Shown here: piece by piece, positions 1-64,000 of the stretch
How positions within the stretch are numbered: the first letter of the stretch is position 1
How the letters are laid out: each line of letters begins with the position of its first letter
Assembly: GCA_965287045.1 (NCBI GenBank)
Contig: OZ336891.1
Span: 23,250,001-23,314,000, forward strand
DNA from: Carcharhinus amblyrhynchos
Lineage: Eukaryota
Length of the DNA stretch: 64,000 bases
Reading direction: 5' to 3'
The notes under the pieces: model-generated
Told to the model about the DNA's origin: nothing
Databases searched by the model: none
What the model saw: the letters and a program-made list of their open reading frames with translations, nothing else
Made by a program: the position numbers and the translations under genes

Positions 1-170
1 ATTCTTCCCTCTATTCCACCATTTCCTTCTCTTTCCCACAATCACTGCAGCACACTTCACTCCTCCCTCTGTTCATATTCACAAACTCTGCATTTATTAT
101 TCCAACACACTTGGTACTCCCACAAGCTCCTGCAAGTCGGATGAACAAATCATGGCTGCGCTAGGAAATA

Positions 171-324
171 CGATGTGGAGATGCTGACGTTGGATTGGGG
201 TAAGCAGAGTAAGAAGTCTCACAACACCAGGTTAAAGTCCAACAAAGCACTCTGAAAGCTTGTGGCTTGTGCTACCAAATAAACCTGTTGGACTTTAACC
301 TGGTGTCGTGAGACATCTTACTGT
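171..324. mobile_element. Short Penelope-derived inverted-repeat element with target-site duplication
   Basis: Inverted arms gtaagaagtctcacaacaccaggttaaagtccaaca / tgttggactttaacctggtgtcgtgagacatcttac. Flanked by direct repeat gctaggaaata (160-170 and 325-335). Same family as 51781 and 60704. Confidence 0.85.
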
Positions 325-1802
325 GCTAGGAAATATTACAGAGACTTGCATTATGCAGTGCCAATGGGACAGCAAATGATCTGTTTAGTGAGGGAGGGAC
401 TGCTAATGGACAGCATGCAAGGCAGTGAGAATGTAAGCTTTGATTGAACGCTTTCTCAGAAAGCCTCTAATGTGTGCTTGTGCCTTGGTCCATCAAGAAT
501 CAGATGTAGCTGTTCCTCCTCAGATAGAGAATCTTGTCACATCCCTGATGTAGGAGTTTATCACAGTGTGAGAGATGTCATTGCTGTCGCATTCTACAGC
601 CTCAATCAATCCTATCACATGGAAATTCAGGATTACAGTAACCTTGACAGTTACAGGTAGCGCTGTCCTTGGTCTGATTTGCAATTGCAGTTCCAGTTCT
701 TATTGGTGCTAGCATGCACTTTGAGATGACCCTCCAGTGCCATAAGCCTGCTTTTTGTCCCCAGTGGGATGGTCCCTGGGCTCTAATTGACTGAAGCTCT
801 GAAAATGGCCATGGTGTGTCAGGACCTGGAACTGCCTGTCCCCAAACAACGAATAAAATTTTAGCCCCAAGGAAATTGCAATTTCAAAGATATTGAAGTA
901 AGTTCAATATTCCTGCAAAGCACAATTTACCCAACTGAGCACTCATTGCATTATTATAATTTTACAAGTCAAAGCTGTTACGGAGACCATTTTCTGCTGG
1001 CAGATGTTTAATCTTGCTGTAATTGTGAGTAAATTCAATTATTTACAATAAGGAAAAAGAGAGGTCACTGCATCTTTAAGAAATGCAAAGTTTTTTTTTA
1101 ATTAAGTGGGCCTGTTAAATTTAAATTGAGCTTGCAAAGATGGTACATCTTTTACTGTCATTATAAGTCTGCTTTTACCAGCTGGGATTCACATTAAAAA
1201 TGCAGACAGTGCACTGTTCTAAATGTTTCCAGTCTGGCGAGAGGTACTCAGTGTAAATTGAGAATGCCAGACTGACTTAATTCATCTTGAACTGTAAATC
1301 TTGTGTTCCTTGCCTGCATTAATGGGTCAGAAGGAGGTTATTGTCTGAATCTTGCAGGGTGCTTTCAGTTACAAAGGCAGCGGTGGGCAACATTATCTAA
1401 AAATAGCAATTTCTAATCAACAAATGCCACAAATTTAAGTGGCCAATTCAGCTTGAATGCAAAGCTCTGGATGTATTAAACTAAAGCAAGCTATTGGGGC
1501 AGAAATTGAAACCTGTACTAGACAGTCGTGAATTATAATTTCTGCTTTTGAATGGGTTAGCATCAACACAGATTACATGTTTATGATGATGGTAGCTAAC
1601 TCTCTTCCAGCTCAGTGCCAGTACAAGGAAAAGTCAGCTTCACATAGTAAGCGTTCTGTCCGACATAAACCCTGTGACAAATTCCTGTCAGTCAAATCCA
1701 ACTTCATGTATGACAATTTGAGATAATAGCATCAAACACTGTTTTCTACAGAGCTGCTGGCAAGGCATCAAAGCAGACAAATACGAGATTGCAATTTTTT
1801 TA

Positions 1803-2470
1803 AAGTTGCATTTATCCAATACCTTTCACAGTCTCTGGTTTTCCAAAGCATTTTGTGGCCCATGAAATACTTTTGAAGGCAAGTCGTAGCTGTATTGCTG
1901 GGGTCAAAGCAGTCAATTTGCACGCTGCAAAAAAGTCACAAAACCCATATGAGAATGACCAGATAATTTGCTTTTAGGGTGATATGGTGGCACAGTGGTT
2001 AGCACTGCTGCCTCACAGCGCCAGGGACCCAGACTCGATTCCCAGCTTGGGTCACCATCTATGTGGAGTCTGCATGTTCTCCCCAAACCCTATGAGTTTC
2101 CTCCGGGAGCTCCGGTTTTCTCCCACAGTCCAAAGATGTGCAGTTTGGGTGGATTGACCATTCAAAATTGCCCCTTACTGTCAGGGAGATTAGTAGGGTA
2201 AATACATGGGTTTATGGGACAAGGCCTGGTTGGAATTGTTGTTGGTGTAGACTCGATGGGCCAAATGGCTTCTCTCTGCACTGTAGGGATTCTATGATGT
2301 GGTTTGATGGATAAATATTGGACAGAATGCTAGTGAGAGCTCCTCTAGCTTTTCTTTGAATGTTGTGCCATGGGATCTTATGTTCACCTGAGAGGGCAGA
2401 TGTGAATTTGGTTTAATGCTTTGACAATGCAGCCCTTCTTTGGTACTGCACTGGAAAGTTAGCCTCGCTT
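1803..2470 (-). mobile_element. SacSINE1/DeuSINE-like SINE, interrupted by an HE1-like SINE
   Basis: ttgcatttat...gaccagataat | gataaatattgg...gccatgggatctt...cacctgagagggcaga aligns to the fuller copy at 28050-28498. Confidence 0.75.
1977..2298 (+). mobile_element. HE1-like tRNA-derived V-SINE, CR1-type tail (tail A)
   Basis: tRNA-like head tggcacagtggttagc...ctcgattccc, core gtttcctcc...tcccacagtccaaagatgtg, tail gcactgtagggattctatga. Confidence 0.92.
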
Positions 2471-2818
2471 TGGTGGTAAAAAGTAATGAAGTACAAAAGA
2501 AATATTCCTTTCCATGAAATGGTCACTTGAATATTGTTGATTCTCCATAGCTATGTAGAAAATTGGCATCATGGCGGTAGTTAGTTATGAAGATAAATTC
2601 TATCTTATAATGCTGACCAACCTACATATAGCAGGGATGAGCCAATCAAATCATAAACAGTAAGATTCAAACCATAGATTAGGGTGGGATTTTCCAGGCT
2701 TTTCCACTGACAGGATCTTCCAGTCGCTCTGTGACAGACCAGGCGAGCCAGGCAAAATGGTATAGATATCAGCGGGACTGGAATTACCTACCAACAACCT
2801 ATGGCGAGGCGCCTCCGC

Positions 2819-3029
2819 TGATAAGGTGATGAATCCTTGAGGGTTTTTTGGGCTGACGACCTGTACAATGTGAATGGTTCACCCAAACACACTAAAGGAG
2901 AATTTTCTCCTGAATATTAACTCAGAATTGAGCTGCAGCCCTGGCTCTACTCATGTGGAATGGTTTTTGAATCCTGCACAATCTGACTCAGAAAAAGAAG
3001 GAATGTGATCACCAAACCAAAGACTTATT
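2819..3029 (+). repeat. 211-bp direct repeat, copy 1
   Basis: Near-identical to 3726-3936 (tgataag...aaagacttatt). Confidence 0.92.
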
Positions 3030-3725
3030 CCGCCATGGGATGGGAAAGGGGGGAGCACATTACGTTTTAACTGGCACCATCCTGTTAAATTCAGTGTTAC
3101 AGTTCTCAGTTTTAATTATTTCAGTTTTTGTCTTGCAGTTTACAAAACCTTTCCTTGGCTTTTTGCGCTTGTCAGTAATGAAGATTATAGAGACTGTGGA
3201 GAGAGGAAGACCTCACTGAGGAATGCCTACAATAGAACCCACCAAGCATTTATATTAGTGGAAGGAAATAGAGAGAGCACAATTCTGACTCATATAATCG
3301 CCTTCAGTGATTTTCCCCTCTCCTGCCAGGAAATAGCATAGATCCAGGTAATAAAAAAAGACAATGATCTATCCCAGAGCGCTGTTATATCTAAAAACTG
3401 AGGTGAAGAGGAATTATTGCAGGGTAAATGTCCTCAAGACTTCATACTTTGGCAGCCTCATTTCCACAGGGTTTCCAATGAATCTCCGCCAAGGTTACAG
3501 CTAACAAGAAAGGCTCCAAGGGAATTCATCTTTACGCCTTGATTTACTTTGTCCTCCTCTTCCCTCCTTTCAAACATGAGGTTTTTCTGCTCCGTAGGCC
3601 ATAACCCCCTCAGCTTCGAGACTCACATTATTGCTGCATCAAATCTAGACTAGAAGGGTTCAAACAGTCCAACACGCCACAATGCAAGCATTCCTTCCAT
3701 GAGCTAGCATCATTTCTATGTCAGT

Positions 3726-3936
3726 TGATAAGATGATGAATCCTTGAGGGTTTTATGGGCTCATGACCTGTACAATGTGAATGGTTTACCCAAACCCACT
3801 AAAGGGAAGATTTTTCTTGAATATTAACTCAGAATTGAGCTGTAGCCCTGAATCTATTCATGTGGAATGGTTTTTGAATCCTGCACTATCTGACTCAGAA
3901 AAAGAAGGAGTGTGATCACCGAACCAAAGACTTATT
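3726..3936 (+). repeat. 211-bp direct repeat, copy 2
   Basis: Near-identical to 2819-3029. Confidence 0.92.
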
Positions 3937-4511
3937 AGAACAAAAACCTGGATTTATGTGATGCCTTTCATGACCCCAGATCATCCCTAAAACCCTTCCC
4001 AGCCAACAAAATGCTGTAATTTGGGAAACTAATTACAATTAATAGAGAACCATTACAGATATTGAAATTAAATAATTAACACTGTTTCGGGTTAAAGTGA
4101 CAAAGCACCAGCTCATCTGTATAATTTTCAGATTCAAAGGGTAGGATTCTCCCATCCTGACAGCGGTGGGTTTGGCGGTAGGCAGAAGCGGTGAATCTGG
4201 CGGGAATGGAAAATGTTCATTTAAACAACTGCTCACCAGAACCTCAGTCTTTCCAATCTTGCATCACAGCAGCGGGAAATGACGTCAGCCTCAAACCCGT
4301 TTGAAAAAATGTGATGTTCTCAAGTCGGATCTCAGTCCATTTGAGATTGAAGTGAGTGCAACATACAAAACCTACCGGCCACATTGTTGCACCACTCCTG
4401 TTGCATTAAATACCACTCTGCTGGGGCAGACTGGTTTATACTCTCCAGCTCCATGCTGAGCTGATTTCATGGATGGCACTATGCTGCTGGATTTATGAAC
4501 CTTACCCTTTC

Positions 4512-4808
4512 AAAGTTTAAATAAAGTTTTAAAGTTTATTTATTAGTCACAAGTAAGGCTTACATTAACACTGCAATGAAGGTACTGTAAAATTCCCCTA
4601 GTTGCCACACTTTGGTGCCTGTTCAGATCAATGCATCTAACCAGCGCGTCTTTCAGACTATGACAGTAAACTGGAGCAACTGGAGGAAACTCACACAGAC
4701 ACGGAGAACATGCAAGCTCCATACAAGCAGTGACCCAAGACAGGAATCAAACCCGGTCACTGGCGCTGTGAGGCAACAGTGCTAACCACTGTGCCACCGT
4801 GCTGTCCC
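4512..4808 (-). mobile_element. HE1-like SINE, alternative tail (tail B)
   Basis: Reverse-strand HE1 head and core. Tail reads aaagtttatttattagtcacaagtaaggcttacattaacactgcaatgaag on the + strand. Confidence 0.9.
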
Positions 4809-4837
4809 ATCGACTCAGATCAGTAATGTGTCCATTG

Positions 4838-4966
4838 TCGGAAACTTTACCATCTCACCTGCCCAAGGCTCGTAAGATCCCGCCCGGGACCAATGGCGAA
4901 TGCCATTCAGCAAACCGTGCCCGCCCTGGAATTGGGGCAGGCATGCGTGCCGGTAAAATTCCAGCC
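4838..4966. mobile_element. Small Harbinger-type MITE
   Basis: Imperfect terminal inverted repeats (TIRs) gtcggaaactttacc / ggtaaaattccagcc with a GC-rich interior. Confidence 0.55.
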
Positions 4967-5118
4967 TGTATTAGGAATGTGTTAACAGCTAGCTTCCGCT
5001 TTAGACCTAGTTTGTATGTGAATTGTTTAATAGAAGTCACCAGGATATATAAAGGGATTACAGGTGGCACTGGATGTTGGGTATGTATGCACAGTTGAAT
5101 CAGAAAATAAAGGGAGTT

Positions 5119-6044
5119 AAGAACATAAGAACATAAGAAATAGGAGCAGGAGTAGGCCACCTAGCCCTTCGAGCCTGCCCCGCCATTCAATAAGATCATG
5201 GCTGATCTGTCGTGGCTCAGTTCCACATTCCCACCCTCTCCCCATAACCCTTAATCCCCTCGCTTATCAAAAACCCATCAACCCGCGTCTTAAAAATATT
5301 TAGCGAGGCAGCCTCCACCACCTCAACAGGCAGAGAATTCCAGAGATTCACCACCCTTTGAGTGAAGAAGTTCCTCCTCAACTCCGTTCTAAACCGCTCC
5401 CCCTTTATCTTGAGGCTATGCCCCCTAATCCTACTGTCCTTTCTGAGCGGGAAGAGTCTCTCCACCTCTATCCTATCCATCCCATTCATCATCTTATATG
5501 TCTCAATGAGATCTCCCCTCATTCTTCTAAACTCTAACGAGTACAAGCCTAGTTTATTCAACCTCTCCTCATAGCTCAACCCCCTCAACTCCGGCATCAG
5601 CCTAGTAAACCTCCTCTGCACTCCCTCCAGGGCCAAAATATCCTTGCGTAAGTGCGGCGACCAAAACTGCACACAGTACTCCAGCTGCGGCCTCACCAAT
5701 GCCCTATACAGCTGCAGCAAGACCTCCCTACTTTTATATTCATTCCCCCTCGCTATGAAGGCCAGCATCCCTTTAGCCTTCCTGACCACCTGCTGCACCT
5801 GAAGGCTGGGTTTTTGCGACTCATGCACAAGGACCCCGAGGTCCCTCTGCACCGTCGCCTGCTGCAGTTTTTCGCCACGTAAGTAATAGTCCTTCCTACC
5901 ATTATTCCTACCAAAGTGGACCACCTCACACTTGCCAACATTAAATTCCATTTGCCAGTTCCTGGCCCATTTGCCCAACCTATCTAGATCCTTCTGCAGA
6001 CTCTCCACACCCTCCGCGCAATTTGCCGTTCCACCAATCTTGGT
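5119..6044 (-). mobile_element. Young 5'-truncated CR1 LINE (3' end of ORF2 plus 3' UTR)
   Basis: Uninterrupted CR1 ORF2 C-terminus, 3' UTR and (TTCTTATG)n-type tail (aagaacataagaacataag on +). Confidence 0.95.
5217..6044 (-). pseudogene. CR1 ORF2 reverse transcriptase C-terminal fragment (open frame)
   Basis: TKIGG...LQKDLDRLGKWARNWQMEFNVGKC...YRALVRPQLEYCVQFWSP...RGDLIETYK...RGHSLK...FFTQRVVNLWNSLP. Confidence 0.93.
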
Positions 6045-6103
6045 TCATGAAGAAGCAAGACTTGCATTTCCTTCACTGGACAGCAATGGAGAAGCTCAAA
6101 CAT

Positions 6104-6121
6104 TGGTAGCAGAGAATGGTT
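6104..6121 (+). promoter_or_regulatory. Primer-binding site complementary to initiator tRNA-Met
   Basis: tggtagcagagaatggtt matches 17/18 of TGGTAGCAGAGGATGGTT (reverse complement of the vertebrate tRNA-iMet 3' end). It starts 1 nt after the LTR CA. Confidence 0.88.
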
Positions 6122-6238
6122 CCTGGTTCCAAGTAAAGGGCTGCAAGTTATGACTTTTTCAAAAAACAAAACATTCAGCATTTCCAATCAATGAAGGAGT
6201 GAATGGGAGAGAACAAAATGACTGAACGCAGTGTAAAA

Positions 6239-6397
6239 GTGTCAGGAAATGACTATCCACTTTATTCTCAGATACTGATCCTTATGACCAATGGAGAAGT
6301 GAACTAAGATTTGGGAAGAATAAAACAAGGAATGGCCTTGGCTCTTTCTTCACCATATAGAAGTAAAATCAGATGCAAAACAATTTCTGAAATGGAG
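6239..6397 (+). pseudogene. Frameshifted gag N-terminal remnant (Copia-like)
   Basis: Pieces SGNDYP / LFSDTDPYDQWRSEL / KQGMALALSSPYRSKIRCKTISEME resemble the gag start of aquatic-animal Copia-like elements as I recall them. Confidence 0.6.
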
Positions 6398-6897
6398 ATG
6401 TGTATGTGGAGTTGAATCAGAAAATAAAGGGAGTTTATGAAGAAGCAAGACTTGTGTTTCCTTTATTGGACTGCAACTGAGAGGCTCAAACAGACTGCAG
6501 TGGTATTTTGCACCTCGTGCCTAAACTATTGCCTGTCTGTACAGCGCTGTGCCGTGGGGTACATGCAGACTCCACTCCAATGGATCAAATGCTGACCAGG
6601 GGTATGGTGTGGGGTGAAGATAGGACTGATGAAGATAGGAGGACACAATGAGGAAAGTGGGCTGTGCCATTGCAGGCACAACAGTGGCGAAGAGCAAACA
6701 CAAGTGGAAGAAACCTCCGACCTTGACTGTGGCTGGGATCCTCCAGTGCTGCTGAAGTGAATGGAGCTTTGGCTGGAGTGCCAAATTCTCCATTCTGGCT
6801 GGCAGCCGGGCGGGCATGGACAAGATCTGAGAGTCCCACCCAAGAGTGGTAAATGTGGAATGAAGGGCAGAGGGGGAAGGCCAAGAGCTCAAGCTAG

Positions 6898-7215
6898 TAG
6901 AATCATAGAATCCTACAGCAAAGAAGGAGGCCATTTGGCCCACCAAGTCTGCACCAACCACAAACCCACCTAGGTCCTATCCCTATAACCTCCATGCATT
7001 TACCCTAACTAGTCCTCCTGACACAAGTGGCAATTTAACATGGCTAATCCATCTAACCCACACATCTTTGGGCTGTGGGAGGAAACCGGAACACCTGGAG
7101 GAAGCCCACGCAGACACAGTGAGAATATCTGTGTGGAGTTTGCACCATGCTGGAAAACGAACCCAGGATCCCTGGTGCTGTGAGGCAACAGTACTAGCCA
7201 CTGTGCCACTGTGCC
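6898..7215 (-). mobile_element. HE1-like SINE, tail A
   Basis: tagaatcatagaatcctacagc...ctagccactgtgccac. Confidence 0.9.
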
Positions 7216-7479
7216 AGCGGCAGGCAGAGGAGCAAGGACGTCAATGAGACTGACAAAAAATGGAAGGCACAGGGAAAAGCAATGACTGGGAAGCTGGAGC
7301 CTGACAAGGCTGCATGAAATACTGACAAATAAGGGGGTGAAAGGGAGATGGGGATGCATGCAAACACCAAAATGTTGGGCGGAGGCTTCTTAGTGTAGTA
7401 CACTGGGGATAATTCACACTAGCACTCAAAAATCAGTGAAGGTCACTGTTACCCTTAGCCTTCTTTGAAAACAGGAACT

Positions 7480-9122
7480 ATGGACAGAATTTTGCATTAT
7501 TTACACAGAGTACAGGCTGCATTGAGAAAAGCCGGTTGTGCAGGCCAGGGAATCCTGGCCTAAGTGTCTCTTGCCCAGGTGTTACAACACCCCTGTGGCT
7601 TGCTCTGCTGCAGTGAGTGTGGGCACAGGCAGAGGGGTCTCTGAGCGGCTGAACATCCTTGGAGTGTCCTGATTGGGAGGCCCCCTGGTGTCCAGCTGAT
7701 GGTCCGTCCTTCCTATGAATGCCAGAGGGTCCGAGCCTGAATCCTCCAGGAGATGGGGCAGCTGGAGAGCGGTCAAGGTGCCTTGTCCCCATGTTGTCTA
7801 CATCCTGATAGTGCCCAGATGGTTTGTGGACATGGAGTGCAGGACTGAGAGCAAATCCGGTAAGACCTGCTGGACAAAGGTCGCCATGATGGTCACCAAC
7901 CTTTGCATAGTGGCCTCAAGGTGCTGGTGCGTCGGGGCCCAGGATCAGACAGAGTATGGATGGACGCCTCTATCATTCGCTCCAGTCTACAGAGCGACTA
8001 TCAAATCCCTTCCTTATATTTTGCTGCTGCCTCTCCACCAGTGATCAGGCATGCTTCTCAGCTGAATAGATGGGTTTAATCTGCAATAAGTAAATTACAG
8101 TTACAGTGGACAAACTGAAGCTAATTCAGAGTGCATTTGACTCATTTTGATTGAAGAAATGGAGTTGAGATCTGTACTAGATTATTGGGAGAGGCCAAGT
8201 TCTCCACAGCCACAGGAGTGATCGTTGCCCACCCAGCAAGACTGGCTGCAACCTCCTCTAACTCCATGAGAGCAATGATCCCTGCCGTCCCTCCCACTGG
8301 TCTGGGCTTATTCACTTAGTTGTGTGCCAGTAAGAAGACATAAGAAAGGCATGTGATCAGGAGAGATGGAGCAGAAGTTGGGTGAAATGTATGTCCCCCT
8401 GAGTGGTGAGCATTACCCTGCAGGGCCATAGGATGTAGCGTGAGCAACATGACAGATGGGCTGGTGGTGATACGAAGGTGTCCGTGAGAGAATGTGCTGA
8501 ATGTGTGAGTCCCACAAACAGAGTAAAGCGCTTGAATACATGATGCCCTGCTGAGAGTTTGAGAGGAGATTGAGAGAGGATTTGCCCTGGTAGAGTGGAT
8601 AGGATCATTCATCTCACTTTCTGTGCTACGTGGCGCATCTGGTGTGGTTGCCAGCTATGCTGACCTCCCAGGCTGGAGAAGTGAGGTTGCTATGCTTTCA
8701 TGATCCATCCCTGGGATAGAGGACATACCTCTGCACCTGGACTTCTTGAATCAAGACCTCGAGGGCTAGCAACACCCAGAAGAAAGCTGCACCCCTTTCA
8801 GCTTTCTTCTGGAGGTTGATGGCCTTTTGCCTCTGGGTTGCTGACATCTTACATGGCCACGTGAAGACAGGTGATCTGGCAGGAGTGATATGTGTGTTGC
8901 ACTGGTGTCTAAAGTATGGTGCTTAGACCTTTGGGCCCATCAGCTGATGGCAGGCAGATGTATCACCCTCCAGGTGATTCAGACAGATATCTGATTGTGT
9001 GAAGTTAATGAGATTCCAAACACTCAACTGGGTGTGACTTCATGCCGTTCCAGCAACACCCCCCCCCCCAACCCGGAACTGCCTGCCACTGCAATTAGAA
9101 ACAAAAATGGAAAATTCCACCC
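7480..9122 (-). mobile_element. Degraded Harbinger transposon remnant with Myb/SANT-like gene fragments
   Basis: Minus-strand pieces LEVLIQEV...LYPRDG...PAWE...MNDPIHSTR (8590-8790) and LAHN...ALMELEEVAA (8200-8335). TIR-like ggaaaattccaccc at ~9109-9122. Confidence 0.65.
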
Positions 9123-9987
9123 AAACAAGCAGTTTGACTGCTGAGACCATCCTTTTCAGACAGTATTGCACAGAATGTGCAGAACACAGAACATTTGGCT
9201 GAACTGTTTGTGCTGGCGTTTATGCTCCACACAAACCTCTTCTGCTCTTATGCCAACCAATTCCATCTGCAGGATCCTCTCTCCCTTTCCCTTACATGTA
9301 TTTATCTGGTTTTTCCGACAGTGATATGCTGCCACTCACCCCAACCCATCTCTTTTAAAATCGGAGCTGGGAGTGCTTGGATTTAGCATTTTAAACACAT
9401 TTTTGTTTCCACCCCACCTGTCCTTGGAGGAATGAAATCTCCTCTAAACAATTTTGATGATGGAAGTGATTCAAATATGGCTTACACCTGTTCATATAAA
9501 ACCCAGACACATTATTCATTTCTGCAGTGTAATCCTGACTGAGTAATAACCATGTTGTGTATAGGACAATGCGAGCACACAATTCTCCTAGCTGAGTGAC
9601 GCATGAATCTCAGTTACCAGAACTCCCACTTGTTGATGCAGAGCTGCTCGGAATTCCCTCTAATTCTGTCACACTCAGTTTAAAAAGATGACAAGTGGTT
9701 TGCACAGAACTTTATTTCTAATAATTCAAGAAGTGTACGCAGCTTCTGAAGAAAATGCTCCAGACCCGAGGTGGGGGATGTTTGGAGGAGGAAATCTTTT
9801 TTTTAGCTTCCTGTTGTAAAAAGATTTTCTGATATTTCCAGATTCCACGCAGCTAATGGACAGATATCAATGGTGGAGTTAGCTGAAACTGGAGTGGATG
9901 GCGGGGTTAGTGTGGGGGCGGGGCAGGGGGGTGCGGTGGGGAGGATAGTGGTGGTGGTTGCCATCGGTGGTGCCATTAGATGGATGG

Positions 9988-10230
9988 AAGAGATCCCATG
10001 GCATCATTTTGAACATCAGGAAAGTTATCCCTGGTATCTTGGCCAGTATTTATCCCTTAATCAACATCACAAAAACTGATCATCTGTTCATTATCAGAGT
10101 GTTGCTTATGGAATTGAACTGTGCACAAATTGGCTGCTGTGTTTTCCACATGATCACATTTCAAAATTGACTGTAAAACACTGTACATCTGAAGTAGGCA
10201 TTCTATTTTAATGCAAAATCTGTCTTCTTT
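9988..10230 (+). mobile_element. SacSINE1/DeuSINE-like 3' portion
   Basis: agatcccatggca...cttggccagtatttatccct...caaattggctgctg...aatgcaa is the reverse complement of the 28050 copy. Confidence 0.7.
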
Positions 10231-10285
10231 CCCTTGTTTAACATTTCCCCGTAGTTGTCTTTTACTTCCTTATTTCCCATTCCTT

Positions 10286-10590
10286 TAGGATCCCCACTGT
10301 GCAGAAGGAAGCCATTCAGCCCATCAAGTCTGCTCCAGCCACAACCCCACCCATGGCCCTGTTCCCTTAACCCCAAATATTTACCCTGCTACTGGGATAA
10401 ATATAGCACGGCCAATCAATCTAACCCGCACATCTTTGGACTGTGGGAGGACACAGGAGCATCTGGAGGAAACCCACACAGACACAGGGAGAATGCACAG
10501 ACTCTGCACAGACAGTGATCCAGGGCCGGAATCGAACCCGGGTCCCTGGCACTGAGAGGCAGCAGAGCTAACCACTGCGCCACTCTGCTG
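10286..10590 (-). mobile_element. HE1-like SINE, tail A
   Basis: Reverse-strand head ggaatcgaacccgggtccctggcactgagaggcagc plus core. Confidence 0.9.
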
Positions 10591-10612
10591 GTGCAGAGAA
10601 GAGAATGTGACG

Positions 10613-10712
10613 AAATGTGGTTGAATCTCAACTGCCCTTGGGCAACGAGGGATGGGCAATAAATGCTAGTGGCCTATTGATACCTACGTCCCACAAATGA
10701 ATTTTAAAAAAA
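10613..10712 (+). mobile_element. 3' fragment of a second tRNA-derived SINE family (family 2)
   Basis: aatgtggttgaatctcaactgccc...gggatgggcaataaatgct...cccacaaatgaatt-A-rich tail. Confidence 0.8.
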
Positions 10713-11549
10713 TCACAAAATATGAATTTAAAAAATGGAATGGTTGATATCAACCCATTATTTGCAATAAAACAGCTGGCTAACCACTTTCTTGCATGCC
10801 TATCTGTAAAATTAAAGATCTTGAGGCAAACGCTTACACGCGGCTAGTGTGTCAAATCTATGACAGAAGAGAAACAATCAAGCATCACACCACTGTCTGA
10901 AATAAATAAGGCAAGCATACTGATTTATTGAATAATGCCTCATGAATAACATCACAGAAAAGTAATAAAGGATTGTTTATCAGTCAGCCGCATCACTGAG
11001 TTTACTTTTCCTCTGCGACCATTTTTATTGCTGACTCAGTTAAATAGAGAAGTATTGAAATTGCCACCTACAATTTCCAGCCAAACTCTCAGAGAAACAA
11101 TGTAAACAGCTTCAAATGAACACGTACATTTCTCAGAGTTTCCTCAATAATGCCAATGTGACAGCGGGAGATTTGGAGAACTCCACAGAAATTCCCCCCA
11201 GACATCTACAAACTGAGAAACAATTGCCTTATTTAATGCCCCTTATGTCATCTGGAGTATTTCACATCCTACACTCTTTGCCCCCTCACCCTTCCAAAGT
11301 CTTGGGTTAAGGACCCATGATGTACCTTATCTTCTTTGTTAATGTGGCCGATTCTAGAGGTGGTTCTCTTGTACTAGATTTATTTCTATGGTTTATTTTT
11401 CATTACCTAATTGTTTCCTCCTCTTAGCTTGTCGTACACCAGGTGTACTTTTTTTTGCAATTCTAATGATGTAACGACAGATAGATTGAGACGGCCTGAC
11501 ATGTGCATGACATCACAGAAAATTTGTTTTTTAATGGTACCTTTACCAA

Positions 11550-11718
11550 CCAAAAAACTCAATTCAAATTGAATCCAATTCATGGTCCCCTCATGAGAGA
11601 CAAATATTGCATGCCGTCATGGGTTCGATTAAACAAGATCCAAGCTACCAAGATGAGGCATTGCACGCTATCCTGGACTTGATTGAATTCATCATCTTAG
11701 TCAAAAGGCCGAGATGGC
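11550..11718 (-). pseudogene. Diverged U2 snRNA-derived sequence
   Basis: Minus strand gccatctcggccttttgactaagat versus U2 5' end gcttctcggccttttggctaagat. Downstream are a stem IIb-like gtctctcatgaggggac and an Sm-site-like gagttttttgg. Confidence 0.7.
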
Positions 11719-12106
11719 TTTAAAAAAATGCTTCAGGGAGATCAACCTGCCTGATCATTGATTCTCCTTTGCCGGGATTTAATGGGGGAGAAAATGTCAA
11801 ATCCTAATTCCTCTATTACCAGAACTAAATCCACTTAAGGGATCATTGAGAAGTGTTAAAAGGAAGAAGAGTGCAGCTTATGGGATCAAGTCAAATACAT
11901 TTTGCTCACATCTTACTGTAAGCAATTATAGACAAATACCAGTTGCTTTAATATGCCTTTAAGTGGTATTTCCTTAATGGAAACTGGCATATATTTCTGT
12001 AATCTTTGAATATAAGAACTCATGATAGTTTGTCAATCCTACCTGAGTGATTGATGAGTTTATGTTGAAGACAGAAGGAAACACAACACAGGAGAGTAGG
12101 TTACAT

Positions 12107-12403
12107 GGATGGTATGGTGGCACAGTGGTTAGCATTGCCACCTCATAGTGCCAGGGACCCGAGTTTGATTCCTGGCTTGGGTCACTGTCCATGTGGAGTT
12201 TGCATGTTCTCCCCGTATCTGCGTGGGTTTCCTCCGGGTGCTCCGGTTTCTTCCCACAGTTCGAAAGACATGCATTGGCCATGCTAAATTCTCCCCCAGT
12301 GCACCCGAACAATGCTTGAGTGTGGCGACTAAGGGATTTTCAAAGTAACTTCATTACAGTGTTAACATGAGCCTACTTGTGGCACTAATAAATAAACTTT
12401 AAA
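12107..12403 (+). mobile_element. HE1-like SINE, tail B
   Basis: HE1 head and core, then ggattttcaaagtaacttcattacagtgttaac...cctacttgtggcactaataaataaacttt. Confidence 0.92.
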
Positions 12404-13724
12404 GGCCTCAAACCTAGCTCTTTTCTAGTCACCCTCTTCTTAAAACCTTCTCTTGAATGTGACTTTTCTGCTTTGTGTTGTTACAAAGAAATAATTTCTT
12501 ATTGATGTCAATTGCTTTCCCACAAGGTTTTACTCAGAGAAAAAATTGACAAAGACCTGAAAAAGAAATAATTTTAAATTTTAAAAATGGTACAAGAGTT
12601 AAGATAATTTATCAAAAAATATCCAAGGGACCATAGAACGGACTATTCCAACAAATATTACATTGGGTTCCCTCTGATGGGGATTGAGGAAATTATTGAC
12701 TTAAAATGGATTTAATATATTTTGGCACGATCAGAGATCTGAAGATGACCTGTCAAGGTAAGACAGGGCTGCTGTATTTAATATCTCTAAGACTGGATGA
12801 ATGAATGGCTTGAAAAGCCTTCTATTTCAAACTAATTAAAGCACATTTTTAAGGGATGCTTATGATGCTGAAAGGCACCTCCAACAATAGCCATCTGCTT
12901 TTAGCCCCATGTTAGAGAATTAAACTGAGGGTCCGACTTTCCTGATACAGGATCTTAACCTATAGCATTCGAATGTTAATTATGCATGTCGCCCAAGTAT
13001 AAATAAAAATCACGCAGCGCTCCATCTGTCAAAAACTATACATTCATTCAGATCATTATTTCATAATTCGTGTGTCCCACAGACACATTCATGCTCACAT
13101 TGCCCCAAAGAGAGCATTAATCTAGAGGCAAAATGTGGACCTCCCATGGACATGTCTAAGAAAATCACCAACATCGCTTTCCACTGAAGGAGAAGATCCA
13201 TTTTCTGTTAGGCCCTCAGAAGGCCTGCATATGAGGAACCAGGCAAGATCAGATGGAGTGAGGTTAGAATGTGATTGAAGCTGTTGAAATGAAGCGGAAA
13301 TATTGATGATTTAAAATCCATTAGTTCCTCTTTAATTATATATAAAGTGTCTCACTGCCCCTACCACCACCTTCCACAGGGTGCAAACCTGCAAAATTTC
13401 TGATGGCTCTCTTTGTGAAAACAACACACATGTTTCACTGCATTCCACATAATCCATGAGGACAATTTCAAATCTATTGTTTGGAGGTGGAAGGGCAGAA
13501 GCAGTTATGCATTTGGAAAAAAAAACAGCTCTCAGATGATTGTCCATTGCATCTGATTGACCGCCATAGACTGCTAACTTTGGGAAAACCTACCAGTTAC
13601 ATCCTGTTATCCCCTTCCATGTTCTGCTGTTCAACAACATTGTTCAAAAGTCCTTGTTACTAGTTACCAGCTTCCATTCCCAAAAGAAAAGATCTAAAGT
13701 TCCTCAATTGCTGTATTTTATACA

Positions 13725-14074
13725 TTTTTTGTTAATTCACTCAAAAGGATATGGGCATTTATTGCCCGTCCCTAGTTGCCCTTGGAGGGCAGTTGGGAAT
13801 CAACCAAATTGCTGTTGCTCTGGAGTCACAAGTAGGCCAGACCAGGTAAGGGTGGCAGATTTCCTTCTCTAAAAGAAATAAGTGAAAGGCATGTTTTTTT
13901 TTGACATTCAACAATGGTTTCATCATCATTAGTCGATTCTTAATTCCAAATTTTTTTAAATTGAATTTAAATTTCACCTTCTGCCGTGGCAGGATTCAAA
14001 CCCAGGTCACCAGAGCATTAGCTGAGTTTCTGGATTAATAGTTGAGTCATAATACCACTAGACCATTGCCTCCC
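13725..14074 (-). mobile_element. tRNA-derived SINE family 2, near full length
   Basis: Reverse complement of the 18922 and 33776 copies; head ggaggcaatggtctagtggtattat...gggtttgaatcctgccacggc. Confidence 0.88.
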
Positions 14075-14633
14075 TACTTTAAAGGAAAACTGAAAGTTTC
14101 ATGTTCGAATAAAATCCATGATTGTATAACTAGTCACAGATTAAGACGTTGCCATTTTTATTAAGAAATATATGACATTTTGGTTCATAAATATGAATTA
14201 AACATGGCTCAGGTAGAAATCCGTCTAAAATTTTTGGAGAAAGGGTGGACTTGGATGAACATTGAAAACTGGCCTAAAGACTTCACCTGCTTCCATATAG
14301 TTCAGAAAACGTGGAAATAAAAAACTATCAAAATGGCACCTGGCAGGAGAGCTCTTTCAGGAAAGGCCCAGTCCATCTTACACCACTTGGACACTTTGAC
14401 AGCGGCCGACCCTCCTTTGGATCAAGGGCTGCAGTGGTGAAAGTCCTACTTGCTGAGAGGCTGATAGCACTGCTTGGTAGATGATGTCTGCTGCTGGTAT
14501 GACACCACATGAGGCCGAGGTTTATCATTCAATCTGCGCAGGAGGTGAGGGATAGTGAGACTGGTGGCTGGTAAGGGAGGAATGTTAACAGCAAGGGCAG
14601 GGTAGTGTCTTTTAATGCTCCCCCCCCCCACCT

Positions 14634-14795
14634 TAGAAACATAGAAACATAGGAGATAGGAGCAAGAGGAGGCCATCCTGCCCTTTGAGCCTGCTCTGCC
14701 ATTCATTACAATCATGGCTGATCATCCAACTCAATAGTCAAATCCTTCTTTTTCTCCATAACCTTTGATCCCATTCATCCCAAGTGCTGTATCCA
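14634..14795 (-). mobile_element. CR1 3' end fragment
   Basis: tagaaacatagaaacatagg tail; minus-strand peptide LGMNGIKGYGEK. Confidence 0.85.
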
Positions 14796-15132
14796 ACAGT
14801 AATCTTCTCAGTGCCAGTCCCCTCAATAAGGCACAAAATACTTTTGAATGAGGGAAACCCACCATCCCCTTAAGGGAGCTTGCAAGCAACTTTACATGGG
14901 TCAGCTTGTCGTGGTCCCTAAATATCAAGCCCTCACCCACCACTGGGTTTATACCATCAGCTGTGGGTTTAGGTCCTTACACAGGCAATAACTGTGGTGG
15001 TCACCCTACTGCTTGATTTAACGCCCCCCCACCACCAAATTTGCCACATGGAAGGGAACATAATTCAATCTATCAAGTGCCAATTCTATTGTGCCATAAA
15101 ACAAGACTAATCAAGTCAAGTCAACTTCAAAT

Positions 15133-15431
15133 GTGGTACAGTGTCACAGTAGTTGGCACTGCTGTCTCACAATGGGTTCAATTCCGGCCTCGGGTGATTG
15201 TCTGTGTAGAGTTTGCATAATCTCCCCATGTCTGTGTGGGTTTCCTCCAGGTGGTCTTGTTTCCTCCCACACTCCAAAGATGTGCAGGTTAGTTGGATGC
15301 TACATTATCCCTTGGTCTCAGTGGCATGACAGGTTAAAATGTTGGGTTACAGCGATTGGGTAGAATTGTTGTCAGTGCAGACTTGATGGGCCAAATGGCC
15401 TCATTCAGCACTGCAGGTATTGTATGATTCA
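15133..15431 (+). mobile_element. HE1-like SINE, tail A
   Basis: Head, core and gtgcagacttgatgggccaaatggcc tail. Confidence 0.85.
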
Positions 15432-15629
15432 GTCATTCGTGTTAATACTGTAATGAAAATTACCCATAATGTTTATATCTAATGAAGAACAAAGAATATT
15501 TTGAATTCAGTAACTAAAGCCCCAATGTTATTATTCAGCTGTAGAATTTGACAATAACATCTTATAAAATATGCTGTCCCAGATACATGTACCCAAAATC
15601 TAGCAGCACAATGTGCAGTGAGAAACAAA

Positions 15630-16338
15630 GCACTTTTCATGCTATCAGGATGTTCTGAGGTGTTATACAGTCAATGAGGTATTTGTGAAGTATAACCACA
15701 GTTATAATGTGGGAAATGTCATTGTCAATAACATAAACTAAGGTCCTACTAACTGTAAAGTTAAAGTTTATTTATTAGTCACAAATAGGCTTACATCAAC
15801 ACTGCAATGAAGTTACTGTGAAAATCCTCTATTTGCCACACTCTGACGCCTGTTCGGGTTCACTGAGGGACAATTTAGCCTGGCCAATGCATCTAACCAG
15901 CACATCTTTGGACTGTGTGAAGAATCTGAGGGAACCCAAGCAGACATGGGGAAAATGTGGAAACTGCACACAGATAGTGGTCCAAGCTGGGAATCAAACC
16001 CAGATCAACAGTGCTAACCACTGTGCCAACACGTCACCCCATTATGGGATAATGACCAAATAATCCTTTTTAGTGATGACTGAAAGATAAACTAACCATC
16101 TCACTGAGGAGAAATTCTCCTCTTTCTTCAAAATTGTGACAAGGAACCTCATATGTCTGCTTAAAGAGGCAGCTGGTGGTTTGAAGCGTCATCCAAAAGA
16201 TGTCGCTGCGAACACTGAAGAGCTTTCTCAGAACTGTGCAAGAGTGTCATGCTGAACTTGGGATGCTTAAGACTCTGGAGTCAATCTTGAATTTACACTT
16301 CTGACTAAAAGGTGAGAGGAATATTAACTCAGGCTGAG
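15630..16338 (-). mobile_element. SacSINE1/DeuSINE-like SINE interrupted by an HE1-like SINE
   Basis: caatgaggtatttgtgaagtataaccac | ataatgaccaaataatc...cgtcatccaaaagatg...cttctgact aligns to the 28050 copy. Confidence 0.65.
15757..16040 (-). mobile_element. HE1-like SINE, tail B
   Basis: aaagtttatttattagtcacaaataggcttacatc...gtgctaaccactgtgcc. Confidence 0.88.
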
Positions 16339-16641
16339 ACCCTATTGTTAATGAAACAGAGACTACAGTCTGGAGATTGAACTTCATTATTTACAGTATT
16401 AGAACACATGAATAAATTCAATAAATTAGAAGCAAGCATGAAACAGTAAGGTTATACCAATCAAACTCAATGTTGATCTTGGTGTCAGGATCCAAATCAC
16501 CGAATTTTTGTTGTGTCTAAATTTAAAGTGAAACCGCAAATGACATGGGCAGGATTTTCGATTACCAGAAGCAGGAACAGGGACAGACAGAGCCTGAAAG
16601 TGCTAATTAGATGATTTAGGGGTTTTCTTGACTGTGATTAC

Positions 16642-16786
16642 TGGCCTGAATTCTCTGGTCATTCACACGCCCACCACTGCTGCCACTGCAAGCAAAGACG
16701 GAGAATTTGGCGCCCAGCCAAATCTCTATTCACTGCACTGAGACCAGAGGATCCTGCTGGCGTGAACAGTTGGCGAAATCCTGACT
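16642..16786. mobile_element. Harbinger-type MITE
   Basis: Imperfect TIRs; related to 44942-45151. Confidence 0.5.
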
Positions 16787-16913
16787 AGAGTTGTCCAGTC
16801 AGCCTCCATTTTCCCCATAATGGGATTCACTAGGATAATAGGAATTTTTTTGTCTTCAAAAAAATCTGCTATGTCCACCAGAGAGGGCAGGCAGGGCCTT
16901 GATTTAATGACAG

Positions 16914-17074
16914 TAGGATCATAGAATCCCAACAGTGCAGAAAGAGGCCATTCAGCCCATCAAGCCTGCAGCAACAACAAGCCCACTGAGGCCCTATCCC
17001 CATAACCCCACATATTTACCCTGCTTAATCGCCTTGACACTAAGGGGCAATTTAGTATGGCCAATCAACCTAAC
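16914..17074 (-). mobile_element. HE1-like SINE 3' fragment, tail A
   Basis: catagaatcccaacagtgcagaaagaggccattcagccc...ggccaatcaacctaac. Confidence 0.85.
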
Positions 17075-17247
17075 TAGTTTAGCACTCCCACAGTGCTGCA
17101 TTGGTTTGGCAGCTTTGATTTTTGCACTGATATGTTGGAGAACTGCCAACCTCCTATCTCAGAAACAAAAGTATTACCAACCAAGCCAAAGCTGCTAAAA
17201 AAAAACTATAATATTGAATAAGTGGACAACAGGGGAGGATTAAAGAC

Positions 17248-17410
17248 AGGGTGACACCTGGCACAGTGTTTAGCACTAGGGACCCTGGTTCAATTCCGGC
17301 CTCGGCTGACTATCTGTGTGCACATTGTCCCCATGTCTGCCTGGGTTTCCTCCGGGTGCTCCGGTTTCCTCCCACACTCCAAAGATATGTGGGTTAGGTT
17401 GATTGGTCAC
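17248..17410 (+). mobile_element. HE1-like SINE 5' fragment
   Basis: ggcacagtgtttagcact...gggtttcctccgggtgctccggtttcctccc. Confidence 0.85.
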
Positions 17411-18921
17411 AATTATTGACTAGAAACTTGCAGTCAGTTAAGCCATCTTAATCGGCTCGTTAAGAAAGATAATTTGCCGGCTAATTATGTTTCTTTCAAC
17501 ATGGCTCCAGTGTAGGAACAAGTGGAAAATTGCAGACCTGTCCGCTTCCATTCCTACCTCCACAGACCTTGCAGAAAGCAGACCCAAGGTTATAGGCCAC
17601 ATTTCTCAATAGAGCATTTCAAGCACCAACCCCAAATCTGCCACCCCAAAAATATGTGTATGCCCATCCTACATTACTGGTACCTCTATATAAAAGGTGG
17701 ATGTTCAATCCATAAAATAAAAGAAACACCCTTTCAATGTGCATGGCAATTGGCATGAAATATTTCCCCAAGTACGTGTTAATGGTATGTTAATTATATT
17801 GCTACAGTACACAGATGAAGGGTGACATTCAATTAAGCACTTTGAACACCTATAAATGGGGGACAGCTGGGACACTGGGTGTGAGGAGAGCTGTGAGACC
17901 AAACAATCTCAATAAAGTCTCTCAGTGCAGAAAAGCTCCGTGTCTTGGTTTTGACTTCACCAAATGGCTGGGATTCTACTAACCGATTGCACCAATCAGT
18001 GTTTGAATTCTGGAGGCCACGAGAAATCTAAACCACAGCAGACTCCTTTGGAAATATTCGGTGTGATTTCCACTGGGAACAGGGGAGAAAAGGCATGGAG
18101 AAAATGAAATGAGGTGTCAATAGCTCCCACACCTTCATTCTTGAACTGCAAAGAAGTAATTAAACCCCCATTATAAATATTACTGACAAAACATTCCAAA
18201 ACTGTCACCTAAGGTCCAATTTTCACTTAGTCACTGGGATTAAATTTGCAACTAATCTTGCAAAGCCCAGCTACATCACATAAATTAGAAAATGCAGTGT
18301 ACGGATAAAATACAAAATAAGCTCGAGGGTGTCCATAAGTGCTCAGTCTTTAAAATGCTATTCAGTACATTGCCATCAATAATTTCCATTGCAGTTGGAA
18401 AGACATTTCAGATTGGAATAATGATAAGAATGGGTCAAAAGTCTGCTAGTGCTGTTTGTGCCACAGTAATACTCCCAGAACTGGACATCTGCCTGCTGGA
18501 GACCAAAAACATATCTTATGGAGACATGTCCCACCCTCAAAATCTAGATACAAAGATATTGTGGCCTAAGCTTGTGAAAATGGAGAAGTGATTTTGACGA
18601 GTAGAAATCTTTAAATTTGCGTCAGCTTCACTCCTATTAAACTTCACTAATTTTTTTCCAAGCAATTTAGCTTTATAATTATTATAGTGAAATGGATATT
18701 TGGCAGCTTCACCCCCAAGGCATTTTCTCACAACATAATGCACAAGTTTGAAACTTTCTGAATGACATTCACATTTAGATTTCCCCCGGGAGTGACATCG
18801 CAGCTGCGTTGCCTTAAAGGAAGAGACAGAAGATAAGAGACTGCGATCGGGGTGGGCTTTCGATATTCATCATTTAAGCATACCTCTAAGAACATTAGCT
18901 AAGGAACAGAACTGGCAGCAT

Positions 18922-19252
18922 AGGGGAGGTGAGTGCCTAGTGGTATTATCACTAGATTATTAATCCAGAAACCCAGCTAATGTTCTGGGAACCTGGGTTC
19001 GAATCCTGCCATGGCAGCTGGTGGAGTTTAGAATCAATAAGAAATATCTGGAATTAAGAATCTACTAATGACCATGAAATGTTTATGAGGAAAAACCCAT
19101 CTGGTTCACTAATGTCAGTTCGGGAAAGAAATCTGTTCCCCTTACCTGGTCTGACCTACACGTGAGTCACAGCAATGTGATTCACTCTCAACTGCCCTCC
19201 AATGGGCAATAAATGCTGGTCAGCCCACATCCCATGAATGAATTAAAAAAAA
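18922..19252 (+). mobile_element. tRNA-derived SINE family 2
   Basis: A-box-like gcctagtggt, B-box gggttcgaatcc, tail gggcaataaatgctgg...cccatgaatgaattaaaaaaa. Confidence 0.88.
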
Positions 19253-21129
19253 CTGTGGAGAGAAAAACAGAGCGAATGCTTCAGGTCTGTATGACTCTTG
19301 CTAGACTTCCCGCTGCTGGGCAAGAGAGTACTGGGTGGCCTATGAATTTGGCCTCAAACCCAGCAGTTATATTCAAATGTGTTAAATCAGTGGTGATCAG
19401 GTTCTCATCCACCCTGGGCCAGAACCTGTTGGGGGCAGGTGCAGCAGGCTGGAAGACTCGCAATGGGTTGTATGTCCAGTGAGAATCCCGATTTTGCCTG
19501 ATTCAACAGGCCATCAGAATTCCCACTTGGGGCTAACGGCCCTGGCGAGTCACCCCCCACCCCTCCTCCTCCCTGCTGCCCCCACCTCCCCACCCTGCAT
19601 CCAACAGTTGCATTACAGTCTCATTTTTGCTTACTACTCATTTTGTTATATTTAACACCAAAGGAGCTGCTACGGTCTAAAATAAATTGGAAGAATGGTT
19701 GACTTGGTGTGTCATTCGTTCAAAGTGAAGCCCAAACACCTAATGCTTCTCAATTTAATAATCTTAGCTGCTATTTTTAAACGAATGTTTGATGCTTTCT
19801 GCCCCTGGCACTTGAGGGCATGATGAACCTGTATGAGCACAAACACATTCTGACACTTATCCAAACAGTGAAGTTATTCTGTCATCACAAGATGCCTTCA
19901 TAGAATTAGCCTAAATCCACATTGCAGCTGAAAAAGAAAATGGGAAGTCTGATTTACCAGATATTGTGCTGACTGAGAAGCCAGAGGCAAAGGATTATAT
20001 GGGTTACACTATGTCTGTCTCTTTCTTTCACAAATATCTCAGTACCTGCTGATTTTATTGCCACTAAACTTTCATTCTATTAGTTTGTATAGCTGAGGGT
20101 TATTCATCTAGAATGATTGTATCCCAGTAGGAGGATGATAGCTGTGACAGGGTTGGAACTACCCTGTAGGTTCTCTTCAGACCAATTAGGATCATGCTGC
20201 AGAATTTGTTTATTGATTGTGGAAATGTTCTGCAATGCAGCATGGCCTATAGTTCCAATTCCTTTTGAGGGGGGAACTGACATTATCATTCACCTTCTGA
20301 GCTAGATAAATAAAAATATAACGAGACTAAGACAAGGTGCCACAGAACGTTTGTTAGACTGCGTCCAAAGTTGGCACTGAAGGTGGTTCTCTTCTTGATT
20401 TGAATGATATTTTCTGTACCCCCGAAAAATGTACCATGGAACTTATTAAATAATGTGGCAAGAACAACCCTGGCAAGTTTAGTACTGAGATGCAAGGGAA
20501 GCGGTCCTAACTACAAGTCACTGAAAAGGACCAGAAGCATATGGTGCTTTTATTTTGTGAGGTTAATTTGCCTTCCAAGTGCAGGGCTAAAGAGATTGAT
20601 GCAGACACTTCCTTTTGGCTCCTTTCAATGTTCCTGCGGTGCTGCCATATCCCGTTTACAATAAAGTGCTTGATAAAGTAGACATACATTATCCCCTGAT
20701 TAAATTTTTATTATTCAAAAACCCTGCAGTAATGGATTTTGCAGAAGGGGCCACTTATTACATTGGTGCCACTGTGCAGATGTCCGCCTCTGACTGAGTT
20801 CGAATATTTGAAACATAACTGAAATTGACAACTAGGTCACCGGGAATATGATATGGGAAGTTCAGTTGAGAAGATTGATAAAAATCTTACTTTGAAGAGT
20901 GAATCTTAATTTTAGCAGCAATATTGTGCTGTTTATTAGTCGTTTCATGGAACTGCAATGGCAAATTGTATTGCTTCCTGCTGACAATGGTTGGTTCCTA
21001 AAGCACACTCTATGAAAGTATAAACTATTTCAAATCAAATTTATGTTTATCAAAACGTGTTTGAGTATATGTGTAATGATGCACACTCACAGACTTTGTC
21101 AGGAACACAAAGGTTATTTATTGGATGCT

Positions 21130-21565
21130 GGATGTTGCCTGGTCTGAAGGGGATTTGCTATGAGGAGAGTTTGGATGAACTTGGTTTGTTCTCACTGGAA
21201 CGACAGAGGTTGAGAGTTGTTGACCTGATAGAGGTCTACAAGATTATGGATGGCATGGACAGAGTGGATAGTCAGATCCCTTTCCTAGGGTAGAAGAGTC
21301 AAGTACCAGGGGACAGAGGTTTAGGGTGTGGAGAAAAGTTTAGTGGAGATGTGCGAGGAAGGTTTTTTACACAGAGGGTGATGAATGTCTGGAACGCGCT
21401 GCCTAGGGAGATGGTGGGAGTAGGTACAATAGCAGCATATAAGGGGCAACTCGACGAATACACAAATAGGATGGAAATGGAAGGATACGGACTCCATAAG
21501 TGCACATGGTTTTAGTTTAGGCAGGTATCATGATTGGCGCAGGCTTGGACTTTTTTATGTTCTTT
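21130..21565 (+). mobile_element. CR1 3' fragment
   Basis: MLPGLKGICYEESLDELGLFSLERQRLR..DLIEVYKIM, followed by a CR1 3' UTR. Confidence 0.9.
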
Positions 21566-21989
21566 ATTGACAAATAAAACCTTCACAGAGGCTGGCAGCA
21601 AATCCCTCTGGTTGCCCTCAAACAGCTCACTGCCTGCCCCAATCCCTACATGTCTATTACATGCGTTCAGACGGTCTTCTGCCTAAGAGGGGACTCCACC
21701 CCCTTGGGATGATTACCACTCTCGTCTCAGTTAGTCCCTTAAGCCAGGTGACCCTCTTCTGCTATGTTGTCCTTAAAAGGACAATCACCACAATTACCCA
21801 GTACAGTATGCTTACTAAATACATTAATATTTTATCCCAGTGCCCTGGTGCTTCCAGGGGTCATTGAGTTGAGCAACGTCAGCCTTAAAAAAACAGGACA
21901 GTTACTTTTTATTTTCACATGAGGAAATCTTATACCTGGCTCAGCATTGACACAGTGGCATAACGTAACAATGGAGGCACCAGCAAGCA

Positions 21990-23185
21990 TATGTTCCTGG
22001 CAGTGCCAAGTAAAAGAATGTATGAGTAGAGAATAGTGCCTGGTCCAAATGGAGAAAGGTAATTGGAAGAATGGTTACTCTGGGTGGATCTGTCCAGTTT
22101 TGAGGTGTCATGTGCAAAATACTAAGAGTACAAGGCAAAGAATATGTTTGTATTGGGATTATGTTCTTATGGTGAGGAGTATTGTGTGCATTTCTGATCA
22201 CCACATTACAGGAAGGACATAATTGCTCTGGAGAGAGTGTACTGGTGGTTTACAATGATGTTGCCAGGGCTTGAAAAGCATAGCTATGAGGAGAGGTTGG
22301 ATAAATTGGGTTTTTTTCCTTGGAACAAAGAAGGCTAAGAGGTTTGATTGATCTTGATTTGATTTATTATTGTTACATGTACTAATATACAGTGAAAAGT
22401 ATTGTTTCTTGTGTGCTATACAGACAAAGCATATCGTTCATAGAGAAGGAAGCAAGAGCGTACAGAATGTAATGTTACAGTCATAGCTAGGGTGTAGAGA
22501 AAGAACAACGTAATGCAAGGTAAGTCCATTCAAAAGTCTGACAGCAGTAGAGAAGAAGCCGTTCTTGAGTCGGTTGATACATAATCTCAGACTTTCATAT
22601 ATTTTTCTCTATGGAAAAAGGTGGAAGAGAGAATGTTCAGGGTGTGTGGGGTTCTTAATTATGCTGGCTGCTTTGCCAAGGCAGTGGGAAGTGTAGACAG
22701 AGTCAATGGATGGGAGGCTAGTTTGCGTGATGGATTAGGCTACATTCACGACCTTTTGTAGTTCCTTGTGGTCTTGTGCAAAGCAGGAGTTGATAGAGTG
22801 ACTTGATAGAGTGATAGTGATAGCTGTGTCCAAAATTATGAGGGGAAGAGATGGAGTGGACAGGATAAATTGGTGCCCTTGGTGGAGAATTCTAGAACCA
22901 GGGACATATATTCAAGATAAGTGGCAGGAGTTGTAGAGGGAACATGAGGAAGACCTTTTTTACATCGAGGGTGGTGGGTGTCTGGTATTTGCTGCCCAGT
23001 TAGTGGTGGAGGCAGAGACCCTAAACTCTTTTAAGAAGTATTGGGGTCTGCACCTTAACTGCTGTAAGATACGGGGCTATGGGCCGTCTGCAGGAAGGTG
23101 GGTTTAGAAAAGATACCTGCATGTCCTTGGGCCAAGATGAACCAACTGGCCTCCTTCTGTGCTGTAACCTTTCTGTTGTTCCATG
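21990..23185 (+). mobile_element. Degraded CR1 3' region interrupted by a Rex1-type LINE
   Basis: gagtattgtgtgcatttctgatcaccacattacaggaagg...tatgaggagagg, resuming after ~22790 with CR1 ORF2 end and tail. Confidence 0.85.
22343..22790 (-). mobile_element. Rex1/Babar-type LINE 3' fragment
   Basis: Minus strand encodes SCFAQDHKELQKVVNVA...SLPSIDSVYTS...ASIIK...NRLKNGFF. Tail gtaacaataataaatcaaatc. Confidence 0.85.
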
Positions 23186-23267
23186 CCTGTTGCATCTGTA
23201 TTTTTTTTATGATAAGGAGAAAAAGGACAATGAATACAAATTAACACATATATGTACAAATGTACAA

Positions 23268-23390
23268 GTCAGGAGCAGGAGTAGGCTAGTGTCCCTTTAA
23301 GCTGCTCTGCCATTCAGTAAGATCATTGCTGACCTGACTGTGGCCTCAACTCCACATTCCTGTTTACCCCCTTTACCCCTTGACTCTCTG
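23268..23390 (-). mobile_element. CR1 3' tail fragment
   Basis: aggagcaggagtaggc...gccattcagtaagatcattgctga matches the tail at 5140-5260. Confidence 0.75.
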
Positions 23391-24009
23391 TCCAGGCTGG
23401 AATGTGAAGATTTTCTTTGATATTTCCACAATGTGGATTTTGAGAAACCCTAGCCCATTGTGCCATATTTGTCTATACAATTATCTATTAAATTAGTATT
23501 GTTACCCAAACACTGCCCATCATTTCAAAGCAAGTTGCTAATTTGTTCAATAGAATTCAATAACTGAGTGGCAAATTAACTGTAATGATTATTCATAGCA
23601 GGATCAGTAAATATTTTGTTGCTCCTCTGGGGTGAAATTCAACTTTGGTTTGTCAATTTCTTGAGTGTAAAATGAAATATAGGGAGATGTATTTGTGCTA
23701 ATGATCTTCTCCGCCCAATCAGTCGTTGAGGGATAATGGCTGTTAAATTGGAAGCGGGTGACCTTCAGCTGCGTAAAGCACCTGCCTCTCTTATGGAAAT
23801 CAGGGTCCTAATGCTAGCTGTAGGATCCCGATTGAAATTTATTTATAAATAGGAGGAATTTGCATTATGCTATCTCTGTCCATTTGTCCCGAGCTTTGAG
23901 TGCCCTGACCAGCTGGTTGGGCTGCTGGTCAAACAACCAGAGGATGCTTCACAAGTTACATTTCTCAGGAAGCAGGAAGAGCAAGGATGCTCTTTATTTG
24001 AGCTTTCAT

Positions 24010-25020
24010 TTATTAGACTTCTTTGAGGAAATAAAAGGGAACCTGTAGATGTGATGAACTTAGATTTCCCGAAGGTTTTTGATAAGGGGGTCACATCAAA
24101 GGTTGTTACACAAAATAAGAGCTCATGGTGTAGATGGTAGTGTAAGAGCATTGTTGGAGGATTGTTTATCCAACAGGAAACAGCAAGTAGTCATAAATGG
24201 ATCATTGGCAGGTTGGTAAGATGTAACAAATGGAGTGCCAGAGAGATCAGTACAGAGGGCTCAACTATTTACAATCCATTGGTTAAGTGAGTGGGCAAAC
24301 ATTAGTTTGATGGAGTGTAATGGAGGAAAATATGAATTTCTTCACTTCAGCAAGAAAAAATTTAAAAAAAACAGCATATTATCTTAATGTAGAGAGATTG
24401 CAGAACTCTGAGGTATAGAGGGATCTGGGTGTTCTGGTACATGAACTTGGTATGAAGGTCATTAGGAAGGAAATGGAATGCTGTCATTTATTTCAAAAGT
24501 AATTAAAAACAAAAATCGACATGCTTTGTTACAGTTTTACAGGGCATTAGTGAGACCAACAACTTGAGTATTGTGTATAGTTTTGATCTCCTTATTTAAG
24601 AGAGGACATAATTGCATTAGAAGCAGTTCAGAGAAGGTTCACTCAACTGATTCCTGGGATGAGGGATCTGATGAGGAAAGTTTGAACAGGTTGAACTTGT
24701 ACCCATTGCAGATTCGAAGAAAGAAAGGTGATCTTTTTAAGAGGCATCCCCCACTCATGGCACAAATAAGGATAATTTTTTTCACTGAGTAGTGAGCCTG
24801 TGGAACTCTTTTCCATAGAGAAAGGAGGAGGCAGAATCACTTAATATTTTTAAGGCAGAAGTAGACAGATTCTTGAGCAATAAGGGAGTCTTTGTGTGTA
24901 GGGATTGGCAGGAAAGTGGTATTGAGACCATAATCAGGCTACCCATGATCTTATTGACTAGCAGAGCAGGTTCAAGGGGCAGAATGGCCTAATTATGTTC
25001 TTAATTAATTTGTTCATGTA
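24010..25020 (+). mobile_element. Degraded CR1 ORF2 RT region and 3' UTR
   Basis: LLDFFEE..., ttagatttcccgaaggtttttgataag (LDFxKxFDK), ggagtgcca, CR1 tail; many stops and frameshifts. Confidence 0.88.
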
Positions 25021-27551
25021 TTCAAATGCTCCTCTGGCTCCATTAAAATATTTCCAATTGGGCATCCAGGGTGGGACATCTAGTGGGAGCGGGGGTTAAG
25101 CCATGTATCAGAAGTTTGTTCCGCTCATTAATTTAAAGACCCCTTTACCACTCATTGTCACCTTAATTGTTATGTCCACTGATAAAAACTGAACAAATAA
25201 AAGTCTACAAGCAGTCAAATACTGCTACCTTCAGCAGAAGACTCTACTGCTTACATGCAATGATGGTCCCATTTGCAGATGTTTTCATCTGTCCTTGAGC
25301 ACTCTCCTCATACCTAGAGTAACTCATTCCCAGTGTATTTCCTGTATGGCTTGGAGTAGACAAAGAAAAGTTGCACTAGATTGGCTTTTTCACATGTTCA
25401 ATAGCTTGCTAGTTATTTTTTACAAAACGGCGATCTGATTTCAGCACCCAGCTGCTTTCAGTATTATTGGAGGCTGGCAGGATGCCATTCCAACATCACA
25501 CCATATTTTACATAAGTGTGGACTGGGAAGTGGGGTGATACTACCTACCCCATTTGTGGCCATAAAATCTAGCCCCAGTTACTTCATACTAGTAGTTCAC
25601 ATATAATAGCTCTATATAAATAATCATTTCATTCCATGCAATTATATGCTTAAGTGCATTAAATGTCACTACAAGCGTAAGCACAATATCTTTCTCACCT
25701 CTGGCACATCAGCATTTTTAACCCAAAACCAAGCTCAAAAAACAAACCTGCCATTTGCTTGACACTAATTCAAGCTAAATTGGAAGTTTCATTCAGAAAG
25801 GCCACACTGATGTCAATTATATGAATCCGAGTTGTCTTAATGACGCAGATTGAAGCTAAACCACGTTAGAGCAATATTACAAGAAAAGAAAAATCAGACG
25901 GCTAGTTATTCTATAGATAACTACCTGATGTGATTAACACTTCATGGAAAGCATGACACGGTTGTTCCATTACCTGACCTAATCCTCCTCCTTTTGTACA
26001 GCATAAAATTCACCTCGCCTCTTATCTCTTTTTTCCTGCAAAGTCTTGATTAACTTTGTGCAAATAGTGTAAGCAAAATCAAAACATTTACCTCACCCTA
26101 GATTCAAATAAAATTAGTCAACATGTTTTTTTAAAAAATCTATGTTTAACAATAATACCGCATAATAGGGGAATGAGGGAGGGGTGGGTTTTAACTTCCA
26201 CCACACCTTTCACAATCTCACGTTGAAATCAACATTCATACAATTTAACAGACTAACTGACTTCCTAAACAGTCACAATTTCAGTTCACAATCAAATCAA
26301 ATGACAGCTGTTGTGGATTATTAAACAAACTGACTGTGAATGAAAAGATTTGGTGTAAAGAATGAAAAAGACAAGGTGAAAGGGCAGTGTGTATCAGAGA
26401 AGCCATTTCCTTTACACTCTAGTGGTCATCGCGCTGTATATTTCTTGAATTTGTCATCCATATGAATAATGAGCGGAATTGATTCACTCCAAGGTTGCAA
26501 GATGGAGCAAAGCACTTACAGCAAACAAAAAATGCAAGAATTTACAAGATCTGTTGAAATGCATCCGAGAAATTGTTCGTCAGCACTACTGAAGAGTGTG
26601 CAGCTCCTTCTATGTTGTTGTGTGCAGGTCTGTTCTTAATAACATTAATTGCAAAACTTTCGAGGGCACCCTCTGCTGAAATGGGTATCATGTTGTTTTC
26701 TGTTGCCTTTCAATGGCTATTAATAGAGCACTGCAAAGAAAGCAATCTCACATAAACTGTCATTTGGACTTTTAGAGCTGAACTCAGGTTCAAGGGGAAT
26801 AATACCCATCTAAGTCCTTGTCTGGGAGTGTAATATAAACCCAACTCTTAAAATATCAAGGCTGCCAACTAATAGTCAGACATCTAGCAGCAGTATCAGA
26901 TTCCTATCATGCAATTGATTTTGTCCACCTCTTTTTACAGGGCTTCATTAAAATGAATATGAAGATCTATTCTTGTACAGCATGTCGCTGTTTGAAACTT
27001 GTCCATTTTATCAGTGGCTTGAGTGTTAAATAAACATTCTGCTACACCTTGGCCTATAAGAGTCTCTTCGCTGATATAAATGCATGTTGAAACAGAAGCA
27101 TGATGCTTATCTAGACAACTAAAATTTAACCAGTTTATTGCGTGTTAGTTGTTGAGGGGATATTTTGGGAATAAATAAACTGAGGTGGATACTTCCACAG
27201 GAAAAATGTTCAAGCTTTCATTTTCTGACATGGTAAGTCTATTAATCTTATGAGGCTGAAAGCTTAGTAGGGAAGAAAATCAATAATTTGAAGTAAAGAC
27301 AGATTGATGAATAACGGTTTCACTTTTGTCTTCTGCATCAACATACAAACTAATTCATTCTCAAAGTCCTTTTTTGACAATCTCAGAAAAATGGATGCAT
27401 TTCACACCAGCAATTCCTTCAGGGTGTGATTCAAAATCACCAAAGCATTTGATTTCATTGGTTTAATTTTGAACACTTCACCATGTTAGAATATTTGAGT
27501 TTTCTTTAATGAATTTGCACAGAAAGATTCCCAATAATTGTAATGCAATTT

Positions 27552-27870
27552 GGCACGGCAGCACAGTGGCTAGAACTGCTGCCTCACAGCACCAAGGACC
27601 CAGATTCGATTCCAGCCAACAGTCACTGTCTGTGTGGAGTTTGCACGTTCTCCTCATGTCTGCGTGGGTTTCCTCTGGGTGCTTCGGTTTCCTCCCACAG
27701 TCCAAAGAATGTAAGTTTGGTGAATTGGCTGTGGTAAATTGTCCCTTTAGTGTCAAGGGGACTAGCAGGATAAATATTTGGGGTTACAGGGATAGAACCT
27801 GGGTGGGATTATTGTCAGTGCAAGCTCAACAGACTGAACAGCCTCCTGCACTGTAGGAATTCTATTCTAT
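27552..27870 (+). mobile_element. HE1-like SINE, tail A
   Basis: Full head, core and tail ending gcactgtaggaattctattctat. Confidence 0.92.
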
Positions 27871-28049
27871 AGCAGCATAATGCCGGTTAAAAAAAGCTCA
27901 AATGACCTGGTGACCTGATTTCTGTCTTTCAAAAATTAGATCAACAAACACGGTGAAAAGAAACTCACTATTTCTGCCTGTGGAGGACTTGCTCAGCAAT
28001 CTGCAGATGTGCAGTCAATGTGGTCAGATCTAGAATCAGGCATAAGTAA

Positions 28050-28498
28050 AAGAAAAATTTACATTTATATCATGCCTTCTATGTCCACAGGACATCCCAA
28101 AGCACCTCACAGCCAATGAAGTACAATTGAAGAGTACATGCCATTGTAATGAAGAAAATGCAGCAGCCAATTTGTACACAGCAAACTCACACAAATGGAA
28201 ATGTATGAATGCTCAGATGATCTGATTTTGTATTGTTGATTGAGTGATAAATTTTGGCCAGGACACCAGGAATAATCTGTTTTTTTTCTACAAAACAGTG
28301 CTTTGGGACATTGTGCGTCCTGAGAGGACAAATGGGGACCTCAGTTTCATGTCTCATCCAACAAGCAGCACCTCTGACAATGTAGCGTTACTGCACTGTA
28401 AAATCAGCTTTGATTGTGTGCTTAAATCCTGGATTATGTTTTGAACCCACAACCTTCTTACTCAGATGTGAATGTAACACTGACTAATCCAGCTGATG
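28050..28498 (-). mobile_element. SacSINE1/DeuSINE-like SINE, near full length
   Basis: tRNA-like head on minus strand (cagctggattagtcag...gggttcaaa), body ...caaattggctgctgc..., A-rich end. Resembles the shark DeuSINE consensus as recalled. Confidence 0.8.
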
Positions 28499-29315
28499 TT
28501 ATTTAGCAAAGAGTTTAACAAAGAGTAATCTTACAAAGCAGTGCCAAGGCAAGGAACAAGTTGAATCATACAGAAGATTTTTGTGTCGGAGAGCTGACCA
28601 GTGGGAGATAATTGAAAGTAGAACAAAGGAGAAGAGTAGAATCCAGGAATACAGGGGTCAACAGGTCAGGAACACAGGACAACAGATTCAATTACATAGG
28701 AAAGGTGGGAGAGAAATGCAAAAGGACCCTCAGACTCAATTGGAAAGTTGCAATTGAAGTATATCACATGATCACATGAAAGTCAGCCATCTGTCCTATC
28801 TAGAGTGCCGTTGAAGAGCACCTTAAGTTATGATCTCAACTTCTATCCTGCACAGATCTAGGAGCTTTTCAGGAGTCAACTACTTTGCTTTTTTTTTGAG
28901 AAAAATTGTATTTTCTGCAGAAGGAAAATACCAAAATCTGAGACAGTAACCGTTTCATTAAATGGTGCAATTGTAGTTATTTGTTTCAATGTCACGTTTG
29001 GTGCTGATGTGTTGACAATTTCTGTGTTGTTTCTGCATATGTCCTACCTTTAGGTCCTCACCCGACAGAAGGATGGTTGCATTTTGTACTCTGATTTCTA
29101 TCAGCACAGAGTATTTGGCATTTGTGAAGCCTTAGAGTTTTGTGTGATCGCCTATAAGCTTGAAGCTAATATATAACTGCACCTTGAAAGGTGAATTTCA
29201 ATACCTCCATAACAGCTATGGACATATCTATCAGGGTAATCTATCAGTACATCTGGCTTCATTGGAAAGCTCCATTGTACATACCACTGATGTCCTAATG
29301 ACAATCAGACACTTG

Positions 29316-29628
29316 TAAAGTTAGTAAAGTTTGTTTATTAGTTACAAGTAGGCTTACTTTCATACTGCGATGAAGGTGATATTAAACTCCTCCAGTTGCC
29401 ACACTCTGGCATCTGTTTGGGTACATTGAGGGAGAATTTTTAGCACAGCCAACTCACCTAACCTGCACACCTTTGCACTGTGGGAGGAAACCGGAGCACT
29501 CGGAGGAAACCCAGGCAGACACAGGGAGAACATGCAAACTCCACAGAGACAGTGACCCAAGCTGGGGATCAAATTCGGGTCCCTGGCGTTGTGAGGCAGC
29601 AATGCTAACCACTGTGCCATCATACTGC
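29316..29628 (-). mobile_element. HE1-like SINE, tail B
   Basis: Reverse-strand head, core and tail B. Confidence 0.9.
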
Positions 29629-30337
29629 TAGTCTAACATAACCCAATTCCTGTCCAATGAATGACTCAACATAGCCCTTGTGATTGAGTAGCCTTCATTG
29701 CAAAGCGGACAAACAGTCTGGTAATTGCTCTTTGCAATATTATCTTTTCAATGCTTAATCAGATGACAAATTTATCATCATTAACAAACTAGGAGCATCA
29801 CATCACAACTGAAGTAGCAGAATTAGGAATTTGACATGAATGCATTCAGCATTCATTTTAGAACTACACAGGACACGTTAAAGGTGTTCGCAGAATTCAG
29901 TCAATAACAAGCTGATTTTTATTTGGTTATTTCAAAAATATCTTTCAACTTTGAAATTATGCACACATTTCAGAAATCCTACTTCGCATTGTGCAGCTGC
30001 AGAAACTGGAACTAATATTGCATACATTCAACTAATTCAAATGTTTGGATGTTGTAAAATAACTGCTATGTGTTGGAATTCAATAGCAAAATTAACATTA
30101 AACTTCAACAAAATGTCACTGAAAAGAAAACTGTTGCTCTGATAAGCTGATGGCACATTAGTTGCGTCAAGGTGATATGTCAGAAGTTCTACGCTTGCCC
30201 TTCAACACAATTGGACAGTTTGCACAAGAGGAGTTAAGCACAAAGGGAATTCTAGTCAACAAGAAGGGGTAACTGAGGGAAGCTGCTCACAGGCATCCTT
30301 CAGACGGTTATTGCTGAGCTAGAATTTGGTGTTCTGT

Positions 30338-30618
30338 GCACCAGTGGTTCGCGGCCTCACAGCACCAGGGACCCGGGTTCGATTCCTGGCTTGGGTCACT
30401 GTGCGAGTCTGCACGTTCTCCCCATGTCTGTGTGAGCTTCCTCCAGGTGCTCCAGTTTCCTCCCACTGTCCAAAAGATGCGCTGATTAGTTGTATTGACC
30501 ATGCTAAAATTCTCTCTGTGTATCCAAACAGGTACTGGAGAGTGGCGACATGGGGATTTTCACAATAACTTCATTGCAGCGTTAATGTAAGCCTGCTTGT
30601 GACACTAATAAATAAACA
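30338..30618 (+). mobile_element. HE1-like SINE, tail B
   Basis: gggttcgattcc B box; tail ttttcacaataacttcattgcagcgttaatgtaagcctgcttgtgacactaataaataaac. Confidence 0.9.
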
Positions 30619-32280
30619 TGTTTTTAAAAAAAACTGTAAACTTTAAAACAGTTTGGCTGGAATTTGCTGTGAAGCTGGGTGTGTGGCGGGGAGGGGAACA
30701 CAATAATTGGGGGATAACTCAAAGATAAAATGTCTTTAATAGATAATGCATTGAAACTTATGGTGATTGGAAAATAACAGTCATTGACATGGAAAACATT
30801 TTGTTAAATCGACTCTTAATGACTATTTTCGTTCACCAGTAACATCCCATTTGCAAGTGGGTAGAAATGCTGTCTCCAGGATGTTTCTTGCAGCTGCAGT
30901 GCAGCCCAGACAGGAAGTTTTGCCCGCGTATTGTTAATGCTTTGTCATCATTTTGTTTTCGTTGGCTGTCAGCACACTTCCAGATCAAGAGGATGGCAAC
31001 GCATAAAAATGGAAAAACAGAGCAATTCATTAATCATTAAAAAAAAACAACTGGCTGTTTTTGTTATCGACTTCTGCTGAGCTCCCAGACAGAGAGTGTA
31101 ATAAACACTGTGATAATAGCTCTGCGGGGAAGCGGATTCATCTTTTCCTGTTTTCGTAGCCAGGCACTGAATCACTAGCAGATAATCTTCCTCACTATCT
31201 CTAATAGATAGATTAATTGATTAGAGCCATAGGTTTAATTTTAATATCACGATTGATAAAACACTTTTAAAAAAAAGCATGGCAAACACATTTCAACTTT
31301 GAAGGTTTTTTAAGTCGATAAAAGACAATTATATTTTAGCTGGTACTGGATAAACGTAAAACAGATCAACTCTCCATCAAGAATCACAACTGGATCAGAC
31401 AGATGAGACAAAAAATGGATTGCTTTTATTGTATTGGTGCAGTAAACTTGTACCTCATTAATTTAAATACCTGTTAGTTATTTCTTCACAAAGTTGAATA
31501 TGTCTGCTACAGATTAAATAAAGTCTTTTTTAATTCTCAAGATCCTACCACTTTGTGAGTCAGTGATTCTTAAATTTTTTTTTTAATTGGACAACCCCTT
31601 TTAAAATGGATAGATCACCATGGACTGCCATCCAAAAGATACTCATCATATGGGCCTGAAGAATGTTCAATAATGCCTTTAAAAAAATAAATATTTCCTT
31701 ACAAGATCAGTGAGATGGTTATGTGTGCTTCTTACTGCCGAGTCTGTCTCTCAGATTGTGTTGACAATGATCCTTGTAAATCATCATTCACTTCCAAAGG
31801 TGATCTATTCTTTGCCCTCCCAGCCTTCGGGAAAACGGTAGTCTAGGTGAGCGAATATTTTGTCACCCTTTCTTTCAGTTTAAGTATGTTGTGTAAAAGT
31901 ACTTAAAATTTACTCTGGAATAAAGCTGAATTCACCTGGAAGCTGCCTCCAACCCCAATAATTGTAGATCTGCTGGATTTTCTTGGTGCTATTCTCCGCA
32001 CACCACCAAGCACACTCCCGTCCAAGGTGAGACAGCCAGTCCATTCTGCCATGCACGTGGGGCAGTCATACTCTGCTCACACCTCACCCCAAATCTGTCT
32101 CCAGCTGCTGCTCATTGACCACGTCATCCTGGGCAGCACCCCCCCCATATTGTCTACACGTAAAGCCGGTTGTGCTTGGCAAGAATTTCCATGTTATTTT
32201 GTGGACCCCGGAAAATGACTGCAGACCCCAGAGGTTCGGGTTTGGGAACCACAGCTGTAAGCCACCACCCTGCTCACATT

Positions 32281-32612
32281 TCATAGAAACCCTACAGTGC
32301 AGAAGAAGAAAGCTATTCAGCCCATTGAATCTGCACTGACAACAATCCCATCCCCGGCCCTGTCCCCACAATCCCATAGATTTACCCCGCTAATTCCTCT
32401 AACCTACACTAAGGGGCAATTTTAGCATGGCCAATCAACCTAATTTGCACATCTTTGCAATGTGGGGGGAAACAGGAGCACCCGAAGGAAACCCATGCAG
32501 ATCATGGAAGGACATGCAAACTCCACACAGCCAGTCACTCGAGGCTAGAATTGAACCTGGGTCCCTGACACTGTGAAGCAACAGTGTTAATCACTGCGCC
32601 ACCATGCTGTCC
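32281..32612 (-). mobile_element. HE1-like SINE, tail A
   Basis: tcatagaaaccctacagtgcag...cactgcgccaccatgctgtcc. Confidence 0.92.
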
Positions 32613-33204
32613 ATTTGCCCTGGACAGCAATGTGGTCCTGTTCATCGAGCAACCGCTGAATTCCAAAACTGACTGACAGCTTTGGACGGGAGTCTAGGGC
32701 CACAATAAAGAGGTGAACCTCTCACTGATGCAGTGGAGTCAGTATCTGACTGAGTCTGCGGCTGACACTAGCTACATGTCTCTCTGGCAATACTGTTCTT
32801 TCTCATCAGGCTAAAATGAGTAAATTCCAAAACTAGAAAGGAGAATTCTTTTAAAATTGCAGTAAATGTTTTGTGGAGCATTTTCTGTTAAAGTATTGCT
32901 TTAATTCCAAAATTTCTAGTGCATACTGAGAAGTCTTAGTGTACAAGTCAACTGAATTATTAGCTTGATCCTGCTTGTACTATACATTCTCCTGATACAG
33001 TATTGACAGCAGAAGCATCTGTTTAATGCTGCAGTTATACTGCGGGAATCACTTGACACCAGTTAACCAGTGATGCCTTTTAGAGAGATGCTACTTGACT
33101 CAAAAGTCCTTTACAGCCCCCAGCACCAGACTATATGGATGGAACGTATCATGTCTGTAAACAAGTCTGCCAAGACTTTTGACTCTTTTACAACGATGAA
33201 GAGA

Positions 33205-33775
33205 GCTAAAAATTAGTTTGCCCCGTCATTCAGGCACAGGGGTCACAATACATGACCCGTCTGCTCCGATTCCGGTAGAAGTGAGCCGCACTGCAGATTG
33301 TAATGTAGGACTGAGCACCACACACTGCCTCTGTGCTCAGCAAGAAGCTCAGCAGCCTTCGTTGATAGTACATGGTGCAGCCAGCCCCCTTCTCCAAGAC
33401 AATCTGCTTCTTTCAAAGGGAAGTACTGAATAACAGGAAGCTGCTGCTGAATAACATTGCTGCAGTTCTAAGTAAGGAACATGGAACGCCAGGGCTTCAA
33501 GGTCAACACTGCAGTGCTGGAGGCCTTGTTAATGGAGCTGGACAGGAAGAGTGACACCTAGAGGCTCTCAAGGACAGCCCTCAGAAAGGGTTGACAACAG
33601 GTGGCCAGGAAGTTCAACTCCCAGTGTCAAGACCCAAGGCAGCAATGCCACAAGAGGTCTAACGATCTCACGTGGGTGTCAAGGTCACATGACATCGCTT
33701 ACCCACCACAACAACATCTCACATTGCTCAGTGTACCCAATACAGGAAGTAAAGTCCTGTACGGCCCTGAATATG
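33205..33775 (+). mobile_element. Harbinger remnant with Myb/SANT-like exon
   Basis: 33495-33685 reads AVLEALLMELDRK...RTALRK..QQVARKFN...QCHKRSNDLT with stops. Confidence 0.6.
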
Positions 33776-34118
33776 AGGGAGGCGATAGTTTAGTGGCATT
33801 ATCACAAGGCAATTAATCCAAAAACTCAGCTAATGCTCTGGGGACACAGGTTCAGATCCCACCATGGCAGAGGTGGAATTTGAGTTCAATTTTTTAAAAA
33901 ATCTGGAACTAAGAATCTACTGTTGATGAAACAATTGTCAGAAAAACCCATCTGGCTCACTAATGTCCTTTAGAGAAGGAAATCTGCCCTCCTTATCTGG
34001 TCTGGCCTACATGTAATTCCAGAGCCACGGCAATGTGGTTGATTCTCAACTGCCCTCAGGCAACTAGGGATGGGCAATAAATGCTGGCCAGCCAGCGACA
34101 CCCATGTCCCATGAGTGA
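33776..34118 (+). mobile_element. tRNA-derived SINE family 2
   Basis: gggaggcgatagtttagtggcattatc...ggttcagatccc...ggcaactagggatgggcaataaatgctggccagccagcgac. Confidence 0.9.
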
Positions 34119-37100
34119 ACCTCCTCCGGCAGCACCACCTTCTGTGTGAAAAACTTATCCCTTACATCTCTTTTAAACTTTTCCCCTCTCACTCTCAATC
34201 CATGTCCCTGAGTAATTGACCCTTCGACCCTGGAAATAAGACTCAAACTCTCCACTCTATCCAAGCCTGTCATAATCTTGTGAGCCTCTATTAAGTCCCT
34301 CCCTCATCCTCCGACACTCCAGTGAACACAATCCAAGTTTATTCAACTTTTCGTCATAGTCCATGTCCTCCAAACCAGGCAACATCCAGGCAATCTCTTC
34401 TGCATCCCCTCCAATGCATCAATATCTTTCTGGTAGTGTGGTGATTAGAATTGTACACAATGCTCCAAATACGGCCTAATCGAAGTCTTATACAGCTGCA
34501 ACATGGTTTTCCAATTTTTATATTCAATTTCCCAACCTATGAAGGCCAACATGCCATATGCCTTCTTGACCACCTGAGGTGCCATCTTCAGAGAACTGTG
34601 GATCTGCACACCTATATCCCCCTGTAAGCTAATGTTTCTAAGGACTCTACCATTAACTCAATACTTTCCTTCCGCAGTAGACCTTCCAAATCACATCACC
34701 TCACATTTGTCCAAGTTAAATTCCATCTAGCATCTTTCAGCCCGGGTCTCCAGCCAGTTTATGCCCTGCTATATCATCTGACAATCCTCCTCACTATCCG
34801 CTACTTCCCCAATTTTTGTATCATCTGCAAATTTACTAATCAGACTACCTACATTTTCCTCCAAATCATTTATATATGTTACAAACAACAGAGGCCCCAG
34901 CACTGATTCTTGTGGAACACTGCTTGTCACAGACCTCCAGTTAAAAAAGTACCCTTCCACTGCTACTCTCTGCTTTCTATGCCCAAGCCAGTTTTGCATC
35001 CACCTTACCAGCTCACCTCAGATCCCATATGACTTCACCTTCTGGATCAGCCTGCTGTGAGCAACCTTACCGAAGGCTTTAGCAAAGTCCATGTATGCAA
35101 CATCCACCGCCCTGGTCAATTTTTCTTGTCATTTCCTCAAAGAACTCAATCAAGTTTGTGAGACACAACCTCCCCTTCACAAAACCATGCTGCCTATTGT
35201 TAATAAGCTTGCTCTCTACCAGTTGTGAGTGCACCCTGTCCCAAAGAATCTTCTCCAATAATTTCCTCACCACTGATGTAAGGCTCACTGGCCTGTATGT
35301 TGCAGGATTGTCTCTCGTGCCATTCTTAAACAGAGGAACAATGTTAGCTGCTCTCCAATCCTCTGGTAACCCACCCATGACTAAAGGGAATACAAAGATT
35401 TTGGCCAAGGCCTCAGCAATTTCTTCCCTTACCTCTCTCAGTATTCTGGGATAGACCTTATCTGGTCCTGAGGACTTGCCCACCTTAATGTTTTTCAAGA
35501 GCTTCAATTCATCCTTCCTTATTACCTCAGTATGTCCTAGAATGTCAACATCCTCCTTTCTAAACTCACCACCCACCACATCCTTCTCCATTGTGAATAC
35601 TGATGCAAAGTACGCATTAAGCATCTCACCCACCTCACCTGGCTCTACACACAATTCCCTCCACTGTCTGAGAGTGGACCTACTCTTTCCTTAGCTACCC
35701 TCCTTATCCTTATTTATGCTTAAAAAAGCCCTGGGATTTTTCTTAATCCTGCCTGCTAAGAACATCACATGCCCCTTTTTGCCCTCCTAAGTCCCTGTTT
35801 AAGCTCTTTCATTCTCCCTTGGTATTCCTCAAGATCCTTATCCGTTTTCAATTTTCTGAAAGTCGTGTGCCTTCTTCTTCTTTTTCACTAAGCTTACAAT
35901 CTCTCTTGTCATCCAGGGTTCCTGAATCTTGCCATCTTTATTCTTCATTTTTACAGGAACATACTTGTCCTGAATTGTTAACAACTGACTTTAAAAGACT
36001 GATGTGGATTTACCATCAAACAGCCACCCCCAGTTTACATTCCCTAACTCCTGCCTGATATTGTCATAGTTAACTTTCCCCCAGTTTAGTACTTTCACTC
36101 TGGGATTACTTCTATCCTTTTCTACAAATATCTTGAAACTTATAGAATTATGATCACTGTTCCCAAAATGGACTCCCACTAAGACATCAATCACCTGTCT
36201 GGGCTCGTTTCCCAGAACTAGGTCAAAGATAGCCCCTTCCCTAATTAGACTATCTACACATTGCCTCAAGAAGCACTGTTAGACACACTGACAAAACTCT
36301 GCCTTGTCCATGCTCCTGGCACTAAAGGAATCCCTGTCTATGTTGGGGAAGTTAAAATTGCCCACCACAACAACCTCATTGTTTTAAAATCTTCCCATAA
36401 TCTGCTGATATATCAGTTCTTCCACTTCACGCTGACTGTTGAGAGGTACAACCCAACAGTGTGACTGCACCTCTCCTATTCCTGAGTTCCATCCATATGG
36501 CCTTACTGCAGGATCCCACCAATGTTCCCACCCTCTGTTTAACTATGAAACTCTCCCTAATCTGTAAAGCAACACACCGGCCTGTTTTGTCACCCTCTCT
36601 ATCTTGCTTGAAGCATCTGAATCTTGGAATGCTAAGCTGCCAGTACAGCCCTTGTTTTATCCAAGTCTCCATATTTGCCACAACATCATAGTTCCATGTA
36701 GTAATCCAAGTTTTAAGTTTATCTGCTTTCCCTGTTTTATTACCTTGCATTAAAGCAAACACACCTCAGACCATCTGTCCTGTCATGTTTTGTACACTCT
36801 TCCTTATTTTATTTCTCTTAGCCTTATTGGACCCATTCAGTGAGTTCTCCATAGTCTCTGTCCTATGGCCCTTTTTGATTTTTGTCTTTGGTTCCACTGC
36901 CTTCCACTTTTCCCTTTACTGCCTTTTGTTTCTGTCTCCACTTTATTTCTCTCTGACTTCCTGCATTGGTTCCCATCCCCCTGTCATATTAGGTTAAAAC
37001 CTCCCCAGTGACACTAGCAATCACTCCTCCGAGGACATTGGTTCTAGTCCTGCCCAGGTGTGGGCCATCTGATTTGTGATGGTCTCACCTCCCCCAGAAC

Positions 37101-37250
37101 TGGTTCCAATGTCCCAGGAATTTGAATCCCTCCCTCTTGCACCATCCCCCAAGCTGTGTATTCATCTTAGTTATCCCAACATTCCTACTCTGACTAGCAC
37201 ATGGCACTGGGAACAATCCTGAGATTACTACCCTCGAGGGTAAACTTCTT
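34119..37250 (-). mobile_element. Long degraded CR1 LINE: ORF1 esterase remnant, endonuclease and RT
   Basis: ORF1-like RVVISGLFPVPCAS...WCKREGFKFLGHW; EN YDVVANMETW and SDHNSISF; RT YRPVSLTSV, QHGF, VPQESVLGPLLF, KFADDTKIG. Confidence 0.93.
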
Positions 37251-37299
37251 AGTTTCAATCCAGAAAACAAAGGTTCTCTGTCAGTCCATTTCTACCATA

Positions 37300-37750
37300 G
37301 AACCCTATCCCCTAGCCATTCAGATCATCTGTGAGCCTCTGGACAATGTAAATGATAGCCAACATTTCAGGAGCCTCTTCTCAGTATGAGCAGACATCGA
37401 TGATGAAATGCAACATCAACTCCAATGTCTTCCAGCGCGTGAGGAAAAAAGGACAGAATTTTCCCATCCCGCAGATGGGATATGGACCTTGCAAAGGGAT
37501 TTTCCAGACCTAGGGCAAGCATGACTGGAAAATCCCACCCTCAGTGTTCAAAGACTGAGACCTCAAATCCAAAACTTGTAGTCGACAGAGCAGCTGTGGT
37601 CCCCGCCTTCCTGGATTCATCAGAAACATGGACAATGTACAGCAGACATCCCAAATCCTCAGAGAGATATAACCAACATTACTTCCACAAAATCCTGCAA
37701 ATCCACTGATTGGATAAGCATAGCAACATGAGTGTCCTCTCCCAGACTCC
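37300..37750 (+). mobile_element. RTE-clade LINE fragment containing a small MITE (~37451-37541)
   Basis: ADIDDE...KLVVDRAAVVPAFLDSSETWTMYSRH...KILQIH, typical of the RTE ORF C-terminal region. Confidence 0.8.
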
Positions 37751-38917
37751 ATACCGGCAAGCTTAGCCCTTCAAATAACACCACTACAAGGTCCATCTAC
37801 AACTCAATGCTTGATTGTTTGTCAGTGTTGTGCAAATTCACTGACTGGAATTTCATGGCCCCAATTTGGTAAATGGGCATCACCACAGCCAATGGGCTGG
37901 TTCTATGTGGTGAAAGGACATAACAGTTGCTTCCAGTGTTCACAGATGATTCCCACATGTGTCCTACAGTTTTATATATATACACGCACACGCACACGCA
38001 CACACGCAGTGCGCAGTCTCCAATGGCACCACTGCGCACTGGGCCAAATTTGACAGCTGAAGGTCTGAAACAGCCTGCCATCAGCTGAAGAAGTGGAAGT
38101 GAAGGATGGGCTCACTCTTCAAGAAGATATCACACGATATAAAGGGAAACTGGTGTGATCCGACTGTAATTGTTGTACAATTCTCGCATTTGTGCAAAGT
38201 AGATGTTTTTTAAAGTATACATCATTCAATACAACACAGAGAAAAATGGCTCTTCTTGTGCTAAATTGTCTGTTTTTTGTGACTATATCTAATTTTTCAC
38301 CAGTAATATGGACCAACAGGCTGATATCAAAATCTGTCAAAAAATGAGCGCTTGGTTAACTGTGAGGAAATATTTAAGGCAATATTGATGGCATCCATAT
38401 ATATACATGGTAAATACAACACAATGTAGATAAACAGGAAATGGCAAATTTTGGGTGAAAAGCATTTGGGAATAGAAATATAATTGAAATAGTAACATCC
38501 TCCTTGGGTTGAATAAAGACATCAGGGGGAATTGAAAGTGAGAAATACCATAAAAGTGTCAGTTTGAGTTAAACATAGCTTCTTGCCTCTGAATCACAAG
38601 GTCACTCTCGTCTCTGAACAGATCAGAAGTCCATATAATAATGTCACAGAGTATTTTACATTTCCCTCAGCAAACAAACCAGGCTTCAATTTAATAGCTT
38701 ACTGAAAAGAAATCAGCTCCAGCAATACAGCAATCCCACAAAACTATACCTGAACTGCCAGCCTTAAGGAAATGCTTACATTCTGAGTGGGTGCCTGAAT
38801 CCATAATAAATACATTTTCATAATACTCGCAACACAGAAACAAACACTTTGTCCCAAGTAACTCTTGATGTTGCTTATCTCCATAAGAAGTCATCTTCAT
38901 CACATGTACCCACTCTA

Positions 38918-39158
38918 AGTCTGAGGTCACATACCAACCAACTCAAGTACAGCTTCTTCCCTGCTGCCATCAGTGTTGAATGCACCTACCTTGCATTAAA
39001 TTGATCTTTCCCTGCACCCTAGCCATGATTGTCACACTACATTCTTTATTCTCTCATTTCCTTCTTTATGAACGTTATGCTTTGTCTGCATAGCGCGCAC
39101 GAAACAATACTTTTCTCTGTATGTGAATACATGTGACAATAACAAATCAAATCAAATC
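38918..39158 (+). mobile_element. Rex1/Babar-type LINE 3' end
   Basis: agcttcttccctgctgccatcag...tacatgtgacaataacaaatcaaatcaaatc. Confidence 0.85.
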
Positions 39159-40030
39159 TATCCCCTTATTCTTTACTTCCTCTTTCCTTTAACCACCTCC
39201 TATGCTTAAGAGTTGACATGACCTCTGTGCATGCCATAGGTTCACAAGGCTCTGTAAAAATGTTTCCCATTCTGAATCTCAAATCTCTTGCACTTATTTT
39301 AATCCATTTGATGCTGCTTAATCACTGGAAACAATTCATTAAAATTCTCAACCTGCCATGCTGGTATTTGAACTCACTTTCTACCAGATGACAAGTCCAA
39401 CAATATAATCTACTGGATGATGAGTACTACATTATTGTATACCCATTAGGACCCATCGAGAAACTCCTTGGACCTGCTATGCTCAGGATTACTTTGTCTA
39501 CATGCAGCATAACTTGGGGTATGAAAATGTCTCATTTTCCTTATGTGAACAGTAATTATTTCATATATGAGCTTTGATTTTACACAGACCACTGCCAGAA
39601 CTGATTATTGCTACTTAGTGTTTTTGGATGGTATTTATGCTAGGCATTATATGAATTCGGTTCAGATCATGTCTGCTGAAGTAAGCACAATTCAAGCTGT
39701 GGTCTGATACTTGAGTAGTATTCAAGTTCAAATAACAGTATACAATATTAATATTGGACATTTTAATGCATATGTACAAAATTCCTCTGTCTGCTGCCTT
39801 AAATAAGGCATTAATCAGTCTAACCGAATAGGTTTTTGTGATAAGAAGGAAACTGCTTACAGATATGTTAAAGTTTTTGTATTCTATCATGCGGTGCAAT
39901 TTCAGCCCCATTGTGTCAATTCTGATGCCGTAGTTACAGCCAAACAAGCCAAAAGCCAATGAACACCAAACTGTTTTGAAACCATGTCCTGCACTGGAAT
40001 AGATCAATGCCAACATACGTATAAGACATT

Positions 40031-41157
40031 GGGCGGAATTCTCCATTATTGAAACTATGTGTGGTCGTGGGTGGCTCTGGTGCCACATTCTGTTCTTGGA
40101 ACCTCATTAATTATGCACAGCCACTTGGAGGGCTGGCAGCTGATTCATCCACCTGCCATCAGCAGGTCCAACACCATATACATATACAGGTCCAACTCAC
40201 TCATATCACCCTCTCCAGCCCACCACCAGGCCATGTAGGATGTCAGCAATATAGAAGAAAAAGGCTAGCAGGCTTAAGAAGAAGCCTCTTCCTCAATTCA
40301 ACCATCCTCCTCCCAAGTTCATCACCTTCAAGGTACTATGCTCCACTTGGACCTCCATCCACCACATTTGAAGTTTGTGTGTATCCCCCTTCTAGTAAAC
40401 GATATTGAATCCCTTGCTTGTGAACTTCTCATGCAGCCTTGTCAAGGTCCAGCTTCCCTCCCCTCAGTCTTCCCTCTGCTTCCGTTGGTCATCTTTTTCA
40501 TCCACCTCTTTGCCCCTCTGCTTGCCAATGTGAACCCACAGCCTTGCCCCATTCTTTATGCAGCTCTCCTTCCACATTGTCCCTCTTTTCAGGCCACACC
40601 ACCTGGGATAGACACTGGTACGTGGCACTGGGGAGAATGAGACCCCTGTACTCATCAAAGGCACAGTACTGATTTGAGTCAGTGACACAGGAGGATCCAT
40701 GGGTCCAACAGGACGGTGCTGTCCATGAAGACCAGCTCAGCTTGGGGATGAAGGGCAGGAACCAGTGTGGTGTACAGTGCATTAGGAGCAATGCAGCACC
40801 ATGGCAGTGCTGCAATCACCTCACAGTCTCTTGCAAACTGAGGACTGTCTTGTGCACGCCACTCTTTATCAAACAGGTTTTAGACTGACATAATTTCATG
40901 TTGATGTGATGCAAGATTGAAAGGCCTGACAGGACACCAGCAGGCAGCTGGTTTAATGAGCATTCATGAGATGCAAATGAATGCAAATGGTGTTCATGTC
41001 ACCTGCCAGCAGGAAAACAACCCATCATTAACCCACGATTGGGTGAATTGCAATGTGATTTTAAGCCAGTGGGTTTCCGACATTTTCGTTCCCAATCGAT
41101 TCTCTGCTGATGCCTATTACCAAACCCATCTGGGGTGGGATGGGAAAATTCTGCTCA
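40031..41157. mobile_element. Non-autonomous Harbinger-type element
   Basis: TIRs gggcggaattctcc / gggaaaattctgctc; degraded interior. Confidence 0.6.
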
Positions 41158-42428
41158 GTGAATCTGAGGACAGTAGACCATTTATAAAAATAATTAATGT
41201 ATGGTTAGATTGTTTCAGTTCCCTCCAAAACTGAGGCAAGAATATGTGCAAGTTTGCATGTGATGCATAATGATGCTTGGGTTCCTTTAAATACAGTGAT
41301 ATATTTTAATATTTATTGGAAACATTTATACATTATACAAAAAAAGGCCCATACCAGATCTCAAACAGAATCACAAGAATACATTAATACTTTAATCACT
41401 TCATTAAGATCTTCATTATTTCTTGAAAGCTACCAACGGAACATTTGCTCACTACTAAAACATGTGTTCCTAACAACAGGGCTGTAATTACAATTCTCAT
41501 CAATAAATCAAAGGAAGTTATTCTGCACAATCACAGGAAGAATATCATTCACCAAGCCCTGCTCGGGGATATTCAGTAAAGGACATAAACTTCAAAATGA
41601 AACTCAGAAACCTCTATAAAAGAAAATCCCGCACATCCCCCTATTTTCCACTTTGGAAATTCCCTAGGATATTTTGTTATACGCAGGTGGCATAATAGAT
41701 GTTGCATCCTAGGTGCAGAGATACAGAAAGTCTTAGGATTTGCATAGACATGGAACACGTCCCCATCACCTCTGACAGGCCCATTGTCATTTTACACTCA
41801 ACTGAGCATTGATTGGCAGCAGGCAGGACTTCTGACTGCCCTTGCATGGAGGTCTCACCTTGGCTGATCAGCCCCTGGCAGAACCTAAGCTGAGCATCAA
41901 TGAGCAGGTTATTGCTAAGTAAGTGCCACTTGATCCCATTGTTGATGACCCCATCCATCACATACTGATGATTGAGAGTTGACTGATGTGACAGTAATTA
42001 GCTGAGTTTGAGTTCTCCTGCTATTTTATGTATAGGACTAATCTGGGTAATTTTCCACATTGCCAGGTCAATGCCAGTGTTGTACGTGCACTGGAACAGC
42101 TTGGCTAGGGACATGGTAAGTTCTGGAACACAAGTTTTCAATACTATTGCCGGAAGCCATAGCCTTTGCAGCATCCAGTGAATTTCTTCAATACCTTGCT
42201 ATCTTACACAGTGGATCGAATTGGCTGAACACTGACATCTGCAATGCTGGCTACCTCAGGAAAAGGCCGAGATATATCATCCGTTTGGCTGAAGATTGTT
42301 GCAAATGCTTCAACTTTATCTTTTGTGGTGGTGTGTTGGGCTCCCTCATCACTGAAGATACAATATCAGTAGAGCCTCCTCTTCCAGTAAGTTGCTTAAT
42401 TGTCCACCATCATTCATAGCTAAGTGTG

Positions 42429-42733
42429 GCAGGCACGATGGCACAGTGGTTAGCACTGCTGCCTCACAGAGCCAGGGACCCAGATTCAATTACCGGCCTG
42501 GGTCACTGGCTATGCAGAGCCTGCATGTTTTTCTTGAGTCTGCATGGGTTTCCTTCCACAGTCCAAAGGTGTGCTGGTTAAGTGCATTGGCCATACTAAA
42601 TTGCCTCTTCATGTCATGGGGATTAGGAGGTTAAATACATATGGTTACGGGGATAGGGCCTGGGTAGGATTGTTGTTGGTGCAGACTCGAAGGGCAGAAT
42701 GGTCTCCTTCTATTGGAATTTTATGATTCTATG
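42429..42733 (+). mobile_element. HE1-like SINE, tail A (inside the LINE)
   Basis: Head, core and tail ending atgattctatga. Confidence 0.9.
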
Positions 42734-43847
42734 ACTGAAGAGCTTAGATTTGATCCATTGGTTGTGGGATCACTTAGCTCTGTCTATTTCTTGCTGCTTT
42801 CACTGTTTGGTAAGCAATTAGTCCTGTTTTGTAGCCATACTGGGTTGAAAGATCTTTTTTATATATGCCTGGTGCTATTTTTAGCATGACCTTCATTTAG
42901 CATGACTTGGTGGTAATGGTAGAGTGGGGAATATGCCAGGCCATTAGATTACTGATTGTGTTTGAATACAATTCTGCTGCTGCTAATAACCACAACCCCT
43001 CATTGTTGTCCTACCTTGAGTTACAAGAGCTTACTTGAGATTCCAACGCCAGCATCTCCACAACTTGGGTTACTAGAACAGATCAAAATCCATTGCATTT
43101 AGCACAGTGGTAGTTCCAAAAACTATCTTTAATGTGAAGATGGGACTTTGTCTCCACAATAACTGCAGTGATCACTTCTACCAATACTGTAATGGACTGA
43201 TGCATCTGTGGCTGGCTGTTTGGTAAGGATGAGGTCAAGCATGCTTTTTCTTTTTGTTGGTTCCCTCACTACTTGCCACCGACCCAGTCTAGCAGCTATG
43301 TCCTTTAGGCCTTGGTCAGATTGGTCTGCAGTGGTGCTACTAAGCCAGTGCTAGTGATGGATATTGAAGTCTTCTCAGAGTACATTCTGCACCCTTGCCA
43401 TTCTCAGTGTTTCCTCCAAGTGATGTTCAACATGGAGGAACACTGATTCATCATCTGAGATGATAGAGGTGGAGAAGAAGGGTGGTGGATATATGGTAAT
43501 CAGCCCGAGATTTCCCCAACCATATTTGACTTGATTCTTCATGGGGTCTGTAGCCAACTTTGAGAATTCTCAAAGCAACTCTGTCCTGACTGTATATCAC
43601 TGTGCCACCACCACTAGAGAGACAGGACATGCCCATGAATGGTGACAGTGATGACATGGACATTATCTCAAAGTAATGATTCCCTAAGTATGACTATGTC
43701 AGGCTGTGGCTTGACTAGCCTGTGAAACAGCTCTCCCAGTTTTGGCATAACCACCCCCCCCTCCCCCAGTGTTAGTAAGGAGGACTTTGCAGGGTTGACA
43801 GGGCTGAGTTTGCCTTTGCCTTTTTTGGTGCCTAGGTCAATGCCAAG

Positions 43848-44148
43848 AGGATGGCACAGTGACACAGTAGTTAACACTGCTGCCTTCCAGAGCCAGGAAC
43901 CTAGGTTCGATTCCAACCTTGGGTGATGTGCGGAATTTACATGTTTTCCTCGTGTGGGTTTCCTTCGAGCGCTCCGGTTTCCTCCCACAGTCTGACAGAC
44001 ATGCTGATTCGATGCATTGGCCATGCTAAACTCTCCCTCAGTGTACCGAATAGGCGCCGGAGTGTGGCAACTAGAGGATTTTCACAGTAACTTCATTACA
44101 CTGTTAATGCAAATCTACTTGTGAATAGTAAATAAACTTAAAAAAAAA
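43848..44148 (+). mobile_element. HE1-like SINE, tail B
   Basis: ggttcgattcc; tail ggattttcacagtaacttcattac...ctacttgtgaatagtaaataaac. Confidence 0.9.
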
Positions 44149-44189
44149 TTCAGAAGCGCTTAATACAGATTCAATTCCTTACTGAATTT

Positions 44190-44380
44190 ATGGAACCATC
44201 GAATCCTTAACAGTGCAGAAGGATGCCATTCACCAATTGAGGCTGTACCAACTCTCTGACAGAGTATCTTACCCAGGCCCTCTCCCCACCCCTATCCCCG
44301 TAACCCCACACACTTACTATGCATCTAACCTAACATTTTGTGATACAAAGGGGCAATTTAGCTTGGCCAATCCACCTAAT
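44190..44380 (-). mobile_element. HE1-like SINE 3' fragment, tail A
   Basis: gaatccttaacagtgcagaagg...ggggcaatttagcttggccaatccacctaa. Confidence 0.8.
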
Positions 44381-44941
44381 TTTCCAGCAGCTTGATACAA
44401 CAGAATGACTTGCTGGGCCATTTCAGAGAGCACTTAAGAGTCAATCACATTAGGGTGATAAGAAGGGGCCACATCTGTGGAGTGTCCATGTTTGTTTTCA
44501 AGGAATTTGCTTAAATCTGCAGAAATCCAATTTTGCCCGACCAAATTTAAAAAAAACACAGAACTGGGCTTTCATTTTTTGGTGTTGAGAATTTACTTTG
44601 ATGTTCTTGGAATTTCTAAAATTGATGTCCATCCATTCTGCAAAACTCCTAAAACTCGATGCATCGAGTGACACACAGAGTTGGGTTAGAATTTCCCACT
44701 TGCTCTCCAGTGTGCTGTTCAGTGGAAAAACAGGAAAAGAACAAGAACCAACCCACATCAAAAGAGGGAAGCCCATAAAAGTGGAGAGGGGCAATTCTAA
44801 CTGATCTGATATGTCTCAAAAGAGGTGATATCAAAACAGTATTGGTGGAGATTCAGAGCAACATATGCATACACAATCTTCGCAAGGTGTGGCAGGTGGC
44901 GCAGGGATAACTGGGCAAGGGGTAAGATTCCTGATAACTAG

Positions 44942-45151
44942 GGGCAAGATTCTTCGGCCACAGAGTCATATGTTTCCCACTGGCAGGAGATGACATGTTG
45001 TTTGCTAGCAGCGGGATTCTCTGGTCCCACCTTTGTCAATTGGAACACCAGTTAACATCACCCCACACCAGCGAGAAACCTGCAGACAGGGGTGCCCTGC
45101 CAGCGGGATCAGAGAATCTGTCTGGCGTGAATGGCCAGAGAATTCCAGCCC
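44942..45151. mobile_element. Harbinger-type MITE
   Basis: TIRs gggcaagattcttcggcc / ggccagagaattccagccc. Confidence 0.65.
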
Positions 45152-45985
45152 AGGCATTCCAACCTCACAAAACGGAAGGAGAATTACCAAAATGCCACGA
45201 TACACAAAACGGCATTTTTCTCACGCTTACATAAATGAAAACATAAATCTAATTGTGACACATCCATACAACAAAATATAATAAATATCTATTACCGCAC
45301 AAATAGTGAAAAGAATCGCCGAGAGTGCCTCAGTTTAAAGGCTGATGGTTGCCCTTTTCAGAAAAGCATTTCAGTCTTCATTTGCGGTGAAAGAGATACC
45401 ATTTTCATTGCAATGGCATAGATATATATATAAAGCTTCTCTAACAATTTTCAGAGGTAATTGTGCTCCTTGGACAAAGGTTATATTATGATTATCGTTC
45501 TTTCCTGTTTATGATCTCCATGAATAGCAATGATGGACAGCAAAACCCACAAAAAAAGGAAATAGTTTGTAAATTGCTTGAAACCTGGAGACTGAGAAAA
45601 ACCACAGACAAGTGCAGCAACACATTAGTACATGCACCACACGATAGTGTGGATAGGATATTTCATCTTGAGAATAATTATGGATTTTATTTCTTGTCAT
45701 TTAATGGGCAATTTGGGTCAATGACCTCAGGGTTTGGGTGCATCATTCAGACTTTATTAACATCTGGTTAATGAAGAATAAATCAAATCTCATTCTCATT
45801 CTTACCCATTCTCCTTAGGATGGGTCAAGGTTTTATGGAAGCAAGGGTGAGAGTATGGTTAAGAACCACTGCCACTTCAACCTTGCGTATGGGAGAAAAC
45901 CTCCACAATTGTGTGTCTTATAATTTAATACTAAATTGGTGCTAACTCATCAGCTTCCCACTTCTGCTTGCAATGTGGTGAGAAG

Positions 45986-46275
45986 GGATGGCACAGTGGT
46001 TAGTGCTGTTGCCTCACAGTGCCAGAGACCCGGGTGACTGTCTGTGTGGAGTTTGCATGTTCTCCCCTTATTTGCTTGGGTTTCCTCCGGACGGTCTGGT
46101 TTCCTCCAACAATCCAAAAATGTATGGGTTAGGTTGATTGGCCAGGCTAAATTGCTTCTTATCTTCAGGGGGATTAGGAGGATAAATGTGGAATTATGGG
46201 GATAGGGTCAGGGTGGGATTGTTGTCAGTGCAGGCTCGATGAGCCGAATGGACTCCTTCTGAACTGGGATTCTAA
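45986..46275 (+). mobile_element. HE1-like SINE, tail A
   Basis: Head (partly deleted), core and tail A. Confidence 0.9.
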
Positions 46276-46356
46276 GGCCCTGAAAAGTAATGGAGTCGGA
46301 TTATTACACCTGGTTGGGAAGATGAGTGACCAATCCATTCAGAAGTGATAGCGGTG

Positions 46357-46452
46357 ACAAAAACAGAAAATGCTGGAAAGCCTCAACAGTTCTGACAACA
46401 TCTGTGGAGAGAGAACAGAGCCAACATTTAGAATCGGAATAACACTTCATTA
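46357..46452 (-). mobile_element. Penelope-associated short element, family 2 (degraded)
   Basis: acaaaaacagaaaatgctgg...tctgtggagagagaacagagccaacattt; homologous to 56092-56212. Confidence 0.65.
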
Positions 46453-46569
46453 TAGTGGAGATGTTTGATCAGTTTTAATTGCAGGGCCTCATTAGTATGC
46501 CATTGGCTAAATTCCTGTTTGAAACAGCTGGGGACGTCAACTGGAAGAGGCTGCCTAGCAATTAAAATC

Positions 46570-47451
46570 AAATGTTTTACAGAAACTGATCCTGGCAGAA
46601 GTCGTTTCCATTCTCACAGAGACAAATAACATTTTAAAGAGATCAATTTCCGGGTGATCAGAAAGAACTGAAGGGCAAGAATTCATGTTTTTAAGACTTT
46701 TACTGTGAGAAACAAACTACAATCAGCATAAACCAAACATTACTTAACAGGTAATTAATATATCAAACTAAAGAAGATACTTCCACATTTATTTAACACA
46801 GTCAAAATGTGCATTACAACCCCTTTCACTGTGTGCTATTCTCCTTATTTCTTCAGAAGGAACTCTTCAAAATGCAGCTAATGGAAATACAATAAAACTT
46901 ACCCCAACTTATAAATCAGCAAAAGTGTTTAATAAAGAATCATTATTACTCCAAACTTGAGGCCTCGCCCTGGGCCACTCCAAGCTCTCCACAATTCTAC
47001 ATAATTCCTTATTTATAGTGATTCAGCTGGTCAGCTATTACATCACTCTGTAATTGGTTCCATGGTTTACTGTGTCAGCTGACCCTTACATCTTGTTCCC
47101 ATTGGTCACATTATATCCAACACAAAGTTGTTACTGGTTACAATCTAACATGTAACATTACATGCCCATGCCCAAGATAATTCCCAGCTCTCCAGCAAGC
47201 AAAGTTCTCCCTTCAAAGATGGCCTTCAGAAATCATTCCATTCAGCCCAAGTTTTCCAGATCCAATCTTCACCAGCAAGGCCCATCTCACTGAGTGCTGT
47301 TCCTTAAATTTCAAAAAAAACCCCTTTGATTCTGTTCCCTTCATTTCAAACAGAAAATAAAGCCTCATTAAACATCGTGCTTGGTTGTTAACACAAAATA
47401 CTCCTTTTCTGCTTCTCAAAGCAGCAGCTGCTTTCTCTCTCTCTCTCTTTT

Positions 47452-47482
<31 letters not shown>

Positions 47483-47729
47483 CTCTATCAGTATATTCTT
47501 TGTCTCTCTGTATATCTCAAAATACAACTGTCCCTTTTCTGTCAGATATTGTGTAAAGGTGTCAAAACTGTCACTTGCTACTTCAATTGGTTTCTGTTCT
47601 CTCTCCATGGCAACCAGATCACAGGGGCATGTCTCTGAGCAGAGGTGCTCACAAAACTCTCAATTTTCCTTTCGGTTAAAGAGGACATTTTAAAATATAA
47701 CTGTGCTGTAAAGTCCTGCATTCATAACA
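46570..47729 (-). mobile_element. Probable solo LTR containing a (CT)n tract
   Basis: Minus strand begins TGTTATGAA and carries tataaa and aataaa motifs. No TSD confirmed; the left boundary is uncertain. Confidence 0.4.
47433..47486. repeat. Imperfect (CT)n microsatellite
   Basis: Directly visible. Confidence 0.9.
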
Positions 47730-48989
47730 GTGGCATCAGAGGTGTTGGGCAGGGAATCATTGATGGGGGATGGATGAAAAGCCCAGGGTAGGGGATGGTC
47801 AAAGTGTACTAGTGAGGCACATTAGCTACTTTGACTATGCACAGAAAATACTCAGAACGGTTCAAAATGCACAATTTTCTGGGTTTGTTCCAGCAATGGC
47901 ATTGTTTCCCAATAGCTTTGACCTGGTCTGGAGAGAACAACTACTTCCTGCTCACTCATCACGTAAACATAACATTTGTGGCTCAGTGGAGGCCAATCTG
48001 AAGCACCCTGACGGCTTCTGGGAGGTATCTTAGCCATGTAAAATTGCAGTTGGGCAGGATGTAGCAGGAAGAGTGAATAATGCTTCTGTTGCCTTACTTC
48101 CCTGTCTAGTTTCCACCACATGAGTAGGAGGGAGGGTGAAAACCAACACTGTTATTTCTCAACCGCAAGCACAATTCTTTGACTCATTATTCTGTGCTTT
48201 CAAAAATAACAATGTTTATGGAGATTTCTTTTATTTTAGAAGAAATGGCACTTAAATTCCTGTGGACTCCAAATCCCTAAAGATTTAGATAAACTTTCCG
48301 GCAGATTTCCCCTTGACTGAGGTCATTTGTTATTGAAACATTTTCCATGTTCCACTCTCAAACGCACAGTATCGTCTCCACTTTTGAAGGCATTTCAAAA
48401 GCTGACCTCCTTATTAAAACATGTGTTTGAACATTCCTACTGAGTCTAAAATGTCAAACAGTCACCATAATGCCATTATGCTAAGGTTCGCAAACTGAAC
48501 CTGCCACACTCAACATGTGCACACATTGCTGTCAGGCAATGATTTTCAAATTAAGCTTGGTAACTAAAAGCCTTCGAGCCATGGCTACTGAACTTTGTCA
48601 ACAGACAAAATGAGAAATAAATTAAACTTGCGTGCAAGACAAAATTACTAGATAGTTTACCAAAGCTGGCCCATACAGTAGGCAACCAGAATATCTGTAA
48701 ATATTTAGCCACAGATATGAGTTCACCGAATAGATGTGAGTGCTGCCATTTCAAAAGATACAGGACGTAGCTCACACATTAACACCCAGGTAATATTAAT
48801 TTGCTTATTTGCATTCAATTCCTCTGTATTTTGAAATAAAGATTAATTTTACTTTCCTTCACATTCCAACACAGGAATGCAGCAGAAATTGGACAATTCA
48901 ATTAAATTGCTATTCTTTATTTATATGTTTCTTGCATTTTGTCGCATTGTATCAAATTGTTACCTTTAAATTGTTACATATTTTGAGAT

Positions 48990-49768
48990 TTGGTCAGATT
49001 TCCAACAATGACGGAACAGAGTACAGAAAGCAGATAGAGAATCTGGTGAACTGGTGCGATGACAATAATCTCTCCCTCAGTGTCAGTAAAATGAAGGAGG
49101 CAGTCATAGGCTTCAGGAAACATACTGGAGGACGTGTCCCCCTCTAAATCAATGGTGATGAAATGGAAATGGTCAAGAGCTTCAAGTGTTCAGATCACCA
49201 ACAATCTGTCCTGGTCCCTCCACGCCAACACTATCGTTCAGGAAGCCCACTAACGCCACTTCTACTTTCTCCGAAGGCTATGGGAATTCAGGATGTCCAC
49301 TATGATTCTCACCAATTTTTACTGATGCACCATAGAAATAATCCTTTCTGCATGTACTACAGCTCCTGCTCTGACCAAGACCACAAGCAACCACAAAGTG
49401 TTGTGTTTGTAGCCCAGTCCATCACACAAACCAGCCTCTGTTTACATTTCCTGCTTCTTTAGAAAAGCAGCCAGCATAATCAAGGAGCCCATGCATCCCT
49501 GACATTTTCTCTTCCACCTTCTTCCATCTAGAAAAGATACAAAAGTCTGAGACCGCATACTGAAGAACAGCTTCTTCCCTGCTGCCATCAGACTTTTGAA
49601 TGAACCTAATATATATTAAGCTGATCTTTACCCTATCTGTAACTACAACACTACATTCTGCACCCTATCCTTTCCTTCTCCCCATGTACATTTTGTCTGT
49701 GTACCGCACACAAGAAACAATACTTTTCACTGCACCCCAATACGTGAGACAATAATAATTCAAATCAA
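48990..49768 (+). mobile_element. Rex1/Babar-type LINE 3' fragment
   Basis: GQISNNDGTEYRKQIENLVNWCDDNNLSLSVSKMKE...SCSDQDHKQPQSVVFVAQSITQTSL; tail gacaataataattcaaatc. Confidence 0.9.
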
Positions 49769-49961
49769 AGAGGTCATTTTGTAATGCATCAAACAACATC
49801 AAGTCACATTTATATAGCACCATCAATGTAGTAAAACTTCCCATGTCACTTCACTGGAGTGTTTGGACAGTTAAGGATTGTTCGAAGTTTATTGAGTGAG
49901 ACGATAATGATTGTACACTTATGATAATACACTCAAAGAAATAAAGTACAAGATAAATAAT

Positions 49962-50452
49962 GGGGAGGAAATTCCAGCCTTTATCTGATGTATTCTTGAG
50001 AAAGCTGGGAATCCACAGTGCTGGGACCAAAACCTACTGCCAACCTCCTGCCCAAGGCCTGCATATTGCCATTTTTGAGCAAGTTTGGATTTAATAGGTA
50101 ATCCCATATAATGGGGACAATTTTCCCAAAACAAAACTAAATGGCCTCTGTCCCCACCAGCGAGGTCATCACGCCGGTTAATGGGGACCAGCTTTAATCC
50201 TCATTGCTGGGAACGTCTCCCGGTAGGGGCAGGGGGTTGAGTAAACTTCAACGATATCATCTCGGGCTCACGAAATAACATTGAAATTAAGATTTCAATA
50301 TGACAATCAGTCTCATGCTGATTTCTGACCTGAAGCTGGTTATGTCTTAAAAATGGCCTGGGAAAGTCGCAATCAGCTACCCACACTCCGCTCACATTTC
50401 CAAGCCCACTATGCTATTTGAGAAACGCAGCAGTGCGGAAAAATCAAGCCCA
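49962..50452. mobile_element. Harbinger-type non-autonomous element or nested MITEs
   Basis: TIR-like ggggaggaaattcc ... ggaaaaatcaagccc. Confidence 0.45.
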
Positions 50453-51084
50453 ATATCTAGCAGCCTATTCAGAGAAACATTTACTACATCCTATGTCCCA
50501 CACCTTAGAGCAGGGAGTCCAGCAAGGTGTGTACTGCTCTATATTACCTTTGTAAACATTGCCTTTGTACACACTGCAATTAATTTTAAATCCACATTAG
50601 CAATGCACAATCAATATTAGCTCTGTGATCACCTATAAAGATAATAAAAGTTTAGTGCAGCCTTCAGAAAGTTTAAACAATATTCTTGTACACCTTTACA
50701 TCTCATTCCTAAGAAATGTGTTCATGTTCATTGGATCTAATGTCAATAATATTGGTTTACCATTTCTAGCAAAGAAGCCACAAGTGTGATAATGCCTTAA
50801 TGTACACACAGCTTGCAGCTTATTAATGCTTGATTAATTGATCAGTTCTGTAACAGGAGTTAGATAAGATAATTGACTGAGGTCATTACACCATGATTAT
50901 AATATATTAATGTAAGACACTCATGCTGTATTACCACACTTTTTGTACGGTAAGGAAGGGATTCCCATAATGGGTTCAAGCCATTTTCACAGATAAATTC
51001 TAGGTTCCAATGGTAAATGTAGCATCAGCTGGGTGTCAATTGCAGAAAGATTTTAGTTAAGACTGCAGTTTTCCTAACCGGCTC

Positions 51085-51366
51085 AGTGACAGAGTAGTTA
51101 GTACTGCTGCCTCACTGATGCAAGGGATCCGAGTGCAATTCTGTCCTCGGGTGACTGTCTGTATGAAGTTTGCATGTTCTCTCTGCGTCTGCATAGGTTT
51201 CATCTGGGTGCTCCAGTTTCCTCCCACTGTCCAAAGGTAGATTAGTGGGATAACTGTGTTGGATTACAAGGATAGGACAGGGGATGGGCCTGGGTAAGAT
51301 GCTTTGTGGGAGAGTTGATGCAGAGTCAATGGACAGAATGGCCTCCTTCTGCACTGTAGTGATTCT
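51085..51366 (+). mobile_element. HE1-like SINE, tail A
   Basis: Head, core and gaatggcctccttctgcactgtagtgattct. Confidence 0.88.
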
Positions 51367-51780
51367 GCTCTCAAACACTGAATGAGCTAAAAATGGGATG
51401 TCTACTTTCAACGTTATGACATGGTATCTGCATAACATTATTATAAATCTTTAAAAGGTGTTTTAAAAGACCTCAACTTAAAAAAATAAATAAAACTGGA
51501 ACTTAAGATGGCTCTAAATCTACAAGAGATTTTTGTGGATTAAACCATCTTATTTCTCAAGAGACAAGGATGCTTCTCAAGATATTGAGTTATAGTAGTT
51601 TTGTCCAGGAGATAAACAAAACTCCATCGACACCTTCATTGTAAAAAAACACACATTTGCCTTGTTAAATCAAAAGGTTTTGGCCACCAAAAAACACCCA
51701 CAAGTCAGAGAAAAGATTAGACTGTTAATTATGTTACCATATTTCCTTATTTGGGATCATGATCCAACACTGTTTCAAAT

Positions 51781-51948
51781 GAAGAAGTCTCACAACACCA
51801 GGTTAAAGTTCAATAGGTTTATTTGGTAGCATGAGCTTTCGGAGCGCTGCTCCTTCACTCACCTGATGAACCTATTGGACTTTAACCTGGTGTTGTGATA
51901 CGTTTTACTGTGCCAAATCTAGTCCAATGCCGACATCTCCACACCATG
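51781..51948. mobile_element. Penelope-derived inverted-repeat element with two partial hammerhead motifs
   Basis: Inverted arms. Minus strand TGA-A-GGAGC-AGC-GCTCC-GAAA-GC-TC; plus strand cacCTGATGAa. Confidence 0.85.
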
Positions 51949-52055
51949 CGTCACATGACACGGCAGCCATCTTGGCACCCTGATAAAGAGATGGCAGAAA
52001 ATTCAAAGTCATAGACATAGACATGGAGTCATATAGCAGTGATTGAGACATGTGC

Positions 52056-52345
52056 AGTGACATAGTAGTTAGCACTGCTGCCTAACAACACCAGGACCCG
52101 GGTTCAATTCCTGGCTTGGATCACTGTCTATGTGTGGAATCTGTACATTCTTCCTGTATCTGCATGGGTTTCCTCTGTTTTTTTTACGACGCTTCAAAAG
52201 GCATGCTAGTAGGTGCAATGGCCATGCTGGATTCTCCCTCAGGATACCTGAGCAGGCACTGAACTGTGGCAACGAGGGGATTTTCACAGTAACTTCATTG
52301 CAGTGTTAACATATGCCTACTTGTGTCAATAATAAATAAACTTTA
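52056..52345 (+). mobile_element. HE1-like SINE, tail B
   Basis: Tail ttttcacagtaacttcattgcagtgttaacatatgcctacttgtgtcaataataaataaacttt. Confidence 0.9.
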
Positions 52346-52982
52346 CATTTATGTTGTGGAGAGAGAGAGTCCAACAGGTGAAAGTATTGACCACTCAAGC
52401 CAGTTAAGTAGCAAACTAAATACCAAAGAGAATCTAAGCCTCTTTCTCACCTCTAACCGGTTCCATCTTCAAGGGTACCTGTGAAAACAAATTCTGTGCG
52501 CATCAACTCTAGAAACCATCACAATGTTTGAGAAATCTCGGCATTTCTGAGACCTTCACTTCAGCCTAAGTAACAACTCGACAACAAAACATCAGGCCTG
52601 CACGGAAATGGAGATTGAGTTAAATTCCATTTACATAGCTGCTGTTTTACTTTCAACTGTATCTAATTTCTGTGTGTGGAATAGTGTGGGTGAGTGAGGC
52701 ATCGCATTTGTGTTTAATCTCTGGGCAAGAGTGTGAGAAATAAATTAACCTTCATTACTAAATGCTAAAGCTTTGCGGGGTTATTTAAATTGGCAATCAC
52801 TCCCAGGGTAAGAAAATACACACATCCGCATACAATATATTTAATCACCAGCAAAAAAGGTAACACCTTAAAATGCTCTGTGACAGCAATTAACTTGTGC
52901 CTGTTCCAATAAACGCAGGCAACATGCAAATTTTTGCTGCCTGCTAATTAAAAAGATCGTCCTGCACTAAACATTCTCGTCA

Positions 52983-53303
52983 GTGACACGGTGGCACAGT
53001 GATTAGCACTGCTGCCTCACAGCGGCAGGAACCCGGGTTCAATTCCTGCTTGGATCACTGTCTGTGCGGAGTCTGCATGTTCTCCCTGTATCCATATGTT
53101 CTCCTTGTGTCCATGTGTGTTTCCTCCAATTTCCTCCCACAGTCCAAAGATGTGCGGGTTAAGTGGATTGGCCATGCCAAATTGCCCCTTAGTGTCAGGT
53201 GGACAAATGTCTGGGGTGATGGGGATAGGACCTGAGTGGGATTGTGGTCGGTGTGGACTCGATAGGCTGAATGGCCTACTTCTGCACTATAGGATTCTAT
53301 GAT
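52983..53303 (+). mobile_element. HE1-like SINE, tail A
   Basis: Full head, core and tail. Confidence 0.92.
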
Positions 53304-53384
53304 TATCGTTAATATTGAAACAGTGATGCATCCCTCAGCAGACCCATGATTGTACAAGGCTAGAACGGCTGACAGTAAAAGTGT

Positions 53385-53600
53385 TTTAAAGTTTATGTAT
53401 TAATCCCAAATAGGCTTACATTAACATTGCAATGAAGTTACTGTGAAAATCCCCTAGTTGCCACAGTCCGGTCTCTGTTCACTGAGTCATGGCGATACAC
53501 TGAGAGAGAATTTAACATGGCCCAATGCACATAACCAGCACATCTTTCAGATTGTGGGAGGACACTGGAGCACCCAGAGAAAACCCACGCAGACACGGCT
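53385..53600 (-). mobile_element. HE1-like SINE 3' part, tail B
   Basis: aaagtttatgtatt...ggcttacattaacattgcaatgaagttactgtgaaaatccc. Confidence 0.85.
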
Positions 53601-55309
53601 AGACTGCACTTTTTCAGTGCGGTCTAGTAGTAACAGAGGCTGCAAGTGATGAAAGGGGAATTGGTGAACAAGTAGAGCATTGAAAAATGTTCCAACTGCA
53701 GGTGCCCATCGTGCTTTCCTGGGGTGCCAGAAGCCATGGTGTACCTCTCAGTGGGCCCTCCAAACAAACACAGTAGTGCGGCAATATAAAGTCCAAGATG
53801 GACTTTTAAGACTCTTAAGTCTTAAGAAAGCAACACTGCCCCTCAATGTGGGACTTAGCCATCAGCTCAGATACTCAGATACAGTGCTGAACTTCCAAAG
53901 ATAATATAGAGGAACAACCTGTGCATGGTAAGTCACAGGGCATAACGTTCAGAGGGAAAGAATGGCATAAGGTGCCAATCTCCTAGAGGCCAAGGCCACA
54001 TTTGCAATTGGTTTCAGGGGATTCGGGTGAGGACTTTGATGAGGAAGCAGAGAGAAAAGGCTGGGCACAGAAATTCTTGATGAGCCTTCCAGAGAGTCTG
54101 CTGTCACTGTCAATGGGCATGGAGGTGGATGGCTTAATTTTGAGCAGAACTTGAAGACTATTCTTTCTGGTCTGAGAGAGATGGCCAACACCACAAGAAC
54201 ACTTGTTGGCCTGATTATAATGCAGCTTCTGACGTATTAAGTAGATTGGCTATGCCAAATTGCCCCTTAGTGTCAGCTTCCATTCTAGATCCAGAAGAGT
54301 CCACCTGTTGTCTGCGTCTGCAGTACAAGGTTAGACTGAAGTCACAAAATCTCAACATGGTGCAATGAAGTCTTAGACTGCTGCTATCACAGTACTCAAA
54401 AGGAGTGACAGATCCTCACAACAGTTTAGAAAGCTGCGCTCCAAAAGATTACCAGGATCACTGAGGTGACGACCCCACGGGAATAAGATGCCTGTCACTC
54501 TGCCTATGTATTTGCAATTGCCCACTCCATGGCCTCCCATGTTGTGATAATGAGGTAACATAAAGAGGGGCCTTTTAAGTCCAGAGATACTGGACAATGT
54601 CCTGCAAAGCCATCTGCAGACTCTGCCACTGAAGGTTAAGCAGCCTACCACCAGCCATGCTGCATCCACTGGACCAGCTTTGAGTAGGGGCAATAGGCCA
54701 CAAGACCGGCACAAAGGCAATTCGTTAAATTTCGTATGGCTCAGTGAATTTTTTTTTGGATAAAGTTAATGTGGAATGGTTGTTTTGTGGTGGCTTTTAT
54801 CCCAGGAGGAAGGCAGATTCCGCAATTGTCAAGAACAGTAGGATGGGAAGGTTTGGGATTGAGATAAAATAAGGATCTGTGGTTTTAATTGTGGGGATTT
54901 GAGTCAAGGGTGGCGGTCATGGACAGCCTCTCCAAACCCCAGAAATGCCAGCTGTCTCTTCTCTTCCTTAACATCCTCTTCGTTTTCCTCTTCCTCTGCC
55001 CCTCCCTCCTCCTGAAGTGGCCACTGAACTCGTGATGACGAGGGACTGTGCCTGCATGAAGGATACAGCAGACCACTAACCATCAGAACAGGCATTCCAG
55101 CGAGTACTGAAGACTTCACCAGACTGTCATAGCAGCTGAATGATTGCTTGATCACCCCAATTATCTGCTCAGTGATGTTGCTTGTAGCAGCATGGTACTC
55201 ATTATAGGAGCTAGCTCGGAGCGGTTGGATTGCAGAGTGGAGTCAAGAGGCAGAAGCAGAGCGGATAGCCCTTGTCACCTAGTTTGATGTGATGGCTGAA
55301 GAATTAAGT

Positions 55310-56091
55310 GATTTTGATTTGTTTTGATTTGATTTATTGTTGTCACATTGGCACAGTAGTACAATGGTTAGCACTGCTGCTTCACAGCTCCAGAAGCCTG
55401 GGTTCTATTTCCAGCTTGGAGCACTGTCTGTGTGGAGTTTGCACATTCTCCTTGCGTCTGCGTGGGTTTCCTCCGGGTGCTCCGGTTTCCTCCCACAGTC
55501 CAAAGATGTGCAAATTTGCTTGATTGGCCATGCTAAAATTGCCCCTTAGTGTTCTGAGATGTGTAAGTTAGAGGGATTAGTGGGTAAATATGTAAGGATA
55601 TGGGGTAGAGAACGGGTGGGATTGTAGTTGGTGCAGAATGGCCAAATGGCCTCTCTCTGCATTGTAGGGTTTCTATGATTCTATGTATTAGTATACAGTG
55701 AAAAATATTGTTTCTTGTACGCTATACATACAAAGCATACTATTCATAGAGAAGGAAGGGAGAGAGTGGAGAATGTAGTGTTACAGTCATAGCTAGGGTG
55801 TAGAGAAAAATCAACTTATTGCCAGATAAGTCCATTCAAGAGTTTGATGGCAGCAGGGAAGAAAGATGTTCTTGAGTCAGTTGTTACGTGACCTGAGACT
55901 TTTGTATCTTTTCCCCGACGGAAGAAGGTGGAAGAGAGAATGTACGGGGTCCATGGGGTCCTTGATTATGCTAGCTACTTTGCCGAGGCAGCGGGAAGTG
56001 TAGGCAGAACAAATGGATGGGGAGCTGGTTTCCATGATGAATTGGGCTTATGTTCACGACCTTTTGTAGTTTCTTGTGGTCTTGGGCAGAT
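55310..56091 (-). mobile_element. Rex1/Babar-type LINE 3' fragment, interrupted by an HE1-like SINE
   Basis: Same sequence as 22343-22790; split inside its terminal tgtcacat|gtattag region. Confidence 0.88.
55349..55685 (+). mobile_element. HE1-like SINE, tail A
   Basis: Full head, core and tail ending ttctatgattctatg. Confidence 0.92.
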
Positions 56092-56212
56092 TGTTGTGGA
56101 TGCTGGAATCTGAAATAAAAACAGAAAATGCTGGAAAATCTCAGCAGGTCTGACAGCGTCTGTGAAGAGAGAACAGGGCTAACATTTCAAGTCTGGATGA
56201 CCTTCTTCAGAG
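56092..56212 (-). mobile_element. Penelope-associated short element, family 2, with hammerhead-like core
   Basis: Minus strand CTGAAGA-AGGTC-ATCCA-GACTT-GAAA-TG-TT at 56181-56210. Confidence 0.7.
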
Positions 56213-56790
56213 AAGGAGGGGGAGAATGAAAACAACATGGCAGTTGTTAGGATAGCAAACATTCACTTGCATGATGTGTTGAATGTGCAGAGCATGATCA
56301 TACACCAATTATATATTCAATCAGTGATACCCCTCACTGATTTTGTACACCTCAGAATTGAGCTGCAGCTTATGCAAAGCCACGTAGGTGCAGTTTATGG
56401 CCTGCTCTTCCATGAGGAAGTGGAAGTACCTTGGCAAATTCATATGCACCTTTCATACACTTGAGAGAACACAAAGATGTTTCTTTTCCTGACAGAAAAG
56501 ACCTCTGTCCACCCCTCGCATGATTGGCAAGACTGACTGTTGCTTGATATGTCGCCTGTTCCAGTCTTGAGGGATCCTGACAGAACGAAAATCAGACGCA
56601 AGGTCACTTCCACAGACATGGTGCCTACGCTGCTCAGAAATCGCAGCTCTGCATCCAAGAGGTGTCAGAACTCGTTGCGCATCTCCTTTCTCGATCATGA
56701 ATAATGCACCCACTTTTCCTGGCTTAGGTGGATAAGGACTCGTGCTGAGAGCGCTCCTTCCATTCTTCTGCGCTTCGAACACCCTGTCCG

Positions 56791-57125
56791 TGGGGCAGTA
56801 TGATGGCACAGTAGTGAGAACTGTTAACTCACAGCACCAGGGACCCGAGTTTAATCCCCGGCCTGGGTCACTATCTGTGTAGTTTGCACATTCTCCCTGT
56901 GTCCGCGTGGGTTTCCTCTGGGTGCTCCGGTTTCCATCTATGCTCCAAAGATGTATGGGTTAAGTGCATTGGCCATACTAAATTGGCCCTTACTGTCCCA
57001 GGATGTGTAGATTAGAAGGATTAGGAGGGTAAATATGTGGGGTTATTGGAATAGGGCCTGGGTAGAATTGTTGTTGGTGCAGACTTGATGGGTTGAATGG
57101 CTCTTTCTGCACTGTAGGGATTCTG
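56791..57125 (+). mobile_element. HE1-like SINE, tail A
   Basis: Full head, core and tail. Confidence 0.92.
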
Positions 57126-57669
57126 TCTATCTTCTACCCATCTTTTAATAGCTACAATCCACTGGGGGGTAGGTTGGGGAGGGGGTTGGGTGGGGGGATA
57201 GATTGGGATGGAGGGATCTGTTGCTAATGCACCCATAACTGAGAGAAAGTGGAGCTCTTTTCTGTCACAATCAACACCTCCTCTACGTGGAAACCCATGT
57301 TCCCCATCCTTATCAGGTTGCTGATGGGAGGCTTTCCATCTGATAGATTACATTCAAAGCACAGAAAAATTTCAGACCAATTCTCAAGGGAGGTACAACT
57401 TAAATGAACAGGAGGGGCTTTATCAGTATGAGTCAGCCTGGAAAACAGAGTAACAGAAAGCCAGTCTGAATGTTTGGGTTTCAGATAGCATTGATTTTCC
57501 AGTGTTTTTGGAAAGTGTGAAAAATTCCCAGTTTTCACCACGAGAGTCCCATGTTTTCCTGAACAAGTCTCTGGCGATTCCAAAAGTTCATGTCGCTTGG
57601 GAAATCTAAGGAAAGACGAGATAGGCTTGAATTGTTTTCTTAAGAGCAGAAAGTCTGAAGGGGAGACAT

Positions 57670-58040
57670 GATTGAGGTATATAAGATTATAAGGTGTATA
57701 GGGTGAGTAGGGAGCAGCTATACCCCTTGGTTGAGGGGTCAATCTTGAGGCAGCATAGTTTTTTGGTGAGGGGCAGGAGGTTCAGGGAGGACTTGAGAAA
57801 AATCTTTTCCACCCAGAGGGCAGTGGGAATGGGAAATGCATTGCCTGGGAAGATAGCGTAGATCAGAAACCTGACAATCTTTAACAATTATTTGGATGAA
57901 CATTTGAAATATCATAGCATTCGAGGATATGGGTCAAGTGCAGGAAACTGGGATTAGCAAGCCTTTAGTGGTAGTTATTCCCAGTGCAGGCTTAATGGGC
58001 CAAAGAGCCTTTTCTGCACTGTACGACTCTGTAACTCTAT
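57670..58040 (+). mobile_element. CR1 3' fragment
   Basis: gaggtatataagatt...ttttccacccagagggcagtggga...; tail ctgcactgtacgactctgtaactctatg shared with HE1 tail A. Confidence 0.85.
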
Positions 58041-58283
58041 GGGCAGGATTTACCACCCGCGCTCACCCCAAGATTGGAAATCGCACCCCCCCCCCCCCGA
58101 AGTCAATGAAACTTTACATGGTCCGCCCCCACCTGCTACATTTCCTGTGGCGGGTGGGCGGTGGGGGCAGTGCGAATAATGTACTATGACTCTAATTCTG
58201 ACAAAGCAGCACCAAAGCTTGGCACAAAATTATTGGACTTCCTCCAGTTCATGGGCTGCTGCTTGAAACTCAGAACTCACAGA

Positions 58284-58630
58284 AGAACATAAGGAATAGG
58301 AGCAGGAGTAGGCCATCTAGCCCCTCGAGCCTGCTCCGCCATTCAATAAAATCACGGCTGATCTGATAGTGGTTCAGTTCCACTTACCCGCCTACTCCCC
58401 ATAACCCTTAATTCCCTTATTGGTCAAAAATGTATCTATCTGTGACTTAAACACATTGAATGAAGTAGCCTCCACTGCTTCAATGGGCAGAGAATTCCAA
58501 AGATTCACCACCCTCTGTGTGAAGAAGTTCCTCCTCAACTCTGTTCTAAATTGACTCCCCTGTGTTTTGAGGCTGTGTCCCCTAGTTCTTGTTGCTATTC
58601 TAAGTGGAAATAACTTCACTGCTTCTATCT
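58284..58630 (-). mobile_element. CR1 3' fragment, same subfamily as 5119-6044
   Basis: TRGHSLK...RRNFFTQRVVNLWNSLP...GIKGYGE and a matching tail. Confidence 0.92.
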
Positions 58631-59206
58631 TCTGGCTGAAGTTGAGAGCAGTAGCTGAAATGGATGAACAACCTTTGCAACAGTAATCCTAGTTCACAAA
58701 GTAAACTTAATAGAGTAAAACGTAATATAGTGCACACATCTCCAGAATGGGTTTAAGCAAGGGCACTGTGAATTTGCGGGCTGACAGAAAGTTAGCTAAA
58801 TAAGCAAGCGACGAGTAAAAAGATGCTCGGAAAAGATACAGTGCATGATAACAAAGATAAGAACAGGTGAGAATTATACACCAGAGAAGAGATGAGCAGA
58901 AACAATTACCAGAAAGTGAATGGAATATGGACCTTGCTACTATATGTAGCATTTAAAAAATTAGTATTGATGCACCCAAGGAAGCTTGCTAAGTACTTAA
59001 GGGTTAAGCAAGTAGAAAGATATATTGATAGGGTGAATCAAAGTGAGATGATAGCACCAGAATTGATATGTTGGCCTGTTTCTGCATTGTAAAAAGTCAA
59101 ACCTAAGAGAATAAAAGAACAGCAAATAAATGCGTAGTATATTTCAGTAATTCCAAAACTGGTTTCCATAGAACCATAGCATTCTGTAGAACACATCCAT
59201 TAAAAT

Positions 59207-59514
59207 GTTTAAAGTTTATTTATTTATTAATGTCACAAATAGGCTTACATTAACACTGCAATGAAATTACTATGAAAATCCCCTAGTCGCCACACTCTGG
59301 CATCTTTTCGGGTACACTGAGGGAGACTTTAGCATAGCCAATGCATCTAACTAGCTCATCTTTCGGACTGTGGGAGGAAACCAGAGCACCCGGATGAAAC
59401 CCACGTAAACACGGGGAGAATGTGCAGACTCCGCACAGACGGTGACCCACGCTGGGAATTGAATACTGGGTCACTACTGGAGGCAGCGGTGCTAACCACT
59501 GTGCCACAGTGCTG
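59207..59514 (-). mobile_element. HE1-like SINE, tail B
   Basis: Reverse-strand head, core and tail B. Confidence 0.9.
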
Positions 59515-59589
59515 CTCTTGTACGTCAAAGCTTTGTAAATTGCTGCCCCTCCAGCTTGTCCATTCGGAGGTGATTTTCGCACTGACTTC

Positions 59590-60245
59590 TGCATGTGATT
59601 CCTTCAAAGAACTCCAAAAATTGATTAAACATGATTTCTTTTTCACAAAATCATGTTGACTCTGCCTGATTGCCTTGAATTTTTCCAAGTGCCCTGCCAT
59701 AACATCTTTAATAATGACATCAAACATTCGTCCTAAGACAGATATTAAATTAACTGGCCTGTAGTTTCCTTCTTTCTGTCTCCCTCCCTTTTTGAATAAA
59801 GGAGTTATATTTGCTATCTTCCAATCTAATAGAACCTTTCCCAGATCTAAAAAAATTAAAGTTAAAGTTTATTAGTCACAAGTAAGGCTAACATTAACAC
59901 TGCAATGAAATTACTGTGAAATTCCCCTAGTTGCCACAGTCCAGCGCCTATTCAGTCAATCCACTGAACCAGCACATCTTTGGAAAATTAAAACTAATGT
60001 ATCAACTAGTTTATTAGTCACTTCTTTCAAGAACTTAAGATGAAGTCCATTTAGACCCAAGGATTTGTGGATCCGCAACTCCAACACTGCCACTTGTCTG
60101 GTGATTGTAATTTTCCTGAGTTCTTCCCTCCCTTCTATTTCTAGGTATACAGCTATTTCTGGGATATAACTGGTGTAATCCATAGTGAAGACCATTGCAA
60201 AATACCTATTTATCTGCCATAACTTTACTTTCCATTATCAATTCC
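59590..60245 (-). mobile_element. Degraded CR1 ORF2 fragment containing a tail-B SINE fragment (~59855-59982)
   Basis: HKSLGLNGLHLKFLKEV...LVLIFQ; IRQSQHDFVKKKSCLINF. Confidence 0.85.
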
Positions 60246-60290
60246 CCAGCAGAGGGAGCGGCCAAAGAGCAAAGGAGAGAGGCAATAGTA

Positions 60291-60433
60291 NNNNNNNNNN
60301 NNNNNNNNNNNNNNNNNNNNNNNNNNNNNNNNNNNNNNNNNNNNNNNNNNNNNNNNNNNNNNNNNNNNNNNNNNNNNNNNNNNNNNNNNNNNNNNNNNNN
60401 NNNNNNNNNNNNNNNNNNNNNNNNNNNNNNNNN
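60291..60433. other. Assembly gap (143 N)
   Basis: Run of N. Confidence 1.
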
Positions 60434-60700
60434 TGTGTGCATAAGAGAAAAACAGAGAGAGGTGAGTGTGTGCACGTGTGTATGTGAGAGAGAAGAGAAA
60501 TGTGGATGAATGTAAGTAAAAGTCGGAGAGACTATGTCCGTGCATGAAAAAGAGAGAGGTAAGAATGTGCGTGTATGCATGTAAAAGAGATGGGAGAGAA
60601 TACGTGTGTGCATGAGAAAGAGAGGTGAGTGTATGCACATTTGTGTATGCGAGAGAGGTGAATGCGTGTGTGTATATGTGTGTGTGTGTGAAAGAGAGAT
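60434..60700. repeat. Low-complexity (GA)/(GT)-rich degenerate microsatellite
   Basis: Alternating gagaga and gtgtgt tracts. Confidence 0.85.
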
Positions 60701-60703
60701 AGC

Positions 60704-61131
60704 CATGACATGAAGATGCTGGCACTGGACTGGGGTGGGCACAAGTAAGAATCTCACAATATTTGGTGAGATCTTGGGTTCATATCACACTATGTCTAAC
60801 CCTCACTATTTAGCCTGGACTTGCAAAATCCTACTAACTGTCCCGGCTTGAGACAATTCACACCTCTTTAACCTGTGATTATCTCTCTCTCCACTCTCAC
60901 TGTGTGCACCTGTAAAGACTTGATTACCTGTAAAGACTTGCATTCCAATCATTATCTTGCAACTGTGTCTCTGTCTATAAATACCCTGTTTGTGAACCCA
61001 CCTCTCCATTCACCTGATGAAGGAGCAGCATTCCAAAAGCTCGTGATTCCAAATAAACCTGTTGGACTTTAACCTGCATTATGAGACTTCTTACTATGCT
61101 CACCCCAGTCCAATGCCGGCATCGCCACATC
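60704..61131 (+). mobile_element. Penelope-like element 3' end: inverted terminal arm, ORF C-terminus and pseudo-LTR with hammerhead motif
   Basis: 60770-60799 encodes DLGFISHYV*, like the end of vertebrate Penelope GIY-YIG ORFs. Terminal arms are inverted (60704-60759 versus 61085-61131). Confidence 0.85.
61010..61046 (+). ncRNA. Degenerate minimal type I hammerhead ribozyme motif
   Basis: TCAC-CTGATGA-A-GGAGC-AGC-ATTCC-AAAA-GC-TC-GTGA. Stem I is TCAC/GTGA; GAAA has mutated to AAAA. Confidence 0.7.
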
Positions 61132-61493
61132 TGTTTCAACAGTCTGTATAGAGTTTATAATGGAAAATAAGAGTGAGATAAATAAACAATTTAGTTCTCA
61201 TTAGTCACTGTATAAAATGTAATTGCATTTTAAAGCAACACTTTAAGTGGGTTTTCAAAAGTCATTTTGTTTCAATACACTTCTCTGTCACCATAGCAGC
61301 ACCACAGGTACACACAAGGCATGGTTGCTATAACACCACCATTTCCCACACATCCAAAGCCCTCCCAGTCCCACCTACATCACTACTGAAGATTTTAAAT
61401 TGCTTTTCAGCATCATGGCCCCAACACTTAACAACGTCAAGCTGGGCAGGTAGAAAATATAATTGAATGTATCTGTGAAAGGTTAGTGCACGT

Positions 61494-61768
61494 TGTCACG
61501 TTCTTACAATGGTATAAGTCTGTGGTAGCGTGGCCCCTTTAAGGGGGTGTTCCCAGAGGGCCACGTGATCGCGCAGCGCCCTACTGAGTGTTGAGGTGGG
61601 AAGCTGAGCCAATCGGGAGCAAGGGTGCACAGGGAGGATCCTCAGTTGGCATCTTGTACAGTCTCATAGTTAATTCAGTCTGACTATTTTATTGTAAATA
61701 TCCATTTGCCGTTGACAATAAATCTTTGGTTACTTTGAGCCACATTGAGTCACCCTCGATTTATTACA
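61494..61768 (+). mobile_element. Gypsy-type 5' LTR
   Basis: TG...CA termini, ccaat and aataaa motifs, followed 1 nt later by a TGG PBS-like sequence and gag. Confidence 0.8.
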
Positions 61769-61871
61769 CTGGAGACAGGAAAAGCTTTTGAAATTGTTGG
61801 GGATTGCAGGAGAGGGGGAGGAGAGTTGAGCTTTAAAAATACAAAGAAGCAAGGTACAGAGGCACATTAAA

Positions 61872-62392
61872 GTGCCTTTGATTGGAAAGATTGAACCATT
61901 TGACCCTGAAGTGGAAAACCAGGGACAATACATTGAAAGGCTGAGTTACCTCTTTGTAGCAAATGAAATGATAGCTAAAAAAACTTAAGGTTATTCTGAA
62001 TCATAGGATAGAATCCCTGGAATAGAAAGAGGCCATTCGGCCAATTGAGTCTGCACCAGCCACAATCCCACCCAGGCCCTACCCCTATATCTCTACATGT
62101 TTACCCACTAATCCCTCTAATCTACACATCTCAAGACACTTAGGGCAATTTTTAGCATGGCCAATCAACCTAACCTGCACATCTGTGGACTGCGGGAGGA
62201 AACCGGAGCAAACCCACGCCGACACGAGGAGAATGTGCAAACTCCATACAGACAGTGACCCAAGGTGGGAATCAAACCTTGTGAAGCAACAGTGCTGACC
62301 ACTGTGCTACCGTGCTGCCCACAGTCTGTAGCTCACAAACTTACAGCTTAGTGAGAAGTTTAGCACTGCCTGATGCTCCAGATACAAAATCT
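61872..62392 (+). pseudogene. Gypsy gag N-terminal remnant split by a SINE
   Basis: PLIGKIEPFDPEVENQGQYIERLSYLFVANE ... KVIL | SINE | TVCSSQTYSLVRSLALPDAPDTKS. Confidence 0.85.
61999..62320 (-). mobile_element. HE1-like SINE, tail A (inside Gypsy gag)
   Basis: Reverse-strand head, core and tail. Confidence 0.92.
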
Positions 62393-62689
62393 CATAACTT
62401 TCCATCTAGAGGTGGAAAGCTTTGGGCCACCAAATGTAGAAGAATTTTTTGTGCACTTGCCACTGTTCAAAAATTGCGATCTAACTCCGGAAAGGAGCAG
62501 CCGCATTTGAACTTCAGTGGAACAATCTCCACAGGCACCAGCACGGTGCAGGAAGACTTGAGCCTTTATGATAAGGTCAGATTGGGAATACCCATTGAGT
62601 TCTAGCTTTAAAACTGCAGTTCTCCGAAATTCTCCCATCCCGCCTGCCACTGGAATTCTAGCAGGTGGGAGGTGGACCACATAAAGGTA

Positions 62690-62990
62690 TATTTATTATC
62701 GCAGTATAATGTATGCTTACATTAACACTGCAATGAAATTACTGTGAAAATCCCCAAGCTGCCACACTCCGGCACCTGTTTGGGTATGTTGAGGGAGAAT
62801 TTAGCATGGACAATGTACCTAACCAGCACATCGCTTGAACTGTGGGAGGAAATTAGAGCACCAAGAAGAAATGTACGCAGCCACAGAAAGAACATACAAA
62901 CTCCACTCAGTTAGTGACCCAAGCTGGGAAACAAACCCAAGTCCCTGATGCTATGAAGCATTAGTGCTTACCATTGGGCCACCGTGCCAC
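62690..62990 (-). mobile_element. HE1-like SINE, tail B
   Basis: gcttacattaacactgcaatgaaattactgtgaaaatccc...gccaccgtgcc. Confidence 0.88.
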
Positions 62991-63291
62991 ACATGAAGTC
63001 AGGCAGAAATCTCTGGTTTTCAGGCAAGTGCGGCCAGAGAGTCCTGTCCCAGTAGGTTGAATTACTTCATTTTTTTTATGATTTTAAGCAGTTAATCCTG
63101 TTTCTACTGGCTCATTTAAAGTGTAATTTTTAATTTTCTTTTTATGATTGAAGATGAATAATGTTTAATATCTATAAATAAACACAGGTTTTGGGATTTT
63201 AAATCTGTGAAACTCCTATTTAAATCTGCATTATGTTATATAACTTTACCTTTGGCATTCTTATAAGTGTTCGTATGTTTTAATTTAGAAT

Positions 63292-63435
63292 ATGGAAGCT
63301 GAAAACGTAATCGTGAAGAAGAGTGGTCAGAACTTCTCGGGCAATGATTTGGATACCTTATTGCATGAGACTGAGCAAAGGAGAGTTCACGTTTTGGGCC
63401 ATGGAAAATCGAAACCACCATGTGGTTATCATTAG
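63292..63435 (+). pseudogene. Short Myb/SANT-like ORF fragment, probably Harbinger-derived
   Basis: MEAENVIVKKSGQNFSGNDLDTLLHETEQRRVHVLGHGKSKPP, preceded by an acceptor-like ttttaatttag. Confidence 0.5.
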
Positions 63436-63752
63436 TATTCTTCTGCCTTGTTTACTTCACTTCTAATTATCTCATGTTTAAATGTTGTGTTTTGATGTTT
63501 CAATAAAGCATTAGTTGATTTTTTGTAAAGTTTCGTGGAAAACATTTATTAACAAAAATAATGTTATAAATACAAAATTTTGATGCCATGTGAACATTTA
63601 ACTAAACATTTAACTTATGCAGCTGTTGTGTGACATTTCATTTAATTGCCTCATCTCTTCCAAATTTCTCGCAACAAAATATATTTATTCTCGTTAACAT
63701 AACGCTCATTTTTTTTTGCTCTAACACAATGGTTATGTTGTCTCTGTAAACA

Positions 63753-63865
63753 AGGAGGCAAGGGAGAGAGGGATGTGAGGAGGAGTAAGGAGGGGAGGGA
63801 AAGGAGGAGAGGGGATGGGAAGGGAAGTGAGGGAATGGGAGGGGAAGCTGAGGAGAAGGAGAGAG
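63753..63865. repeat. Polypurine (GGA/GA-rich) low-complexity tract
   Basis: Directly visible. Confidence 0.85.
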
Positions 63866-64000
63866 TTTGGACATATTCATTGCACATTTAACATGCAGCC
63901 TGCCTCTTCTCCCATGATTTCTGCACATACTTCAAAGCCTCAAAAGAACTTCAGTGATTTTAAGAAGACAAGCTAAAGTTGTGATGTAGTAGCGGTGGTG

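Follow-up and report, generated by a model that had tools for sequence, protein, structure and literature searches.

A damaged minimal hammerhead in a decayed, probably Neptune-type Penelope-like element of the shark Carcharhinus amblyrhynchos

Positions 60770–61131 of the window, a 64-kb stretch of the 2.92-Gb Carcharhinus amblyrhynchos genome (C22:23,250,001–23,314,000), are a 5'-truncated copy of a Penelope-like element (PLE), joined by a short inverted arm at 60704–60760. It is highly probable that the locus is the decayed remnant of a shark Neptune-type PLE whose pseudo-LTR (pLTR) carries a hammerhead. In the source elements this was likely a self-cleaving RNA maintained by selection; the copy described here has likely lost activity. 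The copy itself matters little, being a likely dead example of a published motif and one of an estimated 10^5 or so in this genome.

Anatomy of the element copies and their full-length relatives

The main arm is truncated at 60770, within the end of the RT/GIY-YIG ORF. The last nine codons (DLGFISHYV) and the stop are retained (60770–60799, plus strand), matching the sibling ORF end "...DLGFMSHYL*". The remainder is the 3' pLTR (60800–61131, plus strand), delimited with the help of the tandem junction in L212 and 87% identical to the family majority over 363 nt; it stops just short of the ATG with which the ORF begins in tandem copies. The inverted arm (60704–60760, minus strand) comprises the last ~57 nt of the pLTR including the tail, and matches 61078–61123 on the opposite strand at 85%. 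It lies head-to-head with the main arm, which is the usual PLE layout. No target-site duplication of at least 7 nt was found flanking 60704–61131; a degenerate GA/TG microsatellite lies to the left of the locus.

Within the pLTR, a TATA-like box (TATAAATA, 60976–60983, plus strand), identified from an 8-mer present in long-copy matches, lies 32 nt before the putative transcription start. The latter is placed at A61008, in an initiator-like CCATTC (61006–61011, plus strand), on the basis of a pile-up of 5' ends and an extra G in short genomic copies (see below). The hammerhead follows (61010–61046, plus strand). Beyond the predicted cut are an AATAAA (61052–61057, plus strand), present in all subfamily groups and a putative poly(A)-type signal, and a predicted stem-loop with GTTGGAC/GTCCAAY arms (61061–61114, plus strand) around the first of two preferred 3' ends. 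The stem-loop appears in the minimum free energy (MFE) folds of the window copy, L034, L046 and L212 (in context); the folded L049 fragment left out its second arm. An optional tail of ~35 nt (61096–61131, plus strand) is defined by the bimodal 3' ends of 90 copies picked on their downstream flank.

The hammerhead reads, in order, TCAC, CTGATGA, A, GGAGC, AGC, ATTCC, AAAA, GC, TC and GTGA, confirming the layout proposed in the initial annotation. Stem I is formed by 61010–61013 and 61043–61046, the CUGAUGA box occupies 61014–61020 with an extra A at 61021, stem II spans 61022–61034, and an AGCU palindrome at 61038–61041 precedes the predicted scissile bond after C61042 (all plus strand). Relative to the family form there are CpG-type changes at 61030 (G>A) and 61035 (G12>A), and a C>T change at 61031 that retains a G-U pair. 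G12 is absent and stem II is interrupted by a C-A mismatch at 61026/61030. G12 is the general base of hammerhead catalysis, and with it and one stem II pair lost this copy is likely inactive, judging from its sequence.

Two further loci in the window are also damaged, as the initial annotation had stated for all three copies. The second copy (51782–51857, minus strand) begins inside the first core box and lacks the tail. On re-reading of 51831–51857 (minus strand), the reported perfect stem II and GAAA were both seen: stem II and GAAAGCTC are kept, CTGA and the 5' strand of stem I are absent, and ATG replaces GTG after the cut site. Its partner arm (51855–51947, plus strand) starts at the hammerhead 5' edge, keeps CTGATGAA and the tail, and lacks the hammerhead body. 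This arm jumps from CTGATGAA straight to the flank, possibly through a template jump across the hairpin. The sole candidate for a target-site duplication at the 51.8-kb locus is a weak 8-mer. The third locus (155–335) is a fold-back of two short arms: an inverted arm with a tail and no hammerhead (172–244, minus strand), and a forward arm of a long-spacer subfamily (247–327, plus strand) that starts inside stem II and keeps GAAAGCTT-GTG. The motif remnant reported at 252–262 is present as CTGAAAGCTTG. A 16-nt direct repeat with two mismatches (at 155 and 320) brackets this locus, and is likely a target-site duplication of about 14–16 bp.

Assignment of the motif to a Penelope pLTR, also made initially, is borne out by relatives of the window copy. 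Positions 60769–61131 align at 85% to L027; this locus and 29 relatives continue upstream into GIY-YIG and RT coding sequence. Sibling copies carry a single ORF with an RT and, at its C-terminus, a GIY-YIG domain. RVT_1 scores above the Pfam cut-off in two of three long ORF pieces from siblings (E=4.9e-10), and GIY-YIG falls just under the curated cut-off in two of the three (E=2.5e-4 and 1.7e-3); two N-terminal ORF pieces gave no relevant Pfam match. The closest named proteins are from sharks (Heptranchias, Scyliorhinus, Mustelus and Chiloscyllium; 79–91% identity). In L212, a C-X4-C-X2-C linker (CHSNLCKTC) and a CCHH motif (CKKGC...EH...EH) fit a Neptune-type assignment at the sequence level, the linker being common to Nematis and others in the available text of PMC8557442.

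A search with the RT region located, on C8, an array of 3,025-bp units that are 97–99% alike and carry one hammerhead each, in direct orientation. Hammerheads recur in tandem three times in L211 and twice in L212, and the array pLTR terminates at CACATC-ATG, the start of the ORF. The family thus displays partial-tandem pLTRs, an inverted 5'-truncated arm and an optional tail, all expected of PLEs, and the near-identical tandem units represent natural dimers. L211 and L212 (G000:C8:124401000–124420999) form two arrays in opposite directions. All of their units carry stops or frameshifts, and the second array is interrupted by a LINE-like element; the high identity of the units may reflect local duplication and not recent transposition. 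Fold-back insertions at L124:2373–2377 and L108:1559–1571, each with two near-identical intact hammerheads back to back, belong to a subfamily with a 6-bp stem I and are likely among the youngest insertions seen.

Conservation and folding of the hammerhead

The 37-nt consensus that had been assembled from the three window copies is a real major form, with 175 exact copies in the genome (84 forward, 91 reverse; reversed-pattern control, 0). As a reconstruction of a single source it is flawed, because the spacers that follow the motif in the three copies (ATTCC, CTACC and GCTTGTGCTACC) sort into different spacer types or length groups, so the consensus mixes subfamilies. Conservation of the CUGANGA/GAAA core, for which a genome-wide check had been proposed, was upheld: a pattern fixing the core and inner stem I and leaving stem II free has 6,173 genome matches (control, 0). 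A 38-nt downstream flank has 14,636 exact matches, which, together with the three loci in 64 kb, suggests a total of ~10^5 loci. At the family level the motif has the CUGANGA ... GAAA core with U16.1-H17. AGCT and the extra A predominate in every subfamily group, and N7 varies between T and C, as the hammerhead consensus permits. All 11 core bases are retained in 35 of 66 copies picked on ORF sequence. Despite the damage to the three window copies, the family as a whole is undamaged.

The proposed covariance-model search found no hammerhead. Rfam 15 matched no hammerhead family (E<=10) to the window, nor to six loci whose copies are intact in the core; Rfam is thus blind to the minimal form, and the motif is supported instead by the family counts. 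Matches to mir-3015 at 217–313 fell far below the gathering score and correspond to inverted arms.

Covariation was assessed from 230 loci, which gave 292 distinct copies anchored on the downstream flank, 266 of them parsed; a set of 243 remained after leaving out 23 picked for exact identity. Stem II pairs 2–4 are paired in 92%, 97% and 85% of these copies, compared with 86%, 86% and 72% after shuffling, and exceed all 2,000 shuffles. Stem II varies by G-C/A-U swaps, and its length ranges from 3 to 6 bp in recurrent haplotypes. Stem I joins the 5' and 3' ends over 4–5 bp, as in type I hammerheads, and reaches 6 bp in the L212 subfamily. Its inner three pairs are 85–95% paired, invariant and without covariation, and pair 4 is formed in 158 of the 243 copies (U-A in 90, C-G in 36, U-G in 32), with a U-C mismatch in 61. 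Compensatory changes between subfamilies were thus found, as the initial annotation had invited one to look for, in stem II pairs 2–4 and the outer stem I pair. Since the shuffle control ignores relatedness, about four independent double changes is a fair count. The covariation supports selection of the fold in the source elements.

Divergence outside CpGs is 0.030 in the core and 0.055 in base-matched flank (P=0.015; 66 ORF-picked copies), and the CpG position G12 has changed in 15 of 64 copies, compared with 58 of 197 flank CpGs. These values fit selection in the source elements followed by neutral decay after insertion. The hammerhead NUH rule is a cleavage-site requirement at position 17. 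At this position 6,173 pattern matches have A, C or U and 141 have G; a hand count of the 100 matches listed gave 37 A, 22 C and 41 T.

The intact form is predicted to adopt stems I and II at -10.0 kcal/mol, with most pairs having a probability of 0.99. In the window copy the hammerhead fold is at -2.3 kcal/mol, and an alternative fold is predicted in context. An active dimer with a 4-bp AGCU/AGCU helix reaches -19.7 kcal/mol; two separate monomers are more stable (-21.4), and a duplex formed through stem II more stable still (-28.7). The active dimer is therefore not the predicted ground state, and predicted cleavage, if any, would be slow or assisted. Cleavage as dimers, which the initial annotation had put forward, is one published mode, with low activity recorded for dimers of PLE minimal hammerheads in the accessible text of PMC4209133, and it is one of two. 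The PAc motif from Anolis was cut only with the element protein and was dispensable for insertion in vitro, and RNA ends at its cut site were sought and not found, as far as the available text of PMC11167929 extends. Eight of nine Xenopus retrozyme dimers were likewise uncut according to the portion available of a preprint (bioRxiv 2026.07.22.740005).

Copy ends and the fate of the element RNA

Ends were analyzed in 90 copies fetched from the first 100 of the 14,636 downstream-flank matches. The 3' ends are bimodal, 38 lying at 42–49 nt and 40 at 77–86 nt from the anchor start; the second cluster, ~35 nt beyond the first, corresponds to the PLE tail. After removal of 10 segmental duplicates, 23 of 80 copies have their 5' end at -10 to -1 from the first core base. 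Neighboring 10-nt bins hold 6 and 9, and the other closed bins between -60 and +29 hold at most 4 each. Starts within 2 nt of the predicted cut number about 3 of 80, no more than background, a count that is noisy because little sequence is left to align there; a cleavage footprint of a few percent is compatible with the 80 copies. In a set of 119 hammerhead-selected copies, 41 start at -10 to -3, 22 at -20 to -11 and 6 at -30 to -21. The -20 to -11 starts are partly chance extension, a control having revealed that 5'-end calls are blurred by several bases.

The TATA-like 8-mer occurs in 139 of 255 long-copy matches. In 125 of them it sits at -37 to -39 relative to the first core base, 32 nt before the initiator-like A at -6; the remaining 116 of the 255 have none by the strict pattern. 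Of 57 short copies, 29 have a G immediately before their first base (expected 16.9; P=0.0006). Where the element has C at -7, G and A could be compared genome-wide as the extra base before a -6 start: among the first 100 of 1,202 matches, a hand count gave 83 G and 17 A. All 30 such matches that were retrieved proved to be short copies, and the sequence upstream of them is either unrelated or inverted. Of these 30, 27 have G as the extra base, including all 12 without an inverted arm. T precedes the extra G in 19 of the 27, so a target or microhomology effect may contribute. The cap is copied as an extra G in other retroelements, and the simplest reading of the sequences is that the extra G arose when uncut RNA was reverse transcribed as far as the cap and across it. 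In the openly available literature no account of strong-stop or cap-derived G was found for PLEs. A precise start site is predicted by the copy ends, which also suggest insertion from uncut, capped RNA.

These data lead to the following proposal. Transcription would start ~6 nt before the core, at the equivalent of A61008, so that the capped RNA would open with ~40 nt taken up by the hammerhead, which would recur at its 3' end. Reverse transcription would begin at one of two sites 50–90 nt downstream of the cut site and would copy mostly uncut RNA, giving short cap-to-tail copies; longer copies such as that in the window would come from the downstream repeat. On balance, we favor the view that the hammerhead occupies these first ~40 nt and that thousands of the short copies are complete run-off cDNAs, reaching from cap to tail, of RNA that had not been cut. 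For cleavage after H17, a second hammerhead, through the 4-bp AGCU/AGCU helix, and/or the element protein would be required. It would be a slow, conditional RNA-processing step that insertion would not need.

It is tempting to speculate further. A GT is found at +36, at the predicted cut, and a CAG 66–73 nt later. By analogy with Drosophila virilis Penelope, in which transcription starts inside the pLTR and a 75-bp intron lies 46 bp past that point (Schostak et al. 2008, PMC2377424, from its available text), it may be guessed that this GT is the donor of a 66–73-nt intron. Such a 5'-UTR intron would hold the AATAAA and the first RT start site. If the scissile bond doubled as a 5' splice site, any one leader could be cut, spliced or copied, each fate excluding the others. 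Stem I and the 3' hairpin offer another explanation for the GT and AG. When the genome was searched for the precisely spliced junction, the one match had no element around it and was attributed to chance, and no spliced joint was found in contigs of four runs presumed to be RNA. The complete reading, which adds to the run-off copies both this splice site at the cut and a ribozyme acting as a conditional self-decapping switch that removes RNA from the template pool, is doubtful.

The proposal has to be weighed against a hammerhead fold kept for a non-catalytic job, as a binding or folding signal for the RT protein at the RNA 5' end, with no cutting in cells. We regard this as unlikely, while acknowledging that it sits well with copies made mostly from uncut RNA (about 3 of 80 starting at most 2 nt from the predicted cut), with an active dimer that is not the predicted ground state, and with hammerhead mutants that had no effect on PAc insertion in vitro in the available text of PMC11167929. 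The core bases are fixed across subfamilies while the stems vary, which argues against a purely structural role. So does the avoidance of G at position 17, where each of A, C and U is common as a subfamily state, as the NUH cleavage rule demands.

A second alternative makes the short copies an independent non-autonomous family, either retrozyme-like circular RNAs or MITE-like, and not by-products of full-length elements. Such a family is improbable, since the window copy retains the ORF end, short copies are spread over several subfamilies that also have long ORF-linked copies, and they end at the two PLE tail positions. They also start at the putative capped 5' end and not at the cut site expected of a circle junction, and 18 of 30 are head-to-head and not in tandem arrays. 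In its favor are the very many short copies with a common start at the motif, and the pLTR-derived non-LTR retrozymes of vertebrates, including one chondrichthyan, in the portion available of bioRxiv 2026.07.22.740005.

That the host has co-opted or retained the window copy as a working ribozyme or regulatory RNA is very improbable: the first core box and stem I are retained and nothing further was found in its support, whereas G12 is lost, stem II is broken by CpG-type changes, the fold is weak (-2.3 kcal/mol) with another fold in context, and the 87% identity to the family majority is typical of the age class. Chance resemblance, to which the short motif and the lack of an Rfam hammerhead match might point, is ruled out by covariation and element context, with a fixed core, covarying stems, adherence to the NUH rule and a position in a PLE pLTR where such motifs are expected, and its probability is negligible.

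Relation to known elements and neighboring sequences

This kind of motif was already published in 2014 for fish, coelacanth, frog and reptile PLEs, and the shark family adds a member. Minimal hammerheads were described in the pLTRs of metazoan PLEs, including fish Xena, Poseidon and Neptune and elements of coelacanth, Xenopus and reptiles (Cervera and De la Peña 2014, PMC4209133). Judged by the available text of that study, the shark motif is of the same form: type I, without a monomeric helix III, with a palindrome at 15.2–16.2 (AGCU in the shark), an extra base between A9 and G10.1 before stem II, a G10.1-C11.1 pair, a stem I of 4–5 bp and a location in the pLTR. The initial claim that PLEs carry such minimal type I hammerheads agrees with this description. 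Many dispersed single copies and covariation between subfamilies are shared too; stem II is 3–6 bp in the shark, compared with 7–8 bp in Schistosoma. The model of PMC4209133, as available, comprises cleavage, circularization and rolling copy, whereas the shark copy ends suggest templates that were uncut and capped. In the searchable supplement of that paper no shark is named, and no shark-specific report of a PLE hammerhead was found in the openly available literature; the 2026 preprint includes one chondrichthyan.

A parallel can be drawn with PAc, a Poseidon element of Anolis carolinensis (Frangieh et al. 2024, PMC11167929, from the accessible text). Both have a hammerhead at the pLTR-ORF junction and two preferred 3' ends ~35 nt apart, which in PAc mark internal RT start sites, and uncut RNA is the main template for PAc, as in our reading of the shark family. 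The PAc ORF opens within its hammerhead, with RT beginning 111–118 nt into the ORF, whereas in the shark ~90 nt separate the hammerhead from the ATG downstream, at which the tail ends, and the linker is of Neptune type. Protein-assisted cleavage has been demonstrated for PAc and may be a mode open to the shark motif.

With EN+ PLEs of the Neptune and Nematis type, the shark elements share a C-terminal GIY-YIG with CCHH, a CX2-5CxxC linker, 5' truncation, partial tandems, an inverted 5'-truncated arm, an optional 30–40-bp tail and a microsatellite beside the insertion (Craig et al. 2021, PMC8557442; Arkhipova et al. 2013, PMC3846280; both as far as available). TATA-like and initiator-like pLTR motifs, found in the shark, have also been proposed for Adineta Pen2a; an extra G at the 5' end of short copies was not found described in the available parts of PMC8557442 and PMC3846280. 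The D. virilis Penelope promoter is TATA-less and its hammerhead follows the intron, in contrast to the TATA-like box of the shark (PMC2377424, available text). Non-LTR retrozymes share with the shark family a type I hammerhead from PLE pLTRs, one being chondrichthyan (bioRxiv 10.64898/2026.07.22.740005, portion available). They are tandem repeats with a hammerhead per unit, whereas the locus at 60704–61131 holds one truncated copy, with a remnant of the ORF and an inverted arm, and has no tandem non-coding units. As the role of PLE hammerheads is described as open in the accessible text of PMC8557442, the shark family is useful as a test bed.

Several other features of the sequence were noted. 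On the minus strand, at 61007–61016, the family sequence complementary to the first core bases and the 5' strand of stem I resembles a 5' splice site closely (the major form has CAG-GTGAGT); judging from sequence, it could affect host introns that hold antisense copies. An open stretch at 47216–47659 (minus strand) has a weak spectrin-repeat match (PF24915, E=7e-4) below the cut-off. It may be a host gene exon, in which case the hammerhead copy would be antisense in or near that gene. Weak RVT_1 matches at 59359–59868 and 35082–35690 (both minus strand) are likely decayed LINEs. An abundant dispersed repeat of ~330 bp with a tRNA-like head, presumably similar to the elasmobranch HE1-type SINE, is present on both strands (1980–2298, 12110–12285, 15140–15428, 27551–27841, 42431–42732, 55349–55679 and more). 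Elsewhere in the genome, identical matches at ~21.6-kb spacing (G000:C20:45406012–45471839) and repeated identical flanks near the start of C1 (0.4–4.9 Mb) point to segmental duplications.
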